Positions 1-52,559 of a DNA stretch of 52,559 bases are shown here, piece by piece. This stretch comes from an uncultured Gammaproteobacteria bacterium (GTDB lineage: Bacteria > Pseudomonadota > Gammaproteobacteria > Arenicellales > JAANXG01): NCBI GenBank assembly GCA_947259955.1, contig CAMYOI010000004.1, positions 1 to 52,559 on the forward strand, in the 5' to 3' direction. The notes beneath the pieces were generated by a model that worked only from the letters and a program-made list of their open reading frames with translations, had not been told where the DNA came from and did no database searches. Each line of letters begins with the position of its first letter. The first letter of the stretch is position 1. The translations under genes were made by a program, and so were the position numbers.

Positions 1-128
1 CGGTTCGCTGCGTAATCTGTATCAGAACCGGCGAATGGCCGCCGCGCCTGCACGACGTCCAGGAAACCGAAACCATGCTCATGCACGAGCAGGAAGACCT
101 GTCGAACTCGGAGCAGTATCGTGACTGA
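1..128 (+). CDS. dctQ: TRAP transporter small permease (DctQ-like), 3' fragment
   Basis: Frame 3 reads VRCVICIRTGEWPPRLHDVQETE...YRD*, resembling DctQ C-termini. Stop at 126-128 overlaps the dctM start. Confidence 0.7.
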   Translation, partial: VRCVICIRTGEWPPRLHDVQETETMLMHEQEDLSNSEQYRD

Positions 129-1479
129 CCCGCAAATCGCCATCATGATGCTCGGCCTGTTCATTTTTATGGTCATGCTGGGCTTCCCTATAGCGTTCAC
201 GCTGATCGCGATGGGTCTCGCATTCGGCTACTACGCGTATTACGACCCGCTGCGGATGCAGACGATATTCGACAACAGGATTTTCGACCTGTTCGTCCAG
301 AACACGTTCTCGGTCATGTCCAACGACGTGCTGGTGGCGGTGCCGCTGTTTCTATTCATGGGATACGTAGTAGAGCGGGCCAACATCGTCAACCGATTGT
401 TCTTCAGTATTCAACTGGCGGCCCGCAATCTGCCGGGCTCCATGGCCGTGGCCGCGCTGGTCACCTGTTCGGTGTTCGCAACGGCAACCGGCATTATCGG
501 CGCGGTAGTGACCCTAATGGGGATGCTGGCGTTGCCCGCCATGCTCAAAGCGGGCTACGATCACAGGTTCGCCACCGGGGTGATCTGCGCCGGTGGCTGC
601 CTGGGCATCCTGATCCCCCCGTCCATCATGCTCATCGTCTACTCGGCGATCGCCGAGATATCGCCGCTTCGGCTGTATGCCGCGGCAATGTTCCCGGGCC
701 TGCTGCTGGCGGGGCTGTATATGGTGTATGTGGTCGGGCGCGCAGCATTCAATCCAAGCCTTGCACCAAAACCCCGGGAGGAAGACGTGCCGGCGTTGGG
801 CCGGATACTGTGGGAACTGCTGACCTCGTTCATCCCGCTGGCGGTGTTGATTCTGAGCGTGCTCGGCGCGATCCTGATGGGACTCGCAACCCCCGCTGAA
901 GCAGCGGGCGTCGGCGCATTCGGCGGTCTGGTGCTGGCTTCGCTGTACCGGTCCCTAACCTGGGTACGTTTGAAGGAGGCGGTGTTTCTCACCGCCAAGA
1001 CCTCCGCCATGGTGTGCTGGCTATTCGTCGGATCGTGGACCTTTGCCTCGGTGTTTTCCTACCTCGGCGGCCATGACCTGGTCAAGGAATGGGTGCTGGC
1101 GATGGATATCGGCACGGTCGGATTCCTGATTCTGGCCCAGGCCATCATCTTTTTCCTCGGATGGCCGTTGGAATGGACCGAAATCATCATCATCTTCGTG
1201 CCGATTTTTCTACCCATGCTGGAGACCTTCAACGTGAACCCCCTGTTCTTCGGGATACTGGTCGCGCTGAACCTGCAGACTTCATTTCTGACTCCGCCGA
1301 TGGCCATGGCCGCGTACTATCTGAAGGGAGTGGCACCGCCCTACATTCAGTTGATGGAAATATTTCGCGGGATCATGCCTTATCTGTTGATCGTCATATT
1401 TTCCATGGTCCTGTTGTACAACTTTCCGCAGATTGCGCTGTGGTTGCCGGATTATCTGTTCGGTAAAGTGCCTTCCTGA
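121..1479 (+). CDS. dctM: TRAP transporter large permease DctM
   Basis: 452 aa, highly hydrophobic; motifs AVPLFLFMG, GILIPPSI, TPAEAA, SFLTPP. Confidence 0.93.
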   Translation: MTDPQIAIMMLGLFIFMVMLGFPIAFTLIAMGLAFGYYAYYDPLRMQTIFDNRIFDLFVQNTFSVMSNDVLVAVPLFLFMGYVVERANIVNRLFFSIQLAARNLPGSMAVAALVTCSVFATATGIIGAVVTLMGMLALPAMLKAGYDHRFATGVICAGGCLGILIPPSIMLIVYSAIAEISPLRLYAAAMFPGLLLAGLYMVYVVGRAAFNPSLAPKPREEDVPALGRILWELLTSFIPLAVLILSVLGAILMGLATPAEAAGVGAFGGLVLASLYRSLTWVRLKEAVFLTAKTSAMVCWLFVGSWTFASVFSYLGGHDLVKEWVLAMDIGTVGFLILAQAIIFFLGWPLEWTEIIIIFVPIFLPMLETFNVNPLFFGILVALNLQTSFLTPPMAMAAYYLKGVAPPYIQLMEIFRGIMPYLLIVIFSMVLLYNFPQIALWLPDYLFGKVPS

Positions 1480-1494
1480 CCGGGGAATTTTGAA

Positions 1495-2823
1495 TTGGCC
1501 GTCGATAGCGTCCACCTCGGCGCGCGTGACGCCGCGGAGGCAATACGTTCGGGCAAGGTGTCCTCACAGGAACTGATCCAGGCTTGTCTCGACAGAATCG
1601 ACCAGTTCGACAAGGAGATCGGCGCCTGGGTGCATTTAGACGCCGAATTCGCGCTTGAACAAGCCCGGCAAGCCGACGAATCGCGACGGCGAGGCCGCGC
1701 GACCGGGCCCCTGCACGGCGTTCCCGTGGGTATCAAGGACATCATCGACACCTTTGATCTGCCCACCGAGCGCGGCACCGTGCTGTGCGCCGGCAGAACG
1801 CCGCCAAAAGACGCGGCGCTGGTGGCGACTCTGCGCGAGGCGGGCGCCATCATACTCGGCAAGACGGTAACCACTGAACTCGCGGTATACACCCCCGGAA
1901 AGACCCGCAATCCGCACAACCTCGAGCGTACGCCCGGCGGCTCATCGAGCGGATCCGCGGCCGCTGTGGCGGCATTCATGACCCCCCTTGGCGTCGGCAC
2001 CCAGACCAATGGTTCGGTAATCCGGCCCGCGTCGTTTTGCGGCGTATACGGATTCAAGCCGAGCTTCGGCAGAATCTCCCGCCGCGGCGTTCTGGCCCAG
2101 TCGCGCCCATTGGACACCGTGGGTGTGTTCGCACGCAACCTGGACGACCTGGCCCTGATCTCAGATGTGCTGATGGTTTACGATCAGGACGACCCGGACA
2201 TGCTCCCCCGGGCCCGGCCGGCGATTTCACGCACGCTGGTTGAACCGCCCCCCGTGGAGCCGCGGCTGGCTTTCGTGCGCACACCTGCTTGGGATCGGGC
2301 CGAGCAGGCGACCAAGGACGCCTTCAGGGAGCTGATAGAACATGCCGGTGGCCGAGTCGAGGTGGTGGATCTGCCGCCGGTATTCAACAGAGCGCTGGAC
2401 GACCACAAGATCATCATGGAAGCCGATCTGGCAAGGAATTATTCAAGCCTGTACCGCAGAGGCGTCGAAAAAATGAGCACGAAGCTGCGGGACATGATCG
2501 AGCAGGGCCAGCGCGTGTTGGCGACGGATTACAATGAAGCCGTGGATCGAATTCGGGAATACAATACGGTACTGGATGAGTATTTCGTCGACTATGATGC
2601 GTTACTCACCCCGTCTACGCCTGGCGAAGCTCCAGACATATCCTTCACCGGAGACCCGGCATTTTGCACGATCTGGACGCTGTGCGGCACGCCTGCACTC
2701 AATCTGCCCGTTCTCCAGGGTCCTGCTGAAATGCCCCTGGGTGCACAGCTGGTCGGCGCCACCGGTGATGACGCCAGGCTTTTCAGAACGGCCCGGTGGC
2801 TGGTAGAGCGCCTGGACCAGTGA
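1495..2823 (+). CDS. Amidase signature family enzyme
   Basis: GPLHGVPVGIKD, TPGGSSSGSAAAVAA and GTQTNGSVIRPAS give the Lys/cis-Ser/Ser triad. TTG start. Confidence 0.92.
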   Translation: MAVDSVHLGARDAAEAIRSGKVSSQELIQACLDRIDQFDKEIGAWVHLDAEFALEQARQADESRRRGRATGPLHGVPVGIKDIIDTFDLPTERGTVLCAGRTPPKDAALVATLREAGAIILGKTVTTELAVYTPGKTRNPHNLERTPGGSSSGSAAAVAAFMTPLGVGTQTNGSVIRPASFCGVYGFKPSFGRISRRGVLAQSRPLDTVGVFARNLDDLALISDVLMVYDQDDPDMLPRARPAISRTLVEPPPVEPRLAFVRTPAWDRAEQATKDAFRELIEHAGGRVEVVDLPPVFNRALDDHKIIMEADLARNYSSLYRRGVEKMSTKLRDMIEQGQRVLATDYNEAVDRIREYNTVLDEYFVDYDALLTPSTPGEAPDISFTGDPAFCTIWTLCGTPALNLPVLQGPAEMPLGAQLVGATGDDARLFRTARWLVERLDQ

Positions 2824-2877
2824 ACGCTCGATCCCTGTTCGGTGGCGAATTCACATCAACAATGAGGCGAAATTAAA

Positions 2878-3066
2878 ATGGACAATATGATTACCGGTGT
2901 TCTATCGGCTGCGCTGTTTATCGCTTTCGTAGGGGGGCTGGCGGAATCCATAAGTGCCATACCGTTTATGATCATCGTTGCGATTGTGTCGGGCATGCTG
3001 CTGGTCGACCTGGTGCAGTCGATAAAACAAGGATTTTCCGACAACGACCAGCAACGCGACGATTGA
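2878..3066 (+). CDS. Small two-TM membrane protein, hypothetical
   Basis: 62 aa, two hydrophobic stretches; GAGG precedes the ATG. Confidence 0.65.
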   Translation: MDNMITGVLSAALFIAFVGGLAESISAIPFMIIVAIVSGMLLVDLVQSIKQGFSDNDQQRDD

Positions 3067-3075
3067 ACTCCTGAA

Positions 3076-3333
3076 TTGAGCTGGTATAAATTCCTTCTCG
3101 ACCCGCCGTTCAGGTTAATCGGTTTTTTCTACCGGGCCTATCACGCGAACCGCGACCGTTTGGCCGGGTTCGCATCGAGACAATGGGTCTCGTCGGGGCT
3201 CAGGAAAGTGACCGTGCTGACGTTGTTTTTATGGATTGTAATCTGGCTGCTCGCGTCCGACGAGAGCCGTGATCGATTGACCAACGCGGTCAAAGAAAAC
3301 ATCGGCGCGCTCGGAAGCGCATTCACCGATTAA
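3076..3333 (+). CDS. Small membrane protein, hypothetical
   Basis: 85 aa with one hydrophobic segment (VTVLTLFLWIVIWLLA); TTG start; fills the gap before convergent fba. Confidence 0.5.
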   Translation: MSWYKFLLDPPFRLIGFFYRAYHANRDRLAGFASRQWVSSGLRKVTVLTLFLWIVIWLLASDESRDRLTNAVKENIGALGSAFTD

Positions 3334-3366
3334 TTCGGCCGGCGCGGCCGGATCTGCCTCGAAGGT

Positions 3367-4431
3367 CTAATTTACGCGCGGGTCGAGATCACCGGAAGAA
3401 TAACGCGGCGTCATATTTTCCAGGCTGACCGGTCTGATTTTCGAGGCGTTGCCCGCGGTATCGAAAGCCTCGTATCGACTCCTGCAAATTTCACGCATCG
3501 CCGCCTGCGCGGCGCCCAGATATTTCCTCGGATCGAACTCGGCGGGGTGATCGTTGAAATATTTCCTGATCGAGCCCGTCGAGGCCATCCGAAGGTCCGT
3601 ATCGATGTTGACTTTTCGCACACCGTGTCTGATTCCTTCACGGATCTCCTCGACCGGCACGCCATAGGTTTCACCCATCGCACCGCCGTAGGTATTGATG
3701 ATTTCGAGCCAGTCCTGCGGCACGGAACTCGAGCCGTGCATCACCAGATGGGTGTCGGGTATGCGGGCGTGGATTTCCTTGATGCGATCGATGGCCAGTA
3801 TATCGCCGGTGGGCGGTCTGGTGAACTTGTATGCGCCGTGGCTGGTACCTATGGCAATGGCGAGAGCGTCAACGTGGGTATCCTTGACGAACTGCGCCGC
3901 CTCCTCGGGGTCGGTCAGCAGTTGATCGTGCGTGAGTTTGCCTTCGGCGCCTGAACCATCCTCCTCCCCGGCCTCGCCGGTTTCGAGAGATCCGAGGCAG
4001 CCGAGTTCGCCCTCCACCGATACGCCGCAGGCATGCGCCATGTCGACCACGTGCCGTGTAACACTCGAGTTGTACCCATAGTCCATCGGTGTCTTCATAT
4101 CTTCACCCAGGGAACCGTCCATCATGACCGACGAAAATCCAAGCTGGATCGACCGCTGGCATACCGCCGGTGATCCGCCGTGATCCTGGTGCATGACCAC
4201 TGGGATATGGGGCCATTCCTCTATCGCCGACAGGATGAGATGCCTCAGAAAAGGTGCACCGGCGTATTTGCGAGCCCCAGCCGATGCCTGCACGATTACC
4301 GGGCTATCGGTCTCGTCCGCGGCCTCCATGATGGCACGCATTTGCTCCAGATTGTTGACGTTGAATGCCGGGCATCCGTAGTCGTTTTCAGCTGCGTGGT
4401 CAAGCAGTTGTCTCAGTGAAATCAAAGCCAT
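3367..4431 (-). CDS. fba: Fructose-bisphosphate aldolase class II (CbbA/type B)
   Basis: [42 protein letters not shown]. Confidence 0.96.
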
Positions 4432-4487
4432 AGTAGTCTCCCAAACAAAAAATTAATGCCGCTACGGGGTCGTTGCCCAGCGTGCGC

Positions 4488-5912
4488 TCATGCTACCAGT
4501 ATCTTCATCGAATTAGTGCCTCCTATGACCCCGGTGAGTTCGCCCTGGGTAACGATTACCGAATCGCCTTCGTTGACCACACCCAGGCGCAGAAGCTCTC
4601 GCAACACGTCACCCTGGGCCTGGTCGCCGCGCTGGCCATCCTTGATATCGAAATAGATCGGATAAACGCCGCGATACAAGGTCACCCGGCGCAGCGTGGC
4701 AATCTGCCTGGACATAGCGAATATGGGCAGACCGCTGCTGATGCGGGACATCCATTTTGCCGTTTTTCCCGATTCGGTCATGGTGACGATGGCGCGCACG
4801 TCGAAATGGTTCGCCGCATACATCGCCGCCATGGCCACCGCTTCTTCTATGCTCTCGAACTTTGCGTCGAGCCGAAGGCTGGAGATCATTGTCACACGCT
4901 GGCGTTCGGCACCGACGCAGATGCTGGCCATCCTTTCCACCACGGTGACGGGGTACTTTCCAATCGCGGTTTCCGCCGACAGCATGACGGCATCCGTCCC
5001 GTCCATGACCGCGTTGGCTACATCGAGCACCTCCGCCCGCGTGGGCTGGGGATTCTCGATCATGGACTGCATCATGTGCGTTGCCGTGATGACGATACAG
5101 TTGCCGTTACGCGCGCGCCGGATGATTTTTTTTTGAACACCGGGTAGTTCGGCATTGCCGATTTCCACGCCGAGATCACCGCGGGCGACCATGACCGCAT
5201 CCGACGCATCCAGGATTTCGTCGATATGATCCATCGCATCGGCGCGCTCGATCTTTGCCACGATGTGTGCCCGCCCCCCCGCCGCTTCCAGCAGCCACCT
5301 GGCCTGCCTGACATCCTGGGCGGTGCGTACGAAGGACACGGCCAGATAGTCGGCTTCGAGACGGGCCGCGAGCTTTATGTCCTCCAGATCCTTTCTGGTC
5401 AACGCCCCGGCAGTGAGCCCTCCGCCCTGCATGTTCAATCCCTTGCTATCGGACAACACGCCGCCGTTGTGCACGCGGCAGTGGATTTCGTTCTTTTCCA
5501 GTTTTTCAACCACCATGGAGACGTTGCCGTCGTCGAGAAGCAGCACGTCACCGGGTTCTACGTCGTTCATCAGGTCCTTGTAAGTCACTCCCACGCGATG
5601 TTTGTTGCCGTCTTTCTCACCCAGGCTGATATCCAGAATAAAGGGCTGATCATTCTCGAGCTCGACATAGCCGTGCCTGAATCCCTCTATGCGGATCTTG
5701 GGCCCCTGCAAATCCACCATGATTGCAACGTGGCGGTCCTGTCGCTTCGAGCGTTCTCGGATGACGTTGACGCGCCGCTGATGAGTCTCGAAATCCCCGT
5801 GAGAAAAGTTGACGCGAGCGACGTCCATGCCGCTCCGGATGAGTTCATCCATGGTATCGATATCGTCGGTTGCCGGCCCCACCGTTGCGACAATCTTGGT
5901 ACGGCGGAGCAC
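4488..5912 (-). CDS. pyk: Pyruvate kinase
   Basis: RRTKIVATVGPA, DLQGPKIR, VARGDLGVE, PTRAEV, MLSAETA. Start moved to the GTG at 5912. Confidence 0.95.
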   Translation of the reverse strand: MLRRTKIVATVGPATDDIDTMDELIRSGMDVARVNFSHGDFETHQRRVNVIRERSKRQDRHVAIMVDLQGPKIRIEGFRHGYVELENDQPFILDISLGEKDGNKHRVGVTYKDLMNDVEPGDVLLLDDGNVSMVVEKLEKNEIHCRVHNGGVLSDSKGLNMQGGGLTAGALTRKDLEDIKLAARLEADYLAVSFVRTAQDVRQARWLLEAAGGRAHIVAKIERADAMDHIDEILDASDAVMVARGDLGVEIGNAELPGVQKKIIRRARNGNCIVITATHMMQSMIENPQPTRAEVLDVANAVMDGTDAVMLSAETAIGKYPVTVVERMASICVGAERQRVTMISSLRLDAKFESIEEAVAMAAMYAANHFDVRAIVTMTESGKTAKWMSRISSGLPIFAMSRQIATLRRVTLYRGVYPIYFDIKDGQRGDQAQGDVLRELLRLGVVNEGDSVIVTQGELTGVIGGTNSMKILVA

Positions 5913-5995
5913 TACCGTTCCCCGGCCTGCCCGCAGCCGGTCGCCGCACTCCACGAGCCGATCGGCACGGTCACGCGCGCTGGTTCAAGAGGGAT

Positions 5996-7168
5996 TTAAT
6001 CAACGTCTCTTTGCTCCAGCATATCGACGGCCGGAAGCGTCTTACCTTCCAGAAACTCGAGGAAAGCACCTCCACCGGTCGAGATATACGATATGCCGTC
6101 CCTCACGCCGTACTTGTCTACGGCGGCCAGGGTATCCCCCCCGCCGGCAATAGAGAACGCGCCGCTTTCCGAAATAGCATGGGAAATCGTCTCTGTACCC
6201 TGACCAAACTCGTCGAACTCGAACACACCCACCGGACCGTTCCACACGATAGTACCCGCACTCCTCATCAAGTCGGCGATTTGCCGGGCACTGGCCGGTC
6301 CGATATCCAGGATCATTTCGTCATCTCCTACCCGGTCCACCGGTTTCAGCGTGCCGCGAGCGGATTCCGAAAACTCAGTAGCGACCATAACGTCGGACGG
6401 GATGGGTATTTCACCGCCCTTTTGCCGCACCGTGTCCATCAGTTCCTTGGCCTGGCCAACGAGGTTTTCCTCGTACAGGGATTTACCCACGCTATGGCCG
6501 GCGGCGGCGATAAATGTATTTGCAATCCCGCCACCGGGTATCAGCTGATCAACCACGCCGGAGAGCGTATTCAGGACGCTGAGTTTGGTGGAGACCTTGG
6601 AGCCGCCGACGAGCGCCACCATGGGCCGCGCGGGGTCTTTGAGCGCACGGGTCAGCGCAACCAGTTCATCCGCGAGCAGGGGCCCCGCACACGCCACCGG
6701 CGCAAATTTGGCGACGCCGTGCGTGCTGGCCTGGGCGCGATGCGCGGTGCCAAAGGCGTCCATGACGAACACGTCGCAAAGGCCGGCATAGCGTCGCGCC
6801 AGTTCCTCGTCGTTGGCCTTTTCCCCGGCGTTGAACCGGACGTTTTCGAGCAATACGACTTGGCCGTCACGGATATCGCCAATATTCGCATAGTCCCTGA
6901 CCTTACCGACCTCGCTGTTCAGCAGAGCGGACATATGTTCGGCAACCGGCTTGAGCGAGAACTTCTCATCGAACTCACCTTCCGCGGGCCTGCCGAGGTG
7001 CGACATCAGGATTACTTTGGCACCGGCATTCCTGGCGAACTCAACCGTTGGCAGCGACGCACGGATTCTTGCATCGCTGGTCACCTTGCCATCCTTTACC
7101 GGCACATTGAGATCCTGCCGGATCAGTACGTACTTCCCGGCCAGATCGAGATCGATCATTTTTTTCAT
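5996..7168 (-). CDS. pgk: Phosphoglycerate kinase
   Basis: [40 protein letters not shown]. Confidence 0.97.
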
Positions 7169-7204
7169 GGTTACGCCTTCAGAGTCGATTGCGCGAACGA
7201 TTGC

Positions 7205-8215
7205 TTACGCGTTCATCAGCACCTTGCAGGTATCCAGCATCCGGTTCGAAAACCCCCACTCGTTGTCGTACCACGAACAGGCCTTGACGGTGCGATTGTT
7301 GACTACCCGGGTCATGGACTCATCGAAGATCGATGATGCCGGGTTGTGGTTGAAGTCGATGGAAACCAGAGGCTTGTCGTTGTATTCCAGCACGCCCTTG
7401 AGATCACCTTCGGACGCGCTCTTCATCAACGTATTCACTTCGTCTACGGATGTGTCCCGCGCCGCCTGGAAAGACAGATCCACCAGGGATACGTTGATGG
7501 TCGGTACGCGCACGGAAAAGCCGTCGAGCAGGCCGTTCAGCTCGGGCAGGACCAGGCCAACCGCCGCCGCGGCACCGGTCTTGGTCGGGATCATCGATTG
7601 GGTGGCGGAGCGGGCGCGACGCAGGTCGGTATGATAGACGTCGGTTAAAACCTGGTCGTTGGTATACGCATGAATGGTATTCATGACGCCACCCAGGATC
7701 CCGATTCCATCGTTTAACACCTTGACGAGGGGGGCGAGACAGTTGGTCGTGCACGAGGCATTGGAAATTACCGTATCCGTAGACTTGAGCGTATCGTGAT
7801 TAACGCCGTAGACAATGGTCGCGTCCACGTCCTTGCCCCCGGGCGCGGATAAAATGACCTTCTTCGCCCCGGCCTGGACGTGTACCCCCGCCTTTTCCTT
7901 GCTGTTGAACATCCCCGTGCACTCCATGACGACATCGACACCCAGATCGCTCCAGGGCAGTTTAGAAGGATCACGTTCGGCAAGCACTTTTACCGATTCA
8001 TTGCCGACCCTGAAGCCGTCGTCTTCCACAACGACGTCAAAACGGAATTTTCCGTGAGTCGTATCGTACTGAAGGAGGTGTGCGTTGGTCTTGGCGTCGC
8101 CCAGATCGTTGATCGCAACCACGTCGAAGTCATCGGACTGGCCGGATTCGAACATGGCGCGGAACACGTTGCGACCAATCCGACCAAAACCATTTATTGC
8201 GACCTTGATTGTCAT
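7205..8215 (-). CDS. gap: Type I glyceraldehyde-3-phosphate dehydrogenase
   Basis: [28 protein letters not shown]. Confidence 0.97.
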
Positions 8216-8467
8216 AACTAATATCTCCTATTGCTTGTGAAGTTCTTGAAAACAGTTTAACTAGTGTAGTGAATTCCCTGATCCATTATCGAGGCGAGGG
8301 CGGAGCTTATGCCATACCTGGCGAAGTAAACCAGCGCGTCCCTACCACTTTAGGAGGTGCGCTCCGCGCCGATTTCAACCAGGCCAGGTCGTTCGACCAT
8401 CGACAACCATGGATTTCCTGGAAATTTCCCGTCCCACCTCGAGATAGCGGGTTGTTAATTTAATTTT

Positions 8468-10480
8468 TCAATCCAGCATATCGCGAAGTCGTTCCGTTAC
8501 TTTTTCCGCGGTAAGGCCGAAGTATTCAAAAGCATCCGCGGACGGAGCCGATGCACCGAAAGAATCGATCCCGATCGTGCTTCCGGACAAACCCACGTAC
8601 TTGCGCCAGTAATCGGTTACACCGGCCTCCACTGCCATACGTCGCGTAACGAAAGAGGGCAGGACCTTCTCCCGGTATTCTTCGTCCTGGCTATCGAAAA
8701 CGTCGGTGCTCGGCATCGATACGACCCGCACTCGTCCCGGAAAGTTGGCGGCCGCGCTGGCCGCAATTTCAACCTCGGATCCAGTCGCGATGACTATGAT
8801 ATCGGGCTCGCCGTCGGTGTCCACCAGAATATAACCGCCCCGGGAGATGTTAGCCATCTGATCCGTCGTTCTATTCTGATGGGGCAGGCCCTGCCGTGTC
8901 AGCAGCAGACATGTCGGTCCGTCCCGGCGTTCGATCGCCAGCTTCCATGCAATAGCCGTCTCGACGCCGTCACAGGGCCGCCACACGGACATTCCCGGAA
9001 TCAGTCTCAGGCTTGCGGCGTGCTCCACGGGTTGGTGGGTCGGACCGTCCTCACCGAGCCCAATCGAATCATGGGTATAGACAAAAATGCTCTGTACTTT
9101 CATCAGAGACGCCATGCGGACCGCATTGCGCGCGTAATCCGAGAAAACAAGAAATGTCCCGCCGTAGGGTATGAATCCGCCGTGTAATGCGAGCCCGTTC
9201 ATTATGGCGGACATGGCGAATTCCCTTACGCCATAGTAGATATAGTTCGCGTCGCGGCTTTCAGTAGTCAATGCCGCCGACCCGGACCAGGTGGTGTTGT
9301 TGGAGCCGGTAAGGTCGGCGGACCCGCCGATTAATTCCGGCAACACCGGAGCGTACGCGTTCAAACAGGCCTGCGAAAACACCCGGGTCGCCTTCTTGTC
9401 CCCTGCCTCGGCCGTCTCGCGGATATACCGGGCCGTCGACTCTGCCCAATTCACCGGCAGCCGGCCCTCGACACGTCTGGTCAGTTCGGCGGCAAGATCC
9501 GGGTGGGCAGCCTCGTACGTCTCGAAGCGGCTGCACCAGTCTGCTTCGAGTTCGCCACCCCGCGTGCGTGCATCCCAGGCGGAGTAAATCCGGGCAGGGA
9601 TGGCAAATGGCTCATGCGGCCAGCCGATGTTCTCCCTGACCAGGCCCACCTCATCCTCGCCAAGCGCCGCACCGTGGCAGCCGGCCGTCCCCTGCTTGTT
9701 CGGCGAACCCCACCCAATTATGGTCCGGCAGCAGATCAGACTGGGATGATCCGCGCGCGAACGCGCCTCCACGATGGCGGCACGTACGCTTTCGGGATCG
9801 TGGCCATCTACATCCCGGATCACATGCCAGCCGTAGGCCTCGAATCTAGCAGCGGTGTCATCCGTAAACCATCCCTTGACTTCACCGTCGATGGATATGC
9901 CGTTGTCGTCCCAGAAAGCGATCAGCTTTCCCAGCCCCAGCGTGCCCGCCAGCGAGCACGACTCATGGGAGATGCCCTCCATCAAGCAGCCGTCGCCCAG
10001 AAATACGTAGGTGGTGTGGTCGATGACCCTGTGCTCACCCCTGTTGTACTTGGCAGCCAGCGTTTTTTCCGCTATCGCCATCCCCACCGCGTTAGTAATT
10101 CCCTGTCCGAGGGGACCGGTTGTGGTCTCCACCCCCGGTGCTTCATGATATTCCGGATGCCCGGGGGTTCGGGAATGGAGCTGCCGGAAGTTACGTAGAT
10201 CCTCGATGGTCAGACCATATCCGGACAAGTGCAACAGGGAGTAGAGCAGCATGGACCCGTGGCCGTTCGATATGACAAACCTGTCCCTGTCGGCCCAGTC
10301 GGGATTCGCGGGATTGTGCCTGAGAAAATCGCGCCACAATACTTCCGCGATGTCAGCCATTCCCATGGGCATGCCCGGGTGACCCGAGTTGGCTCGCTGG
10401 ACCGCGTCCATACTCAATGCACGTATGGCATTGGCCAGCTCACGCCGTGTCGCGGAGAGTTCTTGGATGTCATCGTTCAT
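8468..10480 (-). CDS. tkt: Transketolase
   Basis: [17 protein letters not shown] (ThDP motif), [16 protein letters not shown]. Confidence 0.97.
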
Positions 10481-10511
10481 GGAAAAACTGTCGCTCGCAT
10501 TTTATCCGGTT

Positions 10512-11363
10512 TCAGCTGGTGGAGGGGGCGCCCTTCGCGTTGAGCAATAGGTTGTACAGATCAGCCCGGTCGTGGATCCATGACAACCAGTCATCCAGCA
10601 AAGCCGGATTGCTGGCGGCAACGACGGAAATCTTTCGGCTTTTGAACTGGTCCTTGCCGGGAATCGGCGAGCCGTCCAGCGTTACCGCGCTGCCGCCCGC
10701 TTCACGAAGAATCAGATTTCCCGCCGCATAGTCCCACAGTTTCTGTCCGCCGTGTAGATACAGCTGAAAACGGTTTGCCGCCAGCCAGCACCACTCCAGT
10801 ACGCAGGCACCCAAGTTCCGCTGCGACTTGTAGGGGGGTCTGGCGACCAGATGCTCGGAAAGGGTCCGCGCCAGGCGCTTGAAATCCACGCAGGCGATGC
10901 AATGCAGGCTGCGCGTCGCCTGCCTTGTCTTAAGGGGTCTGCCATTCAGAAACGCCCCGCCGCCCGCGTTGGCCACGAAGCACTCGTCCCTTATCGGGTC
11001 GAATATAATGCCAAGGCTGGCAACGCCCTGTTCCATGAAAGCAAGAGATATTCCGTAGAAAGGCAGACCGGAGGTGAAATTTGTCGTTCCGTCAAGCGGG
11101 TCCAGACACCAGAAGCGCTCCGCCGTGGTGATGACTTCAGATTGCTCGGTATCCGACATTTCCTCTGCCAGGAAAGAAATTTCGGGCCAGCGCGCATGCA
11201 GCAATTCGTACAGTCTGGTCTGGATGTCGAGGTCGTGGTCCGTCACGAGGCTTCCGTCACGCTTAATCTGAATATCCGATTGCAAACCTTCGCCCAGCAC
11301 GGCACGCCCGACGCCGCGAACGATATCCGCGACTTCCGCGCCTGAAGGGTGGGAAAATGACAT
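10512..11363 (-). CDS. Inositol monophosphatase (IMPase/FBPase superfamily) protein
   Basis: AEE, WCLDPLDGTTNF, WDYAAG motifs. Likely start is the ATG at 11363. Confidence 0.88.
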   Translation of the reverse strand: MSFSHPSGAEVADIVRGVGRAVLGEGLQSDIQIKRDGSLVTDHDLDIQTRLYELLHARWPEISFLAEEMSDTEQSEVITTAERFWCLDPLDGTTNFTSGLPFYGISLAFMEQGVASLGIIFDPIRDECFVANAGGGAFLNGRPLKTRQATRSLHCIACVDFKRLARTLSEHLVARPPYKSQRNLGACVLEWCWLAANRFQLYLHGGQKLWDYAAGNLILREAGGSAVTLDGSPIPGKDQFKSRKISVVAASNPALLDDWLSWIHDRADLYNLLLNAKGAPSTS

Positions 11364-11469
11364 TGAAAACCGGTATTTGTGAAAAGGTACTGTGGCGCGG
11401 GATTGTAACAAACTCCCGCCGGCAACTGGATGATGTTAATTTATACCTACATAGAGGACGTCACAACCC

Positions 11470-12819
11470 ATGACTAGTAATCAGGAACTGATCGATAGAG
11501 GGCTTCGCACGGTATGGCACCCGTGCACGCAAATGAAGGACCACGAACGGGTGCCGCCCATCCCGGTGCGTCGCGGCGACGGAGTATGGCTGGAGGATTT
11601 CGACGGCAATCGTTACATCGATGCGATCAGCTCGTGGTGGGTCAACCTGTTCGGTCACGCCAACCCGTATATCAACGCCGCCCTTCGAAATCAGGCCAAA
11701 CAGCTCGAGCATGTCATCCTTGCCGGCTGTACCCACGAGCCGGTGGTGCGACTGTCGGAGCAGCTGGCCGCAATCACGCCCGGCAATCTGAAACGATGCT
11801 TCTATGCGGAGAACGGTTCCGCGGCCATAGAAATCGCCCTCAAGATGAGCTTCCAGTACTGGAAAAACAGCGGACAAACCGGCAAAACCCGGTTCGTTAA
11901 TCTGGAGAACAGCTATCACGGCGAAACCATCGGCGCCCTGTCGGTTGGCGACGTGTCAATATTCAAGGACACGTTCGAACCGCTTCTGCTCAAGCCTTAC
12001 ACGGTGCCGTCGCCCGATGCCTACTGCCGCGAACCCGGGGAGAGCGCCGAGGAATATGCCCTGCGACGGTCCGGCGATCTGGCACGGACGCTGGAGGAGC
12101 ATGCCCACCGGATTTGCGCGGTAATCATCGAGCCGCTGGTGCAGTGCGCGGGCGGCATGCGCATGCACCATCCGGCCTATCTGATGAAACTGCGGGAGCT
12201 ATGCGATATCCACGACGTCCACCTGATTGCCGACGAGTGTGCTGTCGGGTTCGGGCGCACGGGCACTATGTTCGCCTGCGAGCAAGCAGGCATCACGCCG
12301 GATTTCATTTGTTTGGCAAAGGGTCTGACGGCTGGGTACCTGCCGTTGTCCGCGGTCGTCACTTCGGATCGGATCTACCAGGCCTTCTACGACGAATACG
12401 ACAGCCTGAAGGGCTTTCTACACTCGCACAGCTACACGGGCAATCCCCTGTGCTGCGCCGTCGCACTGGCCACGCTGGAACTCTTCGAGGAACACGACGC
12501 CATCGAGCAGAACAAGGCGTTGAGCTCCTTCATGGCGCAAGCCACTAAGAGATTCGAAGAACACCCGCATGTCTCCGATGTTCGCCAGACCGGCATGATC
12601 GTTGCCATTGAAATGGTCCAGGACAAGGCGAGTAAAACCCCGTATCCCTGGCAGGAGCGCCGGGGCATGAGGGTCTACGAATACGCGATCCAGAACCAGG
12701 CCCTGCTCCGTCCCCTCGGAAACGTGGTCTACTTCATGCCGCCATACGTCATTACCCCGGAGGAAATACAGCTCCTCTGCGATGTTGCGTGGGACGGGAT
12801 TTCACGAGCAACGAAATAG
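11470..12819 (+). CDS. bioA: Adenosylmethionine-8-amino-7-oxononanoate aminotransferase
   Basis: WHPCTQM, DAISSWWVN, SYHGET, LIADE..VGFGRTG, AKGLTAGYLP. Confidence 0.95.
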   Translation: MTSNQELIDRGLRTVWHPCTQMKDHERVPPIPVRRGDGVWLEDFDGNRYIDAISSWWVNLFGHANPYINAALRNQAKQLEHVILAGCTHEPVVRLSEQLAAITPGNLKRCFYAENGSAAIEIALKMSFQYWKNSGQTGKTRFVNLENSYHGETIGALSVGDVSIFKDTFEPLLLKPYTVPSPDAYCREPGESAEEYALRRSGDLARTLEEHAHRICAVIIEPLVQCAGGMRMHHPAYLMKLRELCDIHDVHLIADECAVGFGRTGTMFACEQAGITPDFICLAKGLTAGYLPLSAVVTSDRIYQAFYDEYDSLKGFLHSHSYTGNPLCCAVALATLELFEEHDAIEQNKALSSFMAQATKRFEEHPHVSDVRQTGMIVAIEMVQDKASKTPYPWQERRGMRVYEYAIQNQALLRPLGNVVYFMPPYVITPEEIQLLCDVAWDGISRATK

Positions 12820-12823
12820 GCGG

Positions 12824-15800
12824 CTAGGGGGACGGGGGGAGTGGCTGCGTTCCCTGACTGGGGAATCCGGAAGAAGCGAGGCATTTTTCAACGTGGGCAA
12901 TCAGCTCCTCTTCCTGATATGGCTTGGTCAGGTAGTCGTTAGCGCCCAGCTTGATTCCCGCGCGGGATGTAATGATCACGATCGGAATGTTTCTGGTCAA
13001 CGGGTCGTTTCTGACCTGTGCCGTGAGTTCGTAGCCGTCCATGCGTGGCATTTCGATATCCACCAGCATCAGATCCGGCTGTCTCTTGCCTATTTCCTCC
13101 AGGGCATCTATGCCGTCTTTTGCCATCACCACCTCCATGCCATGGCGCGACAAATTTCGTGCGGTGACTTTCCGAACCGTGAGCGAATCGTCGACGACCA
13201 TGACCAGCGGTGGCTGCTCAGAAACTTCCTGAACAGTCGATTCCATGCTGCTATGCCGTTCGTCCGCTATCCACAATCCCGCCAGATCCAGGATGATGAT
13301 TACGCTGCCGTCACCCCGGATGGTGGCACCGGCTATCCATTCCACGGGGGATATATGTCGTCCCAGAGATTTCACGACCACTTCCTGGGATCCCATGAGT
13401 TCGCTTACTTTCACCGCGACCTCGCGGGCACCCATCCGAACGATAAGGATGGCAGCCCTTTGTTTTTCCTCTCCACCGTGCGCGAGATCGAGGTGCCTGG
13501 GCAGATCAAGCAGCGGATAAGTATGACCGTCTTTTTCAAATCGTGGCCGGCCGTGGGCTGAAGGCAGCATTTCCCCGGTATCCGCTTTTATCACGCTCTG
13601 GACAATATTGAGCGGTATCGCAAACTCCTGCATGCCGCATCGCACAAAGACGGCCTGGGTAATGGACAACGACACGGGCAGACTGATCTCAAAAGCGGTT
13701 CCCCGGCCTGGTTGACTTTCGGCAATGATACTGCCACCGAGTCTTCGTACCGCGTCGTGTACGACATCCAGACCCACGCCACGGCCCGATAGTTGGGTCA
13801 CTTCGGTCGCAGTGGTGAAACCCGGAAGGACGATGAACTGAATGAGTTGCTCATCCGAGATCGGGTCGCCCGATTCTATCAGTCCCTGTTCGACCGCTTT
13901 TTTTCGGATATTCTCCGCATCAAGCCCCCTGCCGTCGTCGCCGAACCTGACGACAACTTCATTACCCCGCTGCCTGCAATCGATAAGAATGGTGCCCGCA
14001 CGCCGTTTTTCCTGCCGCTCCCTGTCCTGCGGATTTTCAATGCCATGATCCACTGCATTCCTTATCATGTGGTCCAGTGCTTCAGAAATCCCGTCTAGGA
14101 CTTTACGATCGATCTCGACCTCTCCCCCGTTCATGCGGAGCTCTATATCCTTTTCCAGTTCCCGCGCAACCTGCCGAGCCTGATGCCGCAATCTGGGGAG
14201 TATCGTCGAGAACGGCACCAGGCGCGTGCTCATCAAGCCATCCTGCAGTTCGAAACCCAGCTTCGCCTGCTGCTGCAATACGGATTCAGAGTCGTGAACG
14301 AAGCGGGTAATTCCCGTTTGTATGGTCGTCAGGTCGTCCAGGCTCTCGGACAATCCCCTGGAAAGCTGCTGCAGTTCGGTATATCGGTCCATTTGCAACG
14401 GATCGAATTCGCTGCCGCGTGCGCCATCGTCTTCCGGATGCTTGAACGTATCGTTCAGGCGCGAACGTATTTGGCTGTCGGCCTGCAGATCCAGCCGCCG
14501 CAACTGTTCACTGAAACGCGCAACGTTGTCTCTGAGTTCACCCAGATTCGACCGCAGCGTACCAAGATGTTCCTGCATCTGAGCCCGGGTTATGCTCAAC
14601 TCACCGGCGTAGTTGACAAGTTTGTCGAGCATAGCGGAATCGATGCGCAGCACTTCGTGCCCGGATCTGAACGACTCCGGTTCAACGACAGAGCCGGATT
14701 CGGTGACCATCGATTCCGTCGCCGGATCATGAAGATCCGCTGTGCTCGCGGATACTTCACCTTCAACGATCTTCTCCGTGTCCTCAATGGCATGCGCTGC
14801 GTCTTCTCGTTCCCCCGGACCGCGGCCGATCAGTCCTGAAAGTCTGGCGCTCAGATATGCCGTATCGGTAATCGATGCACCACGCCCGATCTGAATCACC
14901 ATTTCAACAAGAGAATCATGGGTCTCCTCGAGCAGCGATCTGAGTTCTTCACCGCTGATCGCCAGTCCGTTTTCCTGCCGCTGCAGCATAGTCTCGGTCT
15001 GGTGGCTGAGATCACCCATCGCTTCAAAACCGGCGGCATAGGCACCGCCCTTCAATGTATGCAGATCCCTTTTGATATTCCCCAGCGACCCGTTCTGATC
15101 CGCACTGCCACGCCATTCATCAAGACTCTTGTTGATTCGGCTCAGTATGTCCGTCGACTCCTCGAGAAAAACGCTGCGGAGATCATCAACTTCATCACCG
15201 GCAGCGCTAGTCCGGGCCCGTGCCGTAACATCCGCACCGTCCAGGCCGCGGGTTTTGTCCTGCGACATCAGTTCACCGAGCAAACTAATCCCGGATATGG
15301 GCCGTTTCTCCCCCCGGGCTGACGCGAAATCGCCGAATTCACGAACACGCGCAAGCTCCTCATGTAAACCGTCGAATTCAGTTCGAACCGACGCGGGGAA
15401 GGTACGGTCCGTATTGAGACGGTCGAGCACCTGCGCCGACAGTATCGCCGCTTTATCCAGTATCCTGCATTCGACCTCAACGAGCGCCTCACCCTTCTGC
15501 CGGATCCGATTGAGGTGTTCGTCCAGCGCGTGGAACAGATTTGACATCTCGACCAGATGCAGGGAACGGGAAGTTCCACCCAGGGTATGAACCGCCAGCA
15601 ATAGCTCGGGAGACACTGCGGTCGTTGCGGCGCCCAGGAAGTTTCTTATGGTACCGAGATGATTGAGGGTTTCCTGGGTAAAGATCCTGATTACCGTATC
15701 GTCCAGCGCCGGCGCCGGGGATTCGCCCGGCGCCTCATCGTCGGCTAACTCGACGATTTGGCGCTGTTCGGCGGCAGCATTTTGTTCCTGACCAGGGTCT

Positions 15801-18301
15801 TCCGAAGAAACAGGGGGCTCCACGGAATCAGTTCGAGCGGTCCGAATTCCATCCGCCCGTGCCGCCCACTGCTCCAGGTCAATGAGGTCTGCGCCAAATT
15901 TTTCGTCTTCGGCCCCCCGCGACACCGCGGCCCCGGCGTCGTCCGCGAACGCCATAACTTCATCGCTGACTTCCATACCGCGGTCCAGCGCGTCGTTAAG
16001 TAGACTCTCCGCGATCCACGACAGCTCCGCGACGGGTGTGGCGCCCGCGGTGCGGCCGCTCCCTTTGAGCGTATGAAACTGTCGTCTCAGATCGGCAAAC
16101 AGTTGGTCGTCCGCATCGCCGCCATGCCACTTCCGGATAAGCTCTTCGATGATGGAGATACATTCCTTCGCCTCTTCCCTGAATAGCTCACGAATATCGA
16201 AATCCATGTCGGATTCCACCGCAGGGCCGCGGACGGGGCCCACTTCAGCGGAAGACTGGTCTCCGACCAACCCGGGCGCCATGCCGGCAAGCGTCGCCCA
16301 CGACCTTCTCAGGGTGCTCTCTATTTCAGGAGACAGAAACGCGGGGTCCTCGGTTACGATATCGAACAGGTTATTCATTTCCTGCGCAATGCGACGCAAC
16401 CTGGGCTGGTTTTTGACTGTCGCGGCAGCCGAAACCTCCCTGAGCCCGCCGCGAAGATGACTGAACGCCCGGTGGTCAGAAGTGTCATTCAGCCAGTCGT
16501 CAAGATATTGACGCAATGCGCCGATGGTTTTCGCGGGATCGAATTCGACCAACTCGTGCGCCGTAAGCACATCCTCCAGTTCCTGGATGGCCCGGTCCAC
16601 CATCTCGTGCACATGGGGACGACCGTGCTCCAACCCGTCGACGAACCTCTCTGCGGTACCTACCGCCACGGCGAGTGAATCGATCAGCCTGTCGGAGGAT
16701 TCGATGTCACCTCGTTCAAGCTTTTCGATGTAATCTTTGGTGGTGGAAAGCATGTCCGCGGCCTTGTACTGACCAAGCATCTGCAACACGCCTTGAACGT
16801 GGGAAAGTTTCTTGCACGCGCCTTCCAGTGTGCGGGGCTGGTGCGGTTCGCGGGAAAATGCCTCGAGCGATTCCTCAGCAGCATTGAGGCAGATGTACAT
16901 TTCACCTGCCACCCGCGGCAACATTCGTTTGACTTCTGAATCCGTGGGCCTGGCGACGCTCAATCGTTGTGGGTCTCCTTCGTGACCTTCGATCTTGCTC
17001 AGCATTCGCATCCGCTCGAATTTTTCATTCAGCGTATCGAGCCAGTCCTGGTCGAGCTTATCCCTCCGCTTCAGCGTCTCTTCCAGGAACAACAGCGCTT
17101 CCGCCACCTGGAAAGCGGCCGCCTGGTGGCCGTCAGTGCCAACATCCTCCGCCCCGGCCAGGTCCATAACGCTCACTGTTTCCCTGATCAATCCGACCAG
17201 GTCATTCAATCCGTATTGCTGCAATTGCTCGGCGCTCCGCCCGAGTTTGTTCTTGATTAGTTGACGCTTGTCTTCGTCGCGCGCACTCGAACCAAAATAA
17301 TCCACCACCTCCTGCTTGATCGACCTGATCTCACCTTCCAGCTTTTCTTCCAGGTCCACGGGAACGCTGGCGAATTTTTGCTCATTTTCATCCACCTCTC
17401 CGCGCAGTATCTCGTTGAGGTTGAATGCATGCCTGATCTCCGTGAGCAGCTTGCTGTTACACGATGAGCTTCCGATGTCGTACAACATTTCCCTGACCAG
17501 CGTATCCTCCCTTTCCTTGACCAGAGCCGCTTCGCCCTGATCGATGAGTTTGCGCAAGAGCTGATCGAGTCGCGCCGGCACATGTTTGTGTGCAACGCCT
17601 TCATCTTCAGGGCTCAATGCCATCATCTCCGAGTACGCACTGGCTATCCACCACAGCTGGACGACACTGTTGAATCGCGCGATATCCTGCAACTCCCGGG
17701 TCAGTGCCGTGATGACATGAAGTGCCTCAATATCAGAGCTTTGCAGCCACTTGAGCAGCGATTTTTGAAATTCCCTCCTTATTTCCCGCACTTTTTCCTT
17801 GTAACCGTCTTCATCCATGTGTTCGTGCCCGGGCGGTCTGGCTGGATAGACATCGAGATTCGGATCGAAAATCGAAAACACGTCCAAGGGGTGTTGTCCC
17901 CGGGCACGGCGCAGTTCGTTGATATGCTGCAGATTGCTGATCAATGCATCCGTCTTCCCCTGCTGCAACCTTTGCAGATAGGTGGAAAGATACCGAAGAC
18001 TCGAATCCAGCAACGGAATGACGGTTTCGGCCGGCTCCGCGGCGCTTCGCCCGTCGTCATTGATCAGAGTGCTTGCCAGCAGTTCGGCCTCGCTGGCCAG
18101 CATGGCTGCGCCATCCAACTCGACCATCTGCAAGGTCCCTACGACCTGGTGAAGATGGTTTACGAACAGTCTCAGCGGCGTTGTGTCGCCAGCTTGACTG
18201 CTGAATCCTTCGATGGCCTCGCGCGCGCAGTCGAGGGTATGGTCGATCTCGCGCTTGACCCAATTCAGAGTACCGAACTCAATGATGCCGACGTTGCTCA
18301 T
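12824..18301 (-). CDS. chpA: Type IV pili chemosensory hybrid histidine kinase ChpA (Hpt repeats, HATPase, CheW, REC)
   Basis: Multiple Hpt motifs (HQVVGTL, HTLKGSG, HTLGGTS, HTLKGGA), HMIRNAVDHGIE, SGRGVGLDVV, C-terminal REC. Follows pilJ. Confidence 0.93.
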   Translation of the reverse strand: MSNVGIIEFGTLNWVKREIDHTLDCAREAIEGFSSQAGDTTPLRLFVNHLHQVVGTLQMVELDGAAMLASEAELLASTLINDDGRSAAEPAETVIPLLDSSLRYLSTYLQRLQQGKTDALISNLQHINELRRARGQHPLDVFSIFDPNLDVYPARPPGHEHMDEDGYKEKVREIRREFQKSLLKWLQSSDIEALHVITALTRELQDIARFNSVVQLWWIASAYSEMMALSPEDEGVAHKHVPARLDQLLRKLIDQGEAALVKEREDTLVREMLYDIGSSSCNSKLLTEIRHAFNLNEILRGEVDENEQKFASVPVDLEEKLEGEIRSIKQEVVDYFGSSARDEDKRQLIKNKLGRSAEQLQQYGLNDLVGLIRETVSVMDLAGAEDVGTDGHQAAAFQVAEALLFLEETLKRRDKLDQDWLDTLNEKFERMRMLSKIEGHEGDPQRLSVARPTDSEVKRMLPRVAGEMYICLNAAEESLEAFSREPHQPRTLEGACKKLSHVQGVLQMLGQYKAADMLSTTKDYIEKLERGDIESSDRLIDSLAVAVGTAERFVDGLEHGRPHVHEMVDRAIQELEDVLTAHELVEFDPAKTIGALRQYLDDWLNDTSDHRAFSHLRGGLREVSAAATVKNQPRLRRIAQEMNNLFDIVTEDPAFLSPEIESTLRRSWATLAGMAPGLVGDQSSAEVGPVRGPAVESDMDFDIRELFREEAKECISIIEELIRKWHGGDADDQLFADLRRQFHTLKGSGRTAGATPVAELSWIAESLLNDALDRGMEVSDEVMAFADDAGAAVSRGAEDEKFGADLIDLEQWAARADGIRTARTDSVEPPVSSEDPGQEQNAAAEQRQIVELADDEAPGESPAPALDDTVIRIFTQETLNHLGTIRNFLGAATTAVSPELLLAVHTLGGTSRSLHLVEMSNLFHALDEHLNRIRQKGEALVEVECRILDKAAILSAQVLDRLNTDRTFPASVRTEFDGLHEELARVREFGDFASARGEKRPISGISLLGELMSQDKTRGLDGADVTARARTSAAGDEVDDLRSVFLEESTDILSRINKSLDEWRGSADQNGSLGNIKRDLHTLKGGAYAAGFEAMGDLSHQTETMLQRQENGLAISGEELRSLLEETHDSLVEMVIQIGRGASITDTAYLSARLSGLIGRGPGEREDAAHAIEDTEKIVEGEVSASTADLHDPATESMVTESGSVVEPESFRSGHEVLRIDSAMLDKLVNYAGELSITRAQMQEHLGTLRSNLGELRDNVARFSEQLRRLDLQADSQIRSRLNDTFKHPEDDGARGSEFDPLQMDRYTELQQLSRGLSESLDDLTTIQTGITRFVHDSESVLQQQAKLGFELQDGLMSTRLVPFSTILPRLRHQARQVARELEKDIELRMNGGEVEIDRKVLDGISEALDHMIRNAVDHGIENPQDRERQEKRRAGTILIDCRQRGNEVVVRFGDDGRGLDAENIRKKAVEQGLIESGDPISDEQLIQFIVLPGFTTATEVTQLSGRGVGLDVVHDAVRRLGGSIIAESQPGRGTAFEISLPVSLSITQAVFVRCGMQEFAIPLNIVQSVIKADTGEMLPSAHGRPRFEKDGHTYPLLDLPRHLDLAHGGEEKQRAAILIVRMGAREVAVKVSELMGSQEVVVKSLGRHISPVEWIAGATIRGDGSVIIILDLAGLWIADERHSSMESTVQEVSEQPPLVMVVDDSLTVRKVTARNLSRHGMEVVMAKDGIDALEEIGKRQPDLMLVDIEMPRMDGYELTAQVRNDPLTRNIPIVIITSRAGIKLGANDYLTKPYQEEELIAHVEKCLASSGFPSQGTQPLPPSP

Positions 18302-18340
18302 CGTGTTGAGAAGTCCTAACGTCCCGATGCAATATGCAGG

Positions 18341-20464
18341 CTAGCCGGGGATTCTGAAGCCGGCAACGGATTGCTCGAGGTCCCGTGCAAGGCGCGTAAG
18401 TTTCCCGATAGACTCCGCGGTGTGTTTCGCATTCTGTGCGGTGTTCCGCGTTACGTCACGTATAAATTTCATTTGAGCCGAGACGTCGGTCGCGGACTCT
18501 GACTGCGCGTGGGCTGTCTGCGCCATACTTCCAATCAATCCGGACATGTGCTTAGACACGTTTTCGATTTCGTTGAGCGCCTGACCCGCACCGTTGGCCA
18601 CTCGGGTACCGTCGACAACGCCCTGGGTCGCGTGCTCCATGGAAATCACCGCCTCATTGGTGTCGGATTGAATATTTCGAACCAGGCTGTTGATCTGCTT
18701 GGTCGCCTCGGCGGACCGCTCCGCCAGTCTCTGGACTTCATCGGCAACCACGGCGAATCCTTTGCCTGCTTCTCCGGCCATGGCAGCCTGGATTGCGGCG
18801 TTCAGCGACAGAATATTGGTTTGCTCCGCAATATCATCGATCAACCCAACGATATCACTAATCTGCTGCGAGCTTTCCCCAAGCCGCTTGATTCGTTTGG
18901 AAGTCTCCTGTATTTGATCGCGCATTCCGTCCATACCGCGGATTGTTTCCCGCACCGCACGGGCCCCTCTTTTCGCCACCTCCACGGAGTTCTTCGCGAC
19001 CTCAGCCGAGCGCAGGGCTCCTGTAGACATCTCTTCCATGGAAGTGGACATAGACTCAACGGTTTCGGCGGTCTTGGTAATCTGACTGGCCTGTTTGGCG
19101 CTCGCGATCAACAAGGCCTGCGCGGTGGCGGAAGTTGCCTGCGACTCCCTGGCTACCTGACGTGACGCGTCGTTGATTCGAGTGACAAGACCACGCATTT
19201 CCTTCACCGCAAAATTCACCGAGTCGGCGATTGCACCGGTAATCTGATCGGTCACTTCCGCCTCGATGGTCAGATCGCCGTCAGCCAGGCTGCCCATTTC
19301 GTCCAGCAGCTTCAAGATCGCGTCCTGGGTGTCCCGGTTTTGCTTCGCGCTGAGTTCCGCCCTGATGCGGGCGTCATTGATCAATGCCCGCCCGAGCAGG
19401 AACAGTAACACGACGATTACCGCACCGATGAGCCAAGGCAGATACGCCGTGATCCCGGCGGGCTTCGCATTGGTGATCCCTCGCACGAGATCCTGCACCG
19501 CTGGCAGCAGCTCATCGGTGGATTCCTGCACCGCCAGCGCAGCGTTTTGCGCTTCGAAAAAGCCCGCCGCGTCTTTGAATACGCTGGAAATCGATGCCAG
19601 CATGGTATTGAAGGTCTTGTCAGCATCCTCCAACCTTGCCTGCGTTATGGCACCGCCCGTTCTGCGCAGCTGGGAGATGGCGGTCTGAAACTCCGCCAGA
19701 TCCCTCCCAATCTGACCGGCAGCGGCGGCCGCATCGACCTCGCCTTTTGCATAGATGTTTACATCTTTGACGATCCTCTGGCTGAGCCCGCGCTGACGCG
19801 CGGCTTCGTTGACGACCGACGCATCTCCGGACTCGACGATGACCGCGTCAACCACTTCATCCGAACGCGCCAGGAGAAGCGGTGCAAGTTCATTGACCAG
19901 CTTGACCTGGTCACGCGTGTTCGACAGTGAGTCACGAAATCCTAGGATGGTGTCGACGTTCGTTTCGACGTCTCTCCAATGAGACATCACGGGGTCAAGC
20001 AATGATATTTGGGCCTCCGGCAATGGCGCCGCGTTTCTCTCCGCGTCGCCCTGGTCGAGAGAGTCAATAATCGATGCAGCCGATTGTTTCGCGTCTTGCA
20101 GCGAAGCGAACGCGTTATCGTCGCCCTTGGTAGCCTTGCTCGAATCTATGGATACCTGCTGAGACAACGCCAGCAGCTTCGACGAGCGCTCGATGAATTC
20201 AGCCTTACTGGCGGCATGGCGCGTTTCGAATGCCTGCAGGAGCACCAGCGCAACGATAGAAATTATCACGCCTGTAATCAGAATAGGTACGCTTTCGAGT
20301 ATTCCGTTGTTTTCCGGTTCGTACGACGCGTCTTCCAGATCGAACATGTCATTTTCCGGAATCAGGCTGTCCTCGGGTACAGCGGCGGATATGTTTTCGA
20401 CGTCGCCGCTCAGCGCCTCATTGATATCCGGGCTCTCGTCGATTAAGCCTTGTACTGTCGCCAT
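18341..20464 (-). CDS. pilJ: Methyl-accepting chemotaxis protein PilJ
   Basis: Two TM segments, HAMP-like region, [33 protein letters not shown]. Confidence 0.93.
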
Positions 20465-20476
20465 CCGTTTACCTCG

Positions 20477-21031
20477 TCAGTTAAAGGCGCTGTCCTTAAC
20501 ATACAGAAACTTTTCGTCGGTGATCAGCCGTTCCAGCGACAAAACCGCCCACGTACTGTCACCCTGAACGAAGGTCCGATCGACGTATGGCCGAATCGCC
20601 TCGTCCAAACCAGACGTGTCCTGATTCATCTGGTCCTCCGTGAAGTAGCGCAAACCGAATATCTTGGGAACGAACAAGGTGCAACCGAGATCCTCGTTGT
20701 TTATTACGAGAATCCTGCCTTCCCTCGCGACCCCGCGAGGAGCCACGCCGAGAAACAGCCCGAAATCCACGACCGAAAACAGCTTGCCGCGCACGTTGCA
20801 GATCCCCATCACCCACGACTGCGTACCCGGAACCGGCGTTATCGCGGGGCAGTCGAGCACATCAATGATGCTGGTCAACTCGGTGACAAGAAAATAGTCA
20901 CCGACCCGGAATGCCAGCCCGCCCCATTTTTGGTCGCCCTGATCCTTTTCCGCGAGCGCGTGGCCGGCTGCCATGGCCTCCCGCTGCATGCGCCACAGGA
21001 TCTCGACCGGATGTTCACGTGAGTCGGACAT
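20477..21031 (-). CDS. pilI: CheW-like adaptor PilI
   Basis: TPVPGTQSWVMGICNVRGKL; lies between pilH and pilJ. Confidence 0.9.
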   Translation of the reverse strand: MSDSREHPVEILWRMQREAMAAGHALAEKDQGDQKWGGLAFRVGDYFLVTELTSIIDVLDCPAITPVPGTQSWVMGICNVRGKLFSVVDFGLFLGVAPRGVAREGRILVINNEDLGCTLFVPKIFGLRYFTEDQMNQDTSGLDEAIRPYVDRTFVQGDSTWAVLSLERLITDEKFLYVKDSAFN

Positions 21032-21046
21032 ATGGAACGGACCTAC

Positions 21047-21409
21047 CTACAACGCCCTGATTTTCTCAATCAGGGCCTCCTCTGAGATAGGTTTGACGAG
21101 ATAGTCCTTCGCCCCCTGCCGCATACCCCATATTCTGTCGGAATCCTGCCTCCTCGAAGAGATGATCATAATGGGGATAGAGGCGGTATTGGGATTCGTT
21201 CTGAGTGCCCGGGTGGCTTCATATCCGTTCATGCCTGGCATCACGATATCCATCAGGATCAGGTCCGGCTTGTCCATATGAGCACGGGTAAGTGCCTCCT
21301 CCCCGCTCGACGCCGACAGGGCCGTGTAGCCGTTGTTTACCAGATACCCCGTGATCAAATGCAGGTCGGTAGGGGAATCATCGACTACAAGTACTTTATC
21401 AGCTACCAA
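21047..21409 (-). CDS. pilH: CheY-like response regulator PilH
   Basis: VVDDSPT, MDIVMPGMNGY, DRIWGMRQGAKDYLVKP; GAGG before the TTG start. Confidence 0.92.
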   Translation of the reverse strand: MVADKVLVVDDSPTDLHLITGYLVNNGYTALSASSGEEALTRAHMDKPDLILMDIVMPGMNGYEATRALRTNPNTASIPIMIISSRRQDSDRIWGMRQGAKDYLVKPISEEALIEKIRAL

Positions 21410-21473
21410 TTTTACCTCGCTAGATCAATTGTTGTTCTTGGAAACATGCATCCCATACTGGATTCCAACCAGG

Positions 21474-21869
21474 TCAGTGCGATACCGTCTCACTCACATG
21501 TTTGTTGATTGCCGATATCAGGTCCACCTCGGTAAACGGCTTGTTGATATGCTGCTCTGATCCCGCAATGCGGCCCCTGGCACGATCAAACAGTCCGTCC
21601 TTGCTAGACAGCATGATTACGGGTATTTTTTTGAAATGCCGGTTGTTCTTGATCAGGGTGCATGTCTGGTATCCATCCAATCGCGGCATCATGATGTCTA
21701 CAAAAATGATATCGGGGTGGTTGTCCGTGATGACAGACATCGCCTCGAATCCATCCGAGGCGGTCAGGACATCAAAACCAGCTCTGGACAGCAACGCTTC
21801 CGTGGTTTTGCGAATAGTCCTGCTATCATCGATGACCATGACTTTGATCGTCATCGTATCCTCTACCAA
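21474..21869 (-). CDS. pilG: CheY-like response regulator PilG
   Basis: IDDSRTIRKT, DIMMPRLDGYQTC, LSSKDGLFDRARGRIAGS. Start may instead be the ATG at 21854. Confidence 0.93.
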   Translation of the reverse strand: MVEDTMTIKVMVIDDSRTIRKTTEALLSRAGFDVLTASDGFEAMSVITDNHPDIIFVDIMMPRLDGYQTCTLIKNNRHFKKIPVIMLSSKDGLFDRARGRIAGSEQHINKPFTEVDLISAINKHVSETVSH

Positions 21870-22277
21870 CCTAGCATCCGAGAGTTTTAAACGTTACGAT
21901 GTCGAGCGCCCCCCTACAGCGCCCACCGCGTATATGACAAGCATAGTCTATATTTCCGGTGACCAACGACCACGCTGATCCCGGCGGCGTATGCCGCCAT
22001 AGACACCGCCCGGACGGGCGGTCGCCCAATATTCATGTGATTTCTGAAAAATAGCAGTAAATTTATGATTTTTCTACCAAATTCAATAAGATTTAATCGT
22101 AGCGGATCGCGGAACGCAGCGCACGGCACTATAATGGTTTAGATCCGTCATGCCGGAGAATGAAGCCTCGATGTTTGCCCCCGCCTATCTCTTTCCCGCA
22201 CCGCACCGGCGTCGCGGCCGCGATCAGACCGACCCGGCGCTTCCGTCTATTCGCCGCCTGCGAGGGCGTTACAAGCC

Positions 22278-23231
22278 ATGACCATACGCCTCGGAGTGGT
22301 CATGGATCCAGTCGAATCCGTCAACACCGCAAAAGACTCCACCTATGCGATGTTGCGCGAAGCGCAGAAGAGAAACTGGATCATCGAGTACATGGAAATG
22401 AACGACATGTATCTCTACGAGGGAAAGGCGCGCGCGCGCTTGAGGCGCCTCGAATTTCAGTTCGACGGTGATCCATGGTATCGCTTGTCCGACGTCAGTG
22501 ACAGCGACCTCGCGATACTCGACGCCATCCTGATGCGCAAGGATCCCCCCTTCGACACGGAGTACATTTACTGCTCTTACATCCTCGAGCGGGCTGAATA
22601 CGCCGGTGTGCTCGTGGTCAACAAGCCGCAGGCACTGCGCGATGCAAATGAAAAAATGTTCACGGCCTGGTTTCCCGAGTGTACGCCACCTACGCTGGTT
22701 ACACGAGAGTATCAGGACATCAGGGCCTTTCTGGAGAAACATCAGGATATCATCCTGAAGCCGCTGGAAGGCATGGGAGGGGCTTCCGTTTTTCGCGTCG
22801 GCAAAGCGGACCCGAACCTAAGCGTGATCATGGAAGTCCTGACGCATCATCAGAGCCGGTACATCATGGCACAAAGTTTTATTGAGGAAATAAGTGAAGG
22901 CGACAAACGCGTCCTCATGATCAATGGAGAACCCGTACCCTATGCACTGGCCCGCGTCCCGGCGCCGGGCGAACTCAGGGGAAATCTTGCGGCGGGGGCG
23001 AAAGGCATTGGCAAACTTCTGTCCGAGCGCGACCTGTGGATTTGCGAACAGGTCGGTCCGGTGCTGAAAGAAAAAGGCATCGTGTTTTCCGGCCTCGACA
23101 TCATCGGGGACTTTCTGACCGAAATCAACGTGACCAGTCCGACCGGTATCAGGGAACTGGATCGAATCTACGACCAGAACATTGGCGGTAAGCTCCTGGA
23201 CGCAATTGAGACATTGATCCAGGATCGTTAG
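22278..23231 (+). CDS. gshB: Glutathione synthetase
   Basis: VVMDP, RKDPPFD, KPLEGMGG, EINVTSPTG. Confidence 0.96.
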   Translation: MTIRLGVVMDPVESVNTAKDSTYAMLREAQKRNWIIEYMEMNDMYLYEGKARARLRRLEFQFDGDPWYRLSDVSDSDLAILDAILMRKDPPFDTEYIYCSYILERAEYAGVLVVNKPQALRDANEKMFTAWFPECTPPTLVTREYQDIRAFLEKHQDIILKPLEGMGGASVFRVGKADPNLSVIMEVLTHHQSRYIMAQSFIEEISEGDKRVLMINGEPVPYALARVPAPGELRGNLAAGAKGIGKLLSERDLWICEQVGPVLKEKGIVFSGLDIIGDFLTEINVTSPTGIRELDRIYDQNIGGKLLDAIETLIQDR

Positions 23232-23251
23232 TCAGCAGGGAACACCAGCTC

Positions 23252-24154
23252 TTGGAACTTGCCGAAAACATCCCGGGATTTAGCAGCAGCGACCGGCTTG
23301 GCCTGACCACATTTGGCTCGATCCTGTTTCACATGGTGATCATCCTGGGCATCAGCTTCACGGTGCCCCAACTGACCTCGCAAACCGACCCGCTGCCCAC
23401 CCTCGAAATCACCCTGGTCAATTCGCGCAGCGACACCGAGCCCGAAAGGGCGGATTTCCTGGCCCAGGCCAATCAGGATGGCGGCGGTGATTCCGACGCA
23501 CCCGTGATTGCAAGAAGCCCGCTGCCCATGGAACCCAAGCCGGTGACGTCTAAAAGCCTACCCGTTGCCCGCATCGAGTCGCCGCCGCTGCCGGATTCGG
23601 CCAGGCCGGAACCCAGGGTACTGACCCAGGACGTGGATGCGCCGACCAAACTTGCCGTGCTGGATCCCCAGAAGCCAAAAAAACGTGCGGCCGAACAGAA
23701 GGCGAAAACGGGCTTGATCCAGAAACAGATCACGCAAAAGGAACGCTCCCGGCTAAGTGCGGAAATAAGCCAGTTTTGGGATGAATATCAGAAGCGCCCC
23801 CGCCGCAAGTTTCTGAGCGCCCGGACCAAGGAGTACAAGTATGCAACGTATATGGAAGCATGGCGGGCAAAAGTTGAAACGGTGGGCAACCTAAATTACC
23901 CGGAACAGGCCAAAAAACAAAAAATCACCGGGCAACTCGTGCTGGATGTAGAGATCACGGCGAATGGAAGTATCCACGCCATCAATATCATTAGGCCGTC
24001 CGGATTCAAAGTACTGGACGATGCCGCGGTCAGAATCGTAAGACTATCGGCTCCCTTCAAGCCGTTCCCGAGAAATATCAGGGAAGAGGTCGACATTCTG
24101 CATATTACCCGTACCTGGCAGTTCGTCCGGGGCAACAAACTTACCAGCCGCTAG
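23252..24154 (+). CDS. tonB: TonB family protein (TonB3-like)
   Basis: N-terminal TM with SxxxH, Pro-rich linker, NYPEQA...LDDAAVRIV C-domain. Same position as P. aeruginosa tonB3. Confidence 0.88.
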   Translation: MELAENIPGFSSSDRLGLTTFGSILFHMVIILGISFTVPQLTSQTDPLPTLEITLVNSRSDTEPERADFLAQANQDGGGDSDAPVIARSPLPMEPKPVTSKSLPVARIESPPLPDSARPEPRVLTQDVDAPTKLAVLDPQKPKKRAAEQKAKTGLIQKQITQKERSRLSAEISQFWDEYQKRPRRKFLSARTKEYKYATYMEAWRAKVETVGNLNYPEQAKKQKITGQLVLDVEITANGSIHAINIIRPSGFKVLDDAAVRIVRLSAPFKPFPRNIREEVDILHITRTWQFVRGNKLTSR

Positions 24155-24286
24155 TGTACCCCGTCGTAAATTCTGTGGCATTCAGAGCCCCCCAAAAACA
24201 CGGGGACAAGGCGCGCCTCGCAGGCAATATCCAGATATTGACCAGAGGGGCAACGCCGTGGTCGTGGTTTTGGGGGATCTCCCGCA
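24151..24286 (+). mobile_element. Half copy of MITE family 1 (one TIR plus one structured module)
   Basis: Closely matches the reverse complement of about 44194-44329. Begins CTAG-TGTACCCCGTCGTAAAT at the tonB stop; no second TIR. Confidence 0.85.
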
Positions 24287-24320
24287 CCAAGTGGGTCGGA
24301 TACCTGATATTATTGCTCCC

Positions 24321-24740
24321 ATGGAAGGAACACACTCCCTGGCAAACCACTTCCTCATCCGTGCGATTTCGGTCAAGTCAGATGCGCGGGTCTATTATGG
24401 CGGGCCGGTCCAGATGGAGCGCGGCTTCATCCTGCACGAAGAGATCGGGGACTGGGACTCCACTCTCAAAGTCAGCGACCAGACGGCTCTCACCACCTCC
24501 AGGGATATACTGGAGGCAATGGCCAGAAATGCCGGACCGGACCGGGCCCTGCTAGCCCTTGGATATGCCGGGTGGGGAGAGGGGCAGCTGGAACGCGAGA
24601 TCACGGAAAACGCGTGGTTGCACCTGCCCGCGGACAACGAACTGATGTTCTCCACACCGGTGCATCAGCGCTGGGAAGAGGCCGCCGCACTGCTGGGCGT
24701 TGATTTGAGCCTGCTATCCACCGACGCGGGACACGCTTGA
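24321..24740 (+). CDS. yqgE: YqgE/AlgH family protein, apparently internally deleted (139 aa)
   Basis: LANHFLI...VYYGGPVQMERGFILH, LGYAGWGEGQLERE, AGHA* end. The conserved N-terminal block is missing. Confidence 0.8.
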   Translation: MEGTHSLANHFLIRAISVKSDARVYYGGPVQMERGFILHEEIGDWDSTLKVSDQTALTTSRDILEAMARNAGPDRALLALGYAGWGEGQLEREITENAWLHLPADNELMFSTPVHQRWEEAAALLGVDLSLLSTDAGHA

Positions 24741-25207
24741 CGTTAACCGGGACCGGCTCCGGAAGGCGCCTTTCAAATCTGACCTACCTCGGCTTCGACT
24801 ATGGAGCAAGAAAAATCGGCATCGCCGTGGGGCAGGCACTGACCCGCACCGCCCGGGAGCTGGATACCGTGCGGGTCAAGGGATCATCACCCGACTGGCG
24901 GCGCATATCCGAACACGTCGAGGCCTGGCGGCCGGCCGCATTCGTCGTTGGATTGCCTCTCGACACCCGGGGTGACGAGACCAACATGAGCCGGCTTGCG
25001 AGACGATTTGGGCAAACGCTGGCGAACCGCTACAATCTGGAAGTGTATTGGGTCAACGAGTTCTTGAGCACCGAAGCTGCGCGTCAAGCCCTGTCCGCGC
25101 AGGATAGACGAAGCGCTGTTGCAAAAAAGGATCAGGTCGCCGCAAGGCTGATCCTCGAAACGTTCTTGAACGAACAACACCTCGCCCGAAAGGATACTTC
25201 GAATTGA
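24737..25207 (+). CDS. ruvX: Holliday junction resolvase-like / pre-16S rRNA nuclease RuvX (YqgF)
   Basis: LGFDYGARKIGIAVG, VVGLP, NEFLST, DQVAARLILE. Confidence 0.92.
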   Translation: MTLTGTGSGRRLSNLTYLGFDYGARKIGIAVGQALTRTARELDTVRVKGSSPDWRRISEHVEAWRPAAFVVGLPLDTRGDETNMSRLARRFGQTLANRYNLEVYWVNEFLSTEAARQALSAQDRRSAVAKKDQVAARLILETFLNEQHLARKDTSN

Positions 25208-25701
25208 AGCCTGAACTGAACTTGGACCACCTCGTACGGACCATGGAAAATGGTCTAAGGGAATATCTCAATCTCGATCCGCTGATGATCGGCATCCACA
25301 CCGGGGGCGTCTGGATTGCCGAGTCGCTGCATCGAACACTGCAGATGAGCGAGCCCCTTGGCACGCTGGACATCAGTTTCTATCGCGATGATTTTACACG
25401 CATCGGTGTGCACCCGGAGGTAAAGGCATCCCATCTTCCCGTGGACGTCAATGACAGGCATGTCTTGCTGATCGATGACGTGTTGCACACTGGCAGAACC
25501 ACCCGCGCCGCGATGAACGTTATCTTCGATTACGGAAGACCCGGCTCCATCAAACTGGCCGTGCTGGTAGAAAGGAATGGCCGCGAACTTCCGGTGCAGC
25601 CCGATGTGGTCGGAACAAGCCTGCGCCTGGATGCAAGGCAGCACGTCAAACTGAGCGGACCCGAAAGCCTGTCCCTGAATATCGCCGAGAAGGCCGCGTG
25701 A
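25204..25701 (+). CDS. pyrR: Pyrimidine regulatory protein PyrR / UPRTase
   Basis: [31 protein letters not shown]. Confidence 0.92.
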
Positions 25702-26669
25702 AAGGCGACATGCAATACGACAGCAGCGGAAGGCTGCGACACTTCCTGACCATAGAAGGACTGGAGAGGGAGACATTGGTTCATATTCTGGATACGGCCG
25801 AAACGTTCATCAGCTTCGGCGAGCGGGAGATAAAGAAAGTACCCATCCTTCGCGGCAAAACCGTCGTCAATCTTTTTTTCGAGAACAGCACCCGAACCAG
25901 GACCACTTTCGAGATTGCGGCCAAGCGCCTGTCGGCGGATGTGATCAACCTGAATCCAACCCGCCTGTCGACGAGCAAAGGCGAGTCCGTTCTCGACACC
26001 GTGCGAAACCTGGAGGCGATGCATACGGATCTGTTCGTGGTGAGGGATGCCCACAGCGGCGCCGCCTATCTGATCGCGCAGCACGTCCCTTCTCACGTTG
26101 CAATCATCAATGCGGGCGACGGACGCCACGCTCACCCCACCCAGGCCATGCTGGACGTATTTACCATCCGCCAGCACAAACACGAATTCAAAAATCTTCG
26201 GGTTGCGATCGTCGGGGATATCCTGCATTCCAGGGTGGCGCGCTCGCAAATTCATGCCCTAAATATACTGGGCACGCCGGAGGTTCGCGTCGTAGCGCCC
26301 AAAACCCTGCTTCCCACGGAGGTGGAGCGACTGGGCGTACACCCTTACACCGACATGCGTCGGGGCCTCAAGGACGTGGACGTGGTGATCATGCTGCGTC
26401 TGCAGCTGGAGCGCATGCAAGGGACCCTGATTGCCAGCGAGCAGGAATACTTCAATCTCTATGGATTGACCGAGGACAAACTGGCCCAGGCCAAACCCGA
26501 TGCACTGGTCATGCATCCCGGCCCAATCAATCGCGGCCTGGAGATTGCCTCAGATGTGGCGGACGGCCCGCAATCGGTGATACTGGACCAGGTTACCAAC
26601 GGAATTGCGGTGCGCATGTCCATTATGGCGATGGTCATGGGCGGCCAGGCCGGGAGGAAGAAAGCCTGA
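25698..26669 (+). CDS. pyrB: Aspartate carbamoyltransferase catalytic subunit
   Basis: [21 protein letters not shown]. Confidence 0.96.
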
Positions 26670-27949
26670 TGGGCCTGGTCATCACCAATGGCCGCGTGAT
26701 CGATCCTGCCAACGATGTCGACGGCGTCAATACGCTGTACATCCACGACGGATTCATCGCCGGAGTGGGCGACCCACCGACGGATTTCGAAACAGAGCGC
26801 GAAATCGATGCATCGGGGCTGATTGTCTGCCCCGGTCTGATAGACATCAGAGCGAGGCTGCGCGAACCGGGCCAGGAGTACAAGGCAACGCTGGACAGCG
26901 AGCTATCCGCCGCAATTGCCGGCGGCATTACGACACTTTGCATCCCGCCGGACACTGATCCCGTTATCGATAACCCGGCTATGGCGCAGATGATCCAGCA
27001 GAGGGCGTGGCAGATCGGTAAAAGCTTCATCCATCCCCTTGGCGCGCTCACGCAAGGGCTCAAGGGTGAATCACTGACCAACATGCATGCACTCGGTGGT
27101 GCGGGTTGCGTCGGCGTAAGCAACGCCTTGGCCCCGGTCAAGGACACGGTAGTGATGCGAAGGGCTATGCAATACGCCTGCACTTTCGACCTGACGGTAT
27201 TTTTAAACTCCCAGGATCCCTGGCTTCGCGGTAACGGTGTCGTCCACGAGGGGGAAATCAGCACCCGGTTGGGCCTGCCGGCCATACCGGAAGCAGCGGA
27301 AACCGTCGGTGTTGCCCGAGATCTGGCGCTGATTGAAACCACATACGCACGCTGTCATTTCAACGGTCTTTCCACCGCCCGGGCAGTCGATATGCTGGCT
27401 CATGCCAAATCGGTCGGCCTGCCAGTGACCGCGGATGTCACCGCTCACCATCTTCACCTCACCGAGCACGACATCGGTTTTTTCAACACGCTTTGCCACG
27501 TATCGCCCCCGCTGCGGGGCCAGCGCGACAGGGACAGATTGAGGAGCGCGTTGAAGGAAGGTGTAATCAGTGCAATCTGCTCCGATCACCAGCCCCACGA
27601 ACCTGACGCTAAACTGACGCCATTCAGTGAATCGGAGCCCGGCATATCGGGCCTGGAAACCCTGTTACCCTTGACCCTGAAACTGGTCGAGGACGGGCTA
27701 TTGGATATGCCGGAAGCCATCTCACTGCTAACCGCCAATCCGGCCAGAATTCTGGGCATAGACAGTGGCCACCTGGGCGTCGGCGCGACGGCCGACATCT
27801 GCATCTTTGATTGGGACGAACACTGGGTCCTGGACCGGAAGAAAATGGTCAGCCGGGGTAAAAACAATCCATTCCAAAACTGGGAGTTCAGAGGCCGGGT
27901 GACACACACCCTGGTCGGCGGCGAACCGGCATACGACAGACCGGGCTAG
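26669..27949 (+). CDS. pyrC: Dihydroorotase-like protein, probably non-catalytic PyrC'
   Basis: Amidohydrolase motifs (PGLID, SDHQPH, PGISGLET) present, but HxH is replaced by RAR (DIRARLREPG). Confidence 0.85.
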   Translation: MGLVITNGRVIDPANDVDGVNTLYIHDGFIAGVGDPPTDFETEREIDASGLIVCPGLIDIRARLREPGQEYKATLDSELSAAIAGGITTLCIPPDTDPVIDNPAMAQMIQQRAWQIGKSFIHPLGALTQGLKGESLTNMHALGGAGCVGVSNALAPVKDTVVMRRAMQYACTFDLTVFLNSQDPWLRGNGVVHEGEISTRLGLPAIPEAAETVGVARDLALIETTYARCHFNGLSTARAVDMLAHAKSVGLPVTADVTAHHLHLTEHDIGFFNTLCHVSPPLRGQRDRDRLRSALKEGVISAICSDHQPHEPDAKLTPFSESEPGISGLETLLPLTLKLVEDGLLDMPEAISLLTANPARILGIDSGHLGVGATADICIFDWDEHWVLDRKKMVSRGKNNPFQNWEFRGRVTHTLVGGEPAYDRPG

Positions 27950-29062
27950 TCAGAAAGTAACGTTGCGCAGGGTATCGCCCAACTCACCGCCTTCCGTACT
28001 CTTGCTCTCGAGCTTGATCTTGAGCCTCAGATCGTTTTGCGATTCGGCATTCTTGATCGCCTCGTCATACGAAATCAAACCTTTCTCGAACAGATCGAAC
28101 AGGGACTGATCGTAGGTCATCATGCCGTGCTCGGTTGAGCGTTCCATCACATCGTGAATCTCGTCGATTTTTCCCTTGAGGATCAGATCCGCAATCAGCG
28201 GGGTGTTGATCAATATTTCTACCGCCGGCACCCGTCCCTTGCCGTGTTTTATCGGCAGCAGCCGCTGCGAGATCATCGCCTTAAGGTTCATCGACATATC
28301 CATTAGCAGCTGGGCGCGGCGCTCTGATGGAAAGAAGTTGATGACCCGGTCCATGGCCTGGTACGTGTTGTTGGCATGCAGCGTGGAAATACACAGGTGT
28401 CCGGTTTCGGCAAACACGATTGCATTGTCCATGGTTTCACGATGTCGTATCTCACCGATCTGGATGACATCCGGCGCCTGCCTCATCGCATTGGTAAGTG
28501 CCGCCTCCCAGGACTCCGTGTCCACGCCGATCTCGCGCTGTGTGACAATGCAGTTCTTGTGTTCATGGACGAATTCGATCGGGTCTTCGACGGTTATGAT
28601 ATGCCCGTAGTCCTGTTCATTCCGATATCCCACCATCGCGGCCATCGATGTGCTCTTGCCGGTGCCGGTGCCACCGACAAAAATGCACAGGCCGCGCTTG
28701 GTCATCGCGATGTCCTTCATGATCGGCGGCAGATACAGTTCCTCGAACTTCGGTATATAAGTCTGAATGGTTCTCAGCACCATGCCCACCCGGGACTGCT
28801 GGACGAAGATATTTACCCTAAAGCGCCCTATTTCCTGGGGATTCAGCGCGAAGTTGCATTCGTTGGAGGCCTCGAATCGCCTGCGCTGCTCTTCGTTCAT
28901 GACGCTGTAGGCCAGGTCCCTGGAATTTTCAGGGGTGAGGGCCTGCTTGGTGATGGGAAATATCTTTCCGTCCACTTTGAGGCTTGGCGGGACACCGGCG
29001 GTGATAAAAAGGTCGGAGGCCTTCTTGTGCACCATCAATTTAAGGAAATCGGTGAAGACCAT
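27950..29062 (-). CDS. pilU: Type IV pilus retraction ATPase PilU
   Basis: GGTGTGKST, EDPIEF, RQAPDVIQIGEIR, STLHANN. Confidence 0.94.
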   Translation of the reverse strand: MVFTDFLKLMVHKKASDLFITAGVPPSLKVDGKIFPITKQALTPENSRDLAYSVMNEEQRRRFEASNECNFALNPQEIGRFRVNIFVQQSRVGMVLRTIQTYIPKFEELYLPPIMKDIAMTKRGLCIFVGGTGTGKSTSMAAMVGYRNEQDYGHIITVEDPIEFVHEHKNCIVTQREIGVDTESWEAALTNAMRQAPDVIQIGEIRHRETMDNAIVFAETGHLCISTLHANNTYQAMDRVINFFPSERRAQLLMDMSMNLKAMISQRLLPIKHGKGRVPAVEILINTPLIADLILKGKIDEIHDVMERSTEHGMMTYDQSLFDLFEKGLISYDEAIKNAESQNDLRLKIKLESKSTEGGELGDTLRNVTF

Positions 29063-30141
29063 CAGCGGCGACGCCCCCCGGCAACCGCTTGTGCAGCCGG
29101 TCCCGAGGCAAATTTCTTCTTGTCCATCGCCACGTTCCTTGCGGCATCAACGGAGACGATCCGGTTTCGCACGAGATCCAGCAAGTGCTGATCCAGTGTC
29201 TGCATACCTTCCTCGTGGCTGGTCTGTATCACAGAATACATCTGCGGGACCTTGGCTTCGCGGATCAGATTACGTATTGCGGAATTCGCTATCATGATCT
29301 CCCATGCCGCAACGCGGCCACTGCCCGTCTTCTTCAACAGCGCCTGGGATATAACCGCCGTCAGCGACTCGGACAACATGGTCCTCACCATGTCTTTTTC
29401 ACCGGAGGGAAACACGTCGATGATCCGGTCTATGGTCTTGGCCGCCGAACTGGTATGCAGTGTCGCAAACACTAGGTGGCCGGTTTCGGCGGCGGTCAGC
29501 GCCAGCCGAATGGTTTCCAGATCCCGCATCTCGCCGACGAGAACGATGTCCGGGTCTTCCCGAAGAGCGGAGCGCAGCGCTTCGCCAAAACCCAGGGTAT
29601 GCGGTCCAAGTTCACGCTGATTGACCAGACAGTTCTTGGAAGCGTGTACGAATTCTATGGGGTCCTCGATGGTCAGGATGTGCGCGAACCGACTTTCGTT
29701 CACAAAATTCACCATCGCCGCCAGGGTCGTGGACTTGCCCGAACCGGTAGGACCGGTCACCAGCACCAGTCCCCGGGGTTTCAGACTCATGTCCCTGAAC
29801 ACCTGGGGTGCGTTGATCTGATCCAGGTCCCACACCATCCCGGGAATGGTCCTGAACACCGCGGCCGGACCCCGGTTCTGATTGAACGCATTCACTCGAA
29901 ACCGGGCAATATTGGGCAGTTCGAAAGAAAAGTCTGTTTCCAGGAATTCCTCGAAGGCCTTTTGCTGCTTGTCGTTCATTATGTCGTAAATCATCCGGTG
30001 AACGGCACGATCGTCCAATGAATCGATATTTATCCTTTTTATGTCGCCATCTACACGAATAACCGGAGGCATGCCGGCCGACAAATGCAGATCCGAAGCG
30101 TTCTTCTTAAAAGCAAAAGCCAGTAATTCTGATATATCCAT
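29062..30141 (-). CDS. pilT: Type IV pilus retraction ATPase PilT
   Basis: GPTGSGKSTT, LREDPD, TLHT, AIRNLIRE. Confidence 0.96.
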   Translation of the reverse strand: MDISELLAFAFKKNASDLHLSAGMPPVIRVDGDIKRINIDSLDDRAVHRMIYDIMNDKQQKAFEEFLETDFSFELPNIARFRVNAFNQNRGPAAVFRTIPGMVWDLDQINAPQVFRDMSLKPRGLVLVTGPTGSGKSTTLAAMVNFVNESRFAHILTIEDPIEFVHASKNCLVNQRELGPHTLGFGEALRSALREDPDIVLVGEMRDLETIRLALTAAETGHLVFATLHTSSAAKTIDRIIDVFPSGEKDMVRTMLSESLTAVISQALLKKTGSGRVAAWEIMIANSAIRNLIREAKVPQMYSVIQTSHEEGMQTLDQHLLDLVRNRIVSVDAARNVAMDKKKFASGPAAQAVAGGRRR

Positions 30142-30405
30142 CTAAGATTCCCCACCCGAATCAATGGGCATGTGGCGATTTAGACAATGTTCGTTTATCT
30201 TCCCTGCAACAAAGTATAACAGCGCAACCGCAATGCACAACGCCCGGCAACCCCCGGCCCGCCTCCGGCGGATTGGTATCATCGACAAATTCAAAGTTTT
30301 CAGGCATCCAGGGTCAATAGAACCGGTTATTTTCAAGGCTACGGGACGATGCGCGTGCCATGCACCGAAAAGCGGCCTCGTTCATGCGATCATAGACCTC
30401 TAAAA

Positions 30406-31110
30406 ATGACCGTAACACCGCAGGAAAGATTGCAGCAGGTACGAGACAGGATCATCCAGGCTGAGAAACGCTACGGAAGGCCCCCTGGCAGTGTGCGGCT
30501 GATTGGTGTGGGCAAAGTGCACACAGCTGAATCCATTCGAGGGCTGGTAGTGCTCGGCCTCGATGATATCGGCGAAAGCTACGTTCAGGAGGCCCTGTCA
30601 AAGCAGCAATTGCTGCGGGACCTGGCGATAACCTGGCATTACATAGGACACATCCAGAGTAACAAAACCCGTGAAATCGCTGAACACTTCGACTGGGTAC
30701 ACAGTGTTGACAGGATAAAAATTGCCCGCCGGCTTTCGGAACAACGCCCGGCGGAAAAACCTGATCTCGACATCTGCTTGCAGGTCAACCTGCAGGACGA
30801 GGCGTCCAAGAGCGGCTTCAGAAAAAATGATGTGTATACTGCCGCGGACGCGATCCAAAACCTGCCCCGCGTCCGGCTGCGCGGCTTGATGGCGATACCC
30901 AGGGCAAGCGACGATTTCATCGAGCAGCGGGCGGCATTCGCCCAGGTTCGTTGTTTATGCAAAGCGCTCACCAGCAGGGGGTACGCTCTGGACACCTTGT
31001 CCATGGGAATGAGCGGCGATATGGAAGCGGCCATTGCCGAGGGTTCGACCATGGTGCGCATCGGTACGGCGCTGTTCGGTCCACGTCCCGTTCGCTCGAA
31101 CACGGAGTGA
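30406..31110 (+). CDS. yggS: PLP homeostasis protein YggS
   Basis: GESYVQE, WHYIGHIQSNK, LSMGMSGD, VRIGTALFG. Start moved to the ATG at 30406. Confidence 0.93.
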   Translation: MTVTPQERLQQVRDRIIQAEKRYGRPPGSVRLIGVGKVHTAESIRGLVVLGLDDIGESYVQEALSKQQLLRDLAITWHYIGHIQSNKTREIAEHFDWVHSVDRIKIARRLSEQRPAEKPDLDICLQVNLQDEASKSGFRKNDVYTAADAIQNLPRVRLRGLMAIPRASDDFIEQRAAFAQVRCLCKALTSRGYALDTLSMGMSGDMEAAIAEGSTMVRIGTALFGPRPVRSNTE

Positions 31111-31190
31111 GCGCCGAGGACAAAATCCGTATCCCGGAATTCGTAAACGAGGCACATTTTGAGATAGGTTTTAGAAAATAGAGACAGACT

Positions 31191-32042
31191 ATGTCAGATA
31201 ATACATTGGGTTTTATTGGCGGCGGCAACATGGCCCGCAGCATGATTGGGGGGCTCGTCAACATGGGCCGGGCGAAAAACACGATCAAGGTTTCGGAACC
31301 CGATCCCCACAAACGAGAATATTTCGAGCAAACCCTCGGCGTCGAGGCGGTTGCGGAGAATCATCGGCTGTTGCCCGGCTGCGACATACTCATTCTCGCG
31401 GTCAAGCCCCAGGTCCTCAAACAGGCCCTGCAGCCCCTGCAGCCGCTTCTGTTGCAACACCGACCTCTGCTGCTCTCCATTGCGGCGGGTGTACGGGAAT
31501 CTGACATCGACAAGTGGTCAGGTGGTGGCCACGCTATCGTGCGAGCAATGCCGAATACGCCGGCACTGGTCGGCTCGGGAGCAACCGGGCTGTACGCGAA
31601 CCCGAAAGTGACCGCGGAACAGCGCGACCAGGCTGAATCGCTGATGCGGGCCGTAGGGGTGACGGTGTGGCTCGGGCAGGAATCTTTGCTCGATCACGTG
31701 ACGGCGCTGTCCGGCAGCGGGCCCGCGTACTTCATGCTGTTCATGGAAGCGCTGGAGCAGGCCGGGGTGGAACATGGGCTGGATCGTGACGTTGCCCATC
31801 TTTTGGTGATGGAAACCTGCCTGGGGGCAGCTAAACTTGCAATGGAAAGCGAGGAAGACCTCCCCGAGTTGAGGCGCCGCGTGACCTCCCCGGGTGGAAC
31901 AACGGAAAAAGCTTTGCAGGTAATGGAAAATGCCAATATAAACCGTATCATAAACGACGCCTTCAAAGCGGCTTCACGGCGTGCGGACGAACTTGGCAGG
32001 CAATTTGGGGAAAACAACTTAGGGGAAAACAGCAGTGGGTAA
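31191..32042 (+). CDS. proC: Pyrroline-5-carboxylate reductase
   Basis: FIGGGNMA, RAMPNTP, SGSGPAY, VTSPGGTT. Confidence 0.96.
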   Translation: MSDNTLGFIGGGNMARSMIGGLVNMGRAKNTIKVSEPDPHKREYFEQTLGVEAVAENHRLLPGCDILILAVKPQVLKQALQPLQPLLLQHRPLLLSIAAGVRESDIDKWSGGGHAIVRAMPNTPALVGSGATGLYANPKVTAEQRDQAESLMRAVGVTVWLGQESLLDHVTALSGSGPAYFMLFMEALEQAGVEHGLDRDVAHLLVMETCLGAAKLAMESEEDLPELRRRVTSPGGTTEKALQVMENANINRIINDAFKAASRRADELGRQFGENNLGENSSG

Positions 32043-32613
32043 TTACTTCAGTGATGCCGGCAGTTTTCTTATCGACACCGTCATCGGATTGTACATGCTG
32101 GCCGTCATCCTGCGATTCCTTTTACAGTGGGTGCGCGCCGATTTTTACAATCCCATCTCCCAGTTTCTGGTTACGGTGACCAATCCACCGCTTGTGTTTC
32201 TGCGGAGATTTATTCCCGGCTTTTTTGGTGTAGACCTGGCCTCCATCATCCTTTTGATCGTTCTTGCCATGATCAAGATCTATCTGATCTATGCAATTTC
32301 AGGGCTTACCCCCCACGTTTCCGGAGCACTGGTCATGGCGGTCGGAGAGATGATCCAGCTCGGTGTGTACGTGTTCATTTTTACGATGCTGATCCGGATT
32401 GTACTGAGCTGGATCCAGCCGGGAGGCTACAACCCCGTTCTGGTCCTGATCAATCAGCTGACCGAACCTCTGATGGCGCCGGCCAGACGCATCATCCCGC
32501 CCTTTGGCGGCCTCGACATTTCACCCATACTGGTGTTCATCTTTCTCTATCTCACTCTAATGCTGGTGGTGCGGCCGGTACTGGATTTCGGCCACATGCT
32601 GGCGTTACAGTAG
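32035..32613 (+). CDS. yggT: YggT family membrane protein
   Basis: ADFYNPISQF...TNPP and LTEPLMAP...GLDISP repeats. Confidence 0.92.
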   Translation: MGNYFSDAGSFLIDTVIGLYMLAVILRFLLQWVRADFYNPISQFLVTVTNPPLVFLRRFIPGFFGVDLASIILLIVLAMIKIYLIYAISGLTPHVSGALVMAVGEMIQLGVYVFIFTMLIRIVLSWIQPGGYNPVLVLINQLTEPLMAPARRIIPPFGGLDISPILVFIFLYLTLMLVVRPVLDFGHMLALQ

Positions 32614-32660
32614 ATCGTGGCAAACCGATGTTGAAAGCAGATACGAGGGTCACGCGATAA

Positions 32661-34640
32661 ATGCAGGATACGGCTTCCACTGTCGACGGGTTTGACCGCC
32701 AGCTGACCGACTACGGCGTGTGGAGCACCACTCTGGCAAGGGCATTGGAATCCTATCGGGAATGGTGCGGTTCATACCGCCGACTGGACAGCGAACAGGA
32801 ACTCAACCTGCTGGAGCTGGTGGAAGAACTCCGTGGCGATGCCGTTACAATCGCTCTGGTCGGCGAATTCTCAAGGGGGAAAACAGAGCTGATCAACGCT
32901 ATTTTCTTTTCCGACTACGATCGTCGACTATTGCCCTCGACGCCGGGCCGGACGACCATGTGCCCGACGGAAATTCGATACGACATCAAAATTCCCCCGT
33001 GTATACGCCTGCTGCCGATAGAGACCCGCAAATCAGCCATGTCAATCTCGGAACTCAAGCACAAGGCGGTCAACTGGACCACCCTCCCACTGGAACTGGA
33101 TTCCCCCGAGGCAATGGCAAAGACCCTCAAACAGATACTGAGGAGCAAGAAAATAGATAAACGACAGGCCCACGAACTCGGGCTTGATGGCATGGTGTCG
33201 GAGCTGCCCAGCGGCGAAGTTCACGTCGAGGTCCCGGTCTGGCGGCATGCCATCGTCAATTACCCTCATCGCCTGCTGGAGCAGGGCCTGGTCGTGCTGG
33301 ACACACCCGGCCTCAATGCACTTGGGGCCGAACCGGAGCTGACGCTGGGCATGCTACCCAATGCCCATGCCATTCTTTTCGTACTGGCGGCAGACACCGG
33401 CGTTACCCGAACAGACATGGAAATCTGGAGGAAGCACGTGTGCCCCGCTACGGGCCGCAATCCGGAAAATCGTCTTGCGGCATTGAACAAAGTCGACACC
33501 TTGTGGGATGAACTCGAAAGTCCCGACAGGACCCAGGGCTTCATCGATCGACAGGTTGAAAGAACGCACAAGATGCTCCAGATCAGCCGGGACAAGGTGT
33601 TCCCGGTGTCCGCGCGGAAGGGCCTCATCGGGAAGATTCGAAAAGGCGACGAGCTCGTCGCCAGAAGCGGACTGCGCGCATTGGAACGGACGCTGTCGAC
33701 GATCGCTGTCAAGAACCGACAAAAAATGATCTGCGAGAAGGTCGCAAGTGAAATCGGACTCGTGGTTCAGGAATCCGAGGAGCTGATACGCTATAAAATC
33801 GAAAATCTGGAAACCGAGCTCGAGGAACTGCGCCAGCTGGATAATAAAAGCGTCGATCTAATCGACGAGATGTCAACCAAGCTCAGAAAACAGAAGAACA
33901 CCTACGATGCCGAGGTCCAGAGCTTCAATGTGACCCGCCGCCTGTTGTCCGAGCAGGTCAGAAAAATGACAAGTCTGTTGAGCATGACCCGTTTCGATCA
34001 GCTCATAGCCAAGACCCGCTACGCGATGAACAACAGCTGGACGACCCCTGGCGTGAGACAGGGAATGGAGACGTTTTTCGGCGGCACTTTCGCAGATCTG
34101 AAACGGGTCGAAGCGCGGTCGGAGAAAATACGCCGTCTGGTCGAACAAATATACAATCGATTCCATGGAGAATATGGGTTACCAATCCACAAGCCCGTCC
34201 GCTTTTCCACCAAGCCTTTCATGCGGCAATACCAGAGTCTGCATGAAGAAGCGGAGGCTTTTAGAACCTCCAAGGCGATGATGATGTCGGAACAATACTT
34301 CGTGGTGAAGAAATTCTTCATCGTTTTGGTGAGCCGAGCGCGGGTGATTTTCGAGGACTGCAACGGAGCGACCAGATACTGGGCCAAAGCGGTGCTGATG
34401 CCCATATACAAGGGAATCAGGGAACACAAGGATCTGATCGACCGGCGCCTGGATAACCTGGACAAATTGCGCAACAACCACGCCGCGCTGCGCCAACGGG
34501 AGCAAAAAATAGTCACGGAACTGAAGAACCTGCACAAGCAGGCAAAGTTTATCGACAGCATATTAGCAAGTATTCAGCAATCAGCTAGCCCGCATTTCTC
34601 ACCAGGATCCCGAGCGATGGCCCAGGACGGGTGCCGATGA
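32661..34640 (+). CDS. Bacterial dynamin-like GTPase
   Basis: G1 GEFSRGKTELINA, G2 GRTT, G3 DTPG, G4 NKVD, then a long helical region. Confidence 0.88.
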   Translation: MQDTASTVDGFDRQLTDYGVWSTTLARALESYREWCGSYRRLDSEQELNLLELVEELRGDAVTIALVGEFSRGKTELINAIFFSDYDRRLLPSTPGRTTMCPTEIRYDIKIPPCIRLLPIETRKSAMSISELKHKAVNWTTLPLELDSPEAMAKTLKQILRSKKIDKRQAHELGLDGMVSELPSGEVHVEVPVWRHAIVNYPHRLLEQGLVVLDTPGLNALGAEPELTLGMLPNAHAILFVLAADTGVTRTDMEIWRKHVCPATGRNPENRLAALNKVDTLWDELESPDRTQGFIDRQVERTHKMLQISRDKVFPVSARKGLIGKIRKGDELVARSGLRALERTLSTIAVKNRQKMICEKVASEIGLVVQESEELIRYKIENLETELEELRQLDNKSVDLIDEMSTKLRKQKNTYDAEVQSFNVTRRLLSEQVRKMTSLLSMTRFDQLIAKTRYAMNNSWTTPGVRQGMETFFGGTFADLKRVEARSEKIRRLVEQIYNRFHGEYGLPIHKPVRFSTKPFMRQYQSLHEEAEAFRTSKAMMMSEQYFVVKKFFIVLVSRARVIFEDCNGATRYWAKAVLMPIYKGIREHKDLIDRRLDNLDKLRNNHAALRQREQKIVTELKNLHKQAKFIDSILASIQQSASPHFSPGSRAMAQDGCR

Positions 34641-34645
34641 ATGAC
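34585..34645 (+). repeat. Repeat family 2, copy A
   Basis: CTAGCCCGCATTTCTCACCAGGATCCCGAGCGATGGCCCAGGACGGGTGCCGATG; overlaps the dynamin-like 3' end. Confidence 0.75.
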
Positions 34646-34660
34646 CGCGCCCCGCCGCGA

Positions 34661-36031
34661 TTATCGAGAGCTTCCTTGAGTCTCCAGCTTTTGTCTGTAC
34701 AGCAGATACGATACCAGTAGTATCGCCGGGATGCCCAGGCCTGCGGCGTAGCTGAAGAAGAAAACATAGCCCTCCGCGTCGACGATATTCCCCGAAAACC
34801 CGCCCAGGAATTTCGCGGGGAGAAGCATCAAGGAACTGAACAAGGCATACTGCGTGGCGGTATAGGCCCGGTTGGTCAATCCGGACAGATACGCGATAAA
34901 CGCCGAGCCGGCCATACCGCCGCTTAGATTGTCGGCACTGATTACAATCACCAGGTAGCTGATCTCCGGCGTCTGCGACGCCAGCCAGGCAAAGGTCAGG
35001 TTGGTCAGGGCCACCATAAACGCACTCAGCAGCAGGATCCGCATTACACCGAATCGGGCAACCAGAAGCCCGCCCAGAACCGCGCCCGCCATGGTCATGA
35101 TCAACCCAAACACCTTGGTTACGCTGGCAATGTCCGATTTGGTATATCCCATATCGATATAAAAGGGATTGGCCATGACACCCATGGTGATGTCACTGAG
35201 GCGGAATACACCGATAAATGCCAGTATCAGCAGCGCAGCTCTGCCGTTGCGCGCAAAGAAATCTGTAAACGGACAAACCACCGCGCCGATGAACCAAGCC
35301 GCTACGGATCGTAACCGGTGAGGCAGATGGGCATAGCGCTCGAGAAAATCGACCACGCGCTCCTCCTCCATCCAGGCGCCGGCGGCGCCCTGACGCTCGG
35401 GCTCGAAGATGCAGAATGTCGTAACGACGCCGACAAGCATCAGCAGTGCCATGCAGTTGTAAGCCACGGACCAGGAATAAAATTCCGCCAGATACAGGGC
35501 GCCCGCACCCGCGGCTATCATGCCGAGGCGGTACCCTATCTGATAGGTGGCAGCCATCGCACCCTGCCATTCGACCACCGCCGCCTCGATGCGCCAGGCA
35601 TCGATGCTGATATCCTGGGTCGCGGAAGAAAACGCGGCCAGAAGTGCGGCGGCGACCAGTATCGAAAGCTGGGTATCGGGGTCGCTGGTCGCCATCATGG
35701 TCAATGCGCCTATCACCCCAATCTGCGCCAGAAGCATCCAGCTTCGCCGGTGACCAAGTGCGGAGGAAACCAGGGGTATAGGCACCCTGTCCACCAGCGG
35801 GGCCCAGGCGAATTTGAAGGCGTAAAGAATCGCCACCCAGGAAATGTATCCGATGGTGCTGCGATCGACGCCGGCCTCCCGCAGCCAGGCCGATAAGGTT
35901 CCGAATACCAACAGCAAAGGCAGTCCCGCGGAAAACCCCAGAAAGAGCATGGCAATCACCCTGGGTTGGGTATAGACACCGAGCGACTCTCGCCACGTCG
36001 ATTCACTGCGTGACTGCGTCAAATCAGCCAT
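34661..36031 (-). CDS. ampG: AmpG family muropeptide MFS transporter
   Basis: LGFSAGLPLLL, KFAWAPLVD, SATQDISIDAWRIE, YTATQYALFSS. Confidence 0.93.
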   Translation of the reverse strand: MADLTQSRSESTWRESLGVYTQPRVIAMLFLGFSAGLPLLLVFGTLSAWLREAGVDRSTIGYISWVAILYAFKFAWAPLVDRVPIPLVSSALGHRRSWMLLAQIGVIGALTMMATSDPDTQLSILVAAALLAAFSSATQDISIDAWRIEAAVVEWQGAMAATYQIGYRLGMIAAGAGALYLAEFYSWSVAYNCMALLMLVGVVTTFCIFEPERQGAAGAWMEEERVVDFLERYAHLPHRLRSVAAWFIGAVVCPFTDFFARNGRAALLILAFIGVFRLSDITMGVMANPFYIDMGYTKSDIASVTKVFGLIMTMAGAVLGGLLVARFGVMRILLLSAFMVALTNLTFAWLASQTPEISYLVIVISADNLSGGMAGSAFIAYLSGLTNRAYTATQYALFSSLMLLPAKFLGGFSGNIVDAEGYVFFFSYAAGLGIPAILLVSYLLYRQKLETQGSSR

Positions 36032-36173
36032 CGATGCTGGCCTGCATAGTGCGCCGGGTTAGGCCAACCACAATCACGAACTTTGCTTTTAGCAAGACTA
36101 TTCAAATCCGCTTATTTCGAAAAAGATCAAGGCGATAGAACATTGTCACGGCCGCCCTGGCGCAATATTCAGG

Positions 36174-36944
36174 TTATATATCGTAGTCGACGATCAGCGG
36201 CGCATGGTCCGAAAAGCGTTTACGTTTGTAGATCGAAGCGCCAAGCACCTTATCACGCAGACCCGGGGTGATCACCTGATAATCTATCCTCCAGCCAACA
36301 TTCTTCGCCCAGGCCTGGCCCCGGTTGGACCACCAGGTGTACTGGTCTTCCTGCTGATTGACGACGCGAAACGCATCGACGAATCCGGCCTGTTCGAACA
36401 GCCAGTCCATCCATCTCCTCTCATCGGGGAGAAATCCCGAGTTCTTCTGATTCGATCGCCAGTTTTTGAGGTCGATCTGCTTGTGGGCAATGTTCCAGTC
36501 GCCGCAGATGACGAAATCCCGATCGGCCTTCTGCCGCCCTTCCAGGAACCCCCGGAACCGCTCCATGAAGTCGTACTTGAACCCCTGCCGTGCCTCACCG
36601 CTGGTGCCGGAGGGCAGGTAAAGAGAGACGACACTGACCGACGGGAAATCCAATTGCAGATAGCGGCCCTCGGAATCGATGTCGGGCCAGCCAAGACCGT
36701 TTACGATATTGTCTGGCTTCCGGCGGCTGTAGATCGCGACGCCGCCGTACCCTCTCCGCTCCGAATCTTCATGGAAGTAATGAAAATTCCTCGGGAAAAA
36801 GACCGGATCGTTCTCTATCTGATCGTAGTGCGCCCTCGTTTCCTGCAAACAAATGACATCCGCTTTCTGTCTCGTCATCCAGGAATAGAATCCTTTTTTT
36901 GCGGCTGCGCGAATGCCGTTGATGTTCAGGGTTATAATGCGCAT
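36174..36944 (-). CDS. xth: Exodeoxyribonuclease III
   Basis: NINGIR, LQET, YLPSG, GDWN, WRIDY, SDHAP; catalytic residues retained. Confidence 0.92.
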   Translation of the reverse strand: MRIITLNINGIRAAAKKGFYSWMTRQKADVICLQETRAHYDQIENDPVFFPRNFHYFHEDSERRGYGGVAIYSRRKPDNIVNGLGWPDIDSEGRYLQLDFPSVSVVSLYLPSGTSGEARQGFKYDFMERFRGFLEGRQKADRDFVICGDWNIAHKQIDLKNWRSNQKNSGFLPDERRWMDWLFEQAGFVDAFRVVNQQEDQYTWWSNRGQAWAKNVGWRIDYQVITPGLRDKVLGASIYKRKRFSDHAPLIVDYDI

Positions 36945-37005
36945 AAGGTAATGGAGTATCAGTCCGTATCAGAACACCAAAGCCTGTGACGAACAGGCAC
37001 TGGCA

Positions 37006-37674
37006 ATGAAACAATACCAAAAACAGTTCATCGAGTTTTCCATCAAAACCGAGGTTCTTCGCTTCGGTGAATTCGTGCTCAAGTCCGGCCGCAAGAGTCC
37101 TTATTTTTTCGACGCAGGCTTGTTCGACACGGGCTCCAGCCTGGCAACCGTGGGAGAGTTCTACGCCGATAGATTACTCGATTGGGGCCAAAGTTTCGAC
37201 GTTTTGTTCGGGCCGGCCTACAAGGGTATCCCTCTGGCCGTGTCCACCGCCATGGCGCTGTCCGCCAGGACTAAACGGCAGGTGCCGTTCTGTTTCAATC
37301 GCAAGGAAATGAAAGACCATGGAGAAGGCGGTCTCACCGTCGGGGCCAGGCTGCGCGGGAATGTCGTGATCATCGACGATGTCGTGACCGCGGGCATCTC
37401 CGTCGACGAGTCCATAGACATCATAACCGGTGCGGGAGCCACACCGGCAGCGGTGTGTATCGCCCTGGACCGAATGGAGCACGGCCTCCACGGGCAGATC
37501 CCTGCGAGTCGCCTCATCGAACAGCGTCACGGCATCCCCGTGCTGTCGATCGCGGATCTGGATGTACTCGTGGACTATCTTTACGGCGGCTCGGGGCGTT
37601 GCGAACACCTGGACGCAATAAGACGCTACCGGCAACAATACGCTGTGGACCCGGGTGCACCGGCTCCTCCCTGA
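37006..37674 (+). CDS. pyrE: Orotate phosphoribosyltransferase
   Basis: LKSGRKSPYFF, GPAYKGIP, RKEMKDHGEGG, IIDDVVTAG. Confidence 0.95.
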   Translation: MKQYQKQFIEFSIKTEVLRFGEFVLKSGRKSPYFFDAGLFDTGSSLATVGEFYADRLLDWGQSFDVLFGPAYKGIPLAVSTAMALSARTKRQVPFCFNRKEMKDHGEGGLTVGARLRGNVVIIDDVVTAGISVDESIDIITGAGATPAAVCIALDRMEHGLHGQIPASRLIEQRHGIPVLSIADLDVLVDYLYGGSGRCEHLDAIRRYRQQYAVDPGAPAPP

Positions 37675-37701
37675 CAACACAACAGTCCAGTTTTTACAGC
37701 C

Positions 37702-38616
37702 ATGAATCAATCTAAAGTCTGCATCCTCGGTGGCAGTGGTTTCGTAGGCCGCCGCCTCGCCAAATTGCTCACGGACGGCGGGCGCTCGGTAGCCGTCCTG
37801 ACCCGTCATCGGGAGCGCAACCGGGACCTCCTGGTGCGTCCCGAGCTATCGGTCGTAGAGTGCGATGTGTACGATCCGGGGCAACTCGCCGGCCACTTCC
37901 ACGGCGCGGATGCGGTCGTTAATCTGGTCGGCATCCTCAACAGCAGCCGCCATAAAAACCAGACATTTACCACGGCCCATCTGCAACTGAGTGAGATAGT
38001 CCTGGAAGCGATGACCTGGAGCGGAGTCCGGCGTTTGCTCCACATGAGTGCTTCCAACGCCAGCGCTGACGGCCCAAGCGAATACCTGAAGACCAAGGGC
38101 GCCGCGGAAAACCTGCTGAAGATGCGTTCGATGCAGGGTGAATTCGATATCACTATTTTTCGCCCCTCGGTGATATTCGGTTCCGGAGATAGTTTTACCA
38201 ACCGTTTTGCCGAGCTGCTCCGCAGAATTCCGCTCGTGTTTCCGCTCGCCTGCCCGGACAGCCGACTGCAGCCCGTCCACGTGGACGACGTCGTGACATG
38301 TTTCGCCAACGCCATCGACAACCCAAAAACCTTTGGCCAGACATACGAGTTGTGCGGCCCCGGCTCCTATACACTGTATGAGCTGGTGCGCATGATCGCG
38401 GCCGCAATCGGTGTCAGGAGAAAAATTGTCAAGTTGAGCGATCGGCAGTCCGAGATGCAGGCGAAGGCGATGCAGTATTTTCCCGGCCAGCCCTTCACCC
38501 CCGACAACTACAAATCCCTTCAAATAGACAGCGTCTGTAAGAAACCGTTTCCCGCGGTATTTGGCATCGAGCCGCGCGCTATGGAAGATACGATTTCGAC
38601 CTACCTCACCAGTTGA
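37702..38616 (+). CDS. NAD(P)-binding atypical SDR (complex I NDUFA9-like family)
   Basis: GGSGFVG, VVNLVGIL, YLKTK, RPSVIFG, QPVHVDDV. Confidence 0.85.
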   Translation: MNQSKVCILGGSGFVGRRLAKLLTDGGRSVAVLTRHRERNRDLLVRPELSVVECDVYDPGQLAGHFHGADAVVNLVGILNSSRHKNQTFTTAHLQLSEIVLEAMTWSGVRRLLHMSASNASADGPSEYLKTKGAAENLLKMRSMQGEFDITIFRPSVIFGSGDSFTNRFAELLRRIPLVFPLACPDSRLQPVHVDDVVTCFANAIDNPKTFGQTYELCGPGSYTLYELVRMIAAAIGVRRKIVKLSDRQSEMQAKAMQYFPGQPFTPDNYKSLQIDSVCKKPFPAVFGIEPRAMEDTISTYLTS

Positions 38617-38730
38617 GAAATATCTGATCCATCGCGTCGGGGCGTCGCTCCTCCGCCGCCGATAGTCATCCGAGTACCTCGTAGGAGGCGCACCCTCGCG
38701 CCAATTTCGATCGCCAGCATCGATATGCCA

Positions 38731-39771
38731 TCAAAGCGCGGCAAGCGCTTCTCTTCTTCGGGACTTCTCCATTTCCGCGAGATCGCCGGCTGCCGCATAG
38801 AACCGGGACAGGTCGCCGTCGTACTGCTTCAAAAGTTTGTCGAAGGCCGGGATGAGGTCGTTATAGGTCGCCACGGACAGGAGCTGGGCATTGTTGATCG
38901 GGTTGTCGAACCAGCGTTTGTAGCCCGAATAGGCCGGCCATTTCGAGGTGTATTCGATATATTGATCCTTGAGTTCCCCAATCAATCGCCGCTTTTCGAT
39001 CCGCTTGTTTGCATCCGAAACATCCGATGAGTAGAGTGCTTCGAGGCGGTCACGACAGTCCAGTATCCTTCCCACGATCGCATCGTCTCGAGATTTACGT
39101 CGCTGGTATTCCCCGATGCGCGAGAGGCTTCCCCGGGCTGTCAACCAACGCGCAACGCCGATACGCTCCACCGTGGTCGCAAAAGACTCGTTGAACACCG
39201 TATCTCCCTTGGCAAAAACGGCCTGATGAGCCAGCTCATGGATGATCAGGCCGGCAAAATCTTCATCTGCATAACCCAGGATAGTGTTCGGCACGGGGTC
39301 GTCGAACCAACCTAGCGTCGAATAGGCGGGCACCCCGCCGACATATACATCGTAATCCTGTTCGGCATATCGTTGCGCGAAATCCAGTGCGTCCTGCTTG
39401 GCGAAGTAACCCCGATAGTTGACGCAACCCACGACCAGAAAACACCATTCTTCGGGCTCGAGTGAAAGTTCTGGAGCGACGAACACGCTCCAGACCACAT
39501 AGGGCCGATCGAGGTCTACGAATTCCGTGTAGCTGCCGCTGTCTGGCAGGCCGAGTTCATCCACTGCGAACTCGCGGATTTCCAATGCCAGACGGAGTTT
39601 ATTCTTGACGTCGTCGGAAACGATGGGATCCGCGAGCACCTTCTCGATAGAACGGCTTTCGCGCCAGATCTCCATCTGTCCCCTTACGGACTGCGCATAG
39701 TAACCGGCGGTGGAACAGCCCGACAGAACCAGGGCCGCCACAACCCACAGCCACAACATGTTACGCTTCAC
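38731..39771 (-). CDS. Putative zinc aminopeptidase lipoprotein
   Basis: Lipobox LSGC, HELAH (HEXXH), FNESFA, AYSTLGWF. GTG start inferred at 39771. Confidence 0.82.
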   Translation of the reverse strand: MKRNMLWLWVVAALVLSGCSTAGYYAQSVRGQMEIWRESRSIEKVLADPIVSDDVKNKLRLALEIREFAVDELGLPDSGSYTEFVDLDRPYVVWSVFVAPELSLEPEEWCFLVVGCVNYRGYFAKQDALDFAQRYAEQDYDVYVGGVPAYSTLGWFDDPVPNTILGYADEDFAGLIIHELAHQAVFAKGDTVFNESFATTVERIGVARWLTARGSLSRIGEYQRRKSRDDAIVGRILDCRDRLEALYSSDVSDANKRIEKRRLIGELKDQYIEYTSKWPAYSGYKRWFDNPINNAQLLSVATYNDLIPAFDKLLKQYDGDLSRFYAAAGDLAEMEKSRRREALAAL

Positions 39772-39809
39772 GCGGAAAATTACCTGGACCGATTCATAGT
39801 CTTGTTGCC

Positions 39810-41051
39810 ATGGTAACACCTGAAATACTGGACGGGCTCGAAGTCTATCTGGTCGGCGGCGCCGTCCGAGATCAATTGATGGGCTTGCCGGTCAAGGATC
39901 GGGACTGGGTGGTCGTCGGTGCAACACCCGATGAGATGAGGTCCCGTGGGTTCAAACCGGTCGGCCAGCATTTTCCGGTCTTCCTGCACCCGCAAACCGG
40001 TGAAGAATACGCGCTGGCGAGGACGGAGCACAAAACCGGCCCGGGCTACAGGGGATTCGAATTCAACACCGATTCCGGGGTTACCCTGGAGCAGGATCTT
40101 GCAAGACGGGACCTGACCCTTAATGCGATTGCTCAAGCCCGAGACGGCTGCCTGATCGATCCCTTCCGGGGCAAAGAGGACATTGGGAACAAGGTGCTCA
40201 GACACGTCTCGAACGCATTCGTGGAAGATCCGGTGAGGCTTTTGCGCGTCGCCCGATTCCATGCGCGATTCGGTTTCCGCATTGCACCCGAGACGTACGC
40301 AATAATGAAAAGGATGGTCGCAAACGGCGAGGTCGACGCACTCGTTCCGGAGCGTATCTGGTCGGAAGTTCGCGACGCGCTCGGTGAATCGCAGCCCTCC
40401 ACCTTCTTCGCAGCGCTGCGCGAGTGTGGCGCGCTGGAGCGTATTCTGCCTGAAATCGATGCCCTGTTCGGCATCCCGCAACGGGCGGACTATCATCCGG
40501 AAATCGATGCCGGCGTTCATACCATGATGGTAATTGATCAGGCTGCGAAATTGGGCGGTGACGCTCAGGTTCGCTTCGCGGCCCTGGTGCATGATCTTGG
40601 CAAGGCAGTCACGCCCGAAGCGCAGCTCCCCAGCCACTATGGCCACGAATGGTCCGGTCTGGGTTGTATCAAGCAACTATGCCGACGGCTTCGCGTACCG
40701 GGGGAATACAAGGATCTGGCTTTGCTGGCGTGCGAGGTGCACCTAAAACTGCACCGCGTCGGCGAACTCAAAGCGGCAACCATTCTGGATTTGCTCGAAA
40801 GAGTCGACGCGTTCCGGCGTCCGCGCAGGCTGGATCAGCTGCTGCTGGTGGGGGAAGCGGATGCGCGTGGACGCATGGGCCGGGAATCCGCCCCCTATCC
40901 GCAGGCGTCGATCCTGCGCGCCTGCCTGAAGGCGGCCTCCGAGATCGATGCCGGCGGCATCGCAAGGCGAGCGAAAAGTGGGCCCGCGATTGCCCGGGCG
41001 ATACGGGAACGGCGCATAAAAGCGATCGAATCGAGCAGGAGAGTCTATTGA
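39810..41051 (+). CDS. cca: Multifunctional CCA-adding enzyme
   Basis: YLVGGAVRD, DRD, RRDLT, EDPVRLLR, HD domain (VHDLGK). Confidence 0.96.
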   Translation: MVTPEILDGLEVYLVGGAVRDQLMGLPVKDRDWVVVGATPDEMRSRGFKPVGQHFPVFLHPQTGEEYALARTEHKTGPGYRGFEFNTDSGVTLEQDLARRDLTLNAIAQARDGCLIDPFRGKEDIGNKVLRHVSNAFVEDPVRLLRVARFHARFGFRIAPETYAIMKRMVANGEVDALVPERIWSEVRDALGESQPSTFFAALRECGALERILPEIDALFGIPQRADYHPEIDAGVHTMMVIDQAAKLGGDAQVRFAALVHDLGKAVTPEAQLPSHYGHEWSGLGCIKQLCRRLRVPGEYKDLALLACEVHLKLHRVGELKAATILDLLERVDAFRRPRRLDQLLLVGEADARGRMGRESAPYPQASILRACLKAASEIDAGGIARRAKSGPAIARAIRERRIKAIESSRRVY

Positions 41052-41069
41052 TGATGCGGGTCGGCGCTG

Positions 41070-41103
41070 GCTCGGGATTCTGGTGAGAAATGCGGGTTAG
41101 CTG
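41070..41103 (-). repeat. Repeat family 2, copy D
   Basis: Minus strand CAGCTAACCCGCATTTCTCACCAGAATCCCGAGC, 2 mismatches to copy A; lies between convergent cca and uppP. Confidence 0.75.
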
Positions 41104-41901
41104 TCAAAGATACATGCTGAAAAGCAGCAGGGCCAGTGCGATGCGGTATATCACAAACGGCAGCACACCAACGCGCTCGATCAGCGCCAGAAAATAGTAA
41201 ATACAGAGGTATGCCGTAACCGCTGCGACGATTGTACCCAGGGCCATCGGGCCCCAGGGGATCCGATCCGAGCTCTGGATCAACTCGAGAAAACTAAGCA
41301 GCCCCGCGGACAGTATCACCGGAATGGAAAGCAGGAAAGAAAAGCGTGCAGCCGCTTTCCGTGTCAGCCCCATGGCCAGTCCCGCGGTGATCGTAATCCC
41401 GGAGCGTGAAACCCCCGGGATCAGTGCAAGTATCTGGGCACACCCAATCGTGAGTGCCCGCCCGACGGTGATCGAATCCGCATCGGCATCCCGGGACCCG
41501 GCACGGTCCGCCCACCACAGCAAAAGACCGAAGACCAGCGTGGTGGTCGCAATCAGCAGCGGATTGCGCAGCAGATCCGCCAGCCAAATATAGACAAAGA
41601 CCCCAGCAAGAATTATCGGCAGGGTAGCCACGATCAACGCCCGGGCGAGACGGCTGTGCGGTGAGTCCATGCCTTTGACAGCATCGGCATACAAGGCCGT
41701 CGAGAGCTGCGTGACATCCGCCCTGAAATACCACATCACCGCGGCCAGGGTGCCCACGTGGACGGCCACATCGAAAGCCAGGCCCTGGTCCATCCAGCCA
41801 AACAACCTTGGAAATAGAATGAGGTGTGCCGAGCTTGAAATGGGAAGGAACTCGGTCAGGCCCTGTATCAGCGCCAATACAAAGGCTTGTAAGTAGTCCA
41901 T
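41104..41901 (-). CDS. uppP: Undecaprenyl-diphosphatase
   Basis: QGLTEFLPISSSAH, PGVSRSG, ARFSFLLSIP. Confidence 0.95.
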   Translation of the reverse strand: MDYLQAFVLALIQGLTEFLPISSSAHLILFPRLFGWMDQGLAFDVAVHVGTLAAVMWYFRADVTQLSTALYADAVKGMDSPHSRLARALIVATLPIILAGVFVYIWLADLLRNPLLIATTTLVFGLLLWWADRAGSRDADADSITVGRALTIGCAQILALIPGVSRSGITITAGLAMGLTRKAAARFSFLLSIPVILSAGLLSFLELIQSSDRIPWGPMALGTIVAAVTAYLCIYYFLALIERVGVLPFVIYRIALALLLFSMYL

Positions 41902-41904
41902 TGG

Positions 41905-43074
41905 CTACAAACGATTGCGGTGGTCGGCGAGGGTAAAACCAGGCAGTGATTCGCCTTCAGCAGGGCCGACCGCAAGGGCTTTGAACGATTCTCCCATTTC
42001 GGAAGGCAGGGTCAGACGCTTGACCTGCTGTGCCAGGAGTATCGAGTCGGCATGGGACGCGTCCGGTTTCGATTCAATCAGATCAAGTATGCCCAGGGAC
42101 AGAAGAAACGACGCCTGGGACGTAAATCCCAGCAAGGACTGCCCTGATTCACATGCGCATCTGGCGAGGGCACTGAAATTAACATGCGCCGTAATATCCT
42201 GTAACCCGACGTGGGTATAAGGATTTCTATGTGCGTGGTGGTGATAGTGGCACATCAACGTTCCATCGCTGCGCATCGGGTGATACAACTCGGATGCCGG
42301 ATATCCGTAGTCGAGAACGATGAAGACACCGGCCTCAAGAGTCCCGCACAAAGTCCGCATCCACGCCTGGGCATGCAAACCGATTTCCGAGCAGTAACCC
42401 TCGGCAAGCTCCAGCCTGCTCAACTGATCCCAGCCGGCACCCCGGGGCGCATAGGGTCTGTCCGTAAAGCCGTCGTCGTGCCGGCCCACTCCGATGCCTT
42501 GTACTCGGCCCTGGCACACGCAAAACCGGTCCACGGGCAGAGCATCGGCCACCTCATTGGCCAGGATCACGCCCGCAAAGCTTTCCGGCAGTTGCGTCAG
42601 CCACCGAACGCGATCGAGGCACCGCGGAGCACGCGCCTCGATCATTTCCCGCTGACGCCGCCTCAGATCATCACTGATCTCCAGGATCAGATATCGGCAG
42701 GGCCGCTTGCCCTGCCCGTCCAGCGCTTGCAGCATTTGCGCAGCCATGATGCCCGAACCGGCGCCCACCTCCAAAACCTCACCATGCTCCAGTTGATCCA
42801 GGACGTGTACGACCAGTTTAACCAGACACCTCGAAAACAGATCGCCCAGTTCGGGCGCGGTAACGAAATCACCGCGCTCTCCAAACTTTCGCAAACCGGA
42901 TACGTAGTACCCGTAGCGCCGTTCGTAAAGCGCCAGCTCCATGAAGCGCGAAAAAGCGATCACCCCCCCGGAGCTTTCGATCTCATCGACGATCACGCGC
43001 GTCAGCTTCCCACTCCAGCTTTCCTCCTCGGGACCAGGTGCGGGCAACGGCAAACCGGAAATCATGGCCGGCAT
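41905..43074 (-). CDS. SAM-dependent methyltransferase, MidA/NDUFAF7 family
   Basis: FMELALY, GDFVTAPE, EVGAGSG, NEVADALP, DYG, QDITAHVNF. Start may be 43065. Confidence 0.88.
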   Translation of the reverse strand: MPAMISGLPLPAPGPEEESWSGKLTRVIVDEIESSGGVIAFSRFMELALYERRYGYYVSGLRKFGERGDFVTAPELGDLFSRCLVKLVVHVLDQLEHGEVLEVGAGSGIMAAQMLQALDGQGKRPCRYLILEISDDLRRRQREMIEARAPRCLDRVRWLTQLPESFAGVILANEVADALPVDRFCVCQGRVQGIGVGRHDDGFTDRPYAPRGAGWDQLSRLELAEGYCSEIGLHAQAWMRTLCGTLEAGVFIVLDYGYPASELYHPMRSDGTLMCHYHHHAHRNPYTHVGLQDITAHVNFSALARCACESGQSLLGFTSQASFLLSLGILDLIESKPDASHADSILLAQQVKRLTLPSEMGESFKALAVGPAEGESLPGFTLADHRNRL

Positions 43075-43140
43075 ACTTCACCCCGATCCCGAGCGATGGC
43101 GTAAGACGGTTGCCGATGGACGACGGGCTGAAAAATGCCC
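43068..43140 (+). repeat. Repeat family 2, copy B (about 70 bp, degenerate inverted ends)
   Basis: Shares ATCCCGAGCGATGGC..GACGG.TGCCGATG with copy A. Ends GGCATACTTCACCCCG and CGGGCTGAAAAATGCC form an imperfect inverted repeat (13/16). Confidence 0.65.
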
Positions 43141-43307
43141 CTGAAGACCATTTTCCCACCAGCTCCAAAGGGGTGAGGCGCATGGCTTAGACACATATAC
43201 ATAGCCGCCGGGCGAGACATGGGGGCTAACCATGCGGGCACAATTTGATGCCAGGATAAGATGAATCGGGTAGGATGATCATCTGGACTCATAGACAGAA
43301 TTCAACG

Positions 43308-44063
43308 ATGCTGGATCGGGACGCGGATTTGACTGAGAAGGTTGCTTTGGTAACCGGTGGCAGCAAGCGCATCGGCGCTGAAATTGCAAAACGCCTCCAT
43401 CTGGAAGGCATGAACCTTATTTTACACTATCACAGCTCGGATCAGGAGGCTCGCGCGCTGCAGTCCGAACTCAATGAAGCGCGGCCGAAATCGGTGGTAC
43501 TGGTAAAAGGCGATCTACTCGACAATCACAAAATCATCCACCTGATTCAGGAAGCAATACAGGTGAACGCACGCCTGGATGCGTTGGTGAACAACGCCTC
43601 GTCGTTCTTTCCAACCCCAATCGGGAGCACCAGCGAGGAAGACTGGAACAACCTCATCGGAACCAATCTCAAGGCGCCGTATTTTCTGTCCCAGGCAGCC
43701 GCACCCGAACTGAGAAAACGACATGGCTGCATAGTCAACATCGCCGATATCTATGGGGAGCGTCCACTGAAAAATCACTCGGTTTACAGCATCGCAAAGG
43801 CGGGCTTGATCATGCTGACCCGCTCGCTTGCACGTGAACTGGCTCCTGAAGTACGGGTAAATGCGGTCGCGCCGGGTGCCGTACTGTGGCCCGAGAATGA
43901 CCGCGACCGGGTGGCGCAGCAAAGGATCGTGTCAAGGACACCGCTCAAGCGCACGGGCACTCCGGCGGAAATTGCCCGCGCCGTCCTGTTTCTGATCCGC
44001 GACGCCGAATTCGTGTCCGGGCATGTTATTCCGGTTGACGGTGGCCGGTCCGTAGTGCCCTAG
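43308..44063 (+). CDS. folM: Pteridine reductase (FolM/PTR1-like SDR)
   Basis: TGGSKRIG, NNASSF, YSIAK, VNAVAPG; adjacent to folK/folB. Confidence 0.85.
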   Translation: MLDRDADLTEKVALVTGGSKRIGAEIAKRLHLEGMNLILHYHSSDQEARALQSELNEARPKSVVLVKGDLLDNHKIIHLIQEAIQVNARLDALVNNASSFFPTPIGSTSEEDWNNLIGTNLKAPYFLSQAAAPELRKRHGCIVNIADIYGERPLKNHSVYSIAKAGLIMLTRSLARELAPEVRVNAVAPGAVLWPENDRDRVAQQRIVSRTPLKRTGTPAEIARAVLFLIRDAEFVSGHVIPVDGGRSVVP

Positions 44064-44329
44064 CGTACCCCGTCGTAAATCCTGTGACATTCAGCGAAGC
44101 GACAAGCATCCGAATTCAAGGCGCATTCGCGAAGCACTAGCGAGCTAATGGGAGCGGATGCAACGCCGAAGACGGGTGTTTGTCGCTTCGCCCTGCGGGA
44201 GTCCCCCAAGAACCACGGCTACTGCGTTGTACCTCTGGCCAATATCTGGATATTGCCTGCGAGGCGCGCCTTGTCCCCGTGTTCTTGGGGGGCTCTGAAT
44301 GTCATAGGATTTACGACGGGGTACACTAG
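44060..44329. mobile_element. MITE family 1, full copy (270 bp including flanking CTAG)
   Basis: 31-bp TIRs at 44064-44094 and 44295-44325 (29/31 identical), CTAG on both sides, no transposase. Confidence 0.88.
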
Positions 44330-44391
44330 TAGCCTGGCCGCATCGCTCACTCGCGGCTATGGAGGCTTTGCAAGTATTGCATGGGAGACAC

Positions 44392-44910
44392 CTATCCCGG
44401 CGCTGGCTCGTCCAGGGGCAGATCGAATTCGAAATCGATTCGCCTGGTCGGCTGCCCGGTCGCATCAAAACTTTGCCATATCTCGCCGATGGATTGTCCG
44501 GTTTCAGGGTGGCGCAGCGACGACGCAATTTCACACAAAGGCTGCAGTACGAAGGCGTGGTCCAATATCTCCCGTCTCGGCACGTCAAGTGAGCCGCTAT
44601 GCTTTTTAAAATCTCCATACAGCAGCAGATCGATATCCAGCGGCCGCGACGTATATTTGCCGATAAGCCTTTCCCTGCCGTGGGCATCCTCGATCTCCCG
44701 AACACACGCCTGGACTGCTTCGACCGGCAGCGCGCTGTCGAAGCCCACGGCCATGTTGTAAAAATCGTCCCCGTCAAAGCCGACCGCCCGGGTTCGGTAC
44801 ACGCTGGACAGGATCAACGGCTGGAACAGCTCGTGCAGCTGTCGAATACAGCTGCGCAGATTTGCGTCACGCTCTATGTTGCTGCCGATACTCAGGTAAA
44901 TACGGGTCAC
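44392..44910 (-). CDS. folK: 2-amino-4-hydroxy-6-hydroxymethyldihydropteridine diphosphokinase
   Basis: YLSIGSNI, FYN, RPLDIDLLLY, FVLQPL. Confidence 0.92.
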   Translation of the reverse strand: MTRIYLSIGSNIERDANLRSCIRQLHELFQPLILSSVYRTRAVGFDGDDFYNMAVGFDSALPVEAVQACVREIEDAHGRERLIGKYTSRPLDIDLLLYGDFKKHSGSLDVPRREILDHAFVLQPLCEIASSLRHPETGQSIGEIWQSFDATGQPTRRIDFEFDLPLDEPAPG

Positions 44911-45278
44911 GGACCGCTATCTTCAGGCGTCGATTTTCGTTCGATGACTACGCCAACCGCCCTCGCACCGCTGACGGCACCTCCCTTGTTGAGTTTTACC
45001 CGGCACCACGAAATCTGAAACTCTTCCGTCAAAATTCTGGCAATGCTCTCTGCCAGCGTCTCGACCAGCTGGTATTCGGAGTTTTCGACATGAGAAATCA
45101 CCGCCTTGGCGATGGCTTTGTAGTTCAGCGTATCCTCGAGACGTTCGGTGGCAGCGGCGCGTCGAATGTCAGCAGCCATGTCGAGATCGATCTCCACTCT
45201 TTGCTTGATGCGCCGTTCCCAGTCCCACACCCCGATGACGCAATCGACCTTCAAACCGTGCAGAAATATCGTGTCCAA
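44907..45278 (-). CDS. folB: Dihydroneopterin aldolase
   Basis: IGVWDWER, TLNY, LVETLAE, VGVVIER. Confidence 0.94.
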   Translation of the reverse strand: MDTIFLHGLKVDCVIGVWDWERRIKQRVEIDLDMAADIRRAAATERLEDTLNYKAIAKAVISHVENSEYQLVETLAESIARILTEEFQISWCRVKLNKGGAVSGARAVGVVIERKSTPEDSGP

Positions 45279-45411
45279 TTCTCACTCCGGATTCAGTGTA
45301 ACAGGCGGCTTTGACCATTCGGGCGCGGCCGCGATCCCTGGATAAGATACAAGAAACGGATAACAATTAGAAAGCAGCCCCCGATTTGTGAATCCAGACC
45401 CGGGCGTGGCC

Positions 45412-45460
45412 TTAGCCCCGTTGTTGCACCAGTATCCCGAGCGATGACGCAGGACAGGTT
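45412..45460 (+). repeat. Repeat family 2, copy C
   Basis: TTAGCCCC...CACCAGTATCCCGAGCGATGACGCAGGACAGG; aligns ungapped to copy A, 28/32 identical over the 3' part. Confidence 0.65.
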
Positions 45461-45600
45461 TGTCTGACCAGAGGCTGCAATTTGGCATATTCAACAACAA
45501 GATCAATAAGATATAAAACCATCACGATTGTACCCCTGCAGTATGCGGGTTAAGCAATCGATGACTTGACCTTTCGCCGCAGAGCCTCTGAAATCGCCCC

Positions 45601-46191
45601 ATGGAATTCTTGCTTCCAATCCTGGCGTATCTCATGGGCTCAATATCCAGCGCGATATTGATAGCCCGCCTCTTTGGGATGTCCGATCCGCGGACCGTGG
45701 GCAGCGGCAATCCTGGTGCCACCAATATTCTTCGTCAGGGAAACAAAGCGGCGGCGGCGGCGACGCTGATTGGGGATATGGCAAAAGGGATCTTACCGGT
45801 CGTGCTTGCCCGCCTCATCACGGACGATGCCACAACGCTGGCAATGGTCGCCGGAGCCGCTTTTCTGGGGCATCTGTTTCCCGTATTTTTCAAGCTCAAG
45901 GGCGGGAAAGGCGTGGCCACGGCCCTGGGCGTGTACTTTGGATTGAACATATGGATGGGGCTGGCCTTGGTGCTGACCTGGCTTTTATCCGCCGCGATCT
46001 TCAGGTATTCGTCGCTTGCGGCAATATTAACCGCGGTAATTTCGCCGCTTTATGCCTGGCATTTCCTACCGGGCACGGCGTACTTGATCATGTCATTTCT
46101 TATTGCGCTGCTGCTCGTGTGGCGTCACCACGGCAACATTTCGCGACTGATCACCGGCCGCGAAGACAAAATACAGCTAAGCAGGAAATAG
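45601..46191 (+). CDS. plsY: Glycerol-3-phosphate acyltransferase PlsY
   Basis: GSGNPGATN, GHLFP, GGKGVAT, RHHGNI. Confidence 0.95.
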   Translation: MEFLLPILAYLMGSISSAILIARLFGMSDPRTVGSGNPGATNILRQGNKAAAAATLIGDMAKGILPVVLARLITDDATTLAMVAGAAFLGHLFPVFFKLKGGKGVATALGVYFGLNIWMGLALVLTWLLSAAIFRYSSLAAILTAVISPLYAWHFLPGTAYLIMSFLIALLLVWRHHGNISRLITGREDKIQLSRK

Positions 46192-46307
46192 CGTTGAAAT
46201 GCAGACAAACAAGTCCTTGATGCTGCCTCTCCGGCTCTGGTCATTGCGGCGAGGGCGCCGCTACCACGCAATAATTGCCACCCCGATAGCCTTGGTGGAC
46301 GCGCACC

Positions 46308-47336
46308 TCACGCCGATGTCTCAATGGGGGTCAGATCCCGCAACGACCACCGCGGCCGGACTTCGAATCCCGTTTCCTTGTGATCACCGGCGCCGGGCAT
46401 TCTCAATCCGCCGGCATAGGCAATCATGGCAGCATTGTCGGTGCAGAATTCCGGACGCGGATAATAAAACGAACAGCCGAGGTCCGCGCCGAGTTTGGCC
46501 AGCCTTTGGCGCAGCAGCCGGTTCGCTCCAACACCGCCGGCGACGACAAAACGCTGGTAGCCGGTTTGCTTCAGGGCGCGCCGGGTCTTGATGACGAGCG
46601 TATCGACGGCGGCGTCCTGAAATGCCCAGGCGATGTCCGCAGCGGTCTGCCTGTCCATGGCTTGTGCCCTGACTGTCTCCAGGGCGTGGGTCTTCAGACC
46701 ACTGAAACTGAAATCGAGGCCGGACCGGTCGGTCATCGGTCGTGGGAACCGGAATCGCTCCGGGTTACCCGCTTTCGCCGCGGCGGCGATTTCAGGACCG
46801 CCGGGGTACCCCAGGCCCAATAGCTTGGCCGTCTTGTCGAAGGCCTCTCCCACCGCGTCGTCCAGGCTTTCGCCCAGGATCCGGTAACGTCCGGGAGCCT
46901 TTACGTCGACAAGCAGCGTATGTCCCCCGGAGACGAGAAGCGCCAGAAACGGGAATTCGGGGCTTTGTTCCTCCAGCATCGGCGCCAGCAGATGGCCTTC
47001 CATATGGTGCACACCGACGGCGGCGATATTGAGTGCGTAAGCCAGGCTGCGCCCTACCGCGGCGCCAACCAACAGCGCACCCGCCAGTCCGGGGCCCGAG
47101 GTATAGGCCACGCCGTCAAGATCGTTGCGTTGCGCCCCGGCCTCCGAAACCACGGATTCTAGCAGCGGCAACAACTTTTGAATGTGATCCCTTGCCGCCA
47201 ACTCCGGTACCACACCCCCGTGGGGCCTGTGGATTTCGACCTGAGAGTAAAGTTTATGGGACCTCAAACCGTGGACGCTGTCGAAGACGGCGGCACCGGT
47301 ATCGTCGCAGGATGTTTCTATACCTAATATAAGCAT
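46308..47336 (-). CDS. tsaD: tRNA N6-adenosine threonylcarbamoyltransferase TsaD
   Basis: [39 protein letters not shown]. Confidence 0.96.
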
Positions 47337-47369
47337 TTCATAATATATTTTTATTTAAGCCCTGCTAGC

Positions 47370-47407
47370 TTGCCCCGCATGGCTCATTTCATTAGAATTC
47401 GCCACCC
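47370..47407 (+). promoter_or_regulatory. Sigma70 promoter of rpsU with GC-rich discriminator
   Basis: TTGCCC (47370-75), 17-bp spacer, TAGAAT (47393-98), then TCGCCACCC. Confidence 0.65.
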
Positions 47408-47444
47408 TTTGACCGATCGCCATTGATTAGCAGGAATAGTTTAC

Positions 47445-47660
47445 ATGCCGAGTGTTAAGGTTCGACAGGACGAACCGTTTGATGTGATTCTAAGACGTTT
47501 CCGCCGAGCTTGCGAAAAAGCAGGTCTATTCACCGAGATGCGCAGCCGCGAGCATTATGAGAAACCGACCACCGTGAGAAAGCGAAAGTCGGCGGCTGCG
47601 CGAAAGCGGGAAACGAAGCGTGTAGCGCGGGAGCGTTCACGCTACCAGCGCGCGTACTAG
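47445..47660 (+). CDS. rpsU: 30S ribosomal protein S21
   Basis: 71 aa; [18 protein letters not shown]. Confidence 0.96.
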
Positions 47661-47686
47661 CCACATCGCCTGACGGCGGACTCCAG

Positions 47687-48133
47687 ATGAACCTAAAGAC
47701 CCGCATCGGCGAGGATATGAAAACCGCTATGCGGGAAAAGGACAAAGTGCGGCTGGAATCGATCAGGCTGCTGCGAGCCGCCATCCAGCGTCGCGAAGTG
47801 GATGATCGGATTACCCTGGACGATGACGACGTCGTCGCGGTTGTGCAAAAGCAGATCAAGCAGTGCCAGGACTCCATCACCCAATTCCAGCAGGGCAATC
47901 GCGAGGATCTCGCTGAAAAAGAAAGAGCACAGGTCGAGGTTTTACAGTCCTACATGCCTGAGCAGATGGACCCGGAAGAGATCGGCCGTCTGGTCATCGA
48001 AATAATTGAGGAAACCGGGGCGACCAGCATGAAACATATGGGCAAGGTAATGGCGCTGCTCAGGCCGAAGCTGCAGGGCAAGGCAGACATCGGCAAGGTC
48101 AGTCGGCAGGTCAAGTCGAAACTCCAGGCTTGA
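47687..48133 (+). CDS. yqeY: GatB/YqeY domain protein
   Basis: DMKTAMR, DSITQF, MGKVM; sits between rpsU and dnaG. Confidence 0.92.
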   Translation: MNLKTRIGEDMKTAMREKDKVRLESIRLLRAAIQRREVDDRITLDDDDVVAVVQKQIKQCQDSITQFQQGNREDLAEKERAQVEVLQSYMPEQMDPEEIGRLVIEIIEETGATSMKHMGKVMALLRPKLQGKADIGKVSRQVKSKLQA

Positions 48134-48171
48134 CGCCCCTTTCCCACCAGGATGCTGGTGAGAAATGCGGG
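48134..48171. repeat. Repeat family 2, copy E (two abutting inverted termini)
   Basis: CGCCCCTTTCCCACCAG-GATG-CTGGTGAGAAATGCGGG; the right arm is the exact reverse complement of the copy A terminus. Confidence 0.65.
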
Positions 48172-48192
48172 CCGGCCCGCTAAAATCCAAAT

Positions 48193-49929
48193 ATGGTCGG
48201 GCGCATACCCCATAACTTCGTCGACGAGATCACCATGCGTACCGATATCGTCGACATCATCGATAGCCGAGTGCCGCTTAAAAAAGCTGGCAGTGAGTAC
48301 AAGGCCTGCTGCCCCTTCCACGACGAGAAAACACCCTCTTTCACGGTCAGTCCAGGCAAGCAGTTCTACCACTGTTTCGGTTGCGGTGCTCACGGAACGA
48401 GCATCGGTTTCCTGATGGAATACGACCACATGGAATTTGTCGAGGCCATCGAGCACCTCGCAGCCAGACTAGGTCTGGAGGTACCGAGGGAAGCAGACCC
48501 ACATGCCGGTACACAAACTGACACGGTTGATATCCTGACCATGCTGAGGCAAAGCTCATCTTATTACCAGAAGCAGCTCCGCAACCATCCCAACGCATTC
48601 GAGGCTATCGAATATCTCAAGCGACGGGGTCTGACCGGGGAAGTTGCCGCCCATTTTGGGCTGGGATACGCTCCGGCAGGATGGAACAACCTGCTGAACC
48701 ACCTCGGTGAGGGCGGTAAACGACGGGACCTGCTGCTCAACGCCGGCTTGATCACCCATAAATCCGGAGACCGCTACTACGATCGGTTCAGGAACCGCAT
48801 CATGTTCCCCATAGAAGACCACCGGGGACGAGTCGTTGGTTTCGGTGGCAGATCTATCGGCGACGAGGAGCCCAAATACCTCAACTCACCCGAAACGCCG
48901 GTATTCCACAAGGGCGCCGAGCTATATGGCCTGCACGCGGCGCGTGGCGCCATCAAGGACTCCGCAAAGGCACTGGTGGTGGAAGGTTACATGGATGTCG
49001 TGGCGCTGTTGCAGTTTGGCGTAGGCTACGCGGTTGCGACATTGGGTACGGCCACCACCCGCACCCAACTCGAACGGTTGTTCCGCCACACCGATGAGGT
49101 GGTTTTTAGCTTTGACGGTGACCGGGCCGGCCGTGAGGCGGCGTGGCGGGCTTTGGAATCGGCGTTGCCCTGCCTACGGGAAGGCAGACAAATTGCATTT
49201 TTGTTCCTGCCCCAGGGCGAGGATCCGGATTCGGTCATTCGAAAGGAAGGCAAAGAACGCTTCGAGGCCAGACTCGAGGGGGCGACACCGTTGCCTGAGT
49301 ATCTTCTCGAACAGATCGGGGCCCAGGCGGACCTCAGCCGCATGGACGGCCAGGCACGATTCGTCGAACTGGCGCGACCGCTGCTCAAAAGAATACCGCA
49401 AGGGCCATTTCGCGAAATCCTGATCGGTAGAATCGCACAGATGGTTCCCATAGAGCGCGGCGCGCTGGAGCGGAGCCTGCCACCGGGCGACATGCCCGCG
49501 CCCAGGCCTGCACCGCGGTCGGCCGAATCCTTGAAAAAGTCACTCGTACGGCTGGGTCTCAGTATATTGATCCAGAAACCCGCCCTGGCCAGGGGTGTTG
49601 AGGACATAGATGAACTGGAAACGCTGGAGATGCCGGGCATCTCGTTGATGCTCGAGGTGATTCGTCTGATTCAGGAAAACCCCGATCTGGGCCCCGCGTC
49701 TGTACTGGAACGGTACAGAAACACCGACCATCACAAACATCTTGAAAAACTGGCGATCTGGGACCATATGATCCCTGTGTCGGATCTGGACCAGGAATTC
49801 GAAGCGGTGATCCTGAAATTAAGGAACCGCGTGCTGGAGCAACAAGCTTCCCGACTGCTTCACCGAGACAGCTTATCCGCCGAAGAGAAATCAAGACTGC
49901 GTGAACTGTTGAGTCAGCGGCCGAAATAA
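48193..49929 (+). CDS. dnaG: DNA primase
   Basis: CPFH/CFGC zinc finger, KYLNSPET, VEGYMDV, FDGDRAG TOPRIM. Confidence 0.97.
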   Translation: MVGRIPHNFVDEITMRTDIVDIIDSRVPLKKAGSEYKACCPFHDEKTPSFTVSPGKQFYHCFGCGAHGTSIGFLMEYDHMEFVEAIEHLAARLGLEVPREADPHAGTQTDTVDILTMLRQSSSYYQKQLRNHPNAFEAIEYLKRRGLTGEVAAHFGLGYAPAGWNNLLNHLGEGGKRRDLLLNAGLITHKSGDRYYDRFRNRIMFPIEDHRGRVVGFGGRSIGDEEPKYLNSPETPVFHKGAELYGLHAARGAIKDSAKALVVEGYMDVVALLQFGVGYAVATLGTATTRTQLERLFRHTDEVVFSFDGDRAGREAAWRALESALPCLREGRQIAFLFLPQGEDPDSVIRKEGKERFEARLEGATPLPEYLLEQIGAQADLSRMDGQARFVELARPLLKRIPQGPFREILIGRIAQMVPIERGALERSLPPGDMPAPRPAPRSAESLKKSLVRLGLSILIQKPALARGVEDIDELETLEMPGISLMLEVIRLIQENPDLGPASVLERYRNTDHHKHLEKLAIWDHMIPVSDLDQEFEAVILKLRNRVLEQQASRLLHRDSLSAEEKSRLRELLSQRPK

Positions 49930-49999
49930 CTGCCATTGATTCAAATACTTAGGTTATAATTTAGGGTTTGTCCAATTTTCAGCATCAAGGTATCAAATC

Positions 50000-51808
50000 G
50001 TGGACCAAGAGAGCAAACAGTCTGAACTCAAGAAACTGATCCTCAAGGGCAAGGAACAAGGATTTCTGACTTATCGGGAGATCAATGATCACCTGCCGGA
50101 AGACATGCACGACACGGATCAGATCGAGGCGGTGGTCAACATGATCAACGACATGGGGATCCTGGTCTACGACAAACCGCCCGATCCGGACAGTCTGTTG
50201 CTCAAGGAAGAATCAACCCCCGATGAAGAAGACACCGATGCCGCCCTGACCACCGCCGTGGAGAGCGAGTTCGGCCGAACAACCGATCCGGTGCGCATGT
50301 ATATGCGGGAAATGGGTACGGTCGATCTGCTGACCAGAAAGGATGAGATCAAGCTCGCCAAGCGCATCGAAGACGGTATTCGCCAGTGCACCGAGGCGGT
50401 CGCCAGTTGCCCGGTCACCATCGAAGAAATCCTGCGCCTGGCCGAAATCATCGAAAACCAGGAAATGCGGCTCACCGACCTGGTGCTGGATTACATCGAC
50501 CCTAACGCCGTGGATGAACCTATCCCGACGCCGCAGCAAACCGGACCGTCTACAGACGCAAACAGCTCTGAGGACAGCGACGAGGAAATCGACACTGGTC
50601 CGGATTTCGATGAAGCCATATCCAGATTCAAGCGCATACGGAGAAACTACAACAGCATGATGCGCTCGATCGAGCGCAACGGCATCGGTGACGAAAAGGT
50701 CAAAAAGATCCAGAGCAAACTGGTCACAGAGGTCATGGAGATCAAACTCGCACCGAAGCAGGTGGATGCGCTGTGGGAGCGAATCAAGGACCTGGTCGAG
50801 CTGGTGCGAGCCCGTGAAAAAGCCGTCATGGAGATCTGCGTCGCACATGCACGCATGCCCAGGAAGACTTTCATCAAGGCTTTCCTCGGCAGGGAAACGG
50901 ACAAAGGCCTGTATCGCGCCCTGCTGCGCGCTGCCGGCGACAACAAGCCGGTCATCGAAGCGTACGCGGAAGAAATCAAGTCCCACCGCGAGAAACTGCA
51001 GGCGTTCGAGCAGCTGGCCGGCATCCCCATTCACGAACTTAAGGAAGTTAACCGCCGTATGTCCATCGGCGAGGCCAAGGCACGGCGTGCGAAAAAGGAA
51101 ATGGTGGAGGCCAACCTGCGCCTTGTCATCTCCATAGCGAAGAAGTACACCAATCGCGGACTCCAATTCCTCGATCTCATCCAGGAGGGCAACATCGGAT
51201 TGATGAAGGCGGTAGACAAGTTCGAATACCGGCGGGGCTACAAGTTTTCTACCTACGCGACGTGGTGGATCCGACAGGCCATCACACGCTCGATCGCGGA
51301 TCAGGCCCGGACCATCCGGATCCCGGTGCACATGATCGAAACCATCAACAAGCTCAACCGTGTATCCAGGCAGATCCTGCAGGAAAAGGGCCGCGAGGCC
51401 CTGCCCGAAGAACTGGCGGAACGCATGGACATGCCGGAGGAAAAGATCCGCAAGGTGCTGAAGATTGCCAAAGAACCAATCTCCATGGAGACCCCCATCG
51501 GAGACGACGAGGATTCGCATCTCGGGGATTTCATCGAGGACAAGAACGTCCAGGCCCCGATGGACGCAGCCACCGGCTCGGGGTTGACCTGGGCGACCCA
51601 GGACATTCTGAGCACGCTGACTCCCAGGGAAGCGAAAGTACTCCGGATGCGCTTCGGAATCGGCATGAATACCGATCACACGCTGGAGGAAGTCGGCAAA
51701 CAGTTCGACGTAACGCGCGAGCGCATTCGCCAGATCGAGGCCAAGGCACTTCGCAAACTGCGCCACCCCTCGCGCTCGGAACACCTGCGTAGCTTCCTGG
51801 AACAGTAA
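50000..51808 (+). CDS. rpoD: RNA polymerase sigma factor RpoD
   Basis: [54 protein letters not shown]. Confidence 0.98.
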
Positions 51809-51822
51809 CCTGAGCAGCAGGT

Positions 51823-51828
51823 TATAAT
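51823..51828 (+). promoter_or_regulatory. Putative -10 element (TATAAT) for the tRNA gene
   Basis: Consensus TATAAT about 48 nt upstream of the tRNA; no clear -35. Confidence 0.4.
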
Positions 51829-51875
51829 GATCTCGGCGCGTGGTTACGAGACCAACGCGCTTCCTCATCCTTGTC

Positions 51876-51952
51876 GGGCCTGTAGCTCAGTTGGTTAGAG
51901 CAGTGGACTCATAATCCATTGGTCGTAGGTTCGAGCCCTACCAGGCCCACCA
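51876..51952 (+). tRNA. ileX: tRNA-Ile2 (anticodon CAT, lysidine-modified)
   Basis: Cloverleaf GGGCCTG...CAGGCCC-A-CCA, TAGCTCAGTTGG D-arm, CTCATAA loop, GGTTCGAG T-loop. Position after rpoD matches E. coli ileX. Confidence 0.9.
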
Positions 51953-52009
51953 GTAAAATCGATATTTTCAGCCCCGTCATCTCTCCTGCCACTCAATCAA
52001 TGGGCACTC

Positions 52010-52064
52010 GCGGCGGACCGCGAGCGTAGCGAGTGGTTTGTCCGACTGCATGCGTTTATTAGGC
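52010..52064 (-). mobile_element. Truncated/degenerate attC site
   Basis: Minus strand GCCTAAT-AAACGCATGCAGTCGGACAAACCACTCGCTACGCTCGCGGTCCGCCGC: inverse-core-like site, left arm and central hairpin. No distal GTTRRRY follows. Confidence 0.7.
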
Positions 52065-52499
52065 GTCAGGATTGATCCAACTTTTAATTTCTTCAATTCT
52101 CGGATCTCCTAGCCAAATCGCGTCAATGATAGAGGTTGTCGATTTCATCAGATCTGGGTCATAAATCACTTGTTGCCGCGTTAGTGCTTCATCACACAAA
52201 TCACTATTGGACATTTGTCTGTCAGCGCCATCGATCGCCATAAAGCCGCCGCCACCTGATTCGGCATTTAAGATCCAGGAAGATAGCTTTTTATCATTAC
52301 AATTTTCTTCACCCCAAGTCCCGATTAATAAATCGAAGTTGGGAGAATGTTCAGGTTTATTGCATGTCCATTGCACGAAATATGCGGCAACTCCTCTATC
52401 TGGCGCACGAACGTATCCCCAAACAGTGCGGGTCTCGTTACCACAGCATTCGCACGTTCCGCCACTTTCGCCATCTGTTTCAATCTGCAAGTTATCCAT
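52059..52499 (-). CDS. Hypothetical protein (CxCC motif), integron cassette gene
   Basis: 146 aa, visibly AT-richer than flanks; stop codon lies inside the inverse core site. Confidence 0.8.
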   Translation of the reverse strand: MDNLQIETDGESGGTCECCGNETRTVWGYVRAPDRGVAAYFVQWTCNKPEHSPNFDLLIGTWGEENCNDKKLSSWILNAESGGGGFMAIDGADRQMSNSDLCDEALTRQQVIYDPDLMKSTTSIIDAIWLGDPRIEEIKSWINPDA

Positions 52500-52505
52500 T
52501 CTGAC

Positions 52506-52559
52506 GCCTAACTATTGATGAACCCCGTATATGTTGAACAATCCTGGCGCTGTTTTGTC
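52506..52559 (-). mobile_element. Core recombination site GTTAGGC with putative attI
   Basis: Minus strand ...GTTCAACATATACGGGGTTCATCAATA-GTTAGGC, immediately before the cassette ORF. Confidence 0.55.

Follow-up and report, generated by a model that had tools for sequence, protein, structure and literature searches.

A probable frozen integron remnant with a single orfA-family cassette at an attI site beside a tRNA gene in an uncultured gammaproteobacterium

For the right-hand end of contig CAMYOI010000004.1 of an uncultured gammaproteobacterium, the question is whether a small gene lying head-on to a tRNA gene is a genuine integron cassette and, if so, how it came to lie there with no integrase gene in view. 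The window, i.e. the whole stretch of 52,559 nucleotides that was analysed, is the entire contig (C4) of a draft genome (G000), an assembly of 831 contigs totalling 6.08 Mb with 91% completeness and 7.5% contamination. The cassette feature takes up the last 550 bases of the contig, beyond rpoD and a CAT tRNA, and is best explained as a frozen single-cassette integron remnant, in which a genuine attI holds an orfA-family cassette. The features are as follows.

50000..51808, plus strand: rpoD (sigma-70, 602 aa, name read from the sequence), the host gene left of the insertion site
51876..51952, plus strand: tRNA with a CAT anticodon, Ile2 by exclusion, the island insertion site in relatives
51953..52009, unstranded: 57-bp spacer from the tRNA to the attC break, likely an island remnant
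52010..52064, minus strand: broken attC, with R'' GCCTAAT at 52064-52058 (AAC to AAT), a 5-bp spacer, L'' at 52052-52045, the centre, and the inner right arm to 52010
52499..52059, minus strand: cassette ORF of 146 aa, GC 0.449 against 0.57 for the window, homologue of orfA of R388 In3
52500..52511, minus strand: cassette 5' end (TTAGGC and a 6-base leader after the G|TT crossover), with 11-base complementarity to the 3' end
52512..52559, minus strand: attI as assigned below, with the crossover between 52512 and 52511, ending with the contig
52524-52518 and 52517-52513, in the attI: putative L box and its 5-bp spacer, by analogy

The 146-aa ORF is a genuine integron gene cassette. On the minus strand, GTTAGGC (52512-52506) is followed by six bases (52505-52500) and the ATG at 52499, and the TAA stop (52061-52059) lies inside GCCTAAT (52064-52058), so that the ORF is bounded by a GTTRRRY core and an RYYYAAC inverse core with one change (AAT); every coordinate and motif that the initial annotation gave for this arrangement was correct. 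The perfect 11-bp complementarity of the two cassette ends that had been described there was also confirmed (52511-52501 with 52069-52059), and in a genome-wide chance control only 2 of 9,292 ATG-started ORFs of at least 100 aa had such ends, the window ORF being one of the two. No promoter-like site was found on the cassette strand. The locus shows several traits of an integron gene cassette, namely a bounded promoterless ORF, attC homology, and a homologous cassette in another integron. No excision joint of the cassette was observed in the contigs of six public runs.

The homologous cassette is orfA of In3 on plasmid R388 (NC_028464), to which the window ORF is 50% identical over 141 aa and which sits between dfrB2 and qacE-delta1 in a class 1 integron; the plasmid search gave two records, of which R388 was the better. 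The R388 cassette has the same complementary ends as the window cassette (GTTAGGCGTCA and TGACGCCTAAC), and the end complementarity is therefore a family trait. In addition to the homologous protein and the cassette ends, the two share a stop codon that falls within or beside the inverse core and an unknown function, R388 orfA being listed as an orf of unknown function in the cited part of PMC3518468. They differ in that R388 orfA has a complete attC and holds the second position in an intact class 1 integron, whereas the window copy has a broken attC and holds the first position, at an attI that is not of class 1. The case against a cassette that had been put forward, that relatives might carry the ORF as an ordinary gene without these flanks, falls away with R388, where the homologue is a bona fide cassette with the same ends.

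The DNA upstream of the cassette is, as judged from its sequence relationships, an attI. The GTTAGGC there had rightly been read as a core at the cassette boundary, but it is not the end of a preceding attC; it belongs to an attI/attC junction, which the initial annotation did not see. The 47 upstream bases match a platform of about 170 bases with 14 matches in the draft genome including the window (window E 2.5e-6). On contig C682 the platform faces away from a truncated IntI fragment (231 bits) that breaks off near residue 188, and in genome G010 of the same family it is divergent to a full 323-aa IntI (TIGR02249, 469 bits, cut-off 265) that is 86% identical to the C682 fragment. In an alignment of 13 copies from the draft genome and eight others, the homology stops at the G|TT crossover, after which each copy continues with its own cassette start; the window cassette is therefore in first position. 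An attI is expected upstream of and divergent to intI, with homology ending at the crossover, and this is the arrangement of the copies on C682 and in G010, to which the window copy is joined by homology. No consensus promoter towards the cassette was found upstream of the attI in metagenome contig L029 or in L063, the corresponding region of the window copy lying off the contig, and no LexA-type box was found near the intI starts.

Adjacency of intI and attI is cut off at the end of the window, since the contig stops 47 bases upstream of the crossover, and no convincingly overlapping contig to extend it was found. In two relatives, the sister genome G004 and contig L029 (97% identical to the window), intI is absent from the place where it is expected, and judging from these two there is probably no intI beyond the contig edge either.

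The attC was described as lacking its right arm and distal core. L', the spacer and R' are indeed lost, while the inner right arm survives as GCCGC (52014-52010). A covariance model was built from 16 intact sites, eight of them from the draft genome and none from the window, and replaced two earlier scripts, a strict one that gave two sites and a loose one that gave mostly noise. The best match in the window was at 52064-51991 (23.7 bits, E 1.8e-4; next best 9.3 bits) and is the only significant one there; genome-wide it ranks 13th of 15 (E 0.02). Both a model match at the site and intact relatives of it, two of the checks that had been proposed, were obtained. The window site aligns with intact twins (G037, G104 and C304) over the inverse core and the centre as far as GCCGC at 52010, where the match ends, and intact twins in public runs resume where the window attC breaks. 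The bottom strand folds at -12.6 kcal/mol without a long hairpin, against -24.9 kcal/mol for an intact twin. With L' and R' absent and no long hairpin, this is not a complete foldable attC with paired R and L boxes. Because the natural intact attC of R388 orfA scores only 20.2 bits with the same model, below the 23.7 bits of the window, the breakage rests on the alignment and the fold and not on the score.

As to how the site broke, an intact twin still agrees with the window at 7 of the 18 bases beyond the break, so that the attC may have decayed in place. A new inverted repeat of 7 bp, between the attC centre and the bases at the break (window 52007-52023, minus strand), could stem from template switching. 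At the altered core base 52058, no different letter was observed in any public run examined, and L029 also keeps the altered base.

Taken together, the locus is probably a single cassette in first position at an attI, locked by an attC without its right half, and likely the last piece of an integron. In the mechanism proposed, an integron would have arrived on a genomic island at the tRNA and would later have been whittled by deletions. On established integron biology, IntI would have inserted a circular cassette by recombining its attC, as a folded bottom strand, into the attI at G|TT, and the promoterless ORF would thereby have been placed behind the platform promoter. A site without paired R and L boxes would no longer be recognised; excision would be impossible because recognition needs the paired boxes, and the broken attC is thus predicted to lock the cassette in place.

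The state of the locus in close relatives is consistent with this. In the sister genome G004 (rpoD DNA identity 97.7%), the same locus is present with window positions 51970-52463 deleted and 19 bases removed from the attI, so that it is reduced to a 36-base stump; no intI start lies in the 70 bases before the contig end there, and no IntI match was found in G004 at E 1e-30. The earlier description of the array as possibly immobilised is therefore borne out by the broken attC together with the further erosion in G004. Variable cassettes, which it had been suggested to look for at the rpoD-tRNA locus of related genomes, were not observed: no turnover was seen in any close relative examined, and the first cassette of the window recurs, whole or as a remnant, in G004, L029 and the public runs X1, X2, X3 and X5. 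Some 75 bases upstream of the crossover in L029 lies the 3' end of a group II intron. Such an intron, with an ORF for a reverse transcriptase (about 2 kb), was observed at the same platform position in L029:156-600 and G000:C444:3769-1759, the 5' junction being seen on C444 and the 3' junction in L029, i.e. in two different platform copies. Group II introns have been reported in integrons (PMC7923331, in the part cited); the literature examined has them at attC, whereas here they are upstream of the attI. A short REP-like repeat (L010:1-28), found in dozens of contigs of the draft genome, sits 70 bases upstream of the eroded G004 platform.

The reading that competes best is that the attI is a live satellite docking site, into which new cassettes could still be inserted, in front of the stuck one, by an integrase encoded just past the contig end or at some other place in the genome. 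The attI is intact in the window and in L029, an intact IntI is present on contig C143, the copies carry different first cassettes, and the last 40 aligned platform columns are the best conserved (mean identity 0.88 in eight copies of the draft genome, against 0.65-0.83 further upstream). However, the first cassette or its remnant is the same in the two relatives and four runs named above, the attI of G004 is partly deleted with no IntI match in that genome, the C143 integrase (381 bits), the only whole IntI in the draft genome, is just 50% identical to the cognate type, the cognate gene on C682 is truncated, and the crossover reads GCT instead of GTT in 3 of 13 copies. We consider a live site rather unlikely.

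The same question arises for the platform family as a whole. None of the 14 platform matches in the draft genome has a whole integrase: nine have at least 1 kb upstream with no intI protein match, one has the truncated gene, one has 464 bases without intI, and three are at contig ends. Downstream of 6 of the 13 platforms that reach the crossover, a model-positive attC was found in the right orientation. The median identity among 11 copies of the draft genome is 74%. Of 20 family genomes, 8 carry the platform, and those other than the draft genome have one to three copies. Mis-binning may have inflated the count: the contigs with the platform are short, and all of them lack the 14-base repeat motif that is common in the rest of the assembly. 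One copy, however, has a counterpart in G004 at 98%. It is doubtful that in this bacterial family the integron platform multiplied into stand-alone attI-promoter modules, kept without an integrase of their own and loaded in trans, and so made a genome-wide docking set out of one gene-capture locus, with the window cassette fixed later. If this were true, attI-headed satellites missed by current software could make up many of the CALINs and SALINs published so far. Relics are favoured over maintained satellites because of the fixed cassette content and the decaying crossovers. A literature search, with most subscription journals outside its coverage, returned no paper on genome-wide orphan attI families.

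Several other observations concern the orphan platforms. An intergenic repeat of 140-200 bases (G000:C147:2150-1930; 62 BLAST matches genome-wide) often abuts orphan platforms and follows the truncated intI on C682; no element ends were defined for it. Six orphan platforms from three genera (G000:C472, G005:C31, G008:C38, G012:C144 and C181, and G016:C135) have 30-100 more bases beyond the intI start that are unlike the G010 intI, and sequence comparison suggests a sub-lineage that may have spread after losing its integrase. A piece of the cognate intI, 116 bases long (G000:C443:5929-6044), starts roughly at the point where the orphan platforms end, and an attC lies 300 bases from it. Upstream of position 1922 on G000:C794, another reverse-transcriptase-like ORF directly precedes an orphan platform. 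Elsewhere in the draft genome (C218, C51, C342, C614, C689, C90 and C254), many clusters of three adjacent tyrosine recombinase genes were observed among 62 PF00589 matches, and these resemble recombinase-in-trio elements.

For the arrival of the cassette at this position, the tRNA itself is informative. There are three CAT tRNAs in the draft genome; the other two resemble initiator and elongator Met, and the one at 51876-51952 is putatively Ile2, by exclusion on the basis of identity features. Other members of the family have unrelated DNA after this tRNA. In the closed genome G006, a 16.5-kb island is inserted there, bounded by a 46-base duplicate of the 3' half of the tRNA; next to the tRNA, this island (L101, G006:C1:3850500-3870000) encodes a tyrosine integrase, its opposite end carries an intI (434 bits), and 14 attC matches run towards the tRNA. 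The island also codes for a PF12835 integrase-domain protein. The window has the same orientation, with the attI and one cassette remaining. The two loci are alike in the tRNA after rpoD, the direction of the array and the attC subfamily, and they differ in that G006 has an intact intI, an island integrase, a tRNA duplicate and the 14 attC matches, as well as a different type of IntI and attI (its IntI is only 52.5% identical to the cognate IntI of the platform, and its attI had no match to the platform model). No integrase was found between the tRNA and the cassette in the window, and no second copy of the tRNA 3' end in the draft genome or beside the other intI/attI loci searched; the far end of an island here would lie off the contig. 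The 57-bp spacer (51953-52009) had no match among 19 other family genomes and its source was not found; its first 17 bases are retained in G004, and it is also present in an independent public run. On balance, with G006 as the one genome showing such an island, it is somewhat more likely than not that the cassette arrived on a tRNA-targeted island. The chromosomal integron at the rpoD-tRNA locus that was proposed earlier is more aptly described as a remnant at a hotspot for insertions beside the tRNA, since relatives carry unrelated DNA there and no cassette turnover was seen.

Alternatively, rearrangement or repeat-mediated transfer could have copied or brought the attI and its cassette from another integron of the lineage to the tRNA, without any island. 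The many dispersed platform copies, most of which stop within about 45 bases of the intI start and several of which abut the abundant intergenic repeat, agree with such a transfer; the divergence of the copies, among which no shared element ends were found, and the head-on geometry at the tRNA, which matches the G006 island, argue against it and make it improbable.

Among the integrase-less cassettes described before, CALINs and SALINs are defined in PMC4889954 and 10.1101/2022.09.11.507474, where, in the parts cited, loss of intI is one proposed origin; PMC4889954 lists both intI loss and off-target insertion. The window is like them in having an attC without a nearby integrase gene, and unlike them in its one broken attC and retained attI. 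In a CALIN, two or more attC sites occur without intI, and the window has one attC match; a SALIN is a single cassette with no other att site nearby, and here an attI lies directly upstream. A cassette inserted off-target at an attG by an integrase acting in trans, a route that has been demonstrated experimentally (10.1101/2022.09.11.507474, in the part cited), agrees with a single cassette and no integrase in view, but the upstream DNA belongs to the intI-linked attI family and is not host DNA, so that this origin is very improbable. IntegronFinder, as described in the cited part of PMC4889954, searches attI only for classes 1-3 by exact match, and the window attI would therefore be invisible to it. 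On the Shewanella prophage M16-3, an attI heads an integrase-less CALIN (PMC9892861, in the part cited); there, a complete integron lies elsewhere in the element and the prophage has one extra attI, whereas here there are about a dozen diverged copies. In degenerate chromosomal integrons of Xanthomonas, a truncated intI is next to an attI and a short array (PMC3826837, in the part cited), with one remnant and ilvD as the usual site in the genus, whereas the window site is a tRNA and the platform is multi-copy.

The junction of tRNA and cassette is real and not an assembly error. A 385-base contig from the public run X1 spans the tRNA, the spacer, the broken attC and the ORF with seven differences, and the attC break is covered by a contig from X6 that has one inserted base. 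That the motifs arose by chance around an ordinary gene, or that the final 550 bases of a contig in this fragmented draft were mis-assembled, is of negligible probability given these two contigs, the chance control of 2 in 9,292, and a homologue in R388 that is itself a cassette.

The integrase-less cassette here probably arose by loss of intI, though there is no intI pseudogene at most copies, and the window locus is a further case of known integron decay. The locus itself is an ordinary decayed integron, while the scattered family of orphan attI sites is of wider interest. The loci form a series in the ending of an integron, from the full array in the G006 island through the attI with one locked cassette in the window to the 36-base stump in G004. 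A non-class-1 attI family is now defined by sequence, and the choice between intI loss and off-target insertion, raised in the cited part of PMC4889954, therefore becomes testable.

For the product of the cassette, 89 of 96 candidates were homologues, nearly all unnamed, and none was found in 399 other genomes of the class. Of the homologue loci, 1 of 12 in metagenome contigs is close, one in genome contigs is distant, and one is viral, the last with no attC model match near it; a cassette context is shown for two homologues only, those of L029 and R388. No Pfam match at E 1 and no NCBIfam match were obtained for the ORF, and an alignment of 87 family members gave no convincing Pfam family; no solved relative was found by sequence. 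The structure model (pLDDT 91) is a beta meander with C-terminal helices; Foldseek returned no match at E 0.001, and the maximum in a wide structural search was Z 5.8. Avidin, suggested by Atlas matches, was rejected, as the scores of 0.81 or less are at lead level. A preprint on phage defence encoded by cassettes names neither orfA nor gcuA nor R388 in its main text. The invariant residues of the family are Cys16, Cys19 and several Asp and Arg, and our guess is that the product may be a small metal-binding accessory protein.

Among strains, the ORF has 12 non-synonymous and 6 synonymous variants (pN/pS 0.53 on 18 sites), against 12 non-synonymous and 27 synonymous codons in rpoD between the draft genome and G004. 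These small numbers hint at possibly relaxed selection on the ORF; close strains inflate pN/pS. One variant hits Cys16, in a single contig. Since the ORF is still open in all strains examined and pN/pS is 0.53, it may still be useful.
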